From the NCBI GenBank assembly GCA_041478355.1, contig JBGOVX010000002.1:7384-71383 (forward strand): 64,000 nt of DNA. The letters are read 5' to 3'. Source of the DNA: Terriglobia bacterium. GTDB taxonomy: Bacteria > Acidobacteriota > Terriglobia > Acidiferrales > UBA7541. The number at the start of each line of letters is the position of its first letter. Position 1 is the stretch's first letter. Shown here piece by piece: positions 1 through 64,000 of the stretch. A program made the translations under genes and the position numbers. The notes beneath the pieces are model-generated. The model was not told where the DNA came from. It did no database searches and was given only the letters and a program-made list of their open reading frames with translations.

Positions 1-60
1 CCGTCATACTGGGCGGGCCCTGGAGGTTCGAGCGCTGACACCCCGGAAAATTGTGAGACC

Positions 61-1074
61 ATGAGAGTACCCCGCGAATGTTCGCAAACAATTAAACCTG
101 TCGCGGTTCTGTTTTTTTGCATGCTCTCGCTCGCCGTATTGACTGCTACGTCCAGAACCACCTGGTCTCAAGGAAATCCACAAGACCGATCGGGCCAAGC
201 AAACCAATTCGAGATCAGATCGAATGTGAACTTGGTCGTTTTGCACATGAGTGTGCGAAACCGCGAGGGAACTCTTGTCGGAGACCTCGATAAAGATAAC
301 TTCCAGATTTACGAAGACGGGGTCCTCCAAGAAGTTGAGTCGTTTAGCCACGAAGACATTCCTGTCACATTAGGATTGGTTGTCGATAACAGCGGAAGCA
401 TGAAAGCAAAACGCCCTGAAGTTATTACCGCCGCAATGGCATTTGCACGCGCCAGCAATTCGCAAGATGAAATGTTTGTAGTCAACTTCAACGATACCGT
501 GTCGTTTGGCTTGCCGCAGAGCACACCCTTCACGGATCAACCGGCCCAATTGGAGGAGGCGTTGTCCAAAACCGATGCATCCGGCAGAACGGCGCTTTAC
601 GATGCCATTGCATACGCGCTGGGACACCTCAAAGATGCGAGCCATGACAAGAAAGCACTGATTGTTGTCAGTGATGGTGGCGATAACGCCAGTAAGCACA
701 CCTTACCTGAAATCACGGTTCTGACTGTGAAGTCGAATGCAATGATCTACACCGTGGGTCTGTTCGATCCGGACGATCCCGATCGGAACCCGCACGCGTT
801 AAAGGAGCTTGCAAAGGCTACTGGCGGGGAGGCCTTCTTGCCGGAATCAATCAAGGATGTCGTCACTATTTGTGAGCGAATCGCCCTTGAAATTCGAAAT
901 CAATATGCTACGGCCTATATCTCCTCGAATAAAAAACAAGATGGGACCTATCGGAGCGTCAGGGTCAAAATCAATGCGCCGCGTGATGGACGCTTTGTCG
1001 TCCGCACGCGCGCCGGCTATTACGCGCCTTCCAATGCCAATACTTTACCGAAAGCCACAGGCAAGCCCCTATGA
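61..1074 (+). CDS. Secreted von Willebrand factor type A (VWA) domain protein, acidobacterial VWFA-related type
   Basis: 337-aa ORF. Hydrophobic signal-like N-terminus (VAVLFFCMLSLAVLTA). MIDAS motif D-x-S-x-S in VVDNSGSMK, later SDGGDNAS. Stop overlaps the next start (ATGA at 1071-1074). Confidence 0.85.
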   Translation: MRVPRECSQTIKPVAVLFFCMLSLAVLTATSRTTWSQGNPQDRSGQANQFEIRSNVNLVVLHMSVRNREGTLVGDLDKDNFQIYEDGVLQEVESFSHEDIPVTLGLVVDNSGSMKAKRPEVITAAMAFARASNSQDEMFVVNFNDTVSFGLPQSTPFTDQPAQLEEALSKTDASGRTALYDAIAYALGHLKDASHDKKALIVVSDGGDNASKHTLPEITVLTVKSNAMIYTVGLFDPDDPDRNPHALKELAKATGGEAFLPESIKDVVTICERIALEIRNQYATAYISSNKKQDGTYRSVRVKINAPRDGRFVVRTRAGYYAPSNANTLPKATGKPL

Positions 1075-1757
1075 AACACCATATTCAACTGCAGCCAGGG
1101 CAACCGGCAGGCGCCAGTTCGTTGCTGTCTTGGAGTCGCAATATTTTATTCGTCATCGGCATAGTTGCGCTAAGCACCTATGGATACTCGGTGCTCGACG
1201 CAAGAATCTTTCAGGCATATCAGACTCAGCGATTTCAACAGGCGGTGAAGGAAGCGCAGCCATCAGCAATTGTGAATGCAAGTGTCAATCCACCAGCGAA
1301 AGTTCCATCGCCGGTGCAAATGACAAGTCGCAGCACCGCAATATTTACTATGACAGGCCAGGGAGACTCTCCGCTTGGCCAAATCGTGATACCAAGAATT
1401 GGTCTCGCTGTAATGATTGTCGAAGGAACGGGCAATCGCGCCCTGCGACGCGCAGTTGGACATATCCCACAAACCGCGCTGCCGGGGAAGCCCGGTAATG
1501 TCGGAATCGCGGGCCATCGCGACACGTTCTTCAGAAATCTGACCAATATCCAGAAGAATGACGAGATCACTCTAACCACACTAGACAGCTCCCATCGTTA
1601 TCTTGTGGATTTTTCTGAGGTGGTCGGTCCTGACCAAATCGAAGTCCTGGAGCCGTCCGCGAACGCGATCCTAACACTGGTGACCTGCTATCCCACCTGG
1701 TACATAGGACCTGCCCCGCAACGCCTAATCGTGCGTGCACACATGGTCCCTGAATAG
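1071..1757 (+). CDS. Sortase-family cysteine transpeptidase (membrane anchored)
   Basis: 228 aa. N-terminal TM (ILFVIGIVALSTYGY). Catalytic His in GIAGHRDTFF, Cys in TLVTCYP (TLxTC), Arg in QRLIVRAH. Translationally coupled to the upstream VWA gene. Confidence 0.8.
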   Translation: MKHHIQLQPGQPAGASSLLSWSRNILFVIGIVALSTYGYSVLDARIFQAYQTQRFQQAVKEAQPSAIVNASVNPPAKVPSPVQMTSRSTAIFTMTGQGDSPLGQIVIPRIGLAVMIVEGTGNRALRRAVGHIPQTALPGKPGNVGIAGHRDTFFRNLTNIQKNDEITLTTLDSSHRYLVDFSEVVGPDQIEVLEPSANAILTLVTCYPTWYIGPAPQRLIVRAHMVPE

Positions 1758-2001
1758 CTGAATCGAGTGTCTTCTCATAATGCGCAGGCAACCGAATATC
1801 GCTCTGAACACAACTAACCTAGAAGTAGGAGGGAAAATCCAGTAAACTCCACCACAGGCCTGATGGGAAGCCATAACGATACTTACGCTGGGTCGTAGGC
1901 AATGGCAGCGAAGGATACTTTTAAGGCAATGGAATCTTTGGCACATGGCGCGAGGCCTGTTCAAGTACATGACGCCGCAACTTCGAAAGGGGGACATTAT
2001 T

Positions 2002-2940
2002 ATGAAACTCCGATACATTGCGTGGCCAGTAATTCTTGGGCTGGTGATTGGCCTAAGCCTAGGCACACCATCTTGGGCAGCTCAACAACCTTCGTCCGGA
2101 ACAGTCCCGGTTAGCGTGGTGGTTTCGGTCGAGGCGCGACATGGCAAGGATATACCTGCCGTCAACCGGGAAGACGTAAGAGTTTTTCAAGGCCATGATC
2201 GGCTTCGAGTCACAGACTGGGTTCCTCAACAAGGAGACCGGTCGGGACTGGAATTATTCGTGCTGATTGACGAATCCAGCAGCCCGAGTGTCGGCTTGCA
2301 GTTTGATGACCTGCGCCGATTTATGGACGCGCAACCGGGCACGACTGCGATTGCCGTCGGGTACATGCAGAACAGCACGGTACGCGTTGCCCAGAACTTC
2401 ACATCGGATCATTCCGAAGCAGGAAAGGCATTGCGGATCCCGGTTGGATTTGCAGCTGGAGGAAGCAGTCCCTATTTATCGATCGTCGATGCACTGAAGC
2501 GCTGGCCGGAAAGCACCGCGCGACGCGCGATTTTCCTAATCTCAGATGGCACAGACCCGTTGCAGCCCGGCCGTATGAATTCCTATCTCGAAGCAGCCAT
2601 CACGCAGGCGCAACGAACCGGAACGCAGATCTATACAATCTATGCCTCGCGCGCGGGCCATTTTGGACACAGCCTCTGGAGAATCAACCAAGGGCAGAAT
2701 AATCTCTCGCAACTCGCGGACGAGACCGGAGGGGAAGCGTATTTCCAAGGCTCTGAGACCCCCATCGCTTTCGCGCCCTTCTTGGAACAGTTCGCGGATC
2801 GCCTCAGCCACCAGTACAAACTCACGTTTCTTGCCAAGCCCGAAACGAAATCAAGCTACCAGCATGTAAGGCTCGAAACCGAGGTGCCGAATGCTGAACT
2901 GGTGACCGCGGATAAAGTATTCGTCCCTGCGGCAAAATAA
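2002..2940 (+). CDS. Secreted VWA domain protein (second VWFA-type paralogue)
   Basis: ORF 1945-2940 trimmed to ATG 2002, which follows AAGGGGGA. Signal peptide MKLRYIAWPVILGLVIGLSLG. MIDAS DESSS (VLIDESSSPS), later SDGTDPL. Confidence 0.8.
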   Translation: MKLRYIAWPVILGLVIGLSLGTPSWAAQQPSSGTVPVSVVVSVEARHGKDIPAVNREDVRVFQGHDRLRVTDWVPQQGDRSGLELFVLIDESSSPSVGLQFDDLRRFMDAQPGTTAIAVGYMQNSTVRVAQNFTSDHSEAGKALRIPVGFAAGGSSPYLSIVDALKRWPESTARRAIFLISDGTDPLQPGRMNSYLEAAITQAQRTGTQIYTIYASRAGHFGHSLWRINQGQNNLSQLADETGGEAYFQGSETPIAFAPFLEQFADRLSHQYKLTFLAKPETKSSYQHVRLETEVPNAELVTADKVFVPAAK

Positions 2941-3038
2941 TCAGCGCTACGACCAGCCATCTTCGAAGGGAATATAGTCCGCACCATGTGCCGGACAATA
3001 GCCGTGACGCGCACCTGATGTTGAGTTAGAGTGCGGAC

Positions 3039-3527
3039 ATGCAGCCATTGGTAATCCTTCAGGCGCTGATTCTTTTGGCTGTTGCAAACGGCTCGCCTGT
3101 CATAGCCAAGGATATTCTAGGCAACTCATATGCATATCCGTTGGATGCCCGCCATAACTTCATAGACGGGCGGCCGTTATTTGGAGCATCAAAAACAATA
3201 CGGGGAATCTTGCTCTCTGTCCTGACCACATCGGCCTGTGCGCCGCTGGTCGGGTTGCAATGGACAATCGGGCTTACGGTGGGAAGCGTGGCCATGGCAG
3301 GCGATCTTTTCTCCAGTTTCCTAAAGCGCCGCATCAATCTGCCTTCCGGCGGCCGGGCGACTGGCCTTGATCAGATCCCTGAGTCTCTGTTCCCGCTCCT
3401 CGCCTGCCGCAATCTACTTTCGCTGACGATCGTGGATATCGTTGTGGTTGTTGGGCTCTTTTTTATTGGAGAAGTATTATTTTCTCGCGTGCTCTTTAAG
3501 TTCCATCTGCGCGACCGCCCATACTAG
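3039..3527 (+). CDS. CDP-archaeol synthase-like (CarS/DUF46 family) integral membrane protein
   Basis: 162-aa polytopic ORF. GASKTIRG and GDLFSSFLKRR match the two signature motifs I know for the CarS/DUF46 family. Size is typical for that family. Confidence 0.65.
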   Translation: MQPLVILQALILLAVANGSPVIAKDILGNSYAYPLDARHNFIDGRPLFGASKTIRGILLSVLTTSACAPLVGLQWTIGLTVGSVAMAGDLFSSFLKRRINLPSGGRATGLDQIPESLFPLLACRNLLSLTIVDIVVVVGLFFIGEVLFSRVLFKFHLRDRPY

Positions 3528-3541
3528 CGCGATGCCGGCGA

Positions 3542-4507
3542 TCAGGCGCAATGCAGGTGATGGAGTGTGATTTCCGGAGGGCAGTTGAAACGTACCGCGA
3601 CAATGCTCGATCCGGCGCCAACCGATGTGTAACCCACCATCGCATGGTATCTCCATGGCCCGGACCCCATGCTCCTTGGGAGCACTGAATCCAGAGTGAT
3701 CGGAATAGAACCGGGCAGGCAGACCTGGCCTCCATGGGTGTGCCCGCTTAAGAGTAAACGGAAACCGGCATGAGCTGCCTGGCGATAGATTTCCGGCGTA
3801 TGCGAAAGCAAGACAGAGAATTCGTCATCTGGAATTTGGGACGCGGCCTTTTCAATATTATCGGCTCGATAGTAGTGCGCGTCATCGATGCCGGCCAAAT
3901 GAATATGCTGGCTGCCACGCACAATCTTTTCGGACTCGTTGAGCAACATTCGTATTCCCATCTCTTCCAGCCCAGGAACCATGCGGATCGTGTCGTGATT
4001 GCCCAACACTCCATATACCGGCTGCTTAAAATGCGCCCGCACTTTTCTTAGACCTTCGAGGGCTGCGCTAAACGGGCCGAATGTCTTCGCCCGGTAGTCC
4101 CCGGTCAGGATACAAATATCATGCTTCACCCCTTGGAGAAGTTCGATCAAGCGCAGCATGGCGCCCGGGTTCATGTCCACGTGCATGTCACTGATGTGCA
4201 GTATGGTGAATCCGTCGAACAGTGATGGGAGATCCTTCAGCCGAATGTCATTGTGCCGTATCTGGATACATTGCGCGTTCTTGCATCCACGCCAGTACAG
4301 CCCGGTTAACTTTAAGATGACCCGAATGACGGAATGAATCGAGTACCAATTCTCAGGATGAAAGAAATTGATGCCCTGGCCGAATATTCGTTCCTCGTGG
4401 CCCATCTCCATTCCGAGTCTCTGCCTTGCGTGGACTCGCCCGAGGCGCTGCTCCAACTTTGCGACAAGTTCTTGCTCGGTGGGCGTGGGCAAAGAGTCTA
4501 TTGCCAA
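3542..4507 (-). CDS. Calcineurin-like metallophosphoesterase
   Basis: 321 aa. TTG start 6 nt after GAGGAG. Motifs HISDMHVD, GDY, GNHD, GHTHGG. Confidence 0.85.
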   Translation of the reverse strand: MAIDSLPTPTEQELVAKLEQRLGRVHARQRLGMEMGHEERIFGQGINFFHPENWYSIHSVIRVILKLTGLYWRGCKNAQCIQIRHNDIRLKDLPSLFDGFTILHISDMHVDMNPGAMLRLIELLQGVKHDICILTGDYRAKTFGPFSAALEGLRKVRAHFKQPVYGVLGNHDTIRMVPGLEEMGIRMLLNESEKIVRGSQHIHLAGIDDAHYYRADNIEKAASQIPDDEFSVLLSHTPEIYRQAAHAGFRLLLSGHTHGGQVCLPGSIPITLDSVLPRSMGSGPWRYHAMVGYTSVGAGSSIVAVRFNCPPEITLHHLHCA

Positions 4508-4600
4508 GTTTGCTCCTCAGCAGTTATCCGGTGATAATCCGCGGTAGGGCGTCCGCGCCGAATCTCCGGGTACTTTCATCATTCGTTTCGAGAACATGCA

Positions 4601-5038
4601 TTATTGCTTGGACGGACTGCGTATGATCTGGACAGAACACGGAGCGTGGCGAGCCACAAATTCCGCAACGCTTCCCAGCAAGAATCGCTGCAGACCCTTG
4701 CGTCCATGCGAACCAATGACGATCATATCCGCATGCCAGTCAGCCGCCGCGTCAATCATCATTGTTCTAATGTCGCCGAGCAGGACGGACGTATCTACTT
4801 TGAATCCGGCGCTACTCAGGGTATTTGCGGCCCGCTCGGCAATGTCCCGCCCCTCCTTGGTTTGCACTTGAAGTTCGGGAGCATAGTCGGCCGCCATTTC
4901 CGGGGGAACAAAATAAGTCAAAGGCGCCACCACGTGTAACACACGCACTTCCGTCGTTTTGGGATTGAATTGCGCGATTACCGCCCGTAGGGTCCCTTCA
5001 GAGGACTTCGGGTCTTCCACTCCAACTAAGATTTTCAT
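4601..5038 (-). CDS. Universal stress protein (UspA family)
   Basis: 145 aa. MKILVGV start and ATP-binding-type motif GSHGRKGLQRFLLGSV. ATG preceded by GGAGGA. Confidence 0.9.
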   Translation of the reverse strand: MKILVGVEDPKSSEGTLRAVIAQFNPKTTEVRVLHVVAPLTYFVPPEMAADYAPELQVQTKEGRDIAERAANTLSSAGFKVDTSVLLGDIRTMMIDAAADWHADMIVIGSHGRKGLQRFLLGSVAEFVARHAPCSVQIIRSPSKQ

Positions 5039-5085
5039 CGTTCCTCCATGTCGCTACCGCAAAAATGTAAACGCATCACGAGTTC

Positions 5086-6009
5086 CTAGAAGTCAGCCCA
5101 CTTCTTGAAGCGCGCCAACTTCATTCCTTCTTTCGGCCAGTTGGGGTGCACATGCTCAATCGCTAAATCCAACAAAAGTCCCTTCGATGAAGTCCAGAGT
5201 AAGAATTCAGGATGAGATGGCGCCTTGAGAGAAAACTTAAAAGCACGCCACTGCTGGTTCGCAGCCTCGATGTTTTCCTCGCCGAGATATTTGAGCTGGC
5301 CGTCCAGGATAGTGGGCCGCACAGGATCGTACGAGCTCGGCTGCTCAATGGATAGAAGTTGCACGTGGGTCCCGTGACTGGGGTCGCGCTCGGAGTGTCG
5401 AGTGAGGCTGCTCAGAGAAAATGGCGAAATAGGCCACAGCAGCCCAAATGGATGCTCCATAGGGATATGTAAAGCGATGGATTGCCGGGGATCGCGCGCT
5501 TCCGAGGAACAATGAAACTCTTTGGCCAGGAATTCGCAGTGGATGGGCCCGGAATCGGATCTCCATCTCAGCTTTGCGAACTCTGTCAACCGGATAACCG
5601 TCAGGTCGCGGGAAAGCTGGACGAGAAACCGGTCCGCATGTGGCACATCCCGCGGAGACTCGAATTTCCGTTCTCCCTCAACTTCATATTCTCTTCTTGC
5701 GGTCCGCCAAAGCGTCCACGATTCGTGAAAATCGTAAACTTCTTCCCCGAAAGGCCCGACCGCGCCGCTATTGCCTTCTTCATAGATTGCATATTCGCCC
5801 TCAGCAATTTTCGTCCGCGGCGTCTCTGGGCCAGGGGATGCGGACGTTGCGGAAGCTGGCTGGCGGGATTGTGGACCAACTTGCGCCGTGTGCGATAATC
5901 CACCGAACAATATTCCGGACAGAACTACGAAAAGTGAGAGGGCATAAAAGCTCTTCGGAGCTCCATAGCCGAAAGGGTTGCGACCCCTCGCATGTTTGAT
6001 GCTGTGCAT
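5086..6009 (-). CDS. Hypothetical membrane-anchored protein in the stress operon
   Basis: 307 aa. ATG follows GGAGG. One N-terminal TM (FYALSLFVVLSGILFGGL), a Ser/Pro-rich linker, then a ~230-aa domain with no motif I recognise. Lies 65 nt after the groEL stop and 47 nt before the USP start. Confidence 0.6.
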   Translation of the reverse strand: MHSIKHARGRNPFGYGAPKSFYALSLFVVLSGILFGGLSHTAQVGPQSRQPASATSASPGPETPRTKIAEGEYAIYEEGNSGAVGPFGEEVYDFHESWTLWRTARREYEVEGERKFESPRDVPHADRFLVQLSRDLTVIRLTEFAKLRWRSDSGPIHCEFLAKEFHCSSEARDPRQSIALHIPMEHPFGLLWPISPFSLSSLTRHSERDPSHGTHVQLLSIEQPSSYDPVRPTILDGQLKYLGEENIEAANQQWRAFKFSLKAPSHPEFLLWTSSKGLLLDLAIEHVHPNWPKEGMKLARFKKWADF

Positions 6010-6074
6010 GCAGACCTCCGGCCGGGAACCACTACCACGAACTTGTAAACTGTCGCCTAATTTGGAAAATCCCG

Positions 6075-7697
6075 CTACTCAAAAGATTCGCGTTGCGCCA
6101 CGCTCTCCTTTTTCTCTTCTGGTTTTTCGGTAAGCGTGGCCTCGGCCAATAGCAGCACGCTGGCAACCGAGACCGCATTTTCAAGCGCAATGCGAACCAC
6201 CTTTGTGGGATCGATAATTCCGGCCTCCACCAGGTCCAGATACTCGCAGCGGGCGGCATCAAAACCGAAGTTCCCCTTGCCTGACCGCATTCGGTCCACG
6301 ACCACTCCTCCATCCACGGTTGAGTTCTCCGCGATCTGGCGGGTAGGGGCCTCGAGCGCGCGCCGCAGAATCAAAAGACCCGTGCGTTCGTCTCCGGAAC
6401 AATTCTTCTCTTCGCCGTTGATCGCGTCAATCAGCCGTAGCAGAGAGAGACCACCTCCCGGCACAATACCTTCTGCCAGGGCGGCTTTCGTCGCGTTGAT
6501 GGCGTCTTCGATTGCTTCCTTGCGGTTTTTCATTTCCGTTTCGGATGGCGCACCGACGCGAATGACGGCCACGCCTCCTGCCAGCTTCGCCAGTCGTTCT
6601 TGAAGTTTCTCTTTGTCGTAGTCGGAAGTTGACTTTTCGATCTGCTTGCGAAGTTCGGCACAGCGGCCTTGAATCGCGGCCTTCGAACCACCGCCTTCGA
6701 TGATTGTGGTTTTGTCCTTGTCGATCAGCACGCGCTTTGCCTTTCCCAACTCGACAAGGGTGAGATTTTCCAGTTTTAGTCCAAGCTCTTCCGCGATCAC
6801 CTGACCGCCCGTGAGAATGGCAACGTCCTGCAACATGTCTTTCCGGCGGTCGCCGAACCCGGGCGCCTTCACAGCGGCGGAGATCAGTGTGCCGCGAACC
6901 TTATTCACGACAAGCGTGGCTAGCGCCTCCCCTTCCACATCCTCGGCAATGATCAACAAAGGCCGCCCGGCCTTGGCCACCTGCTCCAGGAGCGGGAGCA
7001 TGTCCTTCATATTCGTAAGCCTCTTTTCGTGAAGAAGGATCAACGGGTCGTCGAGCGCCACCTCCATTTTTTCCGGATCGGTAATGAAGTACGGCGAGAT
7101 AAATCCCCGGTCGAATTGCATCCCCTCGACAACTTCGAGCGCCGATTCGGTCGTTTTCGCTTCCTCGACCGTAATGACGCCCTCCGCTCCAACCTTCTCG
7201 TACGCATCGGCCACAAGTTCTCCGATAGTTTCATCATTGTGTGCTGAGATGGTGGCAATCTGAGCTTTCTCCAAGCGGCTGGCGACGGGCCGGGAAAGGG
7301 TCTTCAACGCTTCCACTGCGACGCGTAGACCTCGATCCAGGCCGCGCTTGAGGTCGACAGCGCTTGCCCCTGCCGCCACATTGTGCAGGCCTTCGGCAAA
7401 AATCGCGTGCGCCAGGATCGCCGCCGTGCTGGTCCCATCCCCCACCGTGTCGCCCGTGCGTTCCGAGGCCTCCCGGATCATCTGCGCCCCAAGGTTCGCT
7501 TCCGGATCCTCCAGCTCAATCTCCTTGGCAATGGTGATCCCATCGTTACAGACAATCGGTCTTCCCCACTTCTTCTGGATGAGCACACACTTGGACTTTG
7601 GTCCCAGCGTGATGCGCACAGCGTCGGCCAGCGCGGTGGCGCCACTGAGTATTTTCTCCCGCGCGGCAGATCGAAACAGTAAACGTTTTGAGGCCAT
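6075..7697 (-). CDS. groL: Chaperonin GroEL (60 kDa), divergent paralogue without adjacent GroES
   Basis: 540 aa with GroEL-wide similarity ([44 protein letters not shown]). Starts 11 nt after the DLH stop. C-terminus is charged ([17 protein letters not shown]), not Gly/Met-rich. Confidence 0.95.
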
Positions 7698-7708
7698 ACC
7701 CTAACACC

Positions 7709-8428
7709 TTATTTCGCTGGAATGACTTGCCGGGCCTGAGCCAGTCTGGCTTGCGTAAAGTGGCCAGAAAACCACTCGGAGGCAACTTTCGCCACTTCCT
7801 CCAAAGCTCCCGGCTCTTCGAATAAATGCGTTGCTCCGGGAATAATGACCAGCTCCTTTTCGCGGCAGCCAAGCCCAGCCAAGGCTTGCCGGTTTAAGTC
7901 GATCACCGGCTCGTCCTTTCCTCCAACGATCAGGAGAGTGGGCGCCTGCACAGAACTGAGCATCTTTCCGGCCAGGTCTGGTCTGCCGCCGCGGGATACG
8001 ACTGCTGCAATCGTGCCCGAGAATTGGGCTGCGGCCACCAGTGCAGCGGCGGCGCCTGTACTGGCGCCGAAATATCCCACGTTAAGTCCGCGCAGGTCCG
8101 GCTGGCGAAGCGCCCACCAGGCAGCGCCAACCAACCGTTTTGCCAACAAGGGAATGTTGAAGCGCAGTTGCGATGTCCGCTGGTCGACATGTTCTTCATC
8201 GGTCATAAGCAAGTCAAATAACAGGGTCGCAATTCCATGGGACTGAAGGACTTCGGCAACATAACGATTGCGCGGGCTATGGCGGCTGCTGCCACTCCCA
8301 TGAGCAAATAGAACGATGCCTCCCATATTTTCTGGAAGCCCCAAATTCCCTGTCAACGTAACTTTGGATAGCTCGATGGACACATTCTGTTCAGTTACTT
8401 TTTGTTCCGTCATTCGGCCTGGAATCAT
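7709..8428 (-). CDS. Dienelactone hydrolase-like alpha/beta hydrolase
   Basis: 239 aa. FAHGSGSSRHSPRN and nucleophile elbow GASTG. ATG follows AGGAAGGAG. Alternative start at 8413. Confidence 0.8.
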   Translation of the reverse strand: MIPGRMTEQKVTEQNVSIELSKVTLTGNLGLPENMGGIVLFAHGSGSSRHSPRNRYVAEVLQSHGIATLLFDLLMTDEEHVDQRTSQLRFNIPLLAKRLVGAAWWALRQPDLRGLNVGYFGASTGAAAALVAAAQFSGTIAAVVSRGGRPDLAGKMLSSVQAPTLLIVGGKDEPVIDLNRQALAGLGCREKELVIIPGATHLFEEPGALEEVAKVASEWFSGHFTQARLAQARQVIPAK

Positions 8429-8457
8429 GAGCAGACTCCTTCCTTCGCTGCCGCGAT

Positions 8458-9120
8458 CTACTGCGTGACACCCTTTGCGGGCTCTCGCGTATCCCGATGA
8501 AGCAGCTCGGCCACTTCCTCATCCGACACCTGTGAAAAATCCTCATAGAATTCGCCGATCCCGTAAAAGGACACCGGCAGATACACGCAGATGAGTTCAT
8601 CAACCTCGCGTCTGAGGCGCCTGCATGTGGAAGCAGGAGCCACCGGTGTTGCGACCACAAGTCGAGCCGGCTTCATCCGGCGCAATGCGTTGATCGCGAC
8701 CTGCATGCTGGAACCGGTGGCGATGCCATCGTCCACAAGAATGACCGTTTGACCTTCGACCATCAGGGGAGGCCGCCCGTCTCGATAGGCTTGCTCCCGG
8801 CGTTCCAGTTCCTGTCTCTCTTTCGCCGCGATCAACTCAATTTCCCGTTCAGGGATTTTTACCGCTTCCACAATTTCGTCGTCGAGAAAACGAAGCCCGC
8901 CGCTCGCAATTGCCCCGAATGCGAGTTCTTCCCTCCCTGGAACTCCCAGCTTGCGCACAACAAATACATCCAAAGGAGCATGCAATTCCGCCGCCACCTG
9001 GAACGCGACAGGCACCCCTCCGCGCGGAATGCCCAGGACGAGCACGTCCTTTTGTCCCTTGTACGCGTTAAGTAGCTTGGCTAGTTCGCGGCCGGCTTCC
9101 AGACGATCAAAAAAAATCAT
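8458..9120 (-). CDS. Phosphoribosyltransferase-family protein
   Basis: 220 aa. PRPP-binding loop ILVDDGIATGSSM and N-terminal GIPRGGVPVA. First gene of a five-gene same-strand run. Confidence 0.85.
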   Translation of the reverse strand: MIFFDRLEAGRELAKLLNAYKGQKDVLVLGIPRGGVPVAFQVAAELHAPLDVFVVRKLGVPGREELAFGAIASGGLRFLDDEIVEAVKIPEREIELIAAKERQELERREQAYRDGRPPLMVEGQTVILVDDGIATGSSMQVAINALRRMKPARLVVATPVAPASTCRRLRREVDELICVYLPVSFYGIGEFYEDFSQVSDEEVAELLHRDTREPAKGVTQ

Positions 9121-9139
9121 CGCCGCCCCCTTTTCGGAG

Positions 9140-9182
9140 ATTTTAAAACGAGAGCGCTAAATAGGCTGTGATGCTCATCACT
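9140..9182 (-). promoter_or_regulatory. Putative class II CRP/FNR-type promoter of the PRT-DLH-groEL-X-usp operon
   Basis: Gene-strand dyad AGTGA-TGAGCA-TCACA (9182..9167) and hexamer TAAAAT (9145..9140). The dyad centre is 29.5 nt from the first T of the hexamer. No -35-like hexamer. Confidence 0.45.
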
Positions 9183-9409
9183 TTCTCGCGTGACGCAGGC
9201 CACGCACCAGAGGTCACAATCGAAGCGGAGATGCGGTAGTGGTTCAGTTTGAAATGACAAATGCCGACAGCGTCTCGAAAAACCAGAAACGCATCGTCCT
9301 CAGCAAAACCATTGTGTATTCGCGGGGGAGGGTCACCGATTTCGTTCAGGGGAATGTTTCGCCAACTCGAAATGGTATCTCCGCGTCTTGGATAATCCTG
9401 CCACCTCGA

Positions 9410-9928
9410 TCAGGCATTCTGAGGGCTGGCGCCAGCCGAGCGACGCGAACGGGTTTTCGGCAACGCAATTTCTAGCATGCAATGGCTGAATCTCGCGGTT
9501 GCCGCTGTCGGCTCGACCTCTACAGGCAGATTAAGAACACGAACGATCTCCCGCCCCTGCAACTTGGAATAATTCCCTTCCACAGCGGGGGTTCCGGCGC
9601 AAGTCCGTTGTTTTCCGAATATGGCCACGCGGCGCGGCTCGATGCCGATCTCGATGGCGCCTTTTTCAAAACAGGATGCGGGAGCGGACACCAATATCCC
9701 TTCACTTCCCTCCATGAATCCCCCACTTAGTGGACCCACGACTTCGGATTCAGCGCACTGCCAGTCTCTCAGTTCCTGTCCAGGAGCGAAGCCACGCCCT
9801 TCGCTGATCTGAAATGCCCGCCGAGCCACCATGACATCAATCTTTTTAGTCAATTCACTGCGGTCGATCGGCATGATTCTAATGGCTCTACCGTTCCATG
9901 ATTGACTCGATGGACTTTGTTCTCGCAT
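9410..9928 (-). CDS. DUF2934-type N-terminus fused to a degenerate alpha-crystallin (Hsp20-like) domain
   Basis: ORF 9410-10036 trimmed to ATG 9928, which follows AAGGGGAG. ARRAFQISEGRGFAPGQELRDWQCAESE resembles DUF2934. The C-terminal half is collinear with the neighbouring Hsp20 (EPRRVAIFGK / EPRRLTITGK; LEIALPK / LNIEMPK). Confidence 0.7.
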   Translation of the reverse strand: MREQSPSSQSWNGRAIRIMPIDRSELTKKIDVMVARRAFQISEGRGFAPGQELRDWQCAESEVVGPLSGGFMEGSEGILVSAPASCFEKGAIEIGIEPRRVAIFGKQRTCAGTPAVEGNYSKLQGREIVRVLNLPVEVEPTAATARFSHCMLEIALPKTRSRRSAGASPQNA

Positions 9929-9983
9929 GACTCCCCTTAATTGCTGAAAACCCTGCGAGGGCGAATCGCAATGACCGTCTGCT

Positions 9984-10235
9984 CTATGCGGCTGCGATGA
10001 GACTGCGACCCCTTTTTGCGGCCAATTCTTCATCACGGGGCTTTAATTGAATGTTTCCGGATTCCTGGCTGAGCACGTAGAGTTCGGAACAACTTCCGCA
10101 GAGCCAAAAATGTTCGACAACAGGTTTGTTCGCAGTAAATCGGCCGTTCAACACAGACCGGCATAATCGAACCAGTTGGCCTTCGCGGTAATCAAACGGT
10201 ATTTTGCAAGCAGGATTAGAGCATTTCGTAAACAT
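9984..10235 (-). CDS. Small zinc-ribbon-like protein (hypothetical)
   Basis: ORF 9984-10382 trimmed to ATG 10235, which follows AGGAAAGGGGA. 83 aa with cysteine pairs CSNPAC and CGSC. Lies 55 nt upstream of the Hsp20-like gene. Confidence 0.5.
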   Translation of the reverse strand: MFTKCSNPACKIPFDYREGQLVRLCRSVLNGRFTANKPVVEHFWLCGSCSELYVLSQESGNIQLKPRDEELAAKRGRSLIAAA

Positions 10236-10275
10236 CGCTCCCGGTCCCCTTTCCTGATGTAAGGCTAGATCACAC

Positions 10276-10340
10276 CTGACGCATCGTAAGCAGCTTTTTG
10301 GTATCGGTTTCTGCGTCGAAAGACTGTGCGCGAAATCACC
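10276..10340 (-). promoter_or_regulatory. Putative class II CRP/FNR-type promoter plus conserved leader start (Zn-ribbon/Hsp20-like unit)
   Basis: Gene-strand dyad GGTGA-TTTCGC-GCACA (10340..10325). TACCAA (10303..10298) at the same 29.5-nt offset. Invariant 17-mer TGCTTACGATGCGTCAG (10292..10276). Confidence 0.45.
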
Positions 10341-10542
10341 ATTAACTTTTTTCCGCAGGTGGCAGAGGTGTCCGGCGTCCACCTCATGATCTTTTTGAGG
10401 CTGTCACGCTGCTGCCTCCGTGTCCACATGAACTTGGACAAGGCTGTGCAAAAGTGGGCCCCTATTCGTTCTGTACCTTAACGGCATGCCTCGCTGTCCC
10501 CTTCTCCGATGCGCAAACTGATTGCATTTGCTTTGTGGAAAC

Positions 10543-10577
10543 GAGGGCAGGCATTGCCGGGTACTATGCCTGCCCTC
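10543..10577 (-). terminator. Hairpin terminator candidate downstream of hsp20
   Basis: Perfect 12-bp inverted repeat GAGGGCAGGCAT / ATGCCTGCCCTC with an 11-nt loop, 12 nt after the stop at 10590. Only a weak T tract (GTTTCC) follows. Confidence 0.5.
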
Positions 10578-10589
10578 CGGCTTTTCCTA

Positions 10590-11117
10590 CTAGGCCGCCT
10601 TGGGTTCGACACGGACAGTCTTGGCATGAGCCGCCTTGGGCATTTCAATGTTCAAAATGCCGTCTTTCAAGGTCGCAGTTACCTTGGAGCCATCAACCTC
10701 CGCCGGCAGGTCAACTGCGCGCAGTATTTGCTCGGCACACCGCTCCGAGTAGATTGTCTTGCCCTTCTTGCTTTCTTCCTTCGCTTCGTGCTTGCCGGTG
10801 ATCGTCAACCGGCGCGGTTCGACGTTGATCTCAAGCTCCTTGGTGCTGAAGCCGGGCACCTCCGCCCGAACGGTTAGATTGTCGTCCGACTCCGTGACTT
10901 CCAAGTGGACCGGATGCAGAAGTTCGGATTCAGCTTGGAGCCAATCCTCCAATTCGTGACCGAACCACCTGCCATTGCTGTCGAATATCTCGAAGGCTCT
11001 TCGAGCAATCGAGTCGTAGACTTGCTGGATTCGATCAAAAACATTCTCGATCTCACTCTGTTTAACAGGTACCGGTGTCTTGACCGGTTGCATTGCTGTT
11101 GCGGCTTGCGCGTTCAT
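10590..11117 (-). CDS. Small heat-shock protein (Hsp20/alpha-crystallin) with DUF2934-type N-terminus
   Basis: ORF trimmed to ATG 11117, which follows AAGGGGGA. IARRAFEIFDSNGRWFGHELEDWLQAESE (DUF2934-like), then an ACD (LTVRAEVPGFSTKELEINVEPRRLTITGK ... KDGILNIEMPK). Confidence 0.85.
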   Translation of the reverse strand: MNAQAATAMQPVKTPVPVKQSEIENVFDRIQQVYDSIARRAFEIFDSNGRWFGHELEDWLQAESELLHPVHLEVTESDDNLTVRAEVPGFSTKELEINVEPRRLTITGKHEAKEESKKGKTIYSERCAEQILRAVDLPAEVDGSKVTATLKDGILNIEMPKAAHAKTVRVEPKAA

Positions 11118-11212
11118 CTGTGTCCCCCTTAAACTCAATATCTGTTGCTGACGATATCGACCGGGGCCGCGGTACAAGCCTCCTGGCTCTCTCACGCACG
11201 CATGCCACAGGA

Positions 11213-11277
11213 CTGACGCATCGTAAGCACTTTGTTTCTACACGAATCTGCATCGCAATACTGTGAGCGAGGTCACC
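11213..11277 (-). promoter_or_regulatory. Putative class II CRP/FNR-type promoter plus conserved leader start (hsp20 unit)
   Basis: Gene-strand dyad GGTGA-CCTCGC-TCACA (11277..11262). TAGAAA (11240..11235) at the same offset. Identical 17-mer TGCTTACGATGCGTCAG (11229..11213). Confidence 0.45.
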
Positions 11278-11756
11278 GATGATAGTAATCCGGGTCACAT
11301 GTGTAATATGTTTGATACTTCGACAGACAGCCCGTCCACGAATAGCCACTACCCTTGTTCACCCTTGGCATAAACACCTTGCTAATCGAGGGAGCGCGGC
11401 GTGATGTCAGAATCGGTGTGGGAATGGAAATCGATAACCCCAGTCAAATTGGCTTGCTCGTGCGCTGTGAACGCCATCAGACCGAGCCAGACTCCTATTC
11501 AGGCGCTTCGGCCGATGAAACGATACGGCAATTTTGCGCGCCTCGTTTTCTCTCCCTATTTTGAGCACCCATGAAGCAAGCAGCCCCATTGACCGCTTTG
11601 GGGTAGGGCCCTCCTAAACAATTCAGACGCATCCACTCGGGTGAAGGGGGAGTTTGCATCAGAGCAGATTACTCGCCCATGAGGCTTTTTCAGGGCAATG
11701 CGCTTGATTTTGGTTTCTATTACCACTTCCCTGCCGGAATGATAAAATCGGGGGCT

Positions 11757-12299
11757 ATGAGCACCGCAAGCACGCGGCCGCAACTTCAGATTCGTCACGC
11801 GCAGGAAAGCGACGCGGGATCGATGTGCGAGATTTTCAACGAAGCGGTGCAGGATCACCTGGAAACATTTGATTCCGACCCACGCTCGGTGGACGACCAG
11901 AGCATGTTCATCGCCGCGGCAGAGCATGACCCGAAGCACCCGATTCTGGTCGCCGAGATTCGCAACTGGATTGCAGGCTGGGCCACACTCGCTCCTTATG
12001 ACAACCGCATCGCGCTCGACGACATCGGCGAAGTATCCCTTTACGTCCGCCGGTCGTTTCGCAATTACGGTGTGGGCCGCCAGTTGATGCGCGCCATTCA
12101 GGAAGCAGCCGGAAGATTGGAATATCGCAAACTGATTGGCCGCATCCTGGCGGCGAATCAAGATGGCCTGCTGCTGTGCCGCGCGACGGGTTGGAGCGAG
12201 GTTGGCCGCCACTCCGCCCACGCACGATTAAATGGCGGCCTTTATGATGTGATGCTTGTGGAGTACCTGATCCCCGCCCCGCCTGCGACGCACCCATGA
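11757..12299 (+). CDS. GNAT-family N-acetyltransferase (phosphinothricin-acetyltransferase-like)
   Basis: ORF trimmed to ATG 11757, which follows GGGGG. 180 aa. IRHAQESDAGSMCEIFNEAV and acetyl-CoA motif RRSFRNYGVGRQLM. Confidence 0.8.
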   Translation: MSTASTRPQLQIRHAQESDAGSMCEIFNEAVQDHLETFDSDPRSVDDQSMFIAAAEHDPKHPILVAEIRNWIAGWATLAPYDNRIALDDIGEVSLYVRRSFRNYGVGRQLMRAIQEAAGRLEYRKLIGRILAANQDGLLLCRATGWSEVGRHSAHARLNGGLYDVMLVEYLIPAPPATHP

Positions 12300-12742
12300 T
12301 GGATAACGATTACATGCGCCTGGCAATCGAGCAGGCGCGCGCCGCAGCTCTACTCGGGGAAGTTCCTATCGGCGCCGTCATTGTGTTGGGAGATGAAATT
12401 GTGGCCGTCGCGGGAAATCGCACCATCACCGATTGCGATCCTACGGCGCATGCGGAAGTGGTGGCGCTTCGAGCGGCCGCTCGCGCGATTGGCAACCATC
12501 GCCTCGCTGGAGCCGCGCTTTACGTCACGCTGGAGCCGTGTGCGATGTGCGCCGGAGCGCTGGTGCAGGCGCGCATCGCGCGCCTCGTCTATGGCGCCGA
12601 TGACCCCAAAGGCGGCGCAATTCGCACGTGCATGCAGGTTCTCGACGGTCCCGCGCTCAATCATCGCATCGCGGTGACACCCGGCGTCCTGGCCGAGGAA
12701 TCCGTCGCGTTGCTGCAATCTTTTTTCACTGCCCGCCGCTAA
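12296..12742 (+). CDS. tadA: tRNA adenosine(34) deaminase
   Basis: 148 aa. Zinc motifs HAEVVAL and TLEPCAMCAGAL. ATGA overlap with the GNAT stop. Confidence 0.9.
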   Translation: MMDNDYMRLAIEQARAAALLGEVPIGAVIVLGDEIVAVAGNRTITDCDPTAHAEVVALRAAARAIGNHRLAGAALYVTLEPCAMCAGALVQARIARLVYGADDPKGGAIRTCMQVLDGPALNHRIAVTPGVLAEESVALLQSFFTARR

Positions 12743-12746
12743 GGCG

Positions 12747-13505
12747 TCAGTGCTCCATGTCCGTACCAGGATTTTCACCCGAGCCCATCTTCCACAAAAT
12801 CTGTCTCAGCATGCCGAGCCAAATTACGGCATCACGAGCGGGCAGATTGAGCCGCCGGACCAAGCGGCGAATTCTTTCCTCGGAATCCTTCACGCGCCGG
12901 CGGCTGAGGTAACCGCTGACATGCAGAGCTTCGATGAGCTTGATGGTTATTCGTTCAACTTCAGCCGCGGTTGCCGGCGGCAGCTTCGCCGGTTCGGGCG
13001 CTCCCTTGGCATTTCGAATGATTTCATACAAGCAGACCGCCACGGCCTGCCCTAAATTCATCGAAATGTTTTGGTCGCACGTCGGAATGCGCATCAGCCA
13101 GTGACAGTGGCTGAGGTCTTCGTTCGAAAGGCCAAATTTCTCCGACCCGAACAGCAGCGCCACACCGCTCGATGCCAGGCGCTTGCGAACCAGGCGCGCG
13201 CCATGCTCGAGGCGCCGGACCTGGTGTTGCAATTCGCGGTTGCGGACAGCCGTCGTTCCAACCACCAGCGTGCAGTCGGCGACCGCCTCGGCCACGGTCT
13301 TGTACTCCTCCGCATTCGCCAGCAGGGCCGATGCCCCGACCGCGGAGCGTGCCTCTCGAAACGATGGCTGGTAGGAATTCACCACTCGCAGGCGGAGAAA
13401 CCCGAAGTTACTCATGGCGCGAGCGGCCGCTCCGATATTAAGAGGATTTCGCGCGGCCACCAGGACGACACGCAGGCGATCGAATTCGGCAGGAGTAGTC
13501 AACAA
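12747..13505 (-). CDS. trmJ: SpoU/TrmH-family RNA 2'-O-methyltransferase, TrmJ/LasT-like
   Basis: 252 aa. RVVLVAARNPLNIGAAARAMSNFGF, LLFGSEKFGLSNEDL, SMNLGQAVAVCLYE, plus the C-terminal extension typical of TrmJ. Apparent TTG start, so the start is uncertain. Confidence 0.8.
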   Translation of the reverse strand: MLTTPAEFDRLRVVLVAARNPLNIGAAARAMSNFGFLRLRVVNSYQPSFREARSAVGASALLANAEEYKTVAEAVADCTLVVGTTAVRNRELQHQVRRLEHGARLVRKRLASSGVALLFGSEKFGLSNEDLSHCHWLMRIPTCDQNISMNLGQAVAVCLYEIIRNAKGAPEPAKLPPATAAEVERITIKLIEALHVSGYLSRRRVKDSEERIRRLVRRLNLPARDAVIWLGMLRQILWKMGSGENPGTDMEH

Positions 13506-13552
13506 TCGGTATTCTACGACATCCTCACACTCGGAGAATGAATCGCTCCTGT

Positions 13553-13714
13553 TTAATTCAGCATCTTGGCGTTGAAGGCCGCTATGAAATCATCCTGCAC
13601 GGTGTAGCTGACCTGAATGGGATTGCAGCAGACTTCGCAATCTTCCACGTAGGTCTGCCGACGAACCGAAAGGTCCAGAACCATCGAAATCTCTTCGCCG
13701 CAATATGGACACAT
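13553..13714 (-). CDS. CPXCG-motif cysteine-rich small protein
   Basis: ORF trimmed to ATG 13714, which follows GGTGGAG. 53 aa. MCPYCGE ... EDCEVCCNPI. Confidence 0.6.
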   Translation of the reverse strand: MCPYCGEEISMVLDLSVRRQTYVEDCEVCCNPIQVSYTVQDDFIAAFNAKMLN

Positions 13715-13837
13715 GAAAATATGCTCCACCGTGAATACAAAGTACCGCGGCACCGCGTCTGGCGACAAGGGCGAGGATTGGAAAACAGCAAGATCTAACC
13801 GGGGGATTCGCGCATGCACCACGCGCGCAATGCTGCC

Positions 13838-14059
13838 CTAGTGTCCCGGATCGAGTGAGGGAGGCGCTATGGAAGATGGAAAACTATCGTGAGCCCGGTC
13901 TTCTTCTTGCAATTGGGAGAGGATGCGTCTGAACAAAGGCATGATCAATGCAACTACCGCGGTTTCGTCTCCCGGGGTATCGCTCAGCTTCGATCTGAAG
14001 TCTTTGTTCTGCTCGAAAGCGAGTCTGGTTAAAATTGCTGCTGCGGTTTCCATTGCCAT
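13838..14059 (-). CDS. Hypothetical small protein
   Basis: 73-aa ORF co-oriented with its neighbours. No recognisable motif, so coding status is uncertain. Confidence 0.3.
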   Translation of the reverse strand: MAMETAAAILTRLAFEQNKDFRSKLSDTPGDETAVVALIMPLFRRILSQLQEEDRAHDSFPSSIAPPSLDPGH

Positions 14060-14198
14060 ATTTTCCCTCTGTCTATGTAAGAACCTTGTCGTACAAGAAG
14101 AAATCGCCGTGGATCACTATACCACCCAATCAGATGGGCCGGGCTGAGGGCTGCCAGAAATGAGAACGGGGCGGCCGCTAGTGACTCCCACGAACGCG

Positions 14199-14489
14199 TC
14201 ACCAATTGCCGGTGCGGGAGTTGTAAATCGTAATTCCTCTCCCCGATAGCTCATCAAGCAATTGCGCTACGCCTGCTGTAATACTTTCGTCGCCGGGGAC
14301 AACGATTGCCCATTCAAGATTTTCCCTGAACTCCCGCGTGGATATGGTCCATCGGCGCAAAGATGGAGGCGTTGTGCGTCCAATTTGTATGATGGACCAA
14401 TGCCAGGCCAGCGTCAGCGCTGTCTTTCGATCCGGCAATGGACCTTGCACGATAAAGTGGTTGTCCCCATGGACCAGGATACCGGTCAT
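14199..14489 (-). CDS. Hypothetical protein coupled to the SagB-type dehydrogenase gene
   Basis: 96-aa ORF starting 6 nt after the upstream stop. No motif recognised. Confidence 0.45.
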   Translation of the reverse strand: MTGILVHGDNHFIVQGPLPDRKTALTLAWHWSIIQIGRTTPPSLRRWTISTREFRENLEWAIVVPGDESITAGVAQLLDELSGRGITIYNSRTGNW

Positions 14490-14495
14490 GCCGTT

Positions 14496-16148
14496 TCACG
14501 CCTCGATTCGCGGATCGGGAATCGCACGTCCGACCGCGAAGTGATAAATCACCTGCTGCGGAAGCATTCTGGAATCTAAATTGTCTCCTTCTTCGAGGAA
14601 ACCCAGATATCGGTGCACATCATCGTCATAAAAAGCGCCTATGCCCGTGGCATTCCAATGCAGCGCTTCCGCGCCCAAATACAGCCTCTGCCCAATAGCC
14701 CCAGCCTCGAAATGCACGTACCGGTAGCCTCGATTGCCGAATACTTGCGCAGCCGCAGCCAAGTCTGCAATCATCGAAACGGCGAAGCAAGCATTCCCCG
14801 CCAGGGACTGGTCCAGACTAAGATAAGCCGCCACGCGCTGCACATTGCCGGGATGTAACAGTTTCAGACTCCGGCTGTGCAGATCCCACTGGTAAACGCC
14901 GGGTTCGCAGTCGTGTACGCGGTGAACATAGAGATACAGGGTCACGAAATTGATGTCCTTCGCAAGGCTTGTCGCCTGGTCGTGGAAATGACCGCGCCAG
15001 TCCGCGGGCCAATCTCTGGTTGCGAAATCCAGAATCTGCTCCGCCTCATGGCGCTGCATAGGCGAAGTGTGGGGATCGAAATCAAGCGCAGAGCGCCGTC
15101 GCCGCACGATTGTTTCCAGAGGAGTATCACGGTCTGGTTTTTGCAAATGCCCGGTTATGGAGGGCTGTTCGCTCCCAACTAACGGCGCCCCCGCGGAATC
15201 AGGCAGGATCGTTGCGCGGTGAATATCGAGAAGCAATTCGTAAACAACTTCCTCAGCCGATAATTCGTTGGGAATTCCCGTAAACACTTCCCCGGGCGAG
15301 GCAGGTGATTGCGTGGACGCACGTTTCGATGGAAACACCAAGAAGGCCATGGGTGCCTGATCGCCTCCAATCAAGCCGAGAGCGCGCGTCAGATGGGAAT
15401 CAGCGAAATAAGTTATAGCGCTACCCGGCAATCCCAATGCCTGCGCCGCCAGAAGTATGCTCATCATTGCGTGTCCCAAATCATGGCAGCAGTATCGATA
15501 GGCGCGATCGCGGTACTTCCAGGCTTCACGCCAAAAAATTGACGTCAGCCCGACAATTAAAGACGGTTCCGCAGACAATGGAATTTTGAGGGCGCGAGCC
15601 AGGTGTTGCGTCCAGGCGCCTGGGCTGCGAAGCTCGATGGCGTGGCGATCCGCGCGGTAATGATACAGTCCGTCGCCGAGGCCCTGGAAATCCAGCAGCG
15701 CGACGTAGGTTTCGGTAGGGTGAAGATTTCCCGACGAAGGATTCACGCGCAGGCTATAGCGATTCCCGGTCTGCGACACTTTCTTCCAGGCGCTGATCGC
15801 CATGGAGTGCCAGAGCAAACGACTGAGCCATATCCGGTCCAAAGGAATTGATTCCCCGTTTTCGACCGCGTACCCACCGGCTAGACTCGCAGGCTCCGCG
15901 AGAGCCGAGATCACGGCGAATGTTCCAGTCTTCGGGAAGCCAGGTTCAGGCGGAAGCTCAATGTTGGGGGCGCCTTCATAGGTACGGAATGGGTCGGGCT
16001 GATTCTTCCAATCCAGAAAATGCGCGTTCGCGCGAACAGAATGAAAAGTGTGCTTAGTGGCTTGATGATAGGTGAAAAGACGTTCGGTTTCTAGGTTGTA
16101 GGCGCCACATCGGGGATCCTCCAAATCGCGGGAGAGGAAGCGCGTCAT
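14496..16148 (-). CDS. SagB/ThcOx-type nitroreductase-fold dehydrogenase (two-domain)
   Basis: 550 aa. N-terminal YHQATKHTF signature typical of SagB-type dehydrogenase domains and two nitroreductase-like halves. No YcaO or cyclodehydratase nearby. Confidence 0.75.
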   Translation of the reverse strand: MTRFLSRDLEDPRCGAYNLETERLFTYHQATKHTFHSVRANAHFLDWKNQPDPFRTYEGAPNIELPPEPGFPKTGTFAVISALAEPASLAGGYAVENGESIPLDRIWLSRLLWHSMAISAWKKVSQTGNRYSLRVNPSSGNLHPTETYVALLDFQGLGDGLYHYRADRHAIELRSPGAWTQHLARALKIPLSAEPSLIVGLTSIFWREAWKYRDRAYRYCCHDLGHAMMSILLAAQALGLPGSAITYFADSHLTRALGLIGGDQAPMAFLVFPSKRASTQSPASPGEVFTGIPNELSAEEVVYELLLDIHRATILPDSAGAPLVGSEQPSITGHLQKPDRDTPLETIVRRRRSALDFDPHTSPMQRHEAEQILDFATRDWPADWRGHFHDQATSLAKDINFVTLYLYVHRVHDCEPGVYQWDLHSRSLKLLHPGNVQRVAAYLSLDQSLAGNACFAVSMIADLAAAAQVFGNRGYRYVHFEAGAIGQRLYLGAEALHWNATGIGAFYDDDVHRYLGFLEEGDNLDSRMLPQQVIYHFAVGRAIPDPRIEA

Positions 16149-16258
16149 CCCGTTATCCGCTCGAAGTTCCCGATGCGGTTCAAATTATTTCCGGCATCGA
16201 AAGATTGACGCGCATGGATTCCACAGGAGGATTTACCCGCGGCGGTGGCCGGCGGATT

Positions 16259-18001
16259 TCACAAAATCCCTTCCAGAAAGGTGCGGAGGTTCCTCGACCG
16301 GGACGGATGGCGCAGCTTGCGCAAGGCTTTGGCTTCGATTTGACGGATACGTTCTCGTGTAACGGCAAAGGAGTGTCCAACTTCCTCGAGGGTATGTTCG
16401 GAACCATCCTCCAGGCCGAAGCGCATCTTAATCACTTTTTCCTCGCGGGGTGTCAGCGTCTTCAACAATGATTCAGTCTGTTCCTGCAAGCTGATGTTGA
16501 TGGCGGCGTCAGAAGGCGACACCGAGGACTTGTCCTCGATAAATTCCCCCAAGTGTGAATCTTCTTCTTCGCCGATGGGTGTCTCGAGCGAAATGGGCTG
16601 CTGCGCAATCTGCTTGGTCTTGCGCACCTTGTCGATCGGAACGTCCAGGCGTGAGGCTATCTCCTCGGTGCTTGGCTCGCGGCCGAGCTCCTGCACGAGC
16701 TGGCGGCTGGTTCGAACCTGCTTATTGATGGTCTCGATCATGTGCACGGGGACACGGATCGTGCGGGCCTGATCAGCGATGGCGCGGGTTACAGCCTGAC
16801 GAATCCACCACGTCGCATAGGTTGAAAACTTGTAGCCGCGGCGCCATTCGAATTTATCCGCGCCTTTCATCAAGCCGATATTGCCTTCTTGAATCAGGTC
16901 CAGAAATTGCAGCCCGCGATTTGTATACTTCTTGGCGATGGAAACGACCAGGCGCAAGTTCGCCTCGACCATTTCTTTCTTGGCATGGTCGGCATCAGAC
17001 TCTCCGCGGAGAATTATCTGGAGCATGCGCTTCAGGTCGGTCAGCCCGGTTTCACTGGAGACTTCAATTTCATGAAGCTCCGCGCGCCGCGCACGCAATT
17101 CCTTGCGGGCCTCGGCAGCATTGTCCCCTTTGGAAGCCTCGACTCGCCGTTCGAGCTTCCCTATTTCGCGCTCCAGGGACTGCAATCGCTCCACGATATG
17201 GCGAATCTTGTCGATCAGCCGTTTTCTTTCGAGCGGGTGGAAATCGATCGATCGAACAAGGTGCGACATTTGTACTCGCGTCCTGGCCAGCCGGTTCTTG
17301 TGCCGCAAGTGGACGCGTCTTGATGCCTTAGGCGTTTTCTCTAATTGCGCCGCTTGCTTGAGCCCCAAGGCATAAAGGTGCTCGATTTTCCCAATGGTCC
17401 GCAGGATCTCGCGCGTCTTGCTTTCGGTTTCCTCTTCGGTCAGCTCTTCCTGGTCAAATTGAACGATTTTCTTGATCGATAGAGTGCCGTTTCGAAGGTC
17501 CTCGGCAACCGAAATCAATTCCTTAAGAACGATTGGCGACCGGGAGATCGTCTTGAGCACCATCAGATGGCCGCGCTCCATGCGCTTGGCAATAGCCACT
17601 TCATCCTGGCGCTTCAGCAGCGGAACCGAACCCATCTCGCGCAGATAGATTCGAACTGGATCGTTGTTCTTGTCGAGCAACCCTGGGGTAAGGTCGAGTT
17701 CACTCTCTTCCACCACCGGAACTCTGTCGGCCCATTCCACCAACGGGGCTTCCGGGGCATTGGGGTCAGGGGCAGCATGAGCAGCCCTTGCGGCAGCCAA
17801 GTCTTCGTAGATGGTGATTCCCAAGCGTTCGAAAGTGGACAGCAGATCGTCAATCTCCTCCGACGAGTGCGCGTCATCAGGCAATACCTGTTCTATCTCC
17901 TCCGAGAGCAGGTATCCGCGCTCCTTGCCCAGAGTGATTAGATTGCGGACTTGGTCGCGCATTTCTTGGGTTGTCAGTGACAAGAAACTCTCCCCATGCA
18001 A
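16259..18001 (-). CDS. rpoD: Primary RNA polymerase sigma factor RpoD
   Basis: 580 aa. Region 2 [37 protein letters not shown] and region 4 [30 protein letters not shown]. The ORF start is TTG; an alternative TTG at 17983 follows GGGGAGAG. Confidence 0.95.
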
Positions 18002-18486
18002 AGCAACTTTTTAATTTGACGCCAAGCCCACCCGTGCGCACTGTTCGCAAGCGCGATCGAGCGAACCCCAATTCACAACTAGATAGCAAGTCGATTGATA
18101 ACTCTCGGCGACGTACCCCTGATACAAGATGTGTATTTTCAATACATTACACCGTCAACAGTAGGTCCTATAAGCCTAGTAGTATGGCTCCCCCAATACT
18201 AAGGCTCATAGAGTTCGACTACGCCGATACAAAAGGGTTAGCTGGCACCCTCCTAGAACACACATCGGCCGATTACCGTTTTAACTTACGATTAACATTA
18301 TCTCATATATTTGAGTTTTACGCACAAAGAACCGCGATAGCGTCTAGGTTAAGATACTACCTGGGAAAGGACCGTGGCTGACCCTACGCGGCGGATGCCG
18401 GAGCCGTCCCGGTAGATCTGATCGCGCAGGCACCGAACAACAAAGCAGAAACAAATTTGGACCCTATTTTATGATCAGAGGAGCCC

Positions 18487-19632
18487 ATGAAAGAGCGAAG
18501 CGCGCCGCGAAATCGAGCTGTGAGCAAGAATTCTAACAAGAAGGTCCGCTACGCCGTCGTAGGCTTAGGATGGATTTCCCAGGAGGCGGTACTGCCGGCA
18601 TTTTCCCATGCCAAAACCAATTCCGAATTGCGTGCATTGGTGACCCAGGATCCGGTGAAAGCAAGGCATCTTAGCAAGAAATATAACGTTCCCTTCACCC
18701 ACAGCTACCAGGAATACGACCAGCTCCTTAAGAGCGGTGAGATCGACGCCGTTTACATCGCTCTGCCAAATTCGATGCACCACGCATACGCGGTTGCCGC
18801 GGCGAAGGCCGGCATTCACGTACTTTGCGAAAAACCAATGGCATTGGACGAAGCGGAATGCCAGGGCATGATCGCGGCAGCCAAAGAAAATAATGTAAAG
18901 CTGATGATCGCTTATCGCCTCCATTTCGAAAGGACTAATTTGGAGGCGGTCGAAGCCATCCGCTCAGGAAAGATTGGCCGCCCACGACTTTTCAGTTCCA
19001 TATTCACGCAGCAGATGGCTGTCGCAAACACCCGACTGAGCAGCCGTCTGGGTGGAGGCCCGCTCTGGGACATCGGCATCTATTGCATTAACGCGGCTAG
19101 ATATCTATTTCAGTGTGAGCCTGAACAGGTTTATGCGCTCGCGGCTACCAGCGCCGATAAACGCTTTAGCGAAGTCGAAGAGAGCGTGATGGCGATTCTT
19201 AGTTTTCCCGGCGCACGCCTGGCGACGTTTTGCTACAGCTTTGGAGCTTCGGATGTTTCCGAGTATCAGGTCGTGGGCACCAAAGGGAATCTAAGAGCGG
19301 ATCCGGCCTTCGATTTCGCCCGCAGCCTCAAATTGAAGGTGACTATAAACGGGAAGACGCGTGAACGCGCATTTCCGACATCGGATCAGTTCGCCCCCGA
19401 ACTTCTATATTTCTCGGATTGCATTTTGAATGATCGGAATCCTCAACCCTCCGGGAAAGAAGGCCTCGCGGACGTTCGGATTATCCGGGCGATCTATGAT
19501 TCAATAGCCATGAAGAAACCTGTATTTATCGAGGCCGTAGACATCGATGCGAGGCCGGGCATTGAACAAGTAATCCATCGTCCAGCGGCTCCTAAAGTGA
19601 AGATGATCCACGCGAAATCTCCGCTCTCCTGA
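18487..19632 (+). CDS. Gfo/Idh/MocA-family NAD(P)-dependent oxidoreductase
   Basis: 381 aa. Rossmann start RYAVVGLGWISQ and the EKP motif (VLCEKPMAL). ATG follows GAGGAG. Confidence 0.9.
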   Translation: MKERSAPRNRAVSKNSNKKVRYAVVGLGWISQEAVLPAFSHAKTNSELRALVTQDPVKARHLSKKYNVPFTHSYQEYDQLLKSGEIDAVYIALPNSMHHAYAVAAAKAGIHVLCEKPMALDEAECQGMIAAAKENNVKLMIAYRLHFERTNLEAVEAIRSGKIGRPRLFSSIFTQQMAVANTRLSSRLGGGPLWDIGIYCINAARYLFQCEPEQVYALAATSADKRFSEVEESVMAILSFPGARLATFCYSFGASDVSEYQVVGTKGNLRADPAFDFARSLKLKVTINGKTRERAFPTSDQFAPELLYFSDCILNDRNPQPSGKEGLADVRIIRAIYDSIAMKKPVFIEAVDIDARPGIEQVIHRPAAPKVKMIHAKSPLS

Positions 19633-19700
19633 AATTACTTTCACTGCTGCGATCATAATGCCGGCAATGGCCTTCCGGTCTTGCCGCTCGGAAGTTCCAA

Positions 19701-21101
19701 TCAATGGGAGATGGTCTCCAGAGCGAGGCCTCGCGTCCGCGGCCCAAAAATGCCGATGGAAAGGACCACCACAAGCATGGAAGCCGCGATGAAGGCGAAA
19801 ACTCCCGCCACACCAAAGTCTCGCAAGAAGAAGCCGATCATAAAGCTGGTGAAGATCGCGCTTAAGCGGCTCCACGAATATACAAAGCCGACCGCTTGGG
19901 CTCGGACTGGCGTCGGAAATAGTTCCGCCTGGTAGGTATGGAAGGCCATGGACATCCAATTGTTGGAGCAGGTCAATAGCACTCCGAATAGGATCAGCCA
20001 GGAGGGATCAATCTGGCGAGAAAAAAACACGCCAAATACAGCGATACAGATTGCGCTGGAAACGATTTGCCATTTGCGCTCAAACCGATCGGCGATGCCC
20101 AACGCCAGTAGTGGACCGAAAGGCGCGGAGATCGCAATAATAAACGAGTATTGCAAACTTGAAGTGATGGCAATGCCTTTGGCTATCAGTAAGGTCGGCA
20201 CCCAGGAAGCAAATCCGTAGTAGCCGATGGTTTGGAATATATGAAACACCATGAGCATGAGGGTGCGTGCGCCATAGGGCGGCTGAAAGATTTGAAGAAA
20301 ATTGCCGCGATACTCGACGACAACAGTTTCTAGTTTCGGCGGTGGAAGCGGAATGCCCAGATCTTTTGTAACTCGCGCCTCCATCATGCTGGTGACCCGC
20401 TCTGCTTCTGATAGCTTGCCCCGAGCAATCAGCCACCGCGGACTTTCCGGGATGCGTTGCCGAATGAACCAAACAAATACAGCACAGATAGACCCGATCA
20501 GCACAACCCATCGCCATCCATCGATGCCCCACGGCTTTAGCGGCACCAGGAGCCAAGAGATGAAGGCCACCGCGGGCACCGCGGTGAACTGGATGACTTC
20601 ATTGATGGCAAAAGCGCGGCCCCGGAGTTGCTTGGGCATGAGCTCCGCGATGTAAGTATCGATGGTGACCAGTTCCACGCCAATTCCAATTCCGGCAATC
20701 ATGCGCCAGAACACTATGCCCGCAGCGGTGTTTTGAAATGCCATAACAAACGTCGCGCAGGCATACCACAGCAGCGAGCAAGTGAAAATCATCCGCCGTC
20801 CGAACTTATCCGCCGTAAATCCAAATACAAGCGTCCCTAGAAAAAGCCCGGCAAAAGTTGCGGCCACAAAGCCGGCCAGCCCGCTGAAGCCGAAAAAGGA
20901 TGCCGACGCGCTTGAGAACAGTCCGCTGCGCACCAGGCCAGGGCCGATGTAGGCGGTGAAAAAAAGATCGTAGAATTCGAAACAGCCACCGAGGGAAAGA
21001 AGCAATACGAGGCCCCAAATGTACGGCGACGCTGGAAGCCTGTCAAGTCGCGCGCTGATTGCGGCGGCCTCCTGGCCAATCGATACCTTTCCTGCCGTCA
21101 T
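19701..21101 (-). CDS. MFS transporter (metabolite:H+ symporter-like)
   Basis: 466 aa, about 12 TM segments, with the loop motif ADKFGRRMIF. Lies 73 nt downstream of prpD on the same strand. Confidence 0.85.
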   Translation of the reverse strand: MTAGKVSIGQEAAAISARLDRLPASPYIWGLVLLLSLGGCFEFYDLFFTAYIGPGLVRSGLFSSASASFFGFSGLAGFVAATFAGLFLGTLVFGFTADKFGRRMIFTCSLLWYACATFVMAFQNTAAGIVFWRMIAGIGIGVELVTIDTYIAELMPKQLRGRAFAINEVIQFTAVPAVAFISWLLVPLKPWGIDGWRWVVLIGSICAVFVWFIRQRIPESPRWLIARGKLSEAERVTSMMEARVTKDLGIPLPPPKLETVVVEYRGNFLQIFQPPYGARTLMLMVFHIFQTIGYYGFASWVPTLLIAKGIAITSSLQYSFIIAISAPFGPLLALGIADRFERKWQIVSSAICIAVFGVFFSRQIDPSWLILFGVLLTCSNNWMSMAFHTYQAELFPTPVRAQAVGFVYSWSRLSAIFTSFMIGFFLRDFGVAGVFAFIAASMLVVVLSIGIFGPRTRGLALETISH

Positions 21102-21174
21102 GATCGCCTCTCCGTGCCCTGCCAGACAGGGAACCCTATTGCACCTATTCGTGGTGGATTCAAGGCATCGTGTT

Positions 21175-22674
21175 TCAGAATATTCCCTGCTGGCCCTGTA
21201 CCAGCGTTCCTGGCGGCATGACCAGATTTAGCCTGTAAAGATCGTCTGACTTTAACTCAGGCAACTCCTGCACAGCATCCAGAAAACACCGCGACTCCTG
21301 CGCAGGGAGAAACTCTTCGGTAAGGGCATGGAACTTACGGTGATAGTCTTCGCGTCTAAATGGCTTCGCCCCCAAGGGATGAGCGTTAGCCACCATAATT
21401 TCATCGGCAACGCGCGTGCCATTTCGAAGAAAGATTTCGACTCTGCCCCCGAACGCCTTTTCCGCTGGATTTTCGGAATGATAGCGGCGCGTCCATTCGG
21501 GATCTTCACGAGTCTCGATGCTGTGCCAGAGACGCAATGTGCTTGGACGGCCGGCGCGTTCCGGGGCGTAGCTGCGTACGTGGTGCCAGCGGCCATCTTC
21601 GAGAGCGACGGCAAAAATGTACATCATCGAATGGTCCAGCGTTTCCCGGGTCGCCATCGGATCCATCTTCTGAGGATCGTTCGCGCCAGTGCCGATCACC
21701 TGGTGAGTATGGTGACTGGTGTGGATCAGAATTTTTTCGACTTGCGACAGGTCGGCAATTTGAGTGCGCATGCGGAACGCCAGATCAATCAACGCCTGCG
21801 CTTGATACTCAGCGCTGTGCTCCTTGGTGAAAGTGTCCAGGATCGCCCGCTTGGGCTCGCCCGGCCCCGGCAATGGAACCAAGTAATTCGTTTCCCGTCC
21901 ATCCAGCATCGAAGCGATTACGCTGTCTTCGCCTTCGTAGATCGGGCTGGGAGAATTCTCGCCGCGCATGGCCCGGTCGACGGCTTCGATGGCAAGCTTT
22001 CCTGCGTGCGCTGGAGCAAATGCTTTCCAACTGCTGATCTCACCCTTGCGTGACTGGCGCGTAGTGAAGCTGACATGCACGGCCTGTTGAATCGCCTGGT
22101 AGATCGTTTCCGCCGGAAGGTTGAGGAGCGCTCCTATCCCCGCAGCCTGGGCCGGGCAAAGATGCGCGATATGATCGATGTGGTGAGCGTGAAGGCAGAT
22201 CGAGCGAATCAGATTCACATGAATTTCGTAGGCGGCGGCAATCCCGCGAATAAGGTCCCTTCCCGATTTTTGCATGGTTTGCGCTACAGCGAGTATCGGC
22301 GAGATGTTGTCGCCGGGATGCCCGAAATCGGCGGCCAGAAACGTGTCGTGCATATCAAGCTCGCGGACGGCTGTGCCATTTGCCCAGGCGGCCCACTCCG
22401 GCGAAACATTCTGCTCCAGCGTCAGTCCGAACAACGCAGCGCCGCTTTTGCGCAAATGGCCCAGCGCCATGGCGCGCGCCGAGACCACCGGGCCGCGGTT
22501 GATCGCGGCAATCGCGCCCCCTGCATTATCGATGATGCGGTTCGCTACCATGTCCGCCACGTCCTGCTCGATGTCAGCAGGATCGGCGGCAACCGCGGCG
22601 ATCTTCCAGGCCAACTGTTTGTCCCGTGGAAGACGCGCAGCCGAAGGGTAGACCTTCACTTCATTCCATTGCAT
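21175..22674 (-). CDS. prpD: 2-methylcitrate dehydratase (MmgE/PrpD family)
   Basis: ORF 21175-22848 trimmed to ATG 22674, which follows AAGGAG. 499 aa. PrpD-like motifs ([26 protein letters not shown]). Confidence 0.8.
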
Positions 22675-22741
22675 ACGGCTCCTTGGACGGACCAGACTAG
22701 CAGCAACAACCTTGACTGAACAGGAGAGAGTGAAACGGGGC

Positions 22742-23617
22742 TTATACTTTCTTGGCCGAATATTTTCGCTCCAAATCGTCGAACAACGGCTTCTGCACGA
22801 GGCGCTGCCGCTCGGCAAAGGTCGCCACGCCCGCGCTGCTTTCATCAAGGCGCCCGCGTGTTTTCAACTCAGCCAGCGCCGTTTGCATGCCCGCAATCGC
22901 GCCCTGCAAAGCGGCGTTGGCATAAAGCACCAGGCCGAAACCTAATACCGCCAGTTCCGCCGCGTCTAAAATAGGCGTCCTCCCGCCAAGCACAATATTT
23001 ATGACCTGCGGCACTCGGAGAAGAGACGGGATCCGCCGCACCTCATCGACATTCTCGGGCGCTTCGACAAAGGTCACATCCGCGCCGGCGTCAATCAACG
23101 CGGCCGCGCGGTCAATCGCGGCCTGGAAACCGTGCCCGGCGCGAGCATCGGTGCGCGCGATGATCAGGAAATCATTGTTCCGCCGGGCATCGACGGCAGC
23201 TCTGACTTTCTCCACCATCTCGGCTGTGGTGATCACCTGCTTGCCGCTGAAGTGTCCGCAGCGTTTTGGAAACACCTGGTCCTCGATTTGAATGGCATCC
23301 GCGCCTGCGCGTTCCAATACGCGGACAGCGTGTCGAACATTGAGCGGGTTGCCAAACCCCGTGTCTGCATCGACGATGATGGGAAGCTCCACAGCATCGC
23401 GAATTGCAGAAGTGTGTTGCGCGAGTTCGGGGAGGCTGATGAAGCCGAGATCCGGCAACCCTAAAAATGTGTTGGTCACACCCGCGCCCGTCAAGTAAAC
23501 AGCCTCAAAACCCAGGCTGGCGATGATGCGCGCGGTTAGCGCATTGGGCGCACCGGAAACCAGCAGACCGCGCCGCTGCTCCAATTTATTCCGGAGAATT
23601 TTGCCGTAACCATCCAC
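22742..23617 (-). CDS. prpB: Methylisocitrate lyase / PEP-mutase superfamily enzyme
   Basis: 291 aa. GTG start after [34 protein letters not shown] (KRCGH motif). Confidence 0.8.
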
Positions 23618-23928
23618 GTGGCACCTCGATTTCTCTTAACCAGCCCTGACTAAGTTGATCACTTCTCCCAGAGTTTGCTTTTTGAGGGAGCCGGCACAGC
23701 ATCGAGCATTGCGCCCTTAAAATCACCTGATTCTATTGAAAAAATGCGGTTGATCGTAGATTTATTTGGGGTGGGGATCCAATGTCTCGCCGATCCGCAC
23801 AGCGCCCAAAAGTAGACAACGTTTTTCGGATGAATGTTAAGATGTGCCGGGTGACGATCCAGGGCTGCTTTTGGGCGAAATCAGTTTTCAACCCGTCATC
23901 TGCATCCACGACTGGAAAGGAAATTTTT

Positions 23929-25425
23929 ATGCGACGCAGAGGAAAGCTGGAAACAATATGGCCCAACAGAGATGCTAACATAACCAGACGAACGCTATTG
24001 CGAAACGCCGGATGGGTCATGGCGGGTGCGGCTCTGGCGCCACGCGTATTGGCTGCGGCAGACATTGTTAGCCCCGTGATGTCCAAGCTCAGCGGCTACA
24101 TGAGCGAAGCGCGCAATCGCGCACTGCCAGATGAGGTAGTCGAGAAGGCCAAACACCATATCCTTGACACCTTTGCCGCCATGATTTCGGGATCCGAGCT
24201 GCCCCCGGGACGCGCCGCGGTCAATTTCGCGCGCGCAAACGGCGGCGACAAAACCGCGACGGTCGTGGGTTCAAACATACTTTGTGGCGCGCTGGAGGCG
24301 GCATTGGCCAACGGAGTGCTCGCCCACTCGGACGAGACAGACGATTCGCATGCAATGTCACATTGCCATCCCGGCTGCGCGATTGTGCCCGCGGCGCTCG
24401 CGGCTGGCGAGAAATTCGGATTGGACGGCTCGCAATTCCTGCGCGCCGTGACGCTTGGCTACGACGTTGGGCCGCGCGTAACGATGACCCTGGGCGGTCA
24501 GGCCGTACAGTTCAAATATCACAGGAGCAGCCACACCATCGCCGGAACTTTTGGAGCCGCGGCCGCCGCCGGATGCGCGGCCAATCTGAACCCGCAGCAG
24601 ATGCGCTGGCTGCTGGATTACACTGCACAGGAAGCTTCCGGACTCGCCTCTTGGCAGCGCGATACCGACCACATGGAAAAGGGGTTCGTCTTCGCCGGAA
24701 TGCCCGCGCGCAACGGGGTCACCGCTGCAATACTGGTGCAGTCGGGTTGGACTGGCGTTGATGACGTGCTCTCTGGGCCCGACAATTTCTTGCTGGCCTT
24801 CGCGCCGGAGGCCGATCCGGCGGGCCTGGTTGATAAACTGGGCGAACGGTATGAGATCACGCGGACGAACGTTAAAAAGTGGACGGTGGGATCGCCCATT
24901 CAGGCGGCGCTCGATGCGCTGGAAAACGTAATGAAGAAACACCCGATTGATCCGGAACAGGTGCGGAACATCATTGTGCGAATCGCTCCCACCGAAGGCT
25001 CCATCGTGAACAATCGCAACATCCCCGACATTTGCCTCCAGCATTTACTTGCGGTGATGCTAGTCGACAAAACAGTGTCGTTCCGTTCGGCTCACGACAA
25101 AGCGCGCATGCAAGACCCGGCGATACTTCGCCAGCGCGCAAAGGTGGAGTTCATCGGCGATGATGAACTTCAGAGGGAGCTCCCTCGGCGGGAAGCCATC
25201 GTCGAGGTCACGCTTGTAGATGGAACGCATTTTAGCGAGCGTGTGTATGATGTGCGTGGCACGGCTGAAAATCCGATGCCGCGTCAGGAGATTGTCGCGA
25301 AGGCGCGTGATTTGGTGGCTCCGGTGCTGGGTCCAGCGGCCTGCGACAAACTGATTGAAAGTATTCTGACCATCGAAACCCTGAAGGATATTCGTGAGCT
25401 GCGGCCGTTGCTTCAGCGAAGCTAA
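23929..25425 (+). CDS. MmgE/PrpD-family protein with a predicted twin-arginine signal peptide
   Basis: ORF trimmed to ATG 23929, which follows GGAAAGGAAA. N-terminus ...ITRRTLLRNAGWVMAGAALAPRVLAAA. Then the PrpD-family core (LPDEVVEKAKHHILDTFAAMISG, HSDETDDSH). Confidence 0.75.
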   Translation: MRRRGKLETIWPNRDANITRRTLLRNAGWVMAGAALAPRVLAAADIVSPVMSKLSGYMSEARNRALPDEVVEKAKHHILDTFAAMISGSELPPGRAAVNFARANGGDKTATVVGSNILCGALEAALANGVLAHSDETDDSHAMSHCHPGCAIVPAALAAGEKFGLDGSQFLRAVTLGYDVGPRVTMTLGGQAVQFKYHRSSHTIAGTFGAAAAAGCAANLNPQQMRWLLDYTAQEASGLASWQRDTDHMEKGFVFAGMPARNGVTAAILVQSGWTGVDDVLSGPDNFLLAFAPEADPAGLVDKLGERYEITRTNVKKWTVGSPIQAALDALENVMKKHPIDPEQVRNIIVRIAPTEGSIVNNRNIPDICLQHLLAVMLVDKTVSFRSAHDKARMQDPAILRQRAKVEFIGDDELQRELPRREAIVEVTLVDGTHFSERVYDVRGTAENPMPRQEIVAKARDLVAPVLGPAACDKLIESILTIETLKDIRELRPLLQRS

Positions 25426-26726
25426 TGTCCGAGCCGCGAGATTCTGCACGCTCCGGACAGAGTAATGCGATGAAGCCAATATTGAAGAAACGCAAGTACA
25501 TGCCGAAAGCGCAAGGCACCCTGGCGGGGCTTCGCGTGCTCGATTTGTCGCGCCTGTTTGCCGGCAATGTGCTGACGCAGATCCTCGGAGACTTCGGCGC
25601 CGAGGTGATCAAGGTCGAACCACCGGCGGGCGACGCCTTGCGCGCCTGGCGCACCAGCGGCGTGTCTACGCATTGGAAAATCTACGCACGAAACAAAAAA
25701 AGTTTATGCCTGGAGCTTCACAAGCCCGAAGCGCGGGAGTTGCTGCTTCGCTTCATTCCCTCTGCTCAACTTTTTGTTGAGAGCTTCCGGCCCGGAACAC
25801 TCGAGAAGATGGAACTGGCGCCGGAATTACTTCTGGAACGCAATCCGAAGCTGGTCATCATCCGCATTTCGGGATGGGGGCAGACCGGTCCTTACCGGCG
25901 GCGTCCCGCCTTCGGCACCCTCATTGAAGCCATGTCAGGGTTCGCATCGATGAATGGGTTTGCCGATCGCGAACCCGTGCTGCCTCCGATGTATCTGGCC
26001 GACGGCGTCGCCGGATTGTATGGCGCTGCGGCCGCAATGATCGCGCTGCGTGAAGTTGAAAAAAAAGGCGGAGGCGGGCAAGTAATCGATCTACCTCTGT
26101 TCGATCCGCTGTTCGCTATTCTGGGGCCACAGGCTGCAAACTACCGCCTGACCGGGAAGGTGAAGCAGCGTACGGGAAGCCGCTCGAGTAATTCCGCGCC
26201 CCGCAATGTCTACAGGTGTAAAGATGGCGGATATGTGGCGCTCTCAGCATCCACGGAAAAAATGGCTCAGCGATTGTTCCAAGCGATCGGCCGATTGGAT
26301 CTGGCGGACAATCCCCGCTTCAGTACCAACGCCGGCCGCATGAAACATGCCGGGGAGCTTGATGCCCTGATCGGCGCGTTCATTGCCCAACGGACCCAGG
26401 CGGAAAACGTGACTTTCTTTGAACAGGCCGAAGTCACCATCGGTCCGGTCTACGACATCTCGCAGATCGTCGAGGATCCCAACGTGATCGAGCGTGAAGT
26501 GGTTGCCGACTATCCCGATTCCGACATGGAATCTTTACCGATGCATAATGCGGCAGCGCGATTCATGGGAACTCCGGCATCCATTCGCACGCCTGCGCCG
26601 CTGCTGGGTGAGCACAACCGCGAGCTTCTAAGAGAAATCGGCGTAGATGACACAGCATACGGAGGACTGCTCGCCTCGGGCGTTGTGGTCGAGGGCAACG
26701 TTGCTGTGCAAGCGGTTGAGGAATGA
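25425..26726 (+). CDS. Family III CoA-transferase (CaiB/BaiF type)
   Basis: LAGLRVLDLSRLFAGNVLTQILGDFGAEVIKVEPP near the N-terminus. The true start may be ATG 25470 or 25500. Confidence 0.85.
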   Translation: MSEPRDSARSGQSNAMKPILKKRKYMPKAQGTLAGLRVLDLSRLFAGNVLTQILGDFGAEVIKVEPPAGDALRAWRTSGVSTHWKIYARNKKSLCLELHKPEARELLLRFIPSAQLFVESFRPGTLEKMELAPELLLERNPKLVIIRISGWGQTGPYRRRPAFGTLIEAMSGFASMNGFADREPVLPPMYLADGVAGLYGAAAAMIALREVEKKGGGGQVIDLPLFDPLFAILGPQAANYRLTGKVKQRTGSRSSNSAPRNVYRCKDGGYVALSASTEKMAQRLFQAIGRLDLADNPRFSTNAGRMKHAGELDALIGAFIAQRTQAENVTFFEQAEVTIGPVYDISQIVEDPNVIEREVVADYPDSDMESLPMHNAAARFMGTPASIRTPAPLLGEHNRELLREIGVDDTAYGGLLASGVVVEGNVAVQAVEE

Positions 26727-26754
26727 ACCAAGTTCCGTTTCCCTGGGGAGCCAC

Positions 26755-27609
26755 ATGATTCGTTCACTGCTCTACGTGCCAGCGAGTTCCTCGCGCTTCA
26801 TCGCTAAAGCGCACGAGCGTGGCGCTGACGCCATTATCCTCGACCTGGAAGATTCGGTTGCCCCCGGCGAGAAGGAAAAGGCGCGCGCCGGGCTTGCTGA
26901 AGCGGTCCCCTCGGTATCGCGTAACGGCGCCAAGGTGTTTGTGCGCATCAACTCAGAGAAACACATGATCTTTGACGACGCAGAGGCTGCCTGCCGCGCG
27001 GGCGCATTCGGGCTGTTCGTCACCAAGGCGAGCCAGGCAAGCGAACTCAAGCGCCTGGCGAGGCATCTCGACAAAGTTGAAAAGAAAATGAAGCGCCGGC
27101 AATACACCGTGTTCGTTCCCATGATTGAAAGTCCCGAAGCTGTGCTCGATGCGCGTGCCCTTGCCACTGCAACCCCTAGGGTGTTCGGTCTAATCACAGG
27201 ATCGGAAGACTTGGCCACCGCGATGGGCGCCGAACCCTGGCCCGAAGTGCTGCGCTTCCCGAAGTTGATGGTGCACTTTGCGGCGAAGGCCTCCGGCGTG
27301 CTGTCTTTTGGGTTCCTGCTATCCCAAGCGGAGTTCCGCGACACCGCGGCCATTACGCGCGCGGCCCGGGAGGCGCGTTCCTTCGGATTCGACGGTGGCA
27401 CATGCGTGCATCCGAGCGCTGTCCCAATCCTGAACGAGGCTTTCTCACCTTCAGTCGCGGAGACGGATCGTGCCATGCGCATGATCGTCGCCTATGAAGG
27501 ATCGTTGGCGGCGGGCAAAGGGGCATGTGTTTTCGAAGGCAAGATGATCGATGTTGCCATGGTTACGCGCGCCCGCGCACTGCTCGCCAAGAAGACCGAT
27601 GAAAAATAG
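26755..27609 (+). CDS. CitE/HpcH-family acyl-CoA lyase (citryl/malyl/citramalyl-CoA lyase-like)
   Basis: ORF trimmed to ATG 26755, which follows GGGGAG. MIRSLLYVPASSSRFIAKAHERGADAIILDLEDSVAP. 284 aa. Confidence 0.85.
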   Translation: MIRSLLYVPASSSRFIAKAHERGADAIILDLEDSVAPGEKEKARAGLAEAVPSVSRNGAKVFVRINSEKHMIFDDAEAACRAGAFGLFVTKASQASELKRLARHLDKVEKKMKRRQYTVFVPMIESPEAVLDARALATATPRVFGLITGSEDLATAMGAEPWPEVLRFPKLMVHFAAKASGVLSFGFLLSQAEFRDTAAITRAAREARSFGFDGGTCVHPSAVPILNEAFSPSVAETDRAMRMIVAYEGSLAAGKGACVFEGKMIDVAMVTRARALLAKKTDEK

Positions 27610-28972
27610 CGATCAGATTGGCATCGACAAACCGGCCCCTCGGAGCCGCTTCACCTTGTCTGGCGCCACGGGGTCGCTGATGAATTGCCGGCTCGGAATT
27701 ATTCCCTTACCTGTCTACCTGGTTCTGTTCGCGCTGCTGGCCAGCTTCGCTCTCACCGGAAAAATCAATGGTGAGATCAACATGATGATGGCTGTACTGG
27801 CGCTGGGCGGTTTCACGTGCGCCGAAATCGGCAAACGCATTCCTTTTCTGCGTAGCGTGGGCGGCGCGGCGCTGGTTACCATTTTCCTTCCGTCTTATCT
27901 GGTGGACGCTCACTTTTTACCAGCGCAGTTGGTCCAGACGGTCACCACCTTCACCAATTCAACCAACTTCATCTACTTATTCATCACCGCGGTCGTCGTG
28001 GGAAGCATCCTGAGCATGGACCGCAAGGCCATGATCGAGGGCTTCATCAAGATCGTGGTGCCTCTCGCGGCCGGGTCCATTGTGGCGATCGTCGTGGGGG
28101 TCACGGTAGGTTGGCTGGCTGGCCTCGGTGCGCTGCGAAGCCTGTTTTTTGTGGTCATTCCCGTCATGGCCGGAGGAGTGGGCGAGGGAGCGATTCCGCT
28201 TTCAGCCGGATATTCGGAAATCCTCGGGCAGAACCAGGGGCAGGTGCTCGCGCAACTTTTGCCGCTGGTTTTCTTTGGCAACCTTACTGCCATCCTGATC
28301 TCGGGATTTTTGAATAGCCTCGGCAAGCGCTATCCACATCTGACAGGCAATGGCCGGCTTCAGCCTGGAACCGTTGATGAAGATAAAGGGACCGCCAAAC
28401 AGCACGACATTTCCGTCCACTCAAACGTTACTGCCATCGATGTCGGCACGGTCGCAGCCGGTGGGATCACCGCGATTACGGTGTACCTGACCGGCGTGCT
28501 GATTCACTCCCTCACAGGACTGCCCGCGCCGGTCGGCATGCTGTTCATCGCAGTTCTTCTCAAGTTAATGAGTGCCGTGCCTTCCGCGCTGGAGGAGGGT
28601 ACCCGGGTCGTGTTCCGGTTCTTTGTCACCGCCGTGACGTATCCGCTCCTATTCGCCACGGCTGTCGCACTGACGCCGTGGCATGAATTGGTCGCCGCGT
28701 TTCATCCGGCAAACCTGATCACCATCGTCGCAACGGTTTCTTCTCTGACCGCGACGGGCTACTTCGTCGGACGCTGGATCGGGATGTATCCGGTCGATGC
28801 GGCTATCGTGAACGCCACGCACAGCGGTCTTGGCGGAACCGGCGACGTCATGATCCTGACCGCTGCCGAGCGCATGGAGCTTATGCCTTTCGCACAAGTC
28901 GCCACGCGCATCGGCGGCGCAATCACGGTTACGCTGGCATTGATAGCGCTCTCGCGGATCGGATTACGGTGA
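27599..28972 (+). CDS. 2-hydroxycarboxylate transporter (2-HCT; CitS/MleP-like) family permease
   Basis: ORF trimmed to ATG 27599, which overlaps the CitE-like stop. 457 aa, polytopic, with the reentrant-loop-type motif GGVGEGAIPLS. Confidence 0.8.
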   Translation: MKNSDQIGIDKPAPRSRFTLSGATGSLMNCRLGIIPLPVYLVLFALLASFALTGKINGEINMMMAVLALGGFTCAEIGKRIPFLRSVGGAALVTIFLPSYLVDAHFLPAQLVQTVTTFTNSTNFIYLFITAVVVGSILSMDRKAMIEGFIKIVVPLAAGSIVAIVVGVTVGWLAGLGALRSLFFVVIPVMAGGVGEGAIPLSAGYSEILGQNQGQVLAQLLPLVFFGNLTAILISGFLNSLGKRYPHLTGNGRLQPGTVDEDKGTAKQHDISVHSNVTAIDVGTVAAGGITAITVYLTGVLIHSLTGLPAPVGMLFIAVLLKLMSAVPSALEEGTRVVFRFFVTAVTYPLLFATAVALTPWHELVAAFHPANLITIVATVSSLTATGYFVGRWIGMYPVDAAIVNATHSGLGGTGDVMILTAAERMELMPFAQVATRIGGAITVTLALIALSRIGLR

Positions 28973-29001
28973 CCTATGGGCACCCTCTGGATGCCCGCCG
29001 G

Positions 29002-30024
29002 TCAGGGCTGCACGTCGTAAACTTGCACCGCCATTTTGGCGTCCGGCTTGCCCTTGCCTGACACAGCGACGTAGAGCCGATTCAATTGCGGCACCAGAAG
29101 CGAGGTTTTGGCGCGATACCCCGTCGGGACATCCGTTACCCTGGTGTAGTGGTCGGCGTCGCGTTGCTCAAGAATCGACAGTGTCTCGGTTCCAGTCACA
29201 TAAATACGTTTACGTGGAACATCGAACCACATGTCGTCATTCATGTTCGCGCAGTCGAGCGACGTAACGACTTTTCCGGAATCGATGTCGTACACGAAAA
29301 ATTTTGCCGGCTTGCGCGTGGCGATAAACAGACGGCGATTCGGCTCATCGAGGACCAGCGAGTTGGGGACTTCGGCGTTCGGAATGGGCCACTGGGAAAT
29401 AAGCTTTCGCGTCTTCAAGTCAACCACTCCAACCTCCTTTGTGGTTGACAGATTGACATAGAGCTTTTTCCCATCGCGGTCGACGGCCATGGCCTCGGAA
29501 TGGTCTCCAGGAAGCGTAATGGTCCCGACGAGCTTGAACTTTTGGGGGTCAATAATGTTGATCAGGTGCGTTTTTCCTCCGGTTTCGCTGCCCCCGCTTT
29601 CGACGTAGTAGTTTTTATCGACCGGATTGAAAATAGCGCCGTCGACGCCGTTTGGAAGCTTGATTGTGTCGATGATCTTGTAATCCGCTCCATTGACTAG
29701 TTCCACCGCCCCGTTTTTGTCATCGCCGTCGGTTATGATGAGCCTGTTGGTAGCGGACACGAACAGTATCGCGTGCGGCGCCGCAAAGCCGGTGATGCTG
29801 TGAAGCCGCTTGCCGTCCAGGTCAAAAACCTCGACCGTCTGATGGTCCTCGGCCGTAAGGAACAGCCGCTTCCCTTTGAGGTCTATTCCGAAATGGTCGA
29901 AGTCACCGGTGAATCCCGGCAGAGGCGTAGTGGCCACCAGCTTGAGGAATTGCTTGTCCTGGGCGCTAACCTTCATGGTAAGCGCAATAAACAACAACAG
30001 ACCGATAGTCTGTATTTTTTTCAC
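29002..30024 (-). CDS. Secreted beta-propeller protein (YncE/YVTN-like repeats)
   Basis: ORF trimmed to GTG 30024, 8 nt after GGGAGG. Signal peptide KKIQTIGLLLFIALTMKVSAQ. Repeated DGKxLYV / NRLxIT blade-like segments. Confidence 0.7.
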   Translation of the reverse strand: MKKIQTIGLLLFIALTMKVSAQDKQFLKLVATTPLPGFTGDFDHFGIDLKGKRLFLTAEDHQTVEVFDLDGKRLHSITGFAAPHAILFVSATNRLIITDGDDKNGAVELVNGADYKIIDTIKLPNGVDGAIFNPVDKNYYVESGGSETGGKTHLINIIDPQKFKLVGTITLPGDHSEAMAVDRDGKKLYVNLSTTKEVGVVDLKTRKLISQWPIPNAEVPNSLVLDEPNRRLFIATRKPAKFFVYDIDSGKVVTSLDCANMNDDMWFDVPRKRIYVTGTETLSILEQRDADHYTRVTDVPTGYRAKTSLLVPQLNRLYVAVSGKGKPDAKMAVQVYDVQP

Positions 30025-30226
30025 TTTACATCCTCCCGTTAAGGAACAATCTATAGTTTTTGCTTTGCCGTTGTATGGAAATTGTCGAGCATTCCGGCCA
30101 CACCATTTCGCATCCATCCGGCGGATACTATTTACACCAGACTGCGACGGCTGTCACTGAACCTTTTTTTGGTAAACATTGGAATTCAAAAGAGGCAGAA
30201 CAGTATCATCTCGGAGGAGAAATAAG

Positions 30227-31795
30227 ATGCGCCGATTGGCGATAGCAATCCTGTTTTCGGCCGGTTGGATGTTCCTGGCAGGGGAGGCGTGCGCGCAGTC
30301 CTTCCAAGTAACGGAAACCTCCATCGACGACATTCACAAGGCGATGCGCGCGGGAACACTCACCTGCCACGATCTGGTCCAGCAATACCTTAATCGAATT
30401 CAAGCCTACGACCAGCAAGGCCCGAAGCTCAATGCGATGCTGTATGTGAATCCCCGAGCATTGCAGCAAGCCGATGCCATGGACCAGGAGTTCAAGCGCA
30501 CCGGTAAGATGAAACCACTCGGGTGCATTCCAATCGTATTGAAAGACAACTACGACACCGCGGACATGCCAACCACCGCCGGATCGATCTTGCTGAAGGA
30601 CGCGCAGCCGGAGAAGGATGCCTTTGTCGTCACTCGATTGAGAGAAAACGGCGCGCTTATCTTGGGCAAGGCAAACCTACAGGAATTTGCGTTAGGCGGG
30701 ATCACGGTGAGTTCCCTGGGCGGACAGACTAAGAATCCCTATGACCTCGCAAGGACTCCCGGGGGCTCCTCGGGCGGCACTGGCGCCGCTGTGGCCGCGA
30801 ACTTTGCAGCTGCGGGCACCGGGTCCGACACGGGTGGCTCGATACGCTCTCCCTCTTCCGCCAATAGCGTGGTGGGCATTCGGCCCACCGCCGGATTAAT
30901 TAGCCGTGATGGAATTGTGCCCATCTCCATTACTCAGGATACCGTTGGTCCCCTTACACGCACTGTGGCCGATGGTGCAACCATGCTCGACGCGATGGCC
31001 GGGTACGATCCGAATGACCCGGTTACGGGCTTAAGTACCGGGCACATTCCGCAAACCTACACGGCATACCTCAAGAACGGATTGAAGGGCGCGCGAATTG
31101 GCGTCCTCAAGACATTGTTCGGCAGCGGGCCGGACTTCGAAGAAGTGAATCGAGTCATGGCCAAGGCAATCGACGCGCTCAAGGAGCAGGGGGCGGAGGT
31201 CGTAACAGTTGAAGATGCCGCTCTGGATACTAATGACCTGCTGGCAAAAGTGAACGTAGAAGATTTTGAGCTAAAACCGGATCTCAATCATTATTTGGAG
31301 GGGCACGGCTCACGCGTCCCCGTACATTCGCTTGCCGAAATCATTGCTTCGGGCAAGTATGACAAGCCAACTCTGGAAAAGCGTATGGCGCTGGCCCAGA
31401 GCCATGAGGATAGCTTCAATGATCCCGAGTACAATAGGCGTCGCGTCAAAATGGATGCCTTGAAAATCGAAGTGGCCAGCCTGATGGCTCAAAACCATCT
31501 GGACGCGTTGGTTTATCCGTATCAAAAACTCCTGGTGGTCCCGATTGGCGAGACGTTTCAGCCGGAACGCAACGGCATCCTGGCGTCGGTGACAGGATTC
31601 CCGGCCATCGTCGTCCCTGCTGGGTTTTCCGCACCGACGGCCAATGCACCCATCGGAGTGCCGGTGGGAATCGAATTTCTTGGACGGCCTTGGGAAGAAC
31701 CGGAATTGCTGATGCTCGCCTACGGCTTCGAGCAGGCAACCCACGCTCGCAAACCGCCCGCATCAACTTCTGCCGGCCCCGGCAACAGTAAGTAG
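30227..31795 (+). CDS. Secreted amidase (amidase-signature family)
   Basis: ORF trimmed to ATG 30227, which follows GGAGGAG. Signal peptide MRRLAIAILFSAGWMFLAGEACAQ. LKDNYDT and TPGGSSGGTGAAVAA (GGSSGG). Confidence 0.9.
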   Translation: MRRLAIAILFSAGWMFLAGEACAQSFQVTETSIDDIHKAMRAGTLTCHDLVQQYLNRIQAYDQQGPKLNAMLYVNPRALQQADAMDQEFKRTGKMKPLGCIPIVLKDNYDTADMPTTAGSILLKDAQPEKDAFVVTRLRENGALILGKANLQEFALGGITVSSLGGQTKNPYDLARTPGGSSGGTGAAVAANFAAAGTGSDTGGSIRSPSSANSVVGIRPTAGLISRDGIVPISITQDTVGPLTRTVADGATMLDAMAGYDPNDPVTGLSTGHIPQTYTAYLKNGLKGARIGVLKTLFGSGPDFEEVNRVMAKAIDALKEQGAEVVTVEDAALDTNDLLAKVNVEDFELKPDLNHYLEGHGSRVPVHSLAEIIASGKYDKPTLEKRMALAQSHEDSFNDPEYNRRRVKMDALKIEVASLMAQNHLDALVYPYQKLLVVPIGETFQPERNGILASVTGFPAIVVPAGFSAPTANAPIGVPVGIEFLGRPWEEPELLMLAYGFEQATHARKPPASTSAGPGNSK

Positions 31796-31853
31796 GGACC
31801 AAACGCGTTCCAGCAAGTTTGATCACATGATTATTGGATCTATGGGTCAACGA

Positions 31854-32156
31854 CTAAGATAGTCCAAGGATATGGATTGCCACGCCCCATTTGCCGCCAG
31901 TTTGCTTATCAATTCGCACGACCACACCTGCGACGGCGTGGTTCATCGGACTACCCGGTTGGAAATCGGTCGTCACATAGACGTTCATGCCCAGGGTGTA
32001 ATGACCTGCCGGGGTGGAAAAATACAAGCCGTTCTGTGAAACATCGAAGGTAGTGCAATATTCCGGAGGCAAGCTCGGATCGAAGGGACGAATCCTCACG
32101 ACCTGCGATAGTTCAACTCGTGGCTGGCGGCGTCGCTCTTTGAACTCGGCAGTCAT
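31854..32156 (-). CDS. Single-domain PilZ protein (c-di-GMP receptor candidate)
   Basis: 100 aa. RxxxR (RRQPR) and DxSxxG (DVSQNG) motifs are both present. Confidence 0.65.
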   Translation of the reverse strand: MTAEFKERRRQPRVELSQVVRIRPFDPSLPPEYCTTFDVSQNGLYFSTPAGHYTLGMNVYVTTDFQPGSPMNHAVAGVVVRIDKQTGGKWGVAIHILGLS

Positions 32157-32248
32157 AGCAAAATCATTATCACAGGCTTGCCTGAAGTAAAAGCCGAATT
32201 CTTGACCTAATCTCGAAAGTGGCCTTAGGTAAAAATGCCAGATCCCAC

Positions 32249-33763
32249 CTATGCATAGTCGAACAACGACATAAACCCGTAGTCCATATGGAGTTGCTGG
32301 TGGCAGTGGAATAGCGTCAACCCCGGATTGCCGGCCACGAAGTCCACTTCCGCTTCCTGGTATCCTCCAACCATAAGCACGTCTTTGAAGATTCCGGCCG
32401 TGGGTTTCCCGGCCAAGTTAGTTAACTCAAAACTATGCCGGTGAAGATGGATTGGGTGAATGTCATCGCTGGCGTTGCGCATGCGGATGCGATAGCGCTT
32501 CCCTTCTTTCAGATGATACGAAGCCGGAACCATCGCGGTGTTTGGAAAAGACACTCCGTTGATGCTCCATTGATTGAAGCCTTCTTCCGCGGCATTCTTT
32601 TTTTCAAAAATCATCTGGAAAGTTTCATCGGGAGCCTGAGCAATCGCTCCAGGTTTCGCAAAGTGGGCATAGCTCCAGCGGAACGGCGGAGGCGCAACCC
32701 ATTGTGCTTTGCCGGTTCTGCCCGCGTACTCAACCACGATACCCATGCCATGCCGGCGATCATCATCGGCGAGATCACCCATCGTCCAGATACCCGGATG
32801 ATTCATTTCGACGATGGCGGAAATGCGCTCGCCTGTGCCCAGCCAGAGCACCGGCACTAGAGATGGATTGGGCACTGGATTTCCGTCCATTGCAACGACG
32901 CGGAAGGAGTGGCCCGGCAGTGCCAGACTGCGGATCTCGGTGGCGCTGCAATTCAAGACATGAAACAGGACTCGTTCCCCCTGTTTTACGCGGATGGGAT
33001 CGCCGTGGCCTCGCATCCGCCCATTGATCGTGAAAGAACCGTATCCCACTTCGTACCCATGCGGGATGCCCTTGGCGAGCGAAGCCTTCATCGCGGATTC
33101 ACCCTGATCTTCGAGAGTTTTCACGCGCGTCGCCGGGGACATGAAGTCCATCGCCATGTCGCCACCGCGGCTGAAGGTCGGCTCAAACTCCTTTAGGACT
33201 AGAAATATTTCGCGGTCGTATCGCCCCGGTTCGTGCTTCGGCTCGATGTAGACAGGCCCAACCAATCCGCTGTACATTCCTGCGGACAAATTTGCTCCGG
33301 CGCGGACGTGGGTATGATAAAAACGCAAGCCGGCAGGTTGTGGCGTAAACACGATGCGCCGCTTCCCCTGAGCAGGGATAAAGGGCGTGCCCTCCTCGGC
33401 CGCTCCGTCTACCTCGCTAGGAACCGCTTGACCATGCCAATGCACCTGCTCAGGTGTATCGGTCTGGTTGTCGATGTCAATCGTTACCGACTGTCCTTCC
33501 TTGAACCGAAGCAAAGGCCCAGGGAACTGTCCGTTATACGTGGCTAGTGAGACGATTCGATTGGGCGCAAGTTCGACGGGAGAAGTCTTGATCCGCAGCG
33601 TGTATAGCGGTGAGCCGAACTCGACGGGTGCGGCGGGCAATTGACTCTGCTTGCCTCGCAGTGCGACCTGCCCAAGGTTGACCTGCGGCGACAAAAGTGC
33701 CGCTCCAGCAGTCAAGCCCGCGGCCTTTAGAAACTGGCGTCTCGATTCGTCAGTCTTATTCAT
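32249..33763 (-). CDS. Tat-exported multicopper oxidase
   Basis: 504 aa. Tat motif SRRQFLKAAGLTAGAALL. Copper motifs HWHG, HTH, HPIHLHRH, HCHQQLHMDYGFM. Confidence 0.9.
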   Translation of the reverse strand: MNKTDESRRQFLKAAGLTAGAALLSPQVNLGQVALRGKQSQLPAAPVEFGSPLYTLRIKTSPVELAPNRIVSLATYNGQFPGPLLRFKEGQSVTIDIDNQTDTPEQVHWHGQAVPSEVDGAAEEGTPFIPAQGKRRIVFTPQPAGLRFYHTHVRAGANLSAGMYSGLVGPVYIEPKHEPGRYDREIFLVLKEFEPTFSRGGDMAMDFMSPATRVKTLEDQGESAMKASLAKGIPHGYEVGYGSFTINGRMRGHGDPIRVKQGERVLFHVLNCSATEIRSLALPGHSFRVVAMDGNPVPNPSLVPVLWLGTGERISAIVEMNHPGIWTMGDLADDDRRHGMGIVVEYAGRTGKAQWVAPPPFRWSYAHFAKPGAIAQAPDETFQMIFEKKNAAEEGFNQWSINGVSFPNTAMVPASYHLKEGKRYRIRMRNASDDIHPIHLHRHSFELTNLAGKPTAGIFKDVLMVGGYQEAEVDFVAGNPGLTLFHCHQQLHMDYGFMSLFDYA

Positions 33764-33772
33764 GGATCTGCG

Positions 33773-35077
33773 CTACGCTGGCTGTTTTGCAAACCCTGAC
33801 CGGCTAAGCTTCGCAATGTCCTCGCTTCGATTCACGTAGACTTTCCCGGCGCGAATCGTCGCCGAGCTTTGAAGCTTCTGCCGCCCGGTGCGCTTCTTTC
33901 GCGTGCTGTCAGTAAACGTAAACGACCCTTCACGAACCTCGAGGATGCTTATATCCGCCACCGTACCCGGCCGCAAAGTGCCCAGCTCGACGCCAAAATT
34001 GAACATGCGCGTAGGCCCGACAGTGGCGCGTTCAATCACCTGGTCCACGCTTAACCCGAGGAGCAGGAACTTCGAGAGTTCGGTGACCAGATCGTAGACC
34101 GGGCCGTTGTAACTCAGGCCTCCCAAATCAGTGCCGAACGTGTCGGGCAGGAAATTCTGTTGCGCGCATTTTTCCGCTACCTCCAGGCTCAGATGCGGCC
34201 CGCCGTCTCCCACGTCGAAAAAAACTCCTCGTTGCCGGCATTCGAGCATCTCCGGAATAAGCTTCCCGTTTGCATCGAGCGGTCCATTTGGCCGCGCTGT
34301 ATAGCAGTGCGTCAGCACATCGCCCTTGCGCAACTGGCGGAGTATCTGCGGCAGAGGAGAATAGGTATCCCCGATGTGCACCATCAAGGGGAGATGAGAA
34401 ATCTCCGCTGCCTCCAGCGCCCTTTTGAGGACCTCAAGGTCGTTCGCGCCAGCAATCTCTTTTGAAAGCCGGACCTTGATCCCTACGACATCGGGCTTGT
34501 TTGCATCGGCGGCCCGCGCCGTCAACTGCGGATTCACCCAATCGAGGTTTGAATAGTTCCCCACCAGGCCCATCAACGTGCCGCGAGCACCAATGTCCAC
34601 CAGCGCATAGATTCGAGTGGCCGAAGGTTTGATGACGTATTGCCGGAATCCGGCAATTGCAAAGTAACCGGTGGAGCCGGCATCTACCGCCGTGGTCACG
34701 CCACGGCCCAGGCAGTACTGATCCGCGTTCAGTCCGGTGGGGCCCACTCCTTCGAATACGTGCACATGCGAATCGATGAGCCCCGGCGTAACGATTTTGC
34801 CCTTGGCGGAAATAACACTGCTGGTTCCATCGGCGGGTATATCCGGCGCGAGCTGCAAAATCCTGCCGCTCTTCACCGCCACGTCGAGCGGCGCGTGCAA
34901 GTTCTGGCTGGGGTCGATGACCGTGCCGCCCTTGATCAACAAATCGCGGCTCTGGCTTAGTGCCTGGCCCATATCCTGGGGGGAGGAGAGAGGCGAAGCT
35001 ACCGCGCGGCCAAGACTACTTGAGGCCAGTAGGGGTGACCCGATCAGGAATTGAGAGAACTGGCGGCGTGTCAGCAT
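33773..35077 (-). CDS. Tat-exported amidohydrolase-superfamily metallohydrolase (dihydroorotase/deacylase-like)
   Basis: 434 aa. MLTRRQFSQFLIGSPLLASS. Metal motif DSHVHVF. Stop lies 9 nt before the MCO start. Confidence 0.85.
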   Translation of the reverse strand: MLTRRQFSQFLIGSPLLASSSLGRAVASPLSSPQDMGQALSQSRDLLIKGGTVIDPSQNLHAPLDVAVKSGRILQLAPDIPADGTSSVISAKGKIVTPGLIDSHVHVFEGVGPTGLNADQYCLGRGVTTAVDAGSTGYFAIAGFRQYVIKPSATRIYALVDIGARGTLMGLVGNYSNLDWVNPQLTARAADANKPDVVGIKVRLSKEIAGANDLEVLKRALEAAEISHLPLMVHIGDTYSPLPQILRQLRKGDVLTHCYTARPNGPLDANGKLIPEMLECRQRGVFFDVGDGGPHLSLEVAEKCAQQNFLPDTFGTDLGGLSYNGPVYDLVTELSKFLLLGLSVDQVIERATVGPTRMFNFGVELGTLRPGTVADISILEVREGSFTFTDSTRKKRTGRQKLQSSATIRAGKVYVNRSEDIAKLSRSGFAKQPA

Positions 35078-35165
35078 GAAGCACCTCTTTGATCCATTCG
35101 CTCGTTTAAGCCGGAATTTCCGGTCTTAGGTCTATCTTCCGAATGTTGGGTTGAATTGCATGAGT

Positions 35166-35645
35166 TTAGGCGAGAGCAATTAGTTCAATTTCGACACGCC
35201 CTCCGTGCAATCGAGCCACCTCGACCGTGGCGCGGGCGGGCGGGTGAGACGGAAAATAACGGCTGTAGACTTTACCCATCGCCTCAAAGTCGTTCATGTC
35301 TTTCAAATATACGGTCGTCTTCACCGTGCGATCGAGCGATGACTCGGCAGCTTCGAGGATGACTTTGAGGTTTTCCATAACACGCTCCGTTTGGCGAGTG
35401 ATGTCATCTTCGATCACCTGGCCGGTCTGCGGGTCGCGCGCGGTCTGGCCCGCTGCGAAGATGAATCCATTGGCCTTGATCGCCTGTGAGAAAGGTCCGA
35501 CTGGTTTTGGTGCTCGATTCGTCGCAATCACGCGTATATTGGTTCCCGAGGCAGCCTTATTTTCGGAACTGCCGGCTGCGCTGGGCACGACCACGGTGGC
35601 CAACCCGCTCGCAGCGGCGTCGCGCAGAAATGTTCTCCGGTTCAT
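35166..35645 (-). CDS. RidA/YjgF-family protein with Tat signal peptide
   Basis: 159 aa. MNRRTFLRDAAASGLATVVVPSAAG, then the RidA core (GPFSQAIKANGFIFAAGQ ... ARATVEVARLHGGRVEIE). Confidence 0.85.
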   Translation of the reverse strand: MNRRTFLRDAAASGLATVVVPSAAGSSENKAASGTNIRVIATNRAPKPVGPFSQAIKANGFIFAAGQTARDPQTGQVIEDDITRQTERVMENLKVILEAAESSLDRTVKTTVYLKDMNDFEAMGKVYSRYFPSHPPARATVEVARLHGGRVEIELIALA

Positions 35646-35815
35646 GTAGCTTCCCTCCTAACCGAAACCTCCGGTTTCAAATTCACTTTCCGGCAAGACG
35701 TTAGGCCAACCGTCATCTACTGTCAAGATGAGATCGCCAACAAGCGATAAACAACTTGACATTCATACTCATGAAAGTAACATGCTCTATCAGTGATGTC
35801 AGGCTAGGAGGTCCT

Positions 35816-37195
35816 ATGATGAATTCAAAGGATCAAAATCGTAGAGGATTTCTGAAGGGCAGTGCGGCTCTGGCCGGTTTGGCCGTGGGAGCTATACCCT
35901 TCGCGAATGGCAAGACACTCGCGGCCGAAACGCCGGAGGCAGGCTTTCCCCACGACCTGTCCTACGGCGAGCGTTCCCACTTCGAAACCACGATGCGCAC
36001 GTTAGCTCTGGGGGGCGTTCGTGACATTACTCCTGGTCTGCCACCGCCAGTTGGCGAGATGGGACAACGACTGACTCCGCTCCAGGATTCTGTGGGAATC
36101 ATCACGCCAGCTTCTCTCCACTTCATGACCGGCCGCGGTTCGCACCTTCCCGACATTGATCCTCGCGAGCACCGTCTCATGATTCATGGCATGGTGGACC
36201 GTCCCCTGGTCTTCACCATGGAGGAATTGAAGCGCCTCCCTTCTGTATCACGAATTTATTTTTTAGAGTGCACCGGAAATAGCGGTCTGTCGCACTATAA
36301 GTCCATGATGAAGTCGCTGCAGGTAGCGAATTCTCCTGCCTTGGCCAAGAGCACTTTCGTAATCCAGCAGGTCCATGGAAGAGCCGCTACCAGTGAATGG
36401 ACGGGGGTCCCCCTGTCCCTGCTGCTCAAGGAAGCCGGCGTGCAAAAGGATGCAAGCTGGCTGGTTGCCGAAGGGGCGGACGCTGGAAAGCATTCGAAGA
36501 GCATGCCGCTCGAAAAGGGCATGGACGATGTGCTGGTGGCGTACGCCCAAAATGGCGAGGCGCTGCGTCGCGAAAACGGTTATCCATTGCGGCTGGTCGT
36601 TCCCGGTTTCCAAGGGGTCAACAATGTGAAGTACATCAGCAGCATCAAGGTGACGGACAAACCTTATTACCTCAAAGTGGAAACCGCCAACTACACCAAT
36701 TTAAAGCCAGATGGCAAGGCCAGCTGGTACGAATATCAAGTCGGAGCGAAGTCCCTGATTACCTATCCGTCCGATGCGCACCAGTTGTCGGGTCGCGGTT
36801 TGTATGAAATCTCCGGCTTGGCCTGGTCCGGCAGAGGCGCTATCGCCAGAGTGGAAGTAAGCACCGACAGCGGGCGGACCTGGAAGGACGCACATCTTCA
36901 ACAGCCAGTGTTTCGAAAGGCATTCACGCGATTTCGTCTGCCCTGGAACTGGGACGGAGCAGAGACTCATATCATGTCTCGGTGCACCAATGAATACGGC
37001 GACATACAACCGACGATGATAGAGCTCGCCAAACTGTGGGGCGATTCTCGAGAACCTCACATACCGGCCAGTGAGATTGAGAAGTTTTGGGAAACCGCGG
37101 CAATCATGGAATTTCTCTCTAATCCAATTCAACCCTGGAAAGTGGGGCAAGACGGGAGTGTCCGAGATGCGCTGTACATCAATTTCAAAATCTAA
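35816..37195 (+). CDS. Tat-exported molybdopterin sulfite dehydrogenase (SorA/SoxC family)
   Basis: ORF trimmed to ATG 35816, which follows AGGAGG. NRRGFLKGSAALAGLAVGA. Mo-ligand Cys context FLECTGNSG. C-terminal dimerisation-domain-like region. Confidence 0.85.
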   Translation: MMNSKDQNRRGFLKGSAALAGLAVGAIPFANGKTLAAETPEAGFPHDLSYGERSHFETTMRTLALGGVRDITPGLPPPVGEMGQRLTPLQDSVGIITPASLHFMTGRGSHLPDIDPREHRLMIHGMVDRPLVFTMEELKRLPSVSRIYFLECTGNSGLSHYKSMMKSLQVANSPALAKSTFVIQQVHGRAATSEWTGVPLSLLLKEAGVQKDASWLVAEGADAGKHSKSMPLEKGMDDVLVAYAQNGEALRRENGYPLRLVVPGFQGVNNVKYISSIKVTDKPYYLKVETANYTNLKPDGKASWYEYQVGAKSLITYPSDAHQLSGRGLYEISGLAWSGRGAIARVEVSTDSGRTWKDAHLQQPVFRKAFTRFRLPWNWDGAETHIMSRCTNEYGDIQPTMIELAKLWGDSREPHIPASEIEKFWETAAIMEFLSNPIQPWKVGQDGSVRDALYINFKI

Positions 37196-37766
37196 TTTTC
37201 TACTTCCGGTGATGGCTCTGTTGGCGTGCAGCGCGGCCATGGCCCAGTCCCGCACTTATAAGGTGGGCAGGCCTCCGACAGAAGCAGAAATGCGCGCCTG
37301 GGACAATGTCGTAGGTTCAGACGGGAAGGAACTTCCTCCCGGAAGCGGAACCGCTAAGGAGGGCGCGAAGATTTACGCCGCTAAGTGCTCTTTTTGTCAT
37401 GGGAAAACCGGGGTAGAGGGCCCTTACCCACGCTTGGTAGGAGGCACGGGCACACTCAACACTCCTAAACCTATAATGACTACTGGGAGTTACTGGCCGT
37501 TTGCGACGACGATATGGGACTATATCAACCGCACTATGCCCCGGGATGCGGAAGGAACTCTCACGCCAGATGAGGTCTACTCTTTAACTGCCTACCTGCT
37601 CTACCGGAACGACATCATTAAAGAGACCGACGCCTTGGACACCAAGAGTCTGGTGGAGCTGCAAATGCCGAATCGAAATGGATTCTATCCTTCGAAGCCG
37701 GAAGCGACGACGAAAAACGGAAACTGGAAGCCCCACTGGAATCAAGCAAAACCAGCGGCGAAATGA
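37167..37766 (+). CDS. Monohaem c-type cytochrome (SorB/SoxD-like partner)
   Basis: CSFCHG haem motif. Signal peptide MRCTSISKSNFLLPVMALLACSAAMAQ if the start is 37167 (29-nt overlap with the upstream gene). Alternative start at 37212. Confidence 0.7.
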   Translation: MRCTSISKSNFLLPVMALLACSAAMAQSRTYKVGRPPTEAEMRAWDNVVGSDGKELPPGSGTAKEGAKIYAAKCSFCHGKTGVEGPYPRLVGGTGTLNTPKPIMTTGSYWPFATTIWDYINRTMPRDAEGTLTPDEVYSLTAYLLYRNDIIKETDALDTKSLVELQMPNRNGFYPSKPEATTKNGNWKPHWNQAKPAAK

Positions 37767-37859
37767 AAGAGCCTTCGCTGCTCAAGGGGGCGCCTCTCGC
37801 CATTCATTTCTGCAGCATCGGCCGCTAGTGCAGGCCTCGCTTGCCGGTATAAGGTAAGA

Positions 37860-39314
37860 TCAGTTCTGGCGCGCTGCGCTTTCAACTTGAGCCAGCAGGC
37901 GGTCCAGCGCCTTCCTATCGAGGAAATTCCCGTTGAGGACTACGCCTGAAATCTTTTGAGTGTTGGAAATGGCCTCGAGCGGATTGGCGTCCAGCAAGAC
38001 CAGATCCGCCAGTTTGCCTTTTTCCACCGTACCCATCGAATCCAGCTTGCCGAGATAGTCCGCGGCATTTTTGGTCGCGGTTTGCAACGCTTGCATGGGT
38101 GTGAGTCCCGCCTTGACGAATTCCGCGAACTCGTCGTGCACGGCAGATCCGAAAAAAGAACCATCCGTGCCAACCAGCATCTTCACTCCGGCGCGCTGCA
38201 TCGCGCCTGCAAGACGAAGGTGGTATTGAAACATAAGTCTCTGAGCTTCGAGGACATCGGGATTAATTTCTCTGGGATGCGCTGGGTAAGAAAACTCGCG
38301 AAGCGCTGGTGAGAAGTATTTCACAACGCGCGGATCGGTGGCCGGGACGCGGTCAACGCTGGCCCTGACCAGGGATGGTGTTACGAATGTGTTGTTCTTG
38401 ACGAACTTTGCAAATAAGCTTGCGGCCTTTTCCTCGTCGTAGGAATTGACCAGAGCTTTCACGTCCTCAAGGCGCAGTATCCCCCGCATCGCCGGCTTGC
38501 CCCCGCCATACAGTTCCTCCTCCTTCTGCATCAGCTCTTTTTCTTTGGAGGAACATCCGAAAAGCACGGCATAGTCGTGTTCCAGACTTTTTTGCCCGGC
38601 ATCGGAAGCCTCCGCGGCGGAAATCACAATTGGCACATGACCGGCGAAAGGCATGCCCTGTTTTTTTGCCTCTTCCGCGATTCCGTAATACGCATCCCGC
38701 GAAAGCTGATCGTATACCTTGATCGAATCAGCCCCTAACTTCTTGAGGTAGATGACTTCTTCACGCGCCTGCGCCGCGTCAGCCACCGGAGCCCAATAGC
38801 GGGGATAGCCCGGAACATGCGGCCCATTCACAACGGTGAGGGCCAGGTTCAAGCGCGGACCTATGACCGCTCCTTCCTCAATCGCCTGGCGCCACTGTAC
38901 GTCCTGCAAATACGGGTAATCACCGAAATCATCAGGAAGCCCGGGTGACCCCATATCGCGAACCCCCGTTACACCATAGGCGACGAACAGATACATGACG
39001 TACAAGGGGAAAGATTTTCTACTTCGAATGAAGGCATGCGTGTGCATTTCCCACAAACCAGGGATCATGTACTTATTGTTTGCATTAATGACTCGGGCAT
39101 TGGCGGGAACCGTCATCTGCGCGGACTTGCCAAGCGCCGTGATGTGATTTCCCGACACGACCACGGTCATATCCGGCTTTGCTGGGGAGCCAGTGGCATC
39201 AATCACCGTAACGTGCGTGAATGCGAGAGGTCTTTGACCGGCGGGTGGCGCTTGCTGAGCTAAACACAGCGTGGACAAGAAAAGAACAATCAACCACGAA
39301 GCAAATACCTTCAT
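37860..39314 (-). CDS. Secreted amidohydrolase (COG1228 / Xaa-Pro-, Xaa-Arg-type carboxypeptidase-like family)
   Basis: ORF trimmed to ATG 39314, which follows GGAGG. Signal peptide MKVFASWLIVLFLSTLCLAQQ. MHTHAF metal motif and C-terminal GKLADLVLLDANPL. Confidence 0.85.
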   Translation of the reverse strand: MKVFASWLIVLFLSTLCLAQQAPPAGQRPLAFTHVTVIDATGSPAKPDMTVVVSGNHITALGKSAQMTVPANARVINANNKYMIPGLWEMHTHAFIRSRKSFPLYVMYLFVAYGVTGVRDMGSPGLPDDFGDYPYLQDVQWRQAIEEGAVIGPRLNLALTVVNGPHVPGYPRYWAPVADAAQAREEVIYLKKLGADSIKVYDQLSRDAYYGIAEEAKKQGMPFAGHVPIVISAAEASDAGQKSLEHDYAVLFGCSSKEKELMQKEEELYGGGKPAMRGILRLEDVKALVNSYDEEKAASLFAKFVKNNTFVTPSLVRASVDRVPATDPRVVKYFSPALREFSYPAHPREINPDVLEAQRLMFQYHLRLAGAMQRAGVKMLVGTDGSFFGSAVHDEFAEFVKAGLTPMQALQTATKNAADYLGKLDSMGTVEKGKLADLVLLDANPLEAISNTQKISGVVLNGNFLDRKALDRLLAQVESAARQN

Positions 39315-39430
39315 CGCGACCTCCACGGAATATACGTGTTGTTTTGCAGAAAACTGGCGCCGCCGCACTTCCATCTCATTCCCTAAAAAAAAGCACGGCG
39401 GTGTGTTGCCGACTTCCGCACTAGCGCCCT

Positions 39431-40141
39431 CTACTTGGTGAACTCGATCCATATCGCGCGCGGTAACCCTGATACTTCTTCCTCTATATGAGCATCCGGA
39501 CTGTATTTGGTGGTGGAGATCACTTCGCCGGGCTTCCTCGCGAAGGAAGGGTTGACAACACCATTGTCCGAAATCGTATGCAACATTCCTCCATCAAGAA
39601 ATACGGCGGCCGTGCGGTGATAATGCGCGTGGCGCACTATTTGTTCGCCGGGCTTCCATACTTGGTCCCAAACGGTTATCCGGTCAGCTTCAAAGAGCTT
39701 TACTGTGTTTATGCGTGGAAACTGAGCCGGAACACCCTCTCTGGTCGGCCACGGTTCCGGCACATAATCTTTCAACTGGAATACCATCGCGCGGCTTGGC
39801 GTGTCGCTAAGGCCTTCCTGTTCGACTAGCGTCCCCTTCGGTTCGTAGCGGACCGAACCGAATCTTTGCTGTTCAATGCTCGACGTACCGTCAGGCCTGC
39901 TGATTTTTATGGCGCCTTCGGTCAGAGTGACGGAAACTTGATCCATGTCGAGTTTGCGCATTCCGGTGGGTTTGCCCTTCTCATAAGTGACCTCCCAAGC
40001 CACTATACGATCGTTGTCCTGAACTTTAGTCGCACCTTCCCGTGGAAATGCCGGGCCGTTTTTCTGAGCGAGCATGGAGGGCGGTAAAAAAAGTAAAGCG
40101 CCCAATGTCAGTAAAACTCGAAGGTCAAATTGCTTTCTCAT
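39431..40141 (-). CDS. Secreted hypothetical protein with two cupin-like half-domains
   Basis: 236 aa. Signal peptide LRVLLTLGALLFLPPSMLAQ. Internal repeat DRIVAWEVTYEKGKPTG / DRITVWDQVWKPGEQIV. Confidence 0.55.
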   Translation of the reverse strand: MRKQFDLRVLLTLGALLFLPPSMLAQKNGPAFPREGATKVQDNDRIVAWEVTYEKGKPTGMRKLDMDQVSVTLTEGAIKISRPDGTSSIEQQRFGSVRYEPKGTLVEQEGLSDTPSRAMVFQLKDYVPEPWPTREGVPAQFPRINTVKLFEADRITVWDQVWKPGEQIVRHAHYHRTAAVFLDGGMLHTISDNGVVNPSFARKPGEVISTTKYSPDAHIEEEVSGLPRAIWIEFTK

Positions 40142-40320
40142 AATTGTCCTCCCTGCATTTAGAAAACTTACCTGATGAGCTCTCCAGCTGATTTTTATCG
40201 GAAATTATTGAAGGTGCTATTGACCTGGCAGGCAAATATCTCAAGGCGCCAACACGTCAGATGCGTTCCACAACCCGAGCACCCCGCTCGACATCACCAG
40301 GAGAAAACCAGTGGCGGCAA

Positions 40321-40380
40321 GCGAGACGGGCAACAACTTGTGCTTCCTTGTGAAGCCCGACGAACCAAGCACCGTCTCGC
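40321..40380 (-). repeat. 60-nt nested inverted repeat downstream of the TonB-dependent receptor gene
   Basis: GCGAGACGG (40321-40329) pairs perfectly with CCGTCTCGC (40372-40380). An inner GTGCTT/AAGCAC stem lies within. Located 49 nt after the stop. No adjacent T tract. Confidence 0.4.
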
Positions 40381-40428
40381 AACTCCCGCCTTCGAATCAA
40401 CCCACAGCCGAGCCAGCTAGGACAATCG

Positions 40429-43400
40429 CTACCAGGAAATCTTTAATCCAAACTGGATTTCCCTTGACGGAACCTGCTGGGCATCAACTTGACCGAAACC
40501 ATCCACTGGCGCTCCCGTCGCGTCAAAGACCTCGAGACCGTTAGTCGGGGGCGCAAAGTTAGTGTGATTCGCGAGGTTGAAGAATTCCGCTCGGAACTGG
40601 ACATTGAAACTTTCCGAGATCCTAGTGATGTGGGTGTCCTTAACAATGGAGACATCGGCGTTGACCAAGCCGGGTCCAATAATCACGTTCCGGCCTAGAG
40701 TGCCAAGCAGATTCATGCACGTCGGGAAGGCGAAAGAGTGATCGCAGCCCATCGGTACAGCAGCATCGTAGAAGGCCTGGCTGGGCGCTTGAGCATTGAT
40801 AAAACATGCAGGGCCAAGGTACTGCACATTGTGCGGATGAACCAAGTTCCTCGGAGTGCAACCGGAAGCGAGGCTTGGAATAGCCATGGGTTCGGAGTTG
40901 AGTTGGCCCATAGGATCCCCCTCAATACCGGTCAACGGCCAGAGGGGAGCGCCGTCGCTCGCAGTGAAGACCCCTCCCACCTCCCATCCTTTGGCTAGCC
41001 AAGCGGCAGGCCCAGAGAATGAGGCCGGTGTTGGAATGTGCCACAGGCCGTTAATGACAAGATTCCGGCCAATATGGAAGTCTGATAGCCCTTTAATGAT
41101 GCGGAGGTCATACCAGGGAATAGTTGGAGTTAAATTCGAGGCGAAGTTGTCACCCGCGAAGCTGCCGGAGGAGGTGTCCTGTGACTTGGCCCAGGTGAAC
41201 GAGCCCTGAATCTGGAAACCGTGGCTCATTCGCTTTTCGACCTCAACTTGGAGAGCGTTATACCAGGATTGGCTCTCCCAAATGGTTGACTGAATTGAAC
41301 CGACGTTCGGGTTGATTACATTCCCGGGCACGATGCTGGTCGGGTTAGCCACCCCCGTCCCACACGAACCTGCCGGTAAACTTGGGCCTGAGCAACCCAC
41401 CTGTACGTCGTTGTTATTTATGACCGTAGGAAACAGGTAGCCTCCTCCAGCCGACACCTTGTACGGGAAAACCGTATTCAGCTCATCGGTCTGGAAGGGA
41501 TTGTGGATCCCCCTGGAACCGGCATAGGCGACCGTCAGCGAAGTATTCGGTGTAATTTGTCTCTGGACGTTAAGGTTATATTGCAAGACGTAATTGCGCT
41601 TCGGAGCGGGTTCTACGTAGTTCCACGTCGTCTGACTAGTTGCCGGTGCCGACCCGCTACCGGCAAGAAGCAATGTTCCAATGCCACGCGGGAACGAGAA
41701 TGCGGGTGGGGTGAACACTGTCTTCGGTTGGAATGGAGAGGTCTGCACGTTATTTAACGCCATCATGAACGGAAGAGGAAGAACATCGAAGACGCCGCCT
41801 CCCCCGCGCACGGCGGTCTTACCGTTGCCGAAGGGATCCCAGGCAAAGCCGATTCGCGGATCAATGTTCCGCTTGGTCGGGTTCGACGTAAACATGACCT
41901 TGTTAAAACCAGCACAGGCGGTAGCATTAGGAGTGCCGTCTGCATTAGCCACGCAAGGCCCGGGATTGGTAGTCAAAAGCGGCAGGTTCGCAATCTTCCC
42001 CTTTGCCTCGGTGGGAACCGTTTGAATCTCGTAGCGCAGGCCGAGGTTCAACGTGAGGCCTCTGCGAACTTTCCAATCATCCTGAATATATCCGCCGAAA
42101 ATCCTAGCGTTCATTGTGTGCGGCGTGAGTCCTGTAACGAAGGGCGCAACCGTGGGGCCTTGCGTCTTCCCGGGAATATTCTCAAGCATAGCTGTCAGGT
42201 TCGCAAAGCCCACGGTGCCGTTGGTTTGTCCCGTTAAGACAGAGTCGACAGTATCTCGAAGGAAGACTCCTCCAAACTTAAAGTTATGGTTCCCCACCGT
42301 GTACACGGCATCGTCGAACACTTCGTACATATGCACCGCAAGGTCCTGACTCCCAAAAGGTTGAAGCGTACGGAATTGGGAAAGCCCCGCCACGCCCCCG
42401 CCAGCGCTGACCGAAGAGATTGTCGGCGCCTGCAATTTATCTGTCATGCCAAAGGTACTGTCAGTCATCTTTGAATTAAGCGCCACCAACGATGGGTTTA
42501 GTACCCCCGAGGTGTTATATCCAAAACGAATCGTGTTGGCGACGGAGGGGCTGAAGACGTGGGTCTCTTCCGCGGACAAGGCCCAGCGCGGAATTACAAA
42601 TCCCTGTAATTGGTTGTTCAAGGAATCGGGCCTGGACCATTGCGAGTGATCATAATAGTAAGCGGAATCAAATGAGTCTTTGTCGGAGAGATGGATGTCG
42701 ACTCTTTCGGTGCCGTAGTTCTCGGTCACCGTTTGCTGACCCGTAAAAGCGTACTTGCCGGTGTCTCCAGATATGCCCGAATTGGGGAGCGGGTAAAAGG
42801 CATTAATGAACGCCAGCGTGTTAGGATCAACGCATACATTGGTGGAGCCGGGCTTCGGTACTATCGAAATGGGGTTTATGGACTGACACGTCGCCAGTGT
42901 CACCGGAGCGCCGGCGCCGATAATGATTCCATCCCTCGCGTTTTGCGTGGGGGTATGGGCGGTTGTGGGAATGCCCTTGGACTGACGAAGGCCCTCGTAG
43001 TCACCAAAGACCCATATCTTGTCCTTTATGATGCGTCCACCAGCCGATGCGCCAAACTGGTTGCGCCGGAATTGAGGTTTCGCCAGGTTATTTGCGTTAG
43101 CAAAGAAATCGGAAGCGTCCAGCGCGCTGTTGCGCATGAACTCATAAACGCTGCCGTGAAACGTGTTCGTGCCGGACCGGTTGATGGCGTTGATGACCCC
43201 GCCCGAGGTAAAGCCATATTGGGCCGAGTAGTTGTTGGTCAGGACCGAGAATTCTTGGATGGCGTCCACACCCAGGTTTGCTCCCAGGACGTTTCCGGGG
43301 CCTGCATTTGAGTAGTCGTTAACAATAATGCCATTCAGCCTATAGACGTTCTGCGTGGGCCGATTCCCGTTGATGGTCATCTGCATTCCCAGCCCGCGCG

Positions 43401-43965
43401 CGTGGCCGCCAGGTTGGGTGACCACAGCTTGGGTCCGCACTGAGGCCACCCCAGGCTGCAACGTGGCCAGGGACGCCCAGTCCCGGCCGTTGAGAGGCAA
43501 TTCGACAATCGTGGCGGGCTGCACCGTTCCGGACAGCTCCGAACTGGAGAGCTGCATGGCAGGCACTTCGGTGGTCACTTCCACCCTTTGGGTGACATTC
43601 CCGACCTGCAAGGTAAAATTCAATTCCTGCTGGGCTCCCACTGTTAACGTGACGCCGGACTGCACCAGGGTCGAAAATCCCGTGGCCGACACGCTGATTT
43701 CGTAGGTGGCGGGCAATAGGTTGGGCAACGTATAGACACCGCTTGAGTTGGTCGTGGTGGTTGCGGTGACGCCGGTCGCGGCGTTTCTAGCGGCGACTTG
43801 AGCGTTCGCGATGACCGCACTAGAAGCATCAGTGACCCTGCCGCTGAACGTTCCTCCGGCAACCTGCGCATGCATGGAAACTGCTATGAAAAAGATGAGT
43901 GCAAAACTCAATACTGAAACGAAACCGGCCCCTATACTCTTGCTTGCGTTACGCGCGGTAAACAC
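40429..43965 (-). CDS. TonB-dependent outer-membrane receptor with N-terminal CarboxypepD_reg-like domain
   Basis: 1178 aa. GTG start 5 nt after AAGGAGG. Signal peptide. SGRVTDASSAVIANAQVAARNAATGVTATTTTNSSGVYTLPNLLPATYEISV. Plug-like region. C-terminal barrel ends REIQFGLKISW. Confidence 0.9.
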   Translation of the reverse strand: MFTARNASKSIGAGFVSVLSFALIFFIAVSMHAQVAGGTFSGRVTDASSAVIANAQVAARNAATGVTATTTTNSSGVYTLPNLLPATYEISVSATGFSTLVQSGVTLTVGAQQELNFTLQVGNVTQRVEVTTEVPAMQLSSSELSGTVQPATIVELPLNGRDWASLATLQPGVASVRTQAVVTQPGGHARGLGMQMTINGNRPTQNVYRLNGIIVNDYSNAGPGNVLGANLGVDAIQEFSVLTNNYSAQYGFTSGGVINAINRSGTNTFHGSVYEFMRNSALDASDFFANANNLAKPQFRRNQFGASAGGRIIKDKIWVFGDYEGLRQSKGIPTTAHTPTQNARDGIIIGAGAPVTLATCQSINPISIVPKPGSTNVCVDPNTLAFINAFYPLPNSGISGDTGKYAFTGQQTVTENYGTERVDIHLSDKDSFDSAYYYDHSQWSRPDSLNNQLQGFVIPRWALSAEETHVFSPSVANTIRFGYNTSGVLNPSLVALNSKMTDSTFGMTDKLQAPTISSVSAGGGVAGLSQFRTLQPFGSQDLAVHMYEVFDDAVYTVGNHNFKFGGVFLRDTVDSVLTGQTNGTVGFANLTAMLENIPGKTQGPTVAPFVTGLTPHTMNARIFGGYIQDDWKVRRGLTLNLGLRYEIQTVPTEAKGKIANLPLLTTNPGPCVANADGTPNATACAGFNKVMFTSNPTKRNIDPRIGFAWDPFGNGKTAVRGGGGVFDVLPLPFMMALNNVQTSPFQPKTVFTPPAFSFPRGIGTLLLAGSGSAPATSQTTWNYVEPAPKRNYVLQYNLNVQRQITPNTSLTVAYAGSRGIHNPFQTDELNTVFPYKVSAGGGYLFPTVINNNDVQVGCSGPSLPAGSCGTGVANPTSIVPGNVINPNVGSIQSTIWESQSWYNALQVEVEKRMSHGFQIQGSFTWAKSQDTSSGSFAGDNFASNLTPTIPWYDLRIIKGLSDFHIGRNLVINGLWHIPTPASFSGPAAWLAKGWEVGGVFTASDGAPLWPLTGIEGDPMGQLNSEPMAIPSLASGCTPRNLVHPHNVQYLGPACFINAQAPSQAFYDAAVPMGCDHSFAFPTCMNLLGTLGRNVIIGPGLVNADVSIVKDTHITRISESFNVQFRAEFFNLANHTNFAPPTNGLEVFDATGAPVDGFGQVDAQQVPSREIQFGLKISW

Positions 43966-44089
43966 GTGGCCTCCTTTGATTGCATTCGGACGTAAGGGCT
44001 AATTCCAGGGACGTCGACGACGCCCCACGCCGGTCATTTGCCCACCCCTGAAACGTTTAACCGGAAAAATCCACCAAGTAATCATGCGG

Positions 44090-44119
44090 TGTTTAGCACC
44101 GATTACATTCCCTTGTCAA
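44090..44119 (-). promoter_or_regulatory. Sigma-70-type promoter candidate for the TonB-dependent receptor gene
   Basis: Gene-strand TTGACA (44119..44114), an 18-nt spacer, then TAAACA (44095..44090) in an AT-rich tract. Implies a leader of about 120 nt. Confidence 0.35.
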
Positions 44120-44294
44120 TAATTAATTTGTCGAAGTTATTTTCCAATATTTATTTCTTGGGATAGCGAGCAATCATTTTGGCCGTGCGAGGCGCGAAAA
44201 TTGGAAGAGTTCCGGGCGAATTAAATCGAAAACGCGCTCATGCGCCACCGGCTGGAGGTGGATGGAGTAACGACGCTTGTACAGAGTTCACTCC

Positions 44295-44325
44295 AAAAAA
44301 AAAGGTGAAGCGGGCGCGATTCACC
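44295..44325 (-). terminator. Rho-independent terminator
   Basis: Gene-strand GGTGAA-(10-nt loop)-TTCACC followed directly by T9. Lies 41 nt after the stop at 44367. Confidence 0.75.
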
Positions 44326-44366
44326 CCGCCTGGATGGGACTCTGTCGCATCCTTGCAATGCGCAGT

Positions 44367-44834
44367 TTATTGCCTATCAAAAATGACAGTCCAGGTTCGC
44401 GGCTCTCCGCCGGCGTTCTTGCTGTGGAAGATATTGGTCCTGGTTTTTCCATCTTTGGAGATGGCGGACGTGTTGATGGTCACCACAACCCCATTTTTCT
44501 TGCGCGTGGTCTCAATCGTACTGGCGTCAATTCTCCTGGCCGCAACGCTATCTACAGCGGGCGACCCGGTGACGGGATAGTCCTTGCCGTCATACTTCAC
44601 GCTATATTCAAAATGGGTCGGCTTTCCCTCCGTGTTCAACCCATTCGAGACCACCTTTAGGCCGCCTTCCTGTTCCTCGATGACCACAGTTTCGCCCTTC
44701 GGCGCCGGCATATCGCTCGCGAACTTTGACTTCTCCATATTCATTTTCCAAGTTCCGGCCTGTCGATCGGTGGCCCAAAGCGCCATTGGTATTACGACCA
44801 TGGCAAAAATCACGCTTCGCATCTGTTTATGCAT
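44367..44834 (-). CDS. Secreted lipocalin-like hypothetical protein
   Basis: ORF trimmed to ATG 44834, which follows GGAGGA. 155 aa with a signal peptide. Starts GTWKMNMEKSKF and ends TVIFDRQ. Same domain as the N-terminus of the 45505-46344 cytochrome. Confidence 0.6.
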   Translation of the reverse strand: MHKQMRSVIFAMVVIPMALWATDRQAGTWKMNMEKSKFASDMPAPKGETVVIEEQEGGLKVVSNGLNTEGKPTHFEYSVKYDGKDYPVTGSPAVDSVAARRIDASTIETTRKKNGVVVTINTSAISKDGKTRTNIFHSKNAGGEPRTWTVIFDRQ

Positions 44835-44911
44835 GAGCTTTCCTCCACTATACATTTCGCTAAATCGCACCCCGCAAGTCTGGAATCAACTATAGCGCAA
44901 CCTCAATTCGG

Positions 44912-45430
44912 TCACGGCGTCGGGGAGACAAAACCCTTCACATGGTCGGCGATCTTTTCAATGCCGGCATTTGCACAGATTTCATCTTTATCGCCGCCCG
45001 GAGCTCCGCTCACACCGATTGCTCCGATGACTTCCATGCCAATTCTGATTGGCACTCCGCCAGCTGTGCCAACGGTGCCCTCGATGTTGGGCGCGGGTGG
45101 GTTGGCTGCCCAGGCTTTGCCAGTCTCGGCCGAGGTTCTTCTAAATGTAAGCGCCGTATATGCCTTCCGGCGGCTAAACCCAATCGTATGCGGCGCGGCT
45201 CCGTCATCGCGCAGGAACGCCTTGAGCACGCCGTTGGCATCGATTACAGTCGCTGACACGCGATAGCCAGCCGCGCGGCATTTTTCGACCGCTCCATGGG
45301 CAATGGCCTGCGCAGCATCGAGCGACATCGCCCTCTGCGTAAGGAGCCCTTGCGCCAGCACCAAGGAGGAAGCCGCAGTCAACAAAACAGCGGAGGCGGC
45401 AACCACTCCGGCTAATCGATTCCTAGGCAT
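44912..45430 (-). CDS. Secreted GlcG/HbpS-like (DUF336) haem-binding-type protein
   Basis: ORF trimmed to ATG 45430. Signal peptide. GVPIRIGMEVIGAIGVSGAPGGDKDEICA. Confidence 0.8.
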   Translation of the reverse strand: MPRNRLAGVVAASAVLLTAASSLVLAQGLLTQRAMSLDAAQAIAHGAVEKCRAAGYRVSATVIDANGVLKAFLRDDGAAPHTIGFSRRKAYTALTFRRTSAETGKAWAANPPAPNIEGTVGTAGGVPIRIGMEVIGAIGVSGAPGGDKDEICANAGIEKIADHVKGFVSPTP

Positions 45431-45504
45431 TTCCAATATCTCCCGGCATCCATAACAAAAACAAGACAACGCGATATGCTTGCGACAGCGAACGGTCCGC
45501 GCAC

Positions 45505-46344
45505 TTACTTTCCAGATGGCTTCAGTCCAGCCACTCCCGCAGCCGTCTCCGGCAATATACCGCCCCGGTGACAGGTCCAACAGGTAACCTTGAAGTTTCC
45601 TGGACCGGTGCCGGGGAAATTGTCTTCATTGATGTCGTGCACCATTTTGAACATCTGCCGGGCGACATTCTTCGGCAGCTTGTCATCCTTTTCATACTCA
45701 TTTAACGTGTGACAATAAGCGCAATCAACGCCCAGCCACCTCGTCAGAGACATCATGACCGACGGAAGACGCCAGGCGGGTTCTTTAATGATTTGGATAT
45801 TTTGATATACCTGTCCCGCCGCCAGGATCTTTTGCGGCGGCCCCCAGGTTGCATCGGCCTGCCTTTCAAAAACAATCGTGTCTTCCTTAGAATGCTCCCC
45901 AGCACGTTCGCCCGCGCTTGGACGTTGGCCCTTGAAAACGAGCGTCTGCCCGTCCTTCAGAGTCCACAGCTCGCGGCTGGAGGTACCCTCATTGCCCGGC
46001 ACCGGGAGGGAGTCAATCGCCAGCGCGGCTCCCTGCCATCTTGCGTTGCTCTTGATGGGAACTCCGGTGGTCCCTATGTTTCTGTTGTCGTCAGAGCCGA
46101 TGCGAAAGTATGAGGTTTGCATCAATTCGTTTGCTCCGGTGAGCAAGCGCCAAGTCAGCAGGAGGTCCGGTCCGTTCTGTTCGATCTTGACACGCACGTC
46201 ATTCGGAATGGGCGCAGCGGGGGAGCTAATGCTTTTCAGAGCATTCCATCGCCAAACTCCGGAAAGGTCCGGCGCCTTTTCCTGGGAAGCTGCGCCAACG
46301 GCGCACAAAAGAACAAGAGCGGCCGGAAGATACAGGAGCCTCAT
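45505..46344 (-). CDS. Secreted c-type cytochrome: lipocalin-like N-domain fused to a reaction-centre-cytochrome-like dihaem module
   Basis: ORF trimmed to ATG 46344. Signal peptide MRLLYLPAALVLLCAVGAASQ. Two CxxCH motifs (CAYCH, CWTCH) in a context resembling the PRC cytochrome c family. Confidence 0.7.
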   Translation of the reverse strand: MRLLYLPAALVLLCAVGAASQEKAPDLSGVWRWNALKSISSPAAPIPNDVRVKIEQNGPDLLLTWRLLTGANELMQTSYFRIGSDDNRNIGTTGVPIKSNARWQGAALAIDSLPVPGNEGTSSRELWTLKDGQTLVFKGQRPSAGERAGEHSKEDTIVFERQADATWGPPQKILAAGQVYQNIQIIKEPAWRLPSVMMSLTRWLGVDCAYCHTLNEYEKDDKLPKNVARQMFKMVHDINEDNFPGTGPGNFKVTCWTCHRGGILPETAAGVAGLKPSGK

Positions 46345-46391
46345 AGTCGTTTCCCTCGCGCGCCATTCGGTGTGGGCCGGAAAAATTATCT

Positions 46392-47756
46392 CTACTTTGA
46401 AGATAACGATGGCACAATTTTCCCAGCTTGCCAAACGGCGGACAGCTTCTCAGTATTGTGAATATCCTGCAGGGGATTCGCGTCCAGGACCAGTAAATCA
46501 GCCTGCCGGCCGGGTTGCAGAGTGCCGAATACTTTTTCTCCCCTCAAGATCGACGCGTTGGTTCCGGTAGCGGCGACGATCGCCTGCATCGGTGTGAGGC
46601 CGGCTTCCACCATCAGTTGCAACTCGCGGTGCTCGAAGAAACCCGAGAAACGCGTTGGCACTCCGGAATCAGTCCCAAAGGTAATTTTCACTCCAGCGTC
46701 TGACAGAGTTTTCAAATTCTTCTTGCCCATTTCCAATCCCGCTTGATATTTTGCGAGGTCCGGGTCCCGGCGAATCTTCTCCACGAAGTCCGGACTTCGC
46801 AACAACGCCAGGACTGCAGGATCCACACCCGCTTGGAAGAAGGGATCATCCAGCCACTTCGCGCCGGTGACATAGACAAACATCACTTCGTCGCGAACCA
46901 GCGTGGGAATCAAAAAGATGCCACTCGTTTTCATGGTCTTGATCAGTTCATCGTCGACGGGCTGGTCGCGAACACTATGAGCGAGCCCGTCGACGCCCGC
47001 CGCGATCAAGGCCTTGGCATCGGCCAGATAAAACTCATGAGCGAAGACTCGCAAATGCTGGCGGTGCGCTTCGTCGATAATTGCCTGGTAAATTTCGGGT
47101 TTCATTTTCGGGCTACGGCCTAGGTTGTCGTCCACCCACATCTTCACGTAATCGGGGTGGTGCGAGGCGACCTCAACTACTTTGGCGCGGGCTTCTTCGG
47201 GAGTATTGGGGTGGTAACGAGGGTCGGCGGGATTCGGGTGGCTGTTACTTTCGGCGAATCCACGTCCAGCGGTAAACAAACGCGCTCCGGGCAAGTTTCC
47301 CGCTTGTTGGGCGTCACGCAGACTGAAGATCAGCTCCGCGTCCTGACCGAACGAGGCGACGGTCTCCACGCCGTAAGACTGGTATTTTAGGAGCTGCCAA
47401 CGAATATTTTCTTCCGTGTATTTTCCGCCGGCGGAGTCGGCCCCATTCACGGTCAGCCCAATGTGTCCGTGGAGGTTGATCAGCGCTGGCATAATTGTTT
47501 TCCCGGTCAGGTCCCGCACTTCGGCGTCTTTCGGAATGCGAACCGACCCCGCCTTTCCCGCTGCCACGATCTTATCCGCGCGGATGAGGACCACGGAGTT
47601 CTCGATTGCGGGGCGGCCGGTCCCATCGATCAGCAATGCGCCTTTGAGCGCGATATCCCGCGTGGGAGCCTGCGCGGCAACGCGCGCGCAGAAACCTTGC
47701 ATAGCCACGCACACAACCAGGATTGTAAAAATACTTGAACGCTTATTCGCTCTCAT
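46392..47756 (-). CDS. Secreted amidohydrolase (COG1228-type), paralogue of 37860-39314
   Basis: ORF trimmed to ATG 47756, which follows GGAGG. Signal peptide. INLHGHIG metal motif and C-terminal GRQADLLVLDANPL. Confidence 0.85.
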   Translation of the reverse strand: MRANKRSSIFTILVVCVAMQGFCARVAAQAPTRDIALKGALLIDGTGRPAIENSVVLIRADKIVAAGKAGSVRIPKDAEVRDLTGKTIMPALINLHGHIGLTVNGADSAGGKYTEENIRWQLLKYQSYGVETVASFGQDAELIFSLRDAQQAGNLPGARLFTAGRGFAESNSHPNPADPRYHPNTPEEARAKVVEVASHHPDYVKMWVDDNLGRSPKMKPEIYQAIIDEAHRQHLRVFAHEFYLADAKALIAAGVDGLAHSVRDQPVDDELIKTMKTSGIFLIPTLVRDEVMFVYVTGAKWLDDPFFQAGVDPAVLALLRSPDFVEKIRRDPDLAKYQAGLEMGKKNLKTLSDAGVKITFGTDSGVPTRFSGFFEHRELQLMVEAGLTPMQAIVAATGTNASILRGEKVFGTLQPGRQADLLVLDANPLQDIHNTEKLSAVWQAGKIVPSLSSK

Positions 47757-48123
47757 AGGGAAAGACCTCCGGTAGACCTCTGATGTCGATTCCATTCGGA
47801 TGCGCTTCGACTGCAGCCGCGCGCAGAGAAACTCTTATTCCTTGTTGGGCGAGAAAACAACCACCAGCAGACGCTTGGCTCACAGAATTTCATTTTCCTT
47901 GTACACGCGGTCCCATTTTGATCAACCTAGCACCTATGTAAATAATTGGCAGCTATGTTGCACCATGCAAAACTGATGTCAAGAACTTTTACTCATTCCA
48001 TTCGGGTTGACATTTCAAATCCGCTGAAAAATGTGTCTACGAGAAATCCGACGGACAGGATAAATCGTCGAGGGCAACTTCGAGGACCAGGACGGAAGCG
48101 CTATCGCCTCCGCCTCCCGATCG

Positions 48124-49218
48124 TTACTTCTTGACGTATTTCTTAAAATCCATCGGTCCGACTTCCGCCCCGTATACGTTGCCCTCATGGTCGACTGCAA
48201 CGCCTTCGGCCGCGCTCGAGCCGCCCTTCGTTTCAGCGTCTGGAATGAAGGCGGTTACTGTGCCGTCTTTGGCGCTTCCGATTCGAATGCCCCGCTTACA
48301 ACCTGGGTTGTATCCGTAACCCGACTTCTGTCCGGGCTGGTTTGGGTTGTCGGTCGACTCGGAGTCGGTCACGTACATGGTGTCGTCTTTGTCGATGAAA
48401 ATCCCGCTCGGCCGGCCGAATTGCTTCCACTCCGCGATGAATTTTCCGTCCTGGTCGAAGATCTGGATGCGATTATTGGAACGGTCGCCAACGAATAGCC
48501 GTCCCCTGGAATCGAAGGCCAGAGTGTGGGGCCCCTCGAACTCGCCCGGGGCCGCCCCGAGCTTTCCCCACATCTTGATAAATTTCCCGTCCTTCGAGAA
48601 CTTGACGATGCGCGCATTCACTGGCGAATCCACTGGAGAATTATGTCCATCAGCGACAAAAATGTCGCCATTCGGCGCGATGGCGACAGCCGAGGGCCGA
48701 TTGAATGTGTCCGGGCCATCTCCGGGGACGCCGGCCTTGCCCAGCGTCATCAAGACTTTTCCATCCGGGCTGAACTTGAAGATCTGGTGGCCCTTTCCAT
48801 GTTTGCCAACATCGTCACTTGTGGCGCCTCCACCGACTCCGTCGGTTACCCACACGTTTCCATCCTTATCCACGGTGAGACCGTGAGGGTAAATAAACAT
48901 TCCCGCGCCAAAACTCTTCAGAAGTTTGCCTGACCGGTCAAACTCCAGGATTGGCGCAAGGTTCGAGCCCACGCAACTATTTCCGCCGCACCGGTCATAT
49001 GTCCAAATGTTGCCTTCGGGACTGATGGCGGCGCCCGAAGTCGATCCCCACTTCCTCCCATCCGGCAATTGCGCCCAGTTGCGGACCATCCTGTAGGGAT
49101 TGGGGAGATCGTTGCGAGGAGGTGAGCTGGCCTGAGCGCGTGCCCTCACTCCAAACATCGCGATCATCATGACGGCGGCTACCGCCAACGTAGAGTTCAC
49201 TCGAGGTGTATGCAACAT
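48124..49218 (-). CDS. Secreted NHL-repeat six-bladed beta-propeller (peptidyl-hydroxyglycine lyase-like)
   Basis: ORF trimmed to ATG 49218, which follows AGGAGG. Signal peptide. Repeated DGNVWVTD / NGDIFVADG / RLFVGDRSNNRIQIFD blades. Confidence 0.8.
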   Translation of the reverse strand: MLHTPRVNSTLAVAAVMMIAMFGVRARAQASSPPRNDLPNPYRMVRNWAQLPDGRKWGSTSGAAISPEGNIWTYDRCGGNSCVGSNLAPILEFDRSGKLLKSFGAGMFIYPHGLTVDKDGNVWVTDGVGGGATSDDVGKHGKGHQIFKFSPDGKVLMTLGKAGVPGDGPDTFNRPSAVAIAPNGDIFVADGHNSPVDSPVNARIVKFSKDGKFIKMWGKLGAAPGEFEGPHTLAFDSRGRLFVGDRSNNRIQIFDQDGKFIAEWKQFGRPSGIFIDKDDTMYVTDSESTDNPNQPGQKSGYGYNPGCKRGIRIGSAKDGTVTAFIPDAETKGGSSAAEGVAVDHEGNVYGAEVGPMDFKKYVKK

Positions 49219-49372
49219 TATGATCCTCCTTGGAAAAGAGCGAATATGACGCACGGCGCGGAGTTTACCACTTCACCGATTTCCAGCCCACCAAAAAACT
49301 TGGCGAGCAACCTGATTGGTGACGTTTTTCTAATGGGCAATGACTTGCCCCGCCTATAATTGTTATTAACGA

Positions 49373-49864
49373 TTATTTAGGAAACTCAACCTCATGAAAA
49401 ATGGTGATTCGCCATTGACCGTTCACCTTCGTCACAACCCAGGCGAAAAGTCCCTTTCGATCGGGATTGTCCGAGCCGTCCGGCGCTTTCGACCCGGTCA
49501 TTTCCCAAAGATCATCCACCACCGCGATATCGGCGGTCAAGAATCGGATATTTTTAACTGTATCCGTTCTATGAGCATTCTTCAGAATCCCTGCGTGCAA
49601 AGTCGTGAGGATTTGCTCAATTTCTTTCTGCCCGTGGCGGTTTGCTCCGCGTAAATTTGTAAAGTCGGCGTCTTCGGCGAATAAAGCTGCGGCGGCGTGA
49701 GCGTCATGATGATTAAAGGTGTCGGAATAGCCGGCCACAACCTGCTTGATCGCGGAAATATCCGCGTCGCCGGTGTTCGGCCCCGCCTGGGCCCACAAGC
49801 TGGAATGAGAACACGAAAGCAGAAAGAAAATGGTAACAGCCGCTCTCACAGGACTGGAAATCAT
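49373..49864 (-). CDS. Secreted SgcJ/EcaC-type NTF2-like protein (DUF4440-like)
   Basis: ORF trimmed to ATG 49864, which follows AGGAG. Signal peptide. IKQVVAGYSDTFNHHDAHAAAALFAEDADF ... NGQWRITIFH. Confidence 0.7.
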   Translation of the reverse strand: MISSPVRAAVTIFFLLSCSHSSLWAQAGPNTGDADISAIKQVVAGYSDTFNHHDAHAAAALFAEDADFTNLRGANRHGQKEIEQILTTLHAGILKNAHRTDTVKNIRFLTADIAVVDDLWEMTGSKAPDGSDNPDRKGLFAWVVTKVNGQWRITIFHEVEFPK

Positions 49865-50059
49865 CGCAATCTCCTTTAGCAAACTCGTGCATCGACTGCT
49901 GAGTCTGTTTACCTCTGAAGGTTGTATCACGATTTAAGCGACTACTGAACATTCAGAAGTTCGCCGGCCAAAGGATACACATTGCTCGCCGGGGGCGGCC
50001 AGATGTATGGTACCGCTTGGCTACGCAGCCAACTCGGGAATAAATCGGAGGATGAATTC

Positions 50060-51199
50060 ATGTTGAATTATAGGAAGATCAAATTGCTCGGCATAGCCGC
50101 ACTTTCAGTTGTCGTGTGCTTGTATGCCGCAGCTCTGTGTCCGATAGCTTCAGCACAAGCCCCGCCACCGCAATATAAGGTCGATCCCTATTGGCCAAAA
50201 GAATTGCCTAACAATTGGCTGGTGGGGCAAATCGGCGGGATGACCGTGGATAGCGAGAATCATATTTGGGTTTTGCAGCGCCCAGGCAGCAACACACCGG
50301 ACGAGATCAGCGCGGACCCCAGCTCACCGCGTCATGCAATGTGCTGTTTTCCCGCGCCTCCGGTCCTGGAATTCGACACCGAGGGAAACCTCCTAAAATC
50401 CTGGGGTGGCCCCGGCAAAGGATACGACTGGCCCAGCGTGGAACACGGAATCCATGTCGATCGAGCGGGCAACGTCTGGATTGGCGGCAATGGGCCGAGT
50501 GACCGCCATGCACTCAAATTTACCAACGACGGAAAATTCCTCAAGCAAATTGGCCATCCTTCCAAGGAGCCGGTGAATAGCGCGGACACCACTCTGCTCG
50601 GCCGGCCAGCGGGCCTCGAAATAGACGAAGGCGCCCGCGAGTTGTACATCTCGGATGGTTACATGAATAAACGTGTGATCGTGTTTGATTCCGACACCTT
50701 GGCTTTCAAGCGAATGTGGGGCGGATATGGAAACGTGCCCAACGATACCGACCCCGGCCCGTACAAAGGCAAGGGTAACGCTCCTGTTGATCAGCAGTTC
50801 CGGTCTCCTGTCCATTGCGCTCACATCTCGGTCGATGGGCTGGTTTATGTGTGCGACCGCGCCAATGATCGGGTTCAGATATTTACCAAGCAAGGCAAGT
50901 TCTTAAAAGAATTTTTCGTGCGGCCGGAAACTCTGGAGCCGGGAACCGTTTGCGACATTGCCTTCTCACATGACGCGGCCCAGGAATACCTTTTGGTGGC
51001 CGACGACACCAACAATGTGGTCTGGACGTTGCGCCGCAGCGACGGCGTAGTGCTCGGTATGTTCGGGCACAACGGCCGCAACGTAGGCCAGTTCCACGCG
51101 ATACATCAACTCGTGTCCGATTCTGCCGGAAATCTCTATGAGGGCGAAGTAGAAACCGGCAAGCGAGTTCAGAAATTCACGCTGGTTACCGGAAAATAG
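50060..51199 (+). CDS. Secreted NHL-repeat beta-propeller, paralogue of 48124-49218
   Basis: ORF trimmed to ATG 50060, which follows GGAGGA. Signal peptide. Blades DSENHIWVLQR, AGNVWIGG, ELYISDGYMNKRVIVFD, LVYVCDRANDRVQIF. Confidence 0.8.
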   Translation: MLNYRKIKLLGIAALSVVVCLYAAALCPIASAQAPPPQYKVDPYWPKELPNNWLVGQIGGMTVDSENHIWVLQRPGSNTPDEISADPSSPRHAMCCFPAPPVLEFDTEGNLLKSWGGPGKGYDWPSVEHGIHVDRAGNVWIGGNGPSDRHALKFTNDGKFLKQIGHPSKEPVNSADTTLLGRPAGLEIDEGARELYISDGYMNKRVIVFDSDTLAFKRMWGGYGNVPNDTDPGPYKGKGNAPVDQQFRSPVHCAHISVDGLVYVCDRANDRVQIFTKQGKFLKEFFVRPETLEPGTVCDIAFSHDAAQEYLLVADDTNNVVWTLRRSDGVVLGMFGHNGRNVGQFHAIHQLVSDSAGNLYEGEVETGKRVQKFTLVTGK

Positions 51200-51265
51200 G
51201 ATTTTTGAAAAGATCCGGCTCGGACCCGGCCTCCTATCACTTCAGAACTGGCTCCGTCATATTTT

Positions 51266-51982
51266 TCAGTTGATGGCGAAGCAGTAGAAGTAACCGGCGC
51301 CGCCGAAAGGCGCGAAACTTTCCTGGCTGCAGCCTGCGGAAGGGTGCGACGAGTTCCACGATGAGTTACCGCTAGTGTGAACGCCGGGGCCGCCGCCGGT
51401 GCGGTCATGGTGGCCGACCTGGGCGCTGCCGCTACCGCTGCTGGTCCAGTTCTGGCAAGTGTGGTCGGCATTGTCGGTAAAAGCCCTGCCGTCGGGTTGC
51501 GAGCCAGTCAATATATCGTGCAAGTTGGGTTTGTCGAAAACTCCGGTGACCCGCTCTCCCTTCTCAGTAAGCGCGGTCGCCATATTAATGTTGTTGCCCA
51601 AGCGCGCGGCGTCCAGAGTATCTCCATTTAAATCCGCGACGCTGTCAGCGACACGCACTCCCCTGACGTTGTACCAGGGACCTTGGCCAATGCGGTCGCG
51701 GGCATTGACCGCTGGTTGACTGCCGGACGCGCCGGTACTGAGGTAAGCGCGCCAGGTCTTGTTGCCCGCACCTACGGCCGCGGCCAACTTCTGGCAGTGC
51801 GCATCAGCTCCGGCCAAGCCACCCAGGTCGCCTCCATTACCGGGACCCGCGCTGGTGACGAAGAAACTCATGGGCATCGGAGGATTCTTCGGAGTTTGCG
51901 CGAATGCCAGATAGGAGCACAGTAGACAAATGGTGATCATGCCAAAAATATATTTTCCATTACTCGTACGGGAATTATTCAT
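51266..51982 (-). CDS. Secreted endostatin-like / DUF1554-like four-cysteine protein
   Basis: 238 aa with a signal peptide. FFVTSAGPGNGGDLGGLAGADAHCQKLAAAVGAGNKTWRAYLST. Four Cys in total. C-terminal YFYCFAIN. Confidence 0.55.
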   Translation of the reverse strand: MNNSRTSNGKYIFGMITICLLCSYLAFAQTPKNPPMPMSFFVTSAGPGNGGDLGGLAGADAHCQKLAAAVGAGNKTWRAYLSTGASGSQPAVNARDRIGQGPWYNVRGVRVADSVADLNGDTLDAARLGNNINMATALTEKGERVTGVFDKPNLHDILTGSQPDGRAFTDNADHTCQNWTSSGSGSAQVGHHDRTGGGPGVHTSGNSSWNSSHPSAGCSQESFAPFGGAGYFYCFAIN

Positions 51983-52206
51983 ACCGGCTCTCCTTCAGGT
52001 TGTTGTTTTCACAATGACCGCTGATGCTGGTCCACTTCTGACTGTGATTTCTGTTTTCGTTTCCTGACCGAGCGTCAACATACATCTGACGGTCCATGAG
52101 CGCAATAGGTCAGTCAGTTTTTTCCCCGGCGTGATTGCTGGCGCATTTTCTATCCATGAATGTGTTAGTCGTTATGGCGTCAGAGAAGAGAAAAGGCGAG
52201 GCTTGA

Positions 52207-52296
52207 TGGCGGAGAGGGTGGGATTTGAACCCACGGTCGAGTTTCCCCGACACTCGCTTTCGAGGCGAGCTCTTTCAACCGCTCAGACACCTCTCC
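52207..52296 (-). tRNA. tRNA-Ser (anticodon CGA)
   Basis: Hand-folded. Acceptor stem GGAGAGG/CCTCTCC, discriminator G, encoded CCA. Anticodon stem CTCGC/GCGAG with loop CTCGAAA. Long variable arm. T arm GTGGG-TTCAAAT-CCCAC. 90 nt. Confidence 0.95.
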
Positions 52297-52379
52297 GCGG
52301 CACATCCATTCTAACGGAGGCGTTGCGCCAGGGCAACGCGCCACTCGCGGGGTGATGCCCCCGCCCGCAAGACGCCTTT

Positions 52380-52964
52380 CTACTTTCCGCCAGCCAAGAA
52401 ACGAAATGGAAAAAATGCAGAGACGCGTCGCCGGTACGCCGCATACCTCGCGCCAAACCTGGCGCCCAGTTCCCTCTCCTCCAGATGGATCACCAAGAGG
52501 GCAGCGACGAACCACACCGCGAGAACGGTCCATAGGACGAGCGTCCCCGCAATCAGAGCGGCTCCCAGGACGGCGCCGAACATTCCCGTGTAGCGCGGGT
52601 GCCGCACATAAGCGTACAGGCCGCGATCCAACATTTCGCCTGTTCCGGTAAGCTCTGCGTGGCCGACCAGCCTGCGGCTGCCCAATTCACGCTCTACCCG
52701 AAATAAAACATAAATTTCTGCGCTAATGAGCGCCAAACCTACGACAACCGCGAACCAGGAAGGTCGCGTGGCGGCCAAGAGCCGGCGGCGGAAAACCCAT
52801 AGAAGGACACCCCCGACGGTCCATGCCGTAAGGCCCGCGATCAAAAATGCGGAGCGAACTCGTGTTCGCCAGAAGGAATTGAACGGATGCAGGATTAACC
52901 AGTAGATGGGAATCGGCAGTTCAAAGAAAAGAATAAATCCGGCGACCGCGTGGAGGAAACGCAT
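52380..52964 (-). CDS. Isoprenylcysteine carboxyl methyltransferase (ICMT/PEMT-like) family membrane methyltransferase
   Basis: 194 aa, polytopic. GLYAYVRHPRYTGMFGAVLG motif. Start abuts the upstream stop with a 0-nt gap. Confidence 0.8.
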   Translation of the reverse strand: MRFLHAVAGFILFFELPIPIYWLILHPFNSFWRTRVRSAFLIAGLTAWTVGGVLLWVFRRRLLAATRPSWFAVVVGLALISAEIYVLFRVERELGSRRLVGHAELTGTGEMLDRGLYAYVRHPRYTGMFGAVLGAALIAGTLVLWTVLAVWFVAALLVIHLEERELGARFGARYAAYRRRVSAFFPFRFLAGGK

Positions 52965-53174
52965 TTAACTCACTTTCTGATCCTTAGGCCTGAATAACGC
53001 GTGCAGCGGCGAGTAGCCGATCAGGCCCAAAACCAATGCCACGCCGCCCAGCGTGAGCCAGGTCCATTGCGTCCAGCCCTGGTCAGCGCCCCACAGCCCC
53101 CAACTCACCGCGGAAATGCCGGCTACGACATAGATAAGTCGCGCGATCCCCGCGACATTCGGCTCCGCTGCCAT
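52965..53174 (-). CDS. DUF2892-like two-TM small membrane protein
   Basis: 69 aa. NVAGIARLIYVVAGISAVSWGLWG ... GGVALVLGLIGYSPLHALF resembles the YgaP-type DUF2892 pattern but lacks its usual Cys. Confidence 0.5.
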   Translation of the reverse strand: MAAEPNVAGIARLIYVVAGISAVSWGLWGADQGWTQWTWLTLGGVALVLGLIGYSPLHALFRPKDQKVS

Positions 53175-53366
53175 TCCGTGACCTCACTTGTGAACGCTTG
53201 TGGACGCTTTCGACCCTTCGCATCTTATCAGAGGTGGCCGGAGGTTTGATGTCTCTCCCATCACTCGCGTGTGACGCGCTTAAGACGGCCCCGATCAAGA
53301 CGGGTTGACGCCGCTTCTGTTTCCGTGGAGGATGCTACCGCGGTTCAGACACTCCAAGGAGGCGTT

Positions 53367-53723
53367 GTGAGCGGGTTGAAAAAGACTTCGTGGAAAGAAA
53401 CGGAAATGGAAAAGCTGAACGATAAGATCTCACGACAGATGATTTCCGGCGAGAATGCAACGGTTTCACAACTTCTGCTAAAACGCGGCGCAATGGTGCC
53501 GCGCCATTCCCACGTCAACGAACAATATTCATGGATCATTTCCGGAAAGCTGACATTTGTATTCGACGACCGTGAAATCGTGGTCGGCGCCGGAGAATTC
53601 CTTCTCATTCCGGCAAATGTGCCGCACTCCGCGGTGGCGGAAGAAGACACCGTGGACGTCGATATCTTCGCGCCTCGCCGGGAAGACTGGATACGCAAGG
53701 AAGATTCCTACCTCCGAGGGTAG
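53367..53723 (+). CDS. Cupin-domain protein
   Basis: GTG 53367 lies 4 nt after AAGGAGG; alternative ATG at 53406. Cupin motifs GAMVPRHSHVNEQYSWIISG and IPANVPHSAVA. Confidence 0.7.
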   Translation: MSGLKKTSWKETEMEKLNDKISRQMISGENATVSQLLLKRGAMVPRHSHVNEQYSWIISGKLTFVFDDREIVVGAGEFLLIPANVPHSAVAEEDTVDVDIFAPRREDWIRKEDSYLRG

Positions 53724-53871
53724 GCCGCATCCGTGACCAGGAAACTAGCCTGCACTAGCTTCGACCCGATAAGCGTCTAAATGTAAACCCTACGCTACGC
53801 GCACCTATCCGGCGCGACCCGTACGGGTATAATATCGTTATGCAAGGCGCGAATTCCCTTGTGAGGCTCAA

Positions 53872-56493
53872 ATGAACTCACCCAGGAACAGACTGCAACA
53901 ATCCATGAAACTGGCTGCCAAGGTCATTGCCCTGGCAGCGATATTCGCGGTAGCGGCCCGGGCGGATAGGCCCTACGCGCCCAGCCGCGATTACCATCTG
54001 CAGAATGTACGCGTCTCGCTGCGCTTTGACCTGGACCAGCGCAAAGTGATTGGCGAGGTCACCCATACGCTTTCCACTTTGCGTGACGGCCTTTCGCACC
54101 TGGATTTTGATTGCGCGGGCCTCACCGTTTCGAGCGCGCGCGTCAATGGTAAGGACGCCCCCTATGAAATTCGCGACGGTAAACTTCGCGTCAGCCTCGC
54201 TCATTCCGCGAAATCGGGACAACAGTTCGAGGTGAACATCCGTTACGAGGGAAAACCCACCACCGGACTGTATTTTATTTTGCCGGACAAGGATGACCCG
54301 AGCCGGGCGAAGGAAATCTGGACCCAAGGCGAAGCTGAAGACACCCATCATTACATTCCCATTTACGACTATCCCAACGATCGCGCCACCTCCGAGATGA
54401 TTCTGACCGTTCCCGGCGATTGGCTCACGGTATCGAACGGAAAGCTGCTGAGCGTACAGGATGCCCCCGGCGGGTTGAAGACCTGGACGTGGCGGCAATC
54501 CCTGCCGATATCAACCTATCTAATTTCTTTTGTCGCCGGAGAGTACAAGGAAAAGAAAGAGACTTGGCACAATATCCCGATTGCCTACTACGTTCCTCGC
54601 GGCCAGGAAAACACGATTGATTCCACATTCAGTCACACCAGGCAGATGCTCGATTTCTTCTCGGAGCGATTCGGGGTCCCCTATCCCTGGGAACAGTACG
54701 CGCAAACCGCCGTAGATGATTTTGTCGCCAGCGGCATGGAAAACGTAAGCGCGACCACGCTTGCCACGCGTGACCTGATCCACGCCGATCTAGCAGGGGA
54801 AAAGGCAGAAGCGGCGGACGGGCTCATCTCCCACGAGATGACGCATCAATGGTTCGGTGATTTGGTCACGTGCAAGGATTGGACCAACACCTGGCTCAAC
54901 GAAGGGTTCGCCACATTCGGCGCCACCTTGTGGGAGGAGCACTATTACGGCGCCGATGCCGCAGCCTTTAGCTACTGGCGTGAGCAGATTGCTTGGATGC
55001 CTTCGCGGGACCTCTTCCCAATCCCCGTCGTGACGCGCGATATCTCTGATTCGGTTGAATACGTCGGGAACGTATATGACAAAGCCGGTTGGGTGCTTCA
55101 TATGCTCCGGGAGCGGCTTGGCGACCCAGCCTTCTTCCGTGGTTTAAAACATTATCTGGAAACCTACCGCCTCCAAAACGTGGTTACAGCCGACCTGGCC
55201 AAGGCCATCGAGGAATCCAGCGGCGCCAATGTCGATGAATTTTTCGATCAATGGATTTATGGGGCAGGCGCCCCGCGCTTCACGGTCCGATCCACCTACG
55301 ATTCAGAAACCGGGAAACTAACTCTCAACGTAAAACAAACACAGAAGGTGGAGGGGCACGTCGGCTTGTTCCATGTGCCCATCGATGTCGCCATTTCCAC
55401 AGCCGGCGGCGAGAAACTCTACCCCATTGACGTTTCCAAGGCCGAGGAAACCTTTTCGTTCCCAGTGGACGGACCGCCGCTGATGGTGCTGTTCGACAAG
55501 GGCGACAAGATTATGAAATCTCTCGATTTTCAGAAGTCGCCCGAGGAATGGATCCGGCAGCTCCACACCGCCGCGGACGTGCCGGACCGCGCCGACGCAG
55601 CCGTCGCGCTGGGCAACATTCGGGACAACGAAGCAGTCGCGACCGCGCTCGGAGAAGCCGCGCGGAGCGACCGGTTCCGGGGTATTCGCCAGGAAGCCGC
55701 TCGCGCCCTGGGCCGCATCAATTCCCCCGCCGCGAGAAAACAAATTCTCGCCGCGCTCTCAAACGAACAGCCCTGGGTGCGCCAAGTCGTCGTCGAGCAA
55801 CTGGGCCATTTTCAGAACGACGAAGAAACTATCAAACGCCTGCAGTCCATCTACAAAGATGACCCGGCGTACTCGGTCCGCAGCATGGCGCTGCAGTCCC
55901 TGGCGCAAGATAAGGCTCCCGGCACAGCGCAACTTCTCGAGAAGACGATTGCCGTTTCCTCGCCCAGTGATGTCCTGCGCCGCGCTTCCCTGCGCGCCAT
56001 GGGCACTCTTGGAGATAGTTCCGCTGCTTCCACTCTCCTCGAATGGTCAAGCCCAGGACATCTGCCGGTTCTACGCGGCATCGCGATCGAGGCATTGGGA
56101 CGTGTGGACCTGAAGGATCACGAAATCACGGCGCGTCTCATCACCTATTTAAACGAATCTTCGTTCGACATTCGATATGCGTCCATCTTCGCCCTTGGCC
56201 ACCGAGGCGATCCCACGGCCATCGAACCGCTCGAAGCGTTGCTCAAGACAGGCCAGCTTTCCATCAGCATCCCGCACAGGGTGGAATTGCTGATCGAACA
56301 ATTGAAGGCCCAGAGCGCGCCGCCAAAGGAAACCCCCTCGGCCAATCAGAAGAGCGACGATTCCGCGGCGGCCTCCGCTGGCAGCAACCAAATGGTCCTG
56401 GATCGGCTGGGCCGCCTGGAACAACAGATGTCCGACATGAATAATCAATTGCGCAAGATCGAAGCCGTCTTATCCCCAGGGAAAAGCGATTGA
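53872..56493 (+). CDS. M1-family zinc aminopeptidase with C-terminal HEAT-repeat region
   Basis: 873 aa. GxMEN (ASGMENVS). HEMTHQWFGD-x18-E (WLNEGFATF). C-terminal HEAT-like repeats. Signal/anchor at the N-terminus. Alternative start at 53905. Confidence 0.9.
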   Translation: MNSPRNRLQQSMKLAAKVIALAAIFAVAARADRPYAPSRDYHLQNVRVSLRFDLDQRKVIGEVTHTLSTLRDGLSHLDFDCAGLTVSSARVNGKDAPYEIRDGKLRVSLAHSAKSGQQFEVNIRYEGKPTTGLYFILPDKDDPSRAKEIWTQGEAEDTHHYIPIYDYPNDRATSEMILTVPGDWLTVSNGKLLSVQDAPGGLKTWTWRQSLPISTYLISFVAGEYKEKKETWHNIPIAYYVPRGQENTIDSTFSHTRQMLDFFSERFGVPYPWEQYAQTAVDDFVASGMENVSATTLATRDLIHADLAGEKAEAADGLISHEMTHQWFGDLVTCKDWTNTWLNEGFATFGATLWEEHYYGADAAAFSYWREQIAWMPSRDLFPIPVVTRDISDSVEYVGNVYDKAGWVLHMLRERLGDPAFFRGLKHYLETYRLQNVVTADLAKAIEESSGANVDEFFDQWIYGAGAPRFTVRSTYDSETGKLTLNVKQTQKVEGHVGLFHVPIDVAISTAGGEKLYPIDVSKAEETFSFPVDGPPLMVLFDKGDKIMKSLDFQKSPEEWIRQLHTAADVPDRADAAVALGNIRDNEAVATALGEAARSDRFRGIRQEAARALGRINSPAARKQILAALSNEQPWVRQVVVEQLGHFQNDEETIKRLQSIYKDDPAYSVRSMALQSLAQDKAPGTAQLLEKTIAVSSPSDVLRRASLRAMGTLGDSSAASTLLEWSSPGHLPVLRGIAIEALGRVDLKDHEITARLITYLNESSFDIRYASIFALGHRGDPTAIEPLEALLKTGQLSISIPHRVELLIEQLKAQSAPPKETPSANQKSDDSAAASAGSNQMVLDRLGRLEQQMSDMNNQLRKIEAVLSPGKSD

Positions 56494-56546
56494 CGGTATA
56501 GATCGCCTCTGAATTCAACTAAAAGCTGCCCGCCCAAGATCCTGGC

Positions 56547-56623
56547 GGCCGCTACAAAAACACCCCCCCCATCAAGACATTGTGGTTTTGTAGCGGCCTC
56601 TTCGTCCCGTGTTTTTCGGGACG
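56547..56623. terminator. Two tandem hairpins between convergent genes (bidirectional terminator candidate)
   Basis: GGCCGCTACAAAAACAC (56547-56563) pairs with GTGGTTTTGTAGCGGCC (56582-56598), 16 of 17 bp. Followed by the perfect hairpin CGTCCCG-N7-CGGGACG (56603-56623). No clean T tracts. Confidence 0.4.
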
Positions 56624-56682
56624 GAGAGGGCACGTGTTTCTTCCAAACACAATCAAGCGGCAGTTGGTTGAGTTTCCACGGC

Positions 56683-57996
56683 CTACTCTGCGAGAAGAAC
56701 GCGGAGATCGCGCAGATTATTTCCGGTCGGTCCAGTTTCGACCGCATCGCCCAGCTTTTGGAAAAACGTGTAGGAATCACTTCGCCGAAAATAATCACCC
56801 GGGTCAATTCCCAATAAATGAGCGCGCTTGGAAGTTTCGCCGTCGGCCATGGCTCCAGCGGCAGGGCTCGATCCATCGATGCCATCGGTTCCCACGCTAA
56901 GCACGCTGATTTTTTGATCCGCGATTTTCTTGACCAAATAGAGCACGAAGGCTGAGTTCCTCCCGCCTACACCGCTCCCGGTGACCGGCGAACTAACCTC
57001 ACCGCCCGCAATGATGGCCACGGGCCGTCCAGGATTTGCGCGTTTCCATTCGACGAGCTGGTCCAGCAGATAATCAGCAGCGCGCTCCAGGGGCCAATCG
57101 TCGGTCGTGTTATCGCACACAGTGACGAATCCCGCAGCCTCGGCTGCGCGATGCGCCGGATGAAACAGGCCGTGACGTCCAAGCAAAATCTGAAATGCCG
57201 CGCGCCTAAAGGCTGAGTCTCCCGCTTTCGGAGTCTCAGGAATCGTTTCCGGATGTTCGAATCGCGTCCGAATCGGCGCCGGCAATTTCGAAAGCAGTCC
57301 GTAACGCTTCACCACTTCACAGGAGTCCGATACCGTCGTGGGATCAGGGAGCGTCGGACCTGATGCCAGGGCCGACTCCCGGCCTTCAGGAACGTCACTA
57401 ATGCCAAGGGTAACCTTCATCGCCGACGACGCTGCCACAGCCAGGCGTCCACCCTTCACTGCGGAAATATGTTTCCGCACCGCGTTGATGTCATCAATCG
57501 AAGCGCCGCAGGTAACCAGCGACCGATTCATGGCCTGCACATCTCCCAAACACACTGCGGGATCAAGCGGCTGTTCGACCAGCGCGGAACCTCCTCCGGA
57601 CAAGAGGAAGAAAACCAGGGACCTTTCGTTCACCCCTGCAAGCAAACCTAGGATTGCGCGGCCCGCCTCAAAACTCCCCTCACTGGGGACGGGATGCCCC
57701 GCAACAATCAGGCGGAACTCCGGCGGCACAGCACCCGACGGCGAAGGCGCGACCACGATGCCCCGGACCGCGAAATCCGGAGAGACTAGCTCCGCGAGTC
57801 CGCGCGCCATCGCGATAGAAGCTTTGCCAATGGCCACGGCGTAAATCTGCTCGAACGAGGCAAGATCGAGCGCCGCCCCATTTACAAAAATACGAGAGCC
57901 TTCTCGAGCTAGCTCGCGCCGCATGGTCGCGGGAATATCGATCGCCGCGAGCGTTTCTTGAAAAATCCGCAGTGCCGCTTGTTTGAGGTCGGGCAT
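56683..57996 (-). CDS. Glycerate 2-kinase (DUF4147 + MOFRL, TtuD-like)
   Basis: 437 aa. FFLLSGGGSALV, IAGGEVSSPVTGSGVGGRNSAF, VGTDGIDGSSPAAGA. Confidence 0.85.
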   Translation of the reverse strand: MPDLKQAALRIFQETLAAIDIPATMRRELAREGSRIFVNGAALDLASFEQIYAVAIGKASIAMARGLAELVSPDFAVRGIVVAPSPSGAVPPEFRLIVAGHPVPSEGSFEAGRAILGLLAGVNERSLVFFLLSGGGSALVEQPLDPAVCLGDVQAMNRSLVTCGASIDDINAVRKHISAVKGGRLAVAASSAMKVTLGISDVPEGRESALASGPTLPDPTTVSDSCEVVKRYGLLSKLPAPIRTRFEHPETIPETPKAGDSAFRRAAFQILLGRHGLFHPAHRAAEAAGFVTVCDNTTDDWPLERAADYLLDQLVEWKRANPGRPVAIIAGGEVSSPVTGSGVGGRNSAFVLYLVKKIADQKISVLSVGTDGIDGSSPAAGAMADGETSKRAHLLGIDPGDYFRRSDSYTFFQKLGDAVETGPTGNNLRDLRVLLAE

Positions 57997-58045
57997 GGAA
58001 TCAGTACTTGTAAAGCGGAACTAGCATTGCGATATACAGGAACCC

Positions 58046-58480
58046 TTACGCCTTCCCCAACGCAGATGCCCCCGCGCGAGCTACTTCGACATCCTGGTCC
58101 TCGGTGCCTGCGCTCACCCCAATCGCTCCTACACACTGGCCATTGGCTTCCAACGGCAAGCCGCCGCGCAACGGTGTTTGCCGCGCTCGGCTCCCAATCG
58201 CCAGGCTGAGGGACAACAACAGATTGACCTCATCGCCCGAGCGCGCGGGGCCGCTTGGCATACGGCGGATCGCGGCCGCGACCGCTTTATTAATCGCGAT
58301 GTCAACCGAGGAGAGTTTCGCGCTGTCCATTCTCGCAAATGCCATCAAGTGTCCGCCATCATCTACCACGGCGATGTTCATGGGAACGCCGATCCGCAAC
58401 GCATGAGCTTTCGCGGCGCCCACAACAGCTTCGGCTCCTTCCAGCGTAAGCCTTGCATTATTGATTGTCACATGGGCCAT
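58046..58480 (-). CDS. GlcG/HbpS-like (DUF336) protein, cytoplasmic paralogue
   Basis: 144 aa with no signal peptide. GGLPLEANGQCVGAIGVSAGTEDQDVEVA. Confidence 0.8.
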   Translation of the reverse strand: MAHVTINNARLTLEGAEAVVGAAKAHALRIGVPMNIAVVDDGGHLMAFARMDSAKLSSVDIAINKAVAAAIRRMPSGPARSGDEVNLLLSLSLAIGSRARQTPLRGGLPLEANGQCVGAIGVSAGTEDQDVEVARAGASALGKA

Positions 58481-58531
58481 TGTTGCCTCATTTCCTGGAT
58501 GAAACGCCGATCATTTTCCTGTCTATTACAA

Positions 58532-59515
58532 TTATTTCTGCTGCAGCACTTCCGGATTCACCATCGTGTGCGGCCGCTTTCCAGTGAAAAGAGCAATCGC
58601 ATTTTCGACCGCTATCATCGCCATCCGGGTGCGCGTTTCGACCGAGGCTGAGCCCAGATGTGGCGCGAGAACGACATTGCTCCGCCGCAAGCCGTCGCTG
58701 ATCAGAGGCTCGCGCTCGAATACATCGAGCGCCGCGCCCGCGATAATGCCCTGATTGAGCGCGTGAACCAGCGCCTCCTCCCGCACGACAGGCCCGCGCG
58801 TGGTGTTAATCAAAAACGCCGTGCGTTTCATCTTTGCGAGCTCCGCGGCGCCAATCAATCCGCGTGTGTCGGCGCGCAACGGCACGTGAAGCGACAAAAA
58901 ATCCGACTCCTCCAGCACTTGGTCCCGCTCCATAAACTCCGCGTTCAGTTCCCTCTCGACTTCTTCCGGAGCGCGCCGCGAGCTATGGTAGATCACTCGC
59001 ATGCGAAATCCCGCCGCGCGCCTGGCCACGGCTCTTCCAATGCGCCCGAATCCAATTATGCCCAGCGTCTTGCCCCATACATCCGTCCCGCACAACTGGT
59101 CGAGATTCCATTGGGTCCACCCGCCCGAGCGAGCCAGATGGTCTGCCTCGATCAAACGGCGCGCCACCGCCATCAGCAGTGCCCATGTGAAATCGGCTGT
59201 CGTTTCGTCGAGCACACCGGGCGTATTCGTGACCACGACTCCTCGTTCGGTGCAGGCAGGCACATCGATATTGTCGAAGCCGACGGCGACATTGGCGACA
59301 ATCCGCAATTTTTGCCCTGCCGCATCGAGCAGCTCCCCGTCCACCCTCTCGGTGAGCAGGGAGATTAGCGCATCCTTGCCCGCAACCCGCTTCAAGACTT
59401 CCGTGCGCGGCGGCCGGTCGCTCCCGGTCCAGTATTCCACATCAAACTGTTCCGCCAGACGCCGTCGCGGCTCCTCGAATAAACAATGGGTGGAAAATAA
59501 CTTTGGCTTGCTCAC
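58532..59515 (-). CDS. D-isomer-specific 2-hydroxyacid dehydrogenase (glyoxylate/hydroxypyruvate reductase-like)
   Basis: 327 aa. NAD motif GIIGFGRIGRAVARR. Catalytic-region RGPVVREEAL ... LAPHLGSAS. Confidence 0.9.
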   Translation of the reverse strand: MSKPKLFSTHCLFEEPRRRLAEQFDVEYWTGSDRPPRTEVLKRVAGKDALISLLTERVDGELLDAAGQKLRIVANVAVGFDNIDVPACTERGVVVTNTPGVLDETTADFTWALLMAVARRLIEADHLARSGGWTQWNLDQLCGTDVWGKTLGIIGFGRIGRAVARRAAGFRMRVIYHSSRRAPEEVERELNAEFMERDQVLEESDFLSLHVPLRADTRGLIGAAELAKMKRTAFLINTTRGPVVREEALVHALNQGIIAGAALDVFEREPLISDGLRRSNVVLAPHLGSASVETRTRMAMIAVENAIALFTGKRPHTMVNPEVLQQK

Positions 59516-59626
59516 TATGCCGCCTCATGGGGAAACAAATTGGCAGAGTAACACACCTGTAATGAGGTTGAACCGCCCACTATCATTCGGGAGGGATGTG
59601 GAACACTTTAGCCCTGCGTGGCAGTT

Positions 59627-60445
59627 CTACTGATGGTCCTTCATGTTAAACGCTTCGTGCGGTTTACTGTTTATGTATGCTGAGACATCATAAGCCTGCT
59701 GCGCCGTCATGTTTCCCGGCTTGTTCAGCGGCATGTTGTGTTGAACAAACCGGGCCATTTTTGTTATGTCGTTCATGCCGGCCCCGGCGTCATATGCATC
59801 CGGACCCCACACCGCAGGGATCCCTGGAGGCTTTCCCGCGCCATCCGCGCCGTGGCACACGGCGCATTGTTGTGCATAAATCAGGCTGCCCCGCTTGAGG
59901 TCTCCGTTCAACTCAGGGAGACTGACCAGTCCGCGTCCCGGAAACGGTTGGCCCGTCGGTTGATCCTTGGAGAGCCACTGCGCGTATGCCACAAGCCCGA
60001 CCATTTCCGGGCTGTCGTTGGGAAGCCGGTGCCCATGCTCACTGCGTTGGAAGCACTGCTCGATGCGTTCTTCGAATGTCACCACCGTCTTCTCGCGGTC
60101 CCTGTAAACAGGAAACATTCCGGGAACCCCGACCAGAGGAATCCCTCCTGCAGCCGTGCCGCTCTCGATATGGCAATCCCCGCAGTTCATGCTATTTCCG
60201 ACATACGGCGCCGCATATTTCGGTGTCTCATTGAATACGCTTAGCCCCAGGCGAATGCTGTCGCCCAATGGCCCTTCCGGAATCGTTGCAGCGTCTGGCG
60301 CCGTCCAGGCCTTGGCCGGAGCAGCAGCGTCCGCCGAATTCTCAGACGCGCCAAAACTGCTCTTGAATCCGATTAACAGGATGCAGGAGGCTGAGACAAC
60401 AGCAAAGGTCAAACTCCATCGAGCAATGATTGCTCGCGTTACCAT
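59627..60445 (-). CDS. Periplasmic dihaem c-type cytochrome, thiosulfate dehydrogenase (TsdA)-like
   Basis: ORF trimmed to ATG 60445, which follows AAGGAG. Signal anchor. Haem motifs CGDCH and CAVCH. RIEQCFQRSEHG between them resembles the TsdA Cys-ligand region. AVWGPDAYDAGAGM follows haem 2. Confidence 0.65.
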   Translation of the reverse strand: MVTRAIIARWSLTFAVVSASCILLIGFKSSFGASENSADAAAPAKAWTAPDAATIPEGPLGDSIRLGLSVFNETPKYAAPYVGNSMNCGDCHIESGTAAGGIPLVGVPGMFPVYRDREKTVVTFEERIEQCFQRSEHGHRLPNDSPEMVGLVAYAQWLSKDQPTGQPFPGRGLVSLPELNGDLKRGSLIYAQQCAVCHGADGAGKPPGIPAVWGPDAYDAGAGMNDITKMARFVQHNMPLNKPGNMTAQQAYDVSAYINSKPHEAFNMKDHQ

Positions 60446-60530
60446 GATTGCTCCTTCCATTAGGATTCGTTCGGACTTAGCCAGAGCGAATTCGTGCGGC
60501 GCAAAACCCAAATCGTCTTGGCCTCATCCA

Positions 60531-61238
60531 TCATAACGCCGCCATATAACTATAGTGCCCCTCACATTGCAGGAAGGCCAGCGCCCCCGCCAAGGCGGGC
60601 ACGATCAGAACACCCGGCAGCGCGTGAGCCTGCATGTCTTTTACAACTTCCTCCGGCGGCGCGGACAACCCATTTTGCTTGATCAATGCTCGCGCGGCTT
60701 CTTCATTCGAACTGTGGCAGCTCAAAAATCGCACGCCGCGCGCCTGCAAGCCCTGGACCGAGGAGTCCTGGTAGAGGGAATCCGGGCTGTCGGGATCGTC
60801 AGAGGTATAACTCAGCGATGTGCCGGCATTGCTGGGATAAAAAATATTGCGCACGGCGGGCTCCCCAGTCTTGGGGTCGTTCACTTTCACCCACTCACCG
60901 ATTCGGTACTTCTGCCAGACATAATCACTATAGTTCAGCATGTTGGCCGGCCCGTTGAGCGCGGCGACGATTTGAATCTGGTCCGCAGGGATGCCCGTGC
61001 CAAATCGAAGCCCATTGAGCGAGTTCTTGACGTTTTTCAAGACTCTTCCGTCGTTGACGGCAAAGCCGTGCAGCACCTGCTTGATGCGCCGCGGCAAGCG
61101 CGTGAGAGCATCGAATTCCGCGGCCTGCCAGTTGGATTTTTGCCACACATATTGGGCGTGCACCGGGTCGCTCCAAATCGTCGAGGCGGCCACCGCAACT
61201 GCTCCGCCTAGAAGGGACCGGCGTGAAAAATCGCTCAT
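60531..61238 (-). CDS. Tat-exported hypothetical protein, possibly DsrE/DsrF-like (COG1416-type) fold
   Basis: ORF trimmed to ATG 61238, which follows AAAGGAG. FSRRSLLGGAVAVAAS. By eye, GVRFLSCHSS and VPALAGALAFLQCEGHYSY recall the COG1416 pattern (GV-F-x-C-x-N ... LQ-x-x-G-Y-x-Y). Weak call. Confidence 0.45.
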   Translation of the reverse strand: MSDFSRRSLLGGAVAVAASTIWSDPVHAQYVWQKSNWQAAEFDALTRLPRRIKQVLHGFAVNDGRVLKNVKNSLNGLRFGTGIPADQIQIVAALNGPANMLNYSDYVWQKYRIGEWVKVNDPKTGEPAVRNIFYPSNAGTSLSYTSDDPDSPDSLYQDSSVQGLQARGVRFLSCHSSNEEAARALIKQNGLSAPPEEVVKDMQAHALPGVLIVPALAGALAFLQCEGHYSYMAAL

Positions 61239-61438
61239 GGATCCTGCTCCTTTGCTCAAAATGACCCGGAAATTCGTCATTTGTTTCCGGCTTTCCGGTA
61301 TCATACGCCAGCCTGCCGGGGACGTCCATCCAGTTAGCGGAGATGGCGCCTCACTTTGAAAACAACCAGATCGGAGCAGGTCGCAGGCATGATTACGGTG
61401 GCGCTTGTCTAACAGTTTGCGAAAAAACTCTAAACGCT

Positions 61439-61525
61439 GTCATTCCGAGGCACGCCGCATGCCGAGGAATCCCTCTTTTCTTGGATTTCGACTAAAGAGA
61501 GATTCCTCGCTTCGCTCGGAATGAC
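61439..61525. repeat. 87-nt nested palindromic (REP/MITE-like) element
   Basis: GTCATTCCGAG (61439-61449) pairs with CTCGGAATGAC (61515-61525). Inner arms GAGGAATCCCTCTTT / AAAGAGAGATTCCTC have 1 mismatch. Lies in a 420-nt divergent intergenic region. Confidence 0.7.
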
Positions 61526-61659
61526 AATCAAGAGTACTCTTTCGCCAAACGGTTAAGCCTCGGAACAACCAATGCCCTGGCTCACCTAAAGTTGAGGAAA
61601 ACGCGTATGATGACAACTGTGAACTTTTTGTCGCATCTGTGAATTTCTGGAGATTGCCA

Positions 61660-62442
61660 ATGAAGATCAGAAGCTTGCTCATTATGGTTGCGTTCGCCGC
61701 GGTGGTTGGTGTCCCTCAGGTTTTTGCCCGTCCCGCTGGGAAAGAGACCAAGGTCATGGTCCGCGTCTTAGCTCGCGATGCCAAATTGATTGGGAAGGGC
61801 GTTGGCGGCGCCCGCGTCACGATTAAGGATGCCACCTCCGGACAAGTGCTGGCCCAGGGCATGCAGCAAGATGGAACCGGCGAGACCTCGCTGATCATCG
61901 AGAAACCTCGAGTCCGCGGGGAGAAAGTCTACGATACTCCCGGCGCGTCCGGGTTTCTCGCTGTCCTGAATTTGGACCGGCCAACCGTGGTGGAAGTGAT
62001 CGCGGAGGGCCCGCTCGGTAGCCCGCAAGCCACTCAGCGCGCCTCCAAGACTATGCTGCTGGTGCCGGGTGAAGACGTGCTGGGCGACGGCATTGTTTTG
62101 GAGATTCATGGATTTATCGTGAAGACTATTGCGCCGCTGGCAGACTCTAAGGTCGCAGGTAGCTCGCCGTTCGAAGTCCGGGCTACCGTCAATATGGCTT
62201 GCGGATGTCCTACCGAACCCAATGGCCATTGGGATTCAAACAAGTTCCGCGTCGTGGCGCGATTGATTCGTGAGGGCAATATCGAAGCGGAAATCCCCAT
62301 GCGCTACGCCGGGGTGCAGAATACCTATACAGGCGCAGTCCCAACCGCCGTCCCGGGCCGAATCGAATTGCAGATACTCGCCATGGATCCGGTGAATGCA
62401 AATTTTGGCCTGACTCGAGAAGACCTGACGATTATTCCGTAG
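61660..62442 (+). CDS. Secreted hypothetical protein
   Basis: ORF trimmed to ATG 61660, which follows GGAGA. Signal peptide MKIRSLLIMVAFAAVVGVPQVFA. Beta-rich sequence with no motif recognised. Confidence 0.6.
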   Translation: MKIRSLLIMVAFAAVVGVPQVFARPAGKETKVMVRVLARDAKLIGKGVGGARVTIKDATSGQVLAQGMQQDGTGETSLIIEKPRVRGEKVYDTPGASGFLAVLNLDRPTVVEVIAEGPLGSPQATQRASKTMLLVPGEDVLGDGIVLEIHGFIVKTIAPLADSKVAGSSPFEVRATVNMACGCPTEPNGHWDSNKFRVVARLIREGNIEAEIPMRYAGVQNTYTGAVPTAVPGRIELQILAMDPVNANFGLTREDLTIIP

Positions 62443-62510
62443 CTTCGATGAAGCCGAGGCAGCGAGATAGAGCGAGAATTTTACCCATATTTGCGTGATA
62501 CAGTGCATCC

Positions 62511-63428
62511 ATGCGGCCCGAAATTAATCAAGTCGTTCAACTCATCCAGCGTAACGATCCAAAATCGCTTGAGGAAGCTCTGGAATTGTTACAGAACACC
62601 GTCTTTTCCTTCAGCATGAAGGTGTGCGGGCAGCGGCAAGATGCCGAAGACACCATGCAGGAGGTTCTGCTCAAGTCGATTCCCTACCTTCCGAAGCTCG
62701 ACAGTCCCAAGGCATTGATGGTTTGGCTCTACAAGGTCGCCAAGAACCGGTGCTTGATGACCAGGCGCAAAAGCAAATTTGCGCCCCAGGAAGATCTTTC
62801 CCTCGAAGAATTGATGCCCGACCGGCGGGAATTGGAAGGACTTTCAGGCCAGGCCGCCGCCACTCCTGAAACGTTATTCTTGCGTCGTGAGAATGCCAAG
62901 CGCCTCCGAGCAACGGTCCAGAAACTCCCGCCGGAATACCGCCTTATTCTCGTGCTGCATGACATGGAAGAACTCACGGACGCAGACGTCGCCGAAATAA
63001 CGGGGCTTCGGCTAGGGACAATCCGCGTGCGGCTGCACCGTGCCCGTCTATTTGTGCGGAAGGAGCTAGCCAAGCAGGGGCAGCATCCTATTCCTCGACA
63101 GGCGGCGAAATTGGCCGCGGAAATAAAATTGTCCACACAACCTGGCCACCCAAGTTGCAAGGCGATGTTTGCCGAACTGTCAAACTACCTGGACGAGGAG
63201 TTGGACGATTCCCTGTGTGAAGAGCTGGAAAAGCACATGGACGGCTGTGAGCCTTGCAAAGCTTTCTTGTCGAGTCTGGAGAAATCGATTGAGCAGTGCA
63301 GAACCATGCCGGGTGAAAATCCCGACCCGCGTGCCGCTGCAACACTCAGACGAGAATTGCTGGCTGAGTATCAAGGATTGATGGCAACGGTTATGAATCC
63401 CCGTAAAGGCCACATAAGTCACGGGTAG
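62511..63428 (+). CDS. ECF sigma factor with a C-terminally fused zinc-binding anti-sigma (ZAS, zf-HC2) domain
   Basis: 305 aa. Region 2 (DAEDTMQEVLLKSIPYL, WLYKVAKNRCL). Region 4 (LPPEYRLILVLHDMEELTDADVAEITGLRLGTIRVRLHRARLFVRKEL). Then CKAMFAELSNYLDEELDDSLCEELEKHMDGCEPC (H-x3-C-x2-C). No TM segment. Confidence 0.85.
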   Translation: MRPEINQVVQLIQRNDPKSLEEALELLQNTVFSFSMKVCGQRQDAEDTMQEVLLKSIPYLPKLDSPKALMVWLYKVAKNRCLMTRRKSKFAPQEDLSLEELMPDRRELEGLSGQAAATPETLFLRRENAKRLRATVQKLPPEYRLILVLHDMEELTDADVAEITGLRLGTIRVRLHRARLFVRKELAKQGQHPIPRQAAKLAAEIKLSTQPGHPSCKAMFAELSNYLDEELDDSLCEELEKHMDGCEPCKAFLSSLEKSIEQCRTMPGENPDPRAAATLRRELLAEYQGLMATVMNPRKGHISHG

Positions 63429-63570
63429 TACCCCCTCATCCCCTCCAAATCTCCTCGATTTTCCTGTAACAAAATCCGTTTTGTTGCATTTATTCGTTTG
63501 GGTGAAGGAATAGAGCCGGCAGGATCGTGATAGCGGCTGATATCTCCGGCCCGGAAAAGAGGAAAAGGCA

Positions 63571-63780
63571 ATGCTCAATAATGTTGGAGGAGTTGATCGA
63601 GGAATTCGCATCATTGTCGGGATCGTATTGTTAGGATTGGGTTTACTGCATCTTGTCACTGGAACGTGGGCGGTGATTGCCTACATCGCCGGCGGCGTCG
63701 CGCTCATCACCGGCATCGTTCGTTTCTGCCCGGCGTGGTCAATCTTCGGGATTAACACGGGCTCCGCGGGACACAAGTGA
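63571..63780 (+). CDS. DUF2892 (YgaP-like) small membrane protein
   Basis: 69 aa. NVGGVDRGIRIIVGIVLLGLGL ... GIVRFCPAWSIFGINT is the canonical DUF2892 pattern. Confidence 0.8.
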   Translation: MLNNVGGVDRGIRIIVGIVLLGLGLLHLVTGTWAVIAYIAGGVALITGIVRFCPAWSIFGINTGSAGHK

Positions 63781-63858
63781 CGCTGCGGAACTGGCGCGGC
63801 AGGCCCCGTGCCATTGATTGATGCCCTAGATTGGAGCTAAATGTTGAGGAGGAGAGAA

Positions 63859-64000
63859 ATGGTCAGCGCTAAAGTTGTGTTAACTCAACCGCTAAAGCTG
63901 GAGCGGCAATTCATCGCAACCTCGGGCAGCGAACATCACATGCTGCTCGACGACGCGGCGGGGGCTACAGGCTCCAAGCCCATTGAACTTGTCGCGACGG
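63859..64000 (+). CDS. OsmC/Ohr-family protein (5' part; runs off the window)
   Basis: ATG 63859 follows GAGGAGGAGAG. My own translation is MVSAKVVLTQPLKLERQFIATSGSEHHMLLDDAAGATGSKPIELVAT, which is the OsmC N-terminal pattern (G-x-H-x3-D ... G-x-x-P-x-EL). Confidence 0.55.
   Translation, partial: MVSAKVVLTQPLKLERQFIATSGSEHHMLLDDAAGATGSKPIELVAT

Follow-up and report, generated by a model that had tools for sequence, protein, structure and literature searches.

In Mycobacterium tuberculosis, the response regulator DosR governs a gene set that comprises an hspX-type Hsp20, tandem USPs, a CtpF-type P-type ATPase, an Rv0571c-type PRT/hydrolase, a nitroreductase and a ribosome hibernation factor. 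The gene content of low-oxygen islands, including its overlap with DosR, has been discussed for the low-oxygen-activated (lxa) locus of Burkholderia cenocepacia, which carries an alpha-crystallin, many USPs, a nitroreductase, a cation ATPase and BON ('phospholipid-binding') proteins (PMC3721108). An Anr/Fnr-like TGA-N6-TCA motif, described as a single inverted repeat, occurs there at 17 intergenic points, and the regulator was left unidentified in that study (PMC3721108). The Fe-S protein Fnr of Bacillus subtilis and Paenibacillus reads TGTGA-N6-TCACA and holds its cluster by three C-terminal cysteines and one aspartate (10.1101/2020.01.03.894683), and neighbouring sites have been described at the M. 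tuberculosis whiB1 promoter, where tandem CRP sites at -58.5 and -37.5 lie 21 bp apart and one activates while the other represses (PMC2844151). Within the same family, E. coli FNR, an O2-sensing activator whose [4Fe-4S] cluster is held by C20, C23, C29 and C122, has the box TTGAT-N4-ATCAA and the helix ETISR, whereas E. coli CRP and the mycobacterial and corynebacterial CRP/GlxR proteins belong to the TGTGA-N6-TCACA box class with an R-E-x-x-x-R helix. To our knowledge, tandem sites are not a known feature of Bacillus or Paenibacillus Fnr. In peat and acid soils, habitats with fluctuating oxygen, Terriglobia rank with the most abundant bacteria; we know of almost nothing published on their transcriptional control.

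A sequence-only reading of a 64-kb window of Terriglobia DNA (the whole stretch that was analysed, in whose positions all coordinates are given) had placed a CRP/FNR-type dyad before each of three units on the minus strand. Re-reading of the sequence recovered all three dyads together with their hexamers: AGTGATGAGCATCACA (9182..9167) with TAAAAT (9145..9140) before the PRT gene, GGTGATTTCGCGCACA (10340..10325) with TACCAA (10303..10298) before the Zn-ribbon gene, and GGTGACCTCGCTCACA (11277..11262) with TAGAAA (11240..11235) before hsp20. Each of the three is a Crp/Fnr-type inverted repeat of the GTGA-N6-TCAC kind, with half-sites of 4-5 bp and a 6-bp spacer (16-bp site), the Zn-ribbon copy having one mismatch. 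The identical register that had been claimed was also found, the gap between 16-mer and hexamer being 21 nt in every case, so that the dyad centre lies 29.5 nt from the first T. RGTGA-N6-KCACA, which was the earlier reader's own pattern and set post hoc, had 3 matches in the window where 0.38 were expected (three or more in 0 of 100 shuffles), whereas GTGA-N6-TCAC with one mismatch, taken alone, was unenriched there (28 matches vs 20.6 expected). Because of this lack of enrichment of the loose single-dyad pattern, the window by itself is only suggestive. Comparison across genomes is, on sequence grounds, the decisive evidence that the dyads are real: the conservation check proposed with the reading found them in other Terriglobia genomes too, ahead of the orthologues of hsp20 and PRT, and they were kept among genomes whose Hsp20 proteins are only 70-89% identical, while the neighbouring DNA diverges.

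An operator made of a single dyad was not borne out, since in both the hsp20 and the PRT promoter a further dyad of weaker match precedes the first at a distance of exactly 22 bp. At hsp20, the proximal dyad (11262..11277, minus strand), which is conserved at hsp20 orthologue loci and has a predicted centre of -41.5, is accompanied by the distal dyad GTGACCCGGATTAC (11285..11298, minus strand, one mismatch; predicted centre -63.5), likewise kept as GTGAC-N5-TTAC/TTTC in L002, L006, L009, L018 and others. At the PRT operon, the proximal dyad (9167..9182, minus strand), with orthologous sites in L002, L004, L006, L009 and L018, is accompanied by GTGGCCTGCGTCAC (9190..9203, minus strand, one mismatch), again 22 bp upstream. 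Nor did the third site keep the equal standing it had been given: the Zn-ribbon dyad (10325..10340, minus strand) has no partner at 22 bp and belongs to an ungapped duplicate of about 65 nt of the hsp20 promoter and leader start (10276..10340, minus strand), comprising the dyad, TACCAA and the box GCTTACGATGCGTCAG (10291..10276). At hsp20 itself, this hsp20-specific leader box occupies 11213..11228 (minus strand), predicted to be about +1 to +16.

Sequence comparison establishes the operator as a 36-bp composite, GTGA-N6-TCAC-N8-GTGA-N6-TCAC. Among the spacers in 111 related Terriglobia loci, that of 8 nt was 7- to 80-fold commoner than any other; dyad pairs with at most one mismatch numbered 54 at 22 bp and no more than 5 at every other spacing, and 157 of 200 exact dyads had a partner at exactly +/-22 bp. 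The hsp20-anchored set gave 86 matches with the 8-nt spacer against 1-12 with other spacers, and an independent metagenome set anchored on the candidate transcription factor (TF) described below gave 80 against 0-12, all such counts being inflated by the orthologous sites that related metagenome-assembled genomes (MAGs) share. Composites were intergenic in 75 of 86 cases (~87%; P about 1e-35), and the 74 non-identical ones yielded the consensus cTGTGAy-N4-rTCACAg. The window contains two composites against 0.01 expected, and further ones lie just beyond its edge on the source contig (Ga0534150_0000069).

A -10-like hexamer of the form nAnAAT or TAnnnT, past the outer half-site, was found 20-22 nt downstream of the 16-mer in at least 10 non-orthologous promoter families, with an offset peak at 21 (Hsp20, PRT, two USP families, HAD-ATPase, P-ATPase, HPF, GNAT-CN-hydrolase, OsmC, ACT and STAS-TF). 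Within the window, TAGAAA of the hsp20 promoter (11235..11240, minus strand) lies at precisely this peak, 21 nt past the proximal 16-mer, and TAAAAT of the PRT promoter (9140..9145, minus strand) is represented by CAAAAT, CAGAAT or GAGAAT at equal offset in the orthologues. A simple sigma-70 promoter scan found no canonical -35/-10 pair at any of the three window sites, in keeping with the claimed absence of a -35. The proposed class II geometry likewise fits the conserved intergenic dyads and their fixed register if the hexamer is the -10, and on that condition we infer dyad centres near -41.5 and -63.5. In some L008-type promoters, a perfect TATAAT follows the dyad after merely 4 nt, an arrangement in which occlusion by the factor is to be expected instead of activation.

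The sites had been attributed to one Crp/Fnr-family sensor encoded outside the window, and phmmer and tblastn indeed found no gene for the TF in the 64 kb. Within the limits of a sequence-based test, a single factor of this family also seems to stand behind the sites: in 13 orthologous islands, all of them dyad-bearing (class A) hsp20 loci, a 238-aa Crp/Fnr protein (the TF, 79-86% identity) is encoded 2.6-3.7 kb from hsp20 and has a GTGA-type helix. The TF combines the Pfam domains cNMP_binding (PF00027) and HTH_Crp_2 (PF13545) and is marked by the motifs GCKTCK...FFC and HPCQVAF, and its helix TRETVTR, present in 119 of 120 homologues, aligns to SRETVGR of CRP. According to the residue-to-base code, an R-E-x-x-x-R recognition helix reads the GTGA half-site. 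Loci anchored on the TF are rich in composites, about one third of them having a composite upstream of the STAS-TF operon. No TF gene was present in the roughly 10 kb of flank examined on the source contig, and when metagenomes were scanned with the TF, none of the contigs retrieved came from the sample of the window; because the gene was found neither in the window nor in this flank, its presence in the window's genome is assumed. The homologues bear generic names only, and JGI calls many of them 'cyclic AMP receptor protein'.

The sensor had been left as cAMP, O2, NO or redox, and the TF now makes O2 or NO likelier and speaks against cAMP. Like E. coli FNR, a member of the same family, the TF has an N-terminal Cys-x2-Cys with a further cysteine, a central cysteine and a similar C-terminal extension, and the predicted position of its dyad is the class II FNR position (about -41.5). 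Specifically, C20, C23 and C122 of FNR (in a sequence whose numbering is self-consistent) have their counterparts in C13, C16 and C118 of the TF, the alignment to the PDB FNR begins at C13, and C25 lies 3 residues past the position of FNR C29, the third cysteine following after x8 in the TF and x5 in FNR. This Cys motif occurs in 118 of 120 homologues, and the cAMP-contact residues R82/S83 of CRP are replaced by Y/E. Neither the NCBIfam Fnr model NF008365 (48.7 bits, cut-off 228) nor the CRP equivalog NF008732 (63.7 bits, cut-off 266) was passed, and the best PDB matches by sequence were mycobacterial and corynebacterial CRPs. An FNR-type Fe-S sensor of O2 or NO is the more likely assignment than a cAMP receptor. 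The TF nevertheless departs from each described relative: from FNR in its RETVTR helix, its GTGA-N6-TCAC box and an obligatory tandem operator; from Bacillus-type Fnr in its N-terminal Cys motif and a C-terminus (...IPNRAALETFANA) without cysteine; and from CRP/GlxR in combining the Cys motif with the loss of the cAMP contacts and a score below the CRP equivalog cut-off.

Among the putative targets are Hsp20, USPs, GroEL, HPF, a P-type ATPase, a BON protein and an L,D-transpeptidase, a content that resembles that of low-oxygen regulons. Judged by this likeness, the nearest functional analogue of the Terriglobia island is the lxa locus, which belongs to another phylum and to whose content the island adds GroEL, PRT/DLH, HPF and L,D-transpeptidase genes. 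The DosR regulon overlaps with the Terriglobia targets as well, but DosR is a two-component response regulator with another box and not a Crp/Fnr protein. The whiB1 promoter offers the likeness of two Crp-family dimers on neighbouring sites; however, it is a single promoter, whereas the 22-bp tandem of Terriglobia is a regulon-wide rule with predicted bidirectional use. The regulon had been announced as uncharted, which stands insofar as our literature searches yielded nothing specific on a Crp/Fnr stress regulon of Acidobacteria, but lxa and DosR show that regulons of such a kind are known.

We consider it probable that one Crp/Fnr-family factor has the dyads as its operators and activates dormancy-like stress genes, presumably at low oxygen. 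The 238-aa protein, which has neither a name nor a characterised member, would bind the composites as two adjacent dimers, at about -41.5 and about -63.5, and the promoter-proximal dimer would recruit sigma-70 RNA polymerase in class II manner. In divergent gene pairs (L008 5944 is one), one element might serve both directions, with each outer dyad taking the -41.5 position for the promoter on its side. The four FNR-like cysteines would most likely hold an O2- or NO-labile [4Fe-4S] cluster, so that the factor would be active under scarce oxygen. Its gene, near hsp20 in most related Terriglobia islands, would here be encoded elsewhere in the genome. The units switched on would be hsp20, the Zn-ribbon and Hsp20-like pair (via the single-dyad copy of the hsp20 promoter) and the PRT-hydrolase-GroEL-unknown-USP operon, and these three may form part of a larger dormancy-like regulon. 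More tentatively, and with rather less than even confidence, we envisage an obligate dimer-of-dimers on a rigid 36-bp operator of four half-sites, forming a symmetrical bidirectional class II module in which the -63.5 dimer is cooperative, an N-terminal Fe-S sensor is joined to CRP-type specificity, and the co-transcribed STAS protein may add a partner-switching input. Such a module, if real, would be a promoter architecture undescribed for the Crp/Fnr family, and with its strict 22-bp tandem the operator is well suited to studying how two Crp/Fnr dimers cooperate. The outcome is a putative regulator-operator-regulon triplet (a candidate gene, a 36-bp operator, about 10 target promoter families and an O2/NO signal) that lends itself to searches of any Acidobacteriota genome and to checks against oxic/anoxic metatranscriptomes already available. 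The gene set with which Mycobacterium (DosR) and Burkholderia (lxa) persist under hypoxia is found again in a third phylum, where its wiring would be of a third kind.

The dyads might instead be repressor operators, at which a Rex-type NADH/NAD+ sensor or a negatively acting Crp/Fnr protein blocks polymerase over the -35 region until a signal arrives. The Rex box TTGTGAA-N4-TTCACAA does contain a GTGA-N6-TCAC core, and the promoters with TATAAT 4 nt past the dyad would suit such a role, as would the precedent of whiB1, where one of the two tandem CRP sites 21 bp apart represses (PMC2844151). We nevertheless hold repression to be unlikely, because a fixed register of 21 +/- 1 nt to the -10 in at least 10 unrelated promoters, together with the absence of a -35, is what an activator replacing the -35 would be expected to leave. 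Rex in particular is disfavoured by an A following GTGA in 1% and a T preceding TCAC in 0% of sites, the opposite of its consensus, and no Rex gene was seen adjoining the sites. A true receptor of cAMP or another cyclic nucleotide, which would make the island answer carbon or energy starvation rather than oxygen, seems less plausible still. The CRP-like box, the RE...R helix, the CRPs that are nearest among solved structures and the JGI label all point towards it, but the phosphate contacts R82/S83 have given way to Y/E, the four FNR-like cysteines are conserved, the CRP equivalog score falls far below its cut-off, and the box itself is shared with the Fe-S Fnr of Bacillus and Paenibacillus (10.1101/2020.01.03.894683).

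Activation by an Fe-S factor was also weighed against two readings to which we give very little weight. In many islands, a gene for a PAS-PAS sigma-54 enhancer-binding protein (fam 3, with an HTH_8 domain) is divergent from hsp20 and has the hsp20 intergenic region in common with it (12 loci), and the tandem dyads could be its activator sequences (UAS), the more so as tandem sites are frequent for such proteins and TGTGA-N6-TCACA formally fits the NifA-type TGT-N10-ACA. This is highly improbable in view of sites merely 40-150 nt from the start codons with a sigma-70-type -10 at 21 nt, and of aligned promoters in which no GG-N10-GC, the -24/-12 element expected about 70-150 bp downstream of a UAS, was visible by eye; moreover, L001 and the window have the sites yet no enhancer-binding protein gene nearby, and the TF-anchored set ties the sites to the Crp/Fnr gene. 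That the dyads are chance palindromes or leftovers of local duplication without regulatory role is scarcely credible. The unenriched one-mismatch dyads of the window would allow it, and the Zn-ribbon site demonstrably duplicates the hsp20 promoter; the excess of both the reader's pattern and the composite over expectation, the retention of dyads between diverging flanks, and the spacing and register statistics speak against it. For the hsp20 and PRT sites, the comparative data ruled out a chance origin.

All genes of the three units lie on the minus strand. The five-gene PRT unit (4601..9120; intergenic gaps of 11-65 nt) runs from PRT (8458-9120) through an alpha/beta-hydrolase/DLH-like protein (7709-8428), GroEL (6075-7697) and a 307-aa protein without assignment (5086-6009) to a USP (4601-5038). 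The small Zn-ribbon-like protein (fam 9; 9984..10235), which follows hsp20 in 7 other loci, forms one unit with an Hsp20-like/DUF2934 paralogue (9410..9928). An Rfam scan of the whole window returned one tRNA and nothing else, and the alternative hsp20 leader of L005 had no match. When the leaders predicted for hsp20, Zn-ribbon and PRT were folded, z-scores ranged from -0.4 to +0.9, so that an RNA thermometer is unsupported at these leaders. Transcription unit 1 consists of hsp20 (DUF2934 + HSP20; 10590..11117), and after its stop codon a perfect 10-bp hairpin, GGGCAGGCAT / ATGCCTGCCC (10545..10575, minus strand), could be read directly from the sequence. It was missed by a simple scan because its loop is 11 nt and its T-run short, and it is the probable terminator between units 1 and 2.

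On the – strand, each of the three transcription units of the stress island was preceded by the 16-bp dyad and the TA-initiated hexamer assigned to it in the sequence-only reading, exactly at 11277..11262 and 11240..11235 (hsp20), 10340..10325 and 10303..10298 (Zn-ribbon/Hsp20-like pair), and 9182..9167 and 9145..9140 (PRT operon). Because the hexamer began 21 nt past the 16-mer at all three sites, its first T lay 29.5 nt from the dyad centre, and a simple promoter scan returned no –35/–10 pair at any of them. The gene content of the island likewise agreed with its earlier description: hsp20 with a DUF2934 domain (10590-11117), a small Zn-ribbon-like ORF (9984-10235), an Hsp20-like paralogue (9410-9928) and PRT (8458-9120) all lie on the – strand, the last followed on that strand by genes for an alpha/beta-hydrolase/DLH-like protein, GroEL, an unknown 307-aa protein and a USP in a unit ending at 4601. 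A 10-bp perfect hairpin 3′ of the hsp20 stop codon (10575..10545) probably separates transcription units 1 and 2.

The pattern drawn post hoc from these sites, RGTGA-N6-KCACA, matched three times in the 64 kb (0.38 expected; at least three matches in 0 of 100 shuffles), each time at one of the three sites. Relaxed to GTGA-N6-TCAC with one mismatch, the pattern was not enriched in the window (28 matches versus 20.6 expected), so that the window evidence by itself is suggestive, not conclusive. What the earlier reading had missed was a further, somewhat degenerate dyad that lies exactly 22 bp upstream of the proximal (promoter-nearer) dyad of both hsp20 (GTGACCCGGATTAC, 11298..11285) and PRT (GTGGCCTGCGTCAC, 9203..9190); no such partner was present at the Zn-ribbon site. 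The 36-bp composite GTGA-N6-TCAC-N8-GTGA-N6-TCAC occurred twice in the window with at most 2 mismatches, versus 0.01 expected. The hsp20 and Zn-ribbon upstream regions aligned without gaps over ~65 nt, from dyad through hexamer to an identical 16-mer, GCTTACGATGCGTCAG; the Zn-ribbon promoter therefore duplicates part of that of hsp20. The GCTTACGATGCGTCAG box lies in the hsp20 (11213-11228) and Zn-ribbon (10276-10291) leaders on the – strand, and a looser form, CTTACGR-N4/5-KCAG, was found in three related loci (L004, L006 and L009). Boxes of this type were confined to hsp20-type promoters, where they always lay 49 nt past the start of the proximal dyad (about +1 to +16); no significant structure was found in the hsp20 and Zn-ribbon leaders.

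Using the Hsp20 protein as query, one scan of species-representative genomes yielded 31 loci (70-89% protein identity), nearly all from uncultured Terriglobia/'Acidiferrales' (Acidobacteriota). The dyads proved conserved in orthologous regions, upstream of hsp20 in about half of these loci (class A) and also at the PRT promoter, which read GTGGCC-N4-TCAC-N8-GTGATGA-N3-TCAC. Upstream of class A hsp20 genes, both dyads (the distal one reading GTGAC-N5-TTAC/TTTC) and a TAnAAA/nAnAAT hexamer 21 nt past the 16-mer were kept, whereas the DNA in between diverged. Across the window and the 31 loci (593 kb), 54 pairs of dyads with at most 1 mismatch were spaced 22 bp apart, versus at most 5 for any other spacing, and the composite with an 8-nt spacer (at most 3 mismatches) occurred 86 times, versus 1-12 for spacers of 2-15 nt. 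Of these 86 composites, 75 were intergenic (crude coding density 0.76 from longest-ORF calls; binomial P ~1e-35, orthologous repeats included). These raw counts contain orthologous repeats because the related loci, MAGs and metagenome contigs, all belong to one class. Independent sequence totalled 975 kb and held 200 exact dyads, 157 of which had a partner with at most 2 mismatches at exactly ±22 bp (other offsets, at most 3). Dyads thus come as tandem pairs as a rule, the Zn-ribbon site being one of the exceptional lone ones. The symmetrised consensus was cTGTGAy-N4-rTCAC-wt....aw-GTGAy-N4-rTCACAg, in which A almost never followed GTGA and T never preceded TCAC.

Downstream of the composites, –10-like hexamers peaked sharply at 21 nt (n=24, with 10 at 20 nt and 8 at 22 nt). 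This peak is not due to orthology, as it was present in the separate Hsp20, PRT, tandem-USP, HAD-ATPase, P-type ATPase, HPF, GNAT-CN-hydrolase, OsmC, ACT and STAS-TF promoter families. Reading the hexamer as the –10 would put the dyad centres at –41.5 (proximal) and –63.5 (distal). About 40% of the sites lay between divergent genes, and the remainder were unidirectional, yet tandem. At the divergent pairs HAD-ATPase/HPF, PRT/OsmC and P-ATPase/GNAT-CN-hydrolase, a perfect composite had a hexamer at this distance on either side, so that one composite appears to serve two promoters. On the HAD-ATPase side of five loci (L008 5944, L016 5988, L020 5920, L021 5936, L022 5555), a perfect or near-perfect TATAAT/TACAAT stood only 4 nt past the dyad, together with a weaker hexamer at 22 nt, and may be a second promoter occluded by the bound factor.

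With E. coli CRP as probe, a conserved 238-aa ORF of the Crp/Fnr family (TF) was found in class A loci; by tblastn, its orthologues occupied 13 loci (79-86% identity), where they are divergent from hsp20 and lie 2.6-3.7 kb upstream. The sensor had been placed outside the window, and tblastn with TF indeed gave no orthologue there. TF was assigned cNMP_binding and HTH_Crp_2 by Pfam and reached none of the NCBIfam equivalog cut-offs, the best (FtrB, FixK, CRP, FnrL, Fnr) being far below threshold; the 3,870 clusters matching it at E <= 1e-30 had generic names only. Its recognition helix reads TRETVTR, versus SRETVGR in CRP and TVETISR in FNR, and the CRP cAMP contacts R82/S83 are replaced by Y/E. 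Its cysteines form an N-terminal C-x2-C-x8-C, with a further one in HPCQ(V/I)AF: in a pairwise alignment, C13, C16 and C118 correspond to E. coli FNR C20, C23 and C122, and C25 falls three residues after the C29 position. The alignments with E. coli CRP and with FNR were both family-consistent, and their residue numbering was literature-consistent; a HMMER alignment with the Aliivibrio FNR structure began at the same cysteine (C13). Of 120 metagenome homologues, 118 kept the Cys motif and 119 the helix.

A small STAS-domain protein precedes TF in the same operon and would be co-transcribed with it (L008 7390-7728; L001 9200-9541, 29.6 bits), and in four loci a receiver-only response regulator follows (L009 5819-6223); these are hints of a second input to TF, by partner-switching or phosphorylation. 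A gene for a PAS-PAS sigma-54 enhancer-binding protein (L008 7870-9666 and orthologues) is divergent from hsp20 and shares its composite in 12 class A loci; in the window and in L001, hsp20 has no such neighbour.

An independent test of the link between TF and the composites, a metagenome scan anchored on TF instead of hsp20 (80 loci, 382 kb), returned 80 composites with the 8-nt spacer (at most 2 mismatches), versus 0-4 for other spacers except 9 nt. The 12 matches with 9 nt came mainly from one orthologous promoter of the most distant TF clade, GTGCG-N5-TCAC-N9-GTGAYCTGCATTAC, ~370 nt upstream of TF (L101, L102, L103, L105, L108, L111, L113, L114 and L119). Composites clustered ~470 nt upstream of the TF start, that is upstream of the STAS gene, and ~1.25 kb downstream. 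Since a recognisable site preceded the STAS-TF operon in 16 of 49 loci (1 of 49 with a control spacer), autoregulation is likely in part of the TF family, not all.

Behind composites we found genes for Hsp20; PRT, hydrolase and GroEL; tandem USPs; a HAD-phosphatase/ATPase fusion; a ribosome hibernation factor; a P-type cation ATPase; a GNAT-nitrilase fusion; ACT and OsmC proteins; a MacB-type efflux system; acyl-CoA synthetase; an L,D-transpeptidase with MepK endopeptidase; and a BON protein. This set resembles that of the low-oxygen-activated lxa locus of Burkholderia cenocepacia (PMC3721108) and overlaps the mycobacterial DosR regulon, discussed in the same paper; in Rhizobium a small heat-shock protein is FnrN-dependent (PMC11784457). 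Regulon content and Cys motif together point to low oxygen (or NO) as the most likely signal. A 550-aa protein with two nitroreductase/SagB-type domains (14496-16148, –), encoded directly downstream of rpoD (16259-18001), has no dyad upstream and so, although it would suit a DosR-like set, seems not to belong to the regulon.

Sequence establishes the operator architecture and its associations; we infer binding, its cooperativity, the direction of regulation and the signal. In the best-supported model, a two-dimer Fe-S activator, the holo factor would bind as two adjacent dimers. The one nearer the promoter would activate sigma-70 polymerase from about –41.5, and its distal partner would stabilise binding or drive the divergent promoter. 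Repressor or Rex operators are disfavoured by the base preferences flanking GTGA/TCAC and by the fixed register with a –10 that lacks a –35. A TF acting as cAMP receptor is at odds with the missing cAMP contacts and the conserved cysteines, and sigma-54 enhancers fit poorly with the site geometry and with the loci that have sites without an enhancer-binding protein; both readings are disfavoured. Chance is excluded as the origin of the hsp20 and PRT sites.

The two-dimer activator would resemble FNR at class II promoters, here predicted, while reading the box type of CRP/Bacillus-Fnr (10.1101/2020.01.03.894683) and governing a gene set similar to that of lxa/DosR. Membership tests set the system apart from FNR proper (by box, helix and NCBIfam Fnr score), CRP, Bacillus-type Fnr and Rex. 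We know of no whole regulon whose operator is invariably a tandem of Crp-family sites. One promoter, that of Mycobacterium tuberculosis whiB1, has such sites 21 bp apart (PMC2844151). Regulator, operator and regulon form a well-defined, directly testable set in an abundant, genetically opaque soil lineage.

The window corresponds to positions 67,157-131,156 of JGI contig Ga0534150_0000069 (136,769 bp; metagenome 3300053057), in which neither the ~10 kb examined to the left of the window nor the right flank held a TF gene. Two further composites were present in the left flank (L039), and one lay 340 nt past the right end. One of the left-flank composites (L039 6498-6533) is perfect and separates a formate-dehydrogenase-like (Fer2/Fer4/molybdopterin)/NADH-dehydrogenase-51K operon (2115-6238) from a divergent baeRF-family gene. 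Composite and operon lie ~2.5-7 kb to the left of the window, and towards the operon a TAGCTT follows the composite at 21 nt; a P-type ATPase of the regulon family lies farther left.

Roughly one third of the loci with an hsp20 orthologue lacked the dyads and had a near-invariant ~150-nt leader in their place, starting at a TATACT/TATGCT –10 (L005 9833-9990; also L007, L010, L011, L013, L014, L015, L017, L019, L023 and L030). Right after the leader-type hsp20 of L019 lies a TF paralogue (10702-11424, 43% identical) without the N-terminal and central cysteines, retaining the RETVTR helix. The leader had no Rfam match; the fold predicted by RNAalifold comprises a hairpin (CCGCCGYGCCC/GGGCGACGG) and a long-range helix and has a single covarying pair. 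The leader is a candidate new cis-regulatory RNA on hsp20.
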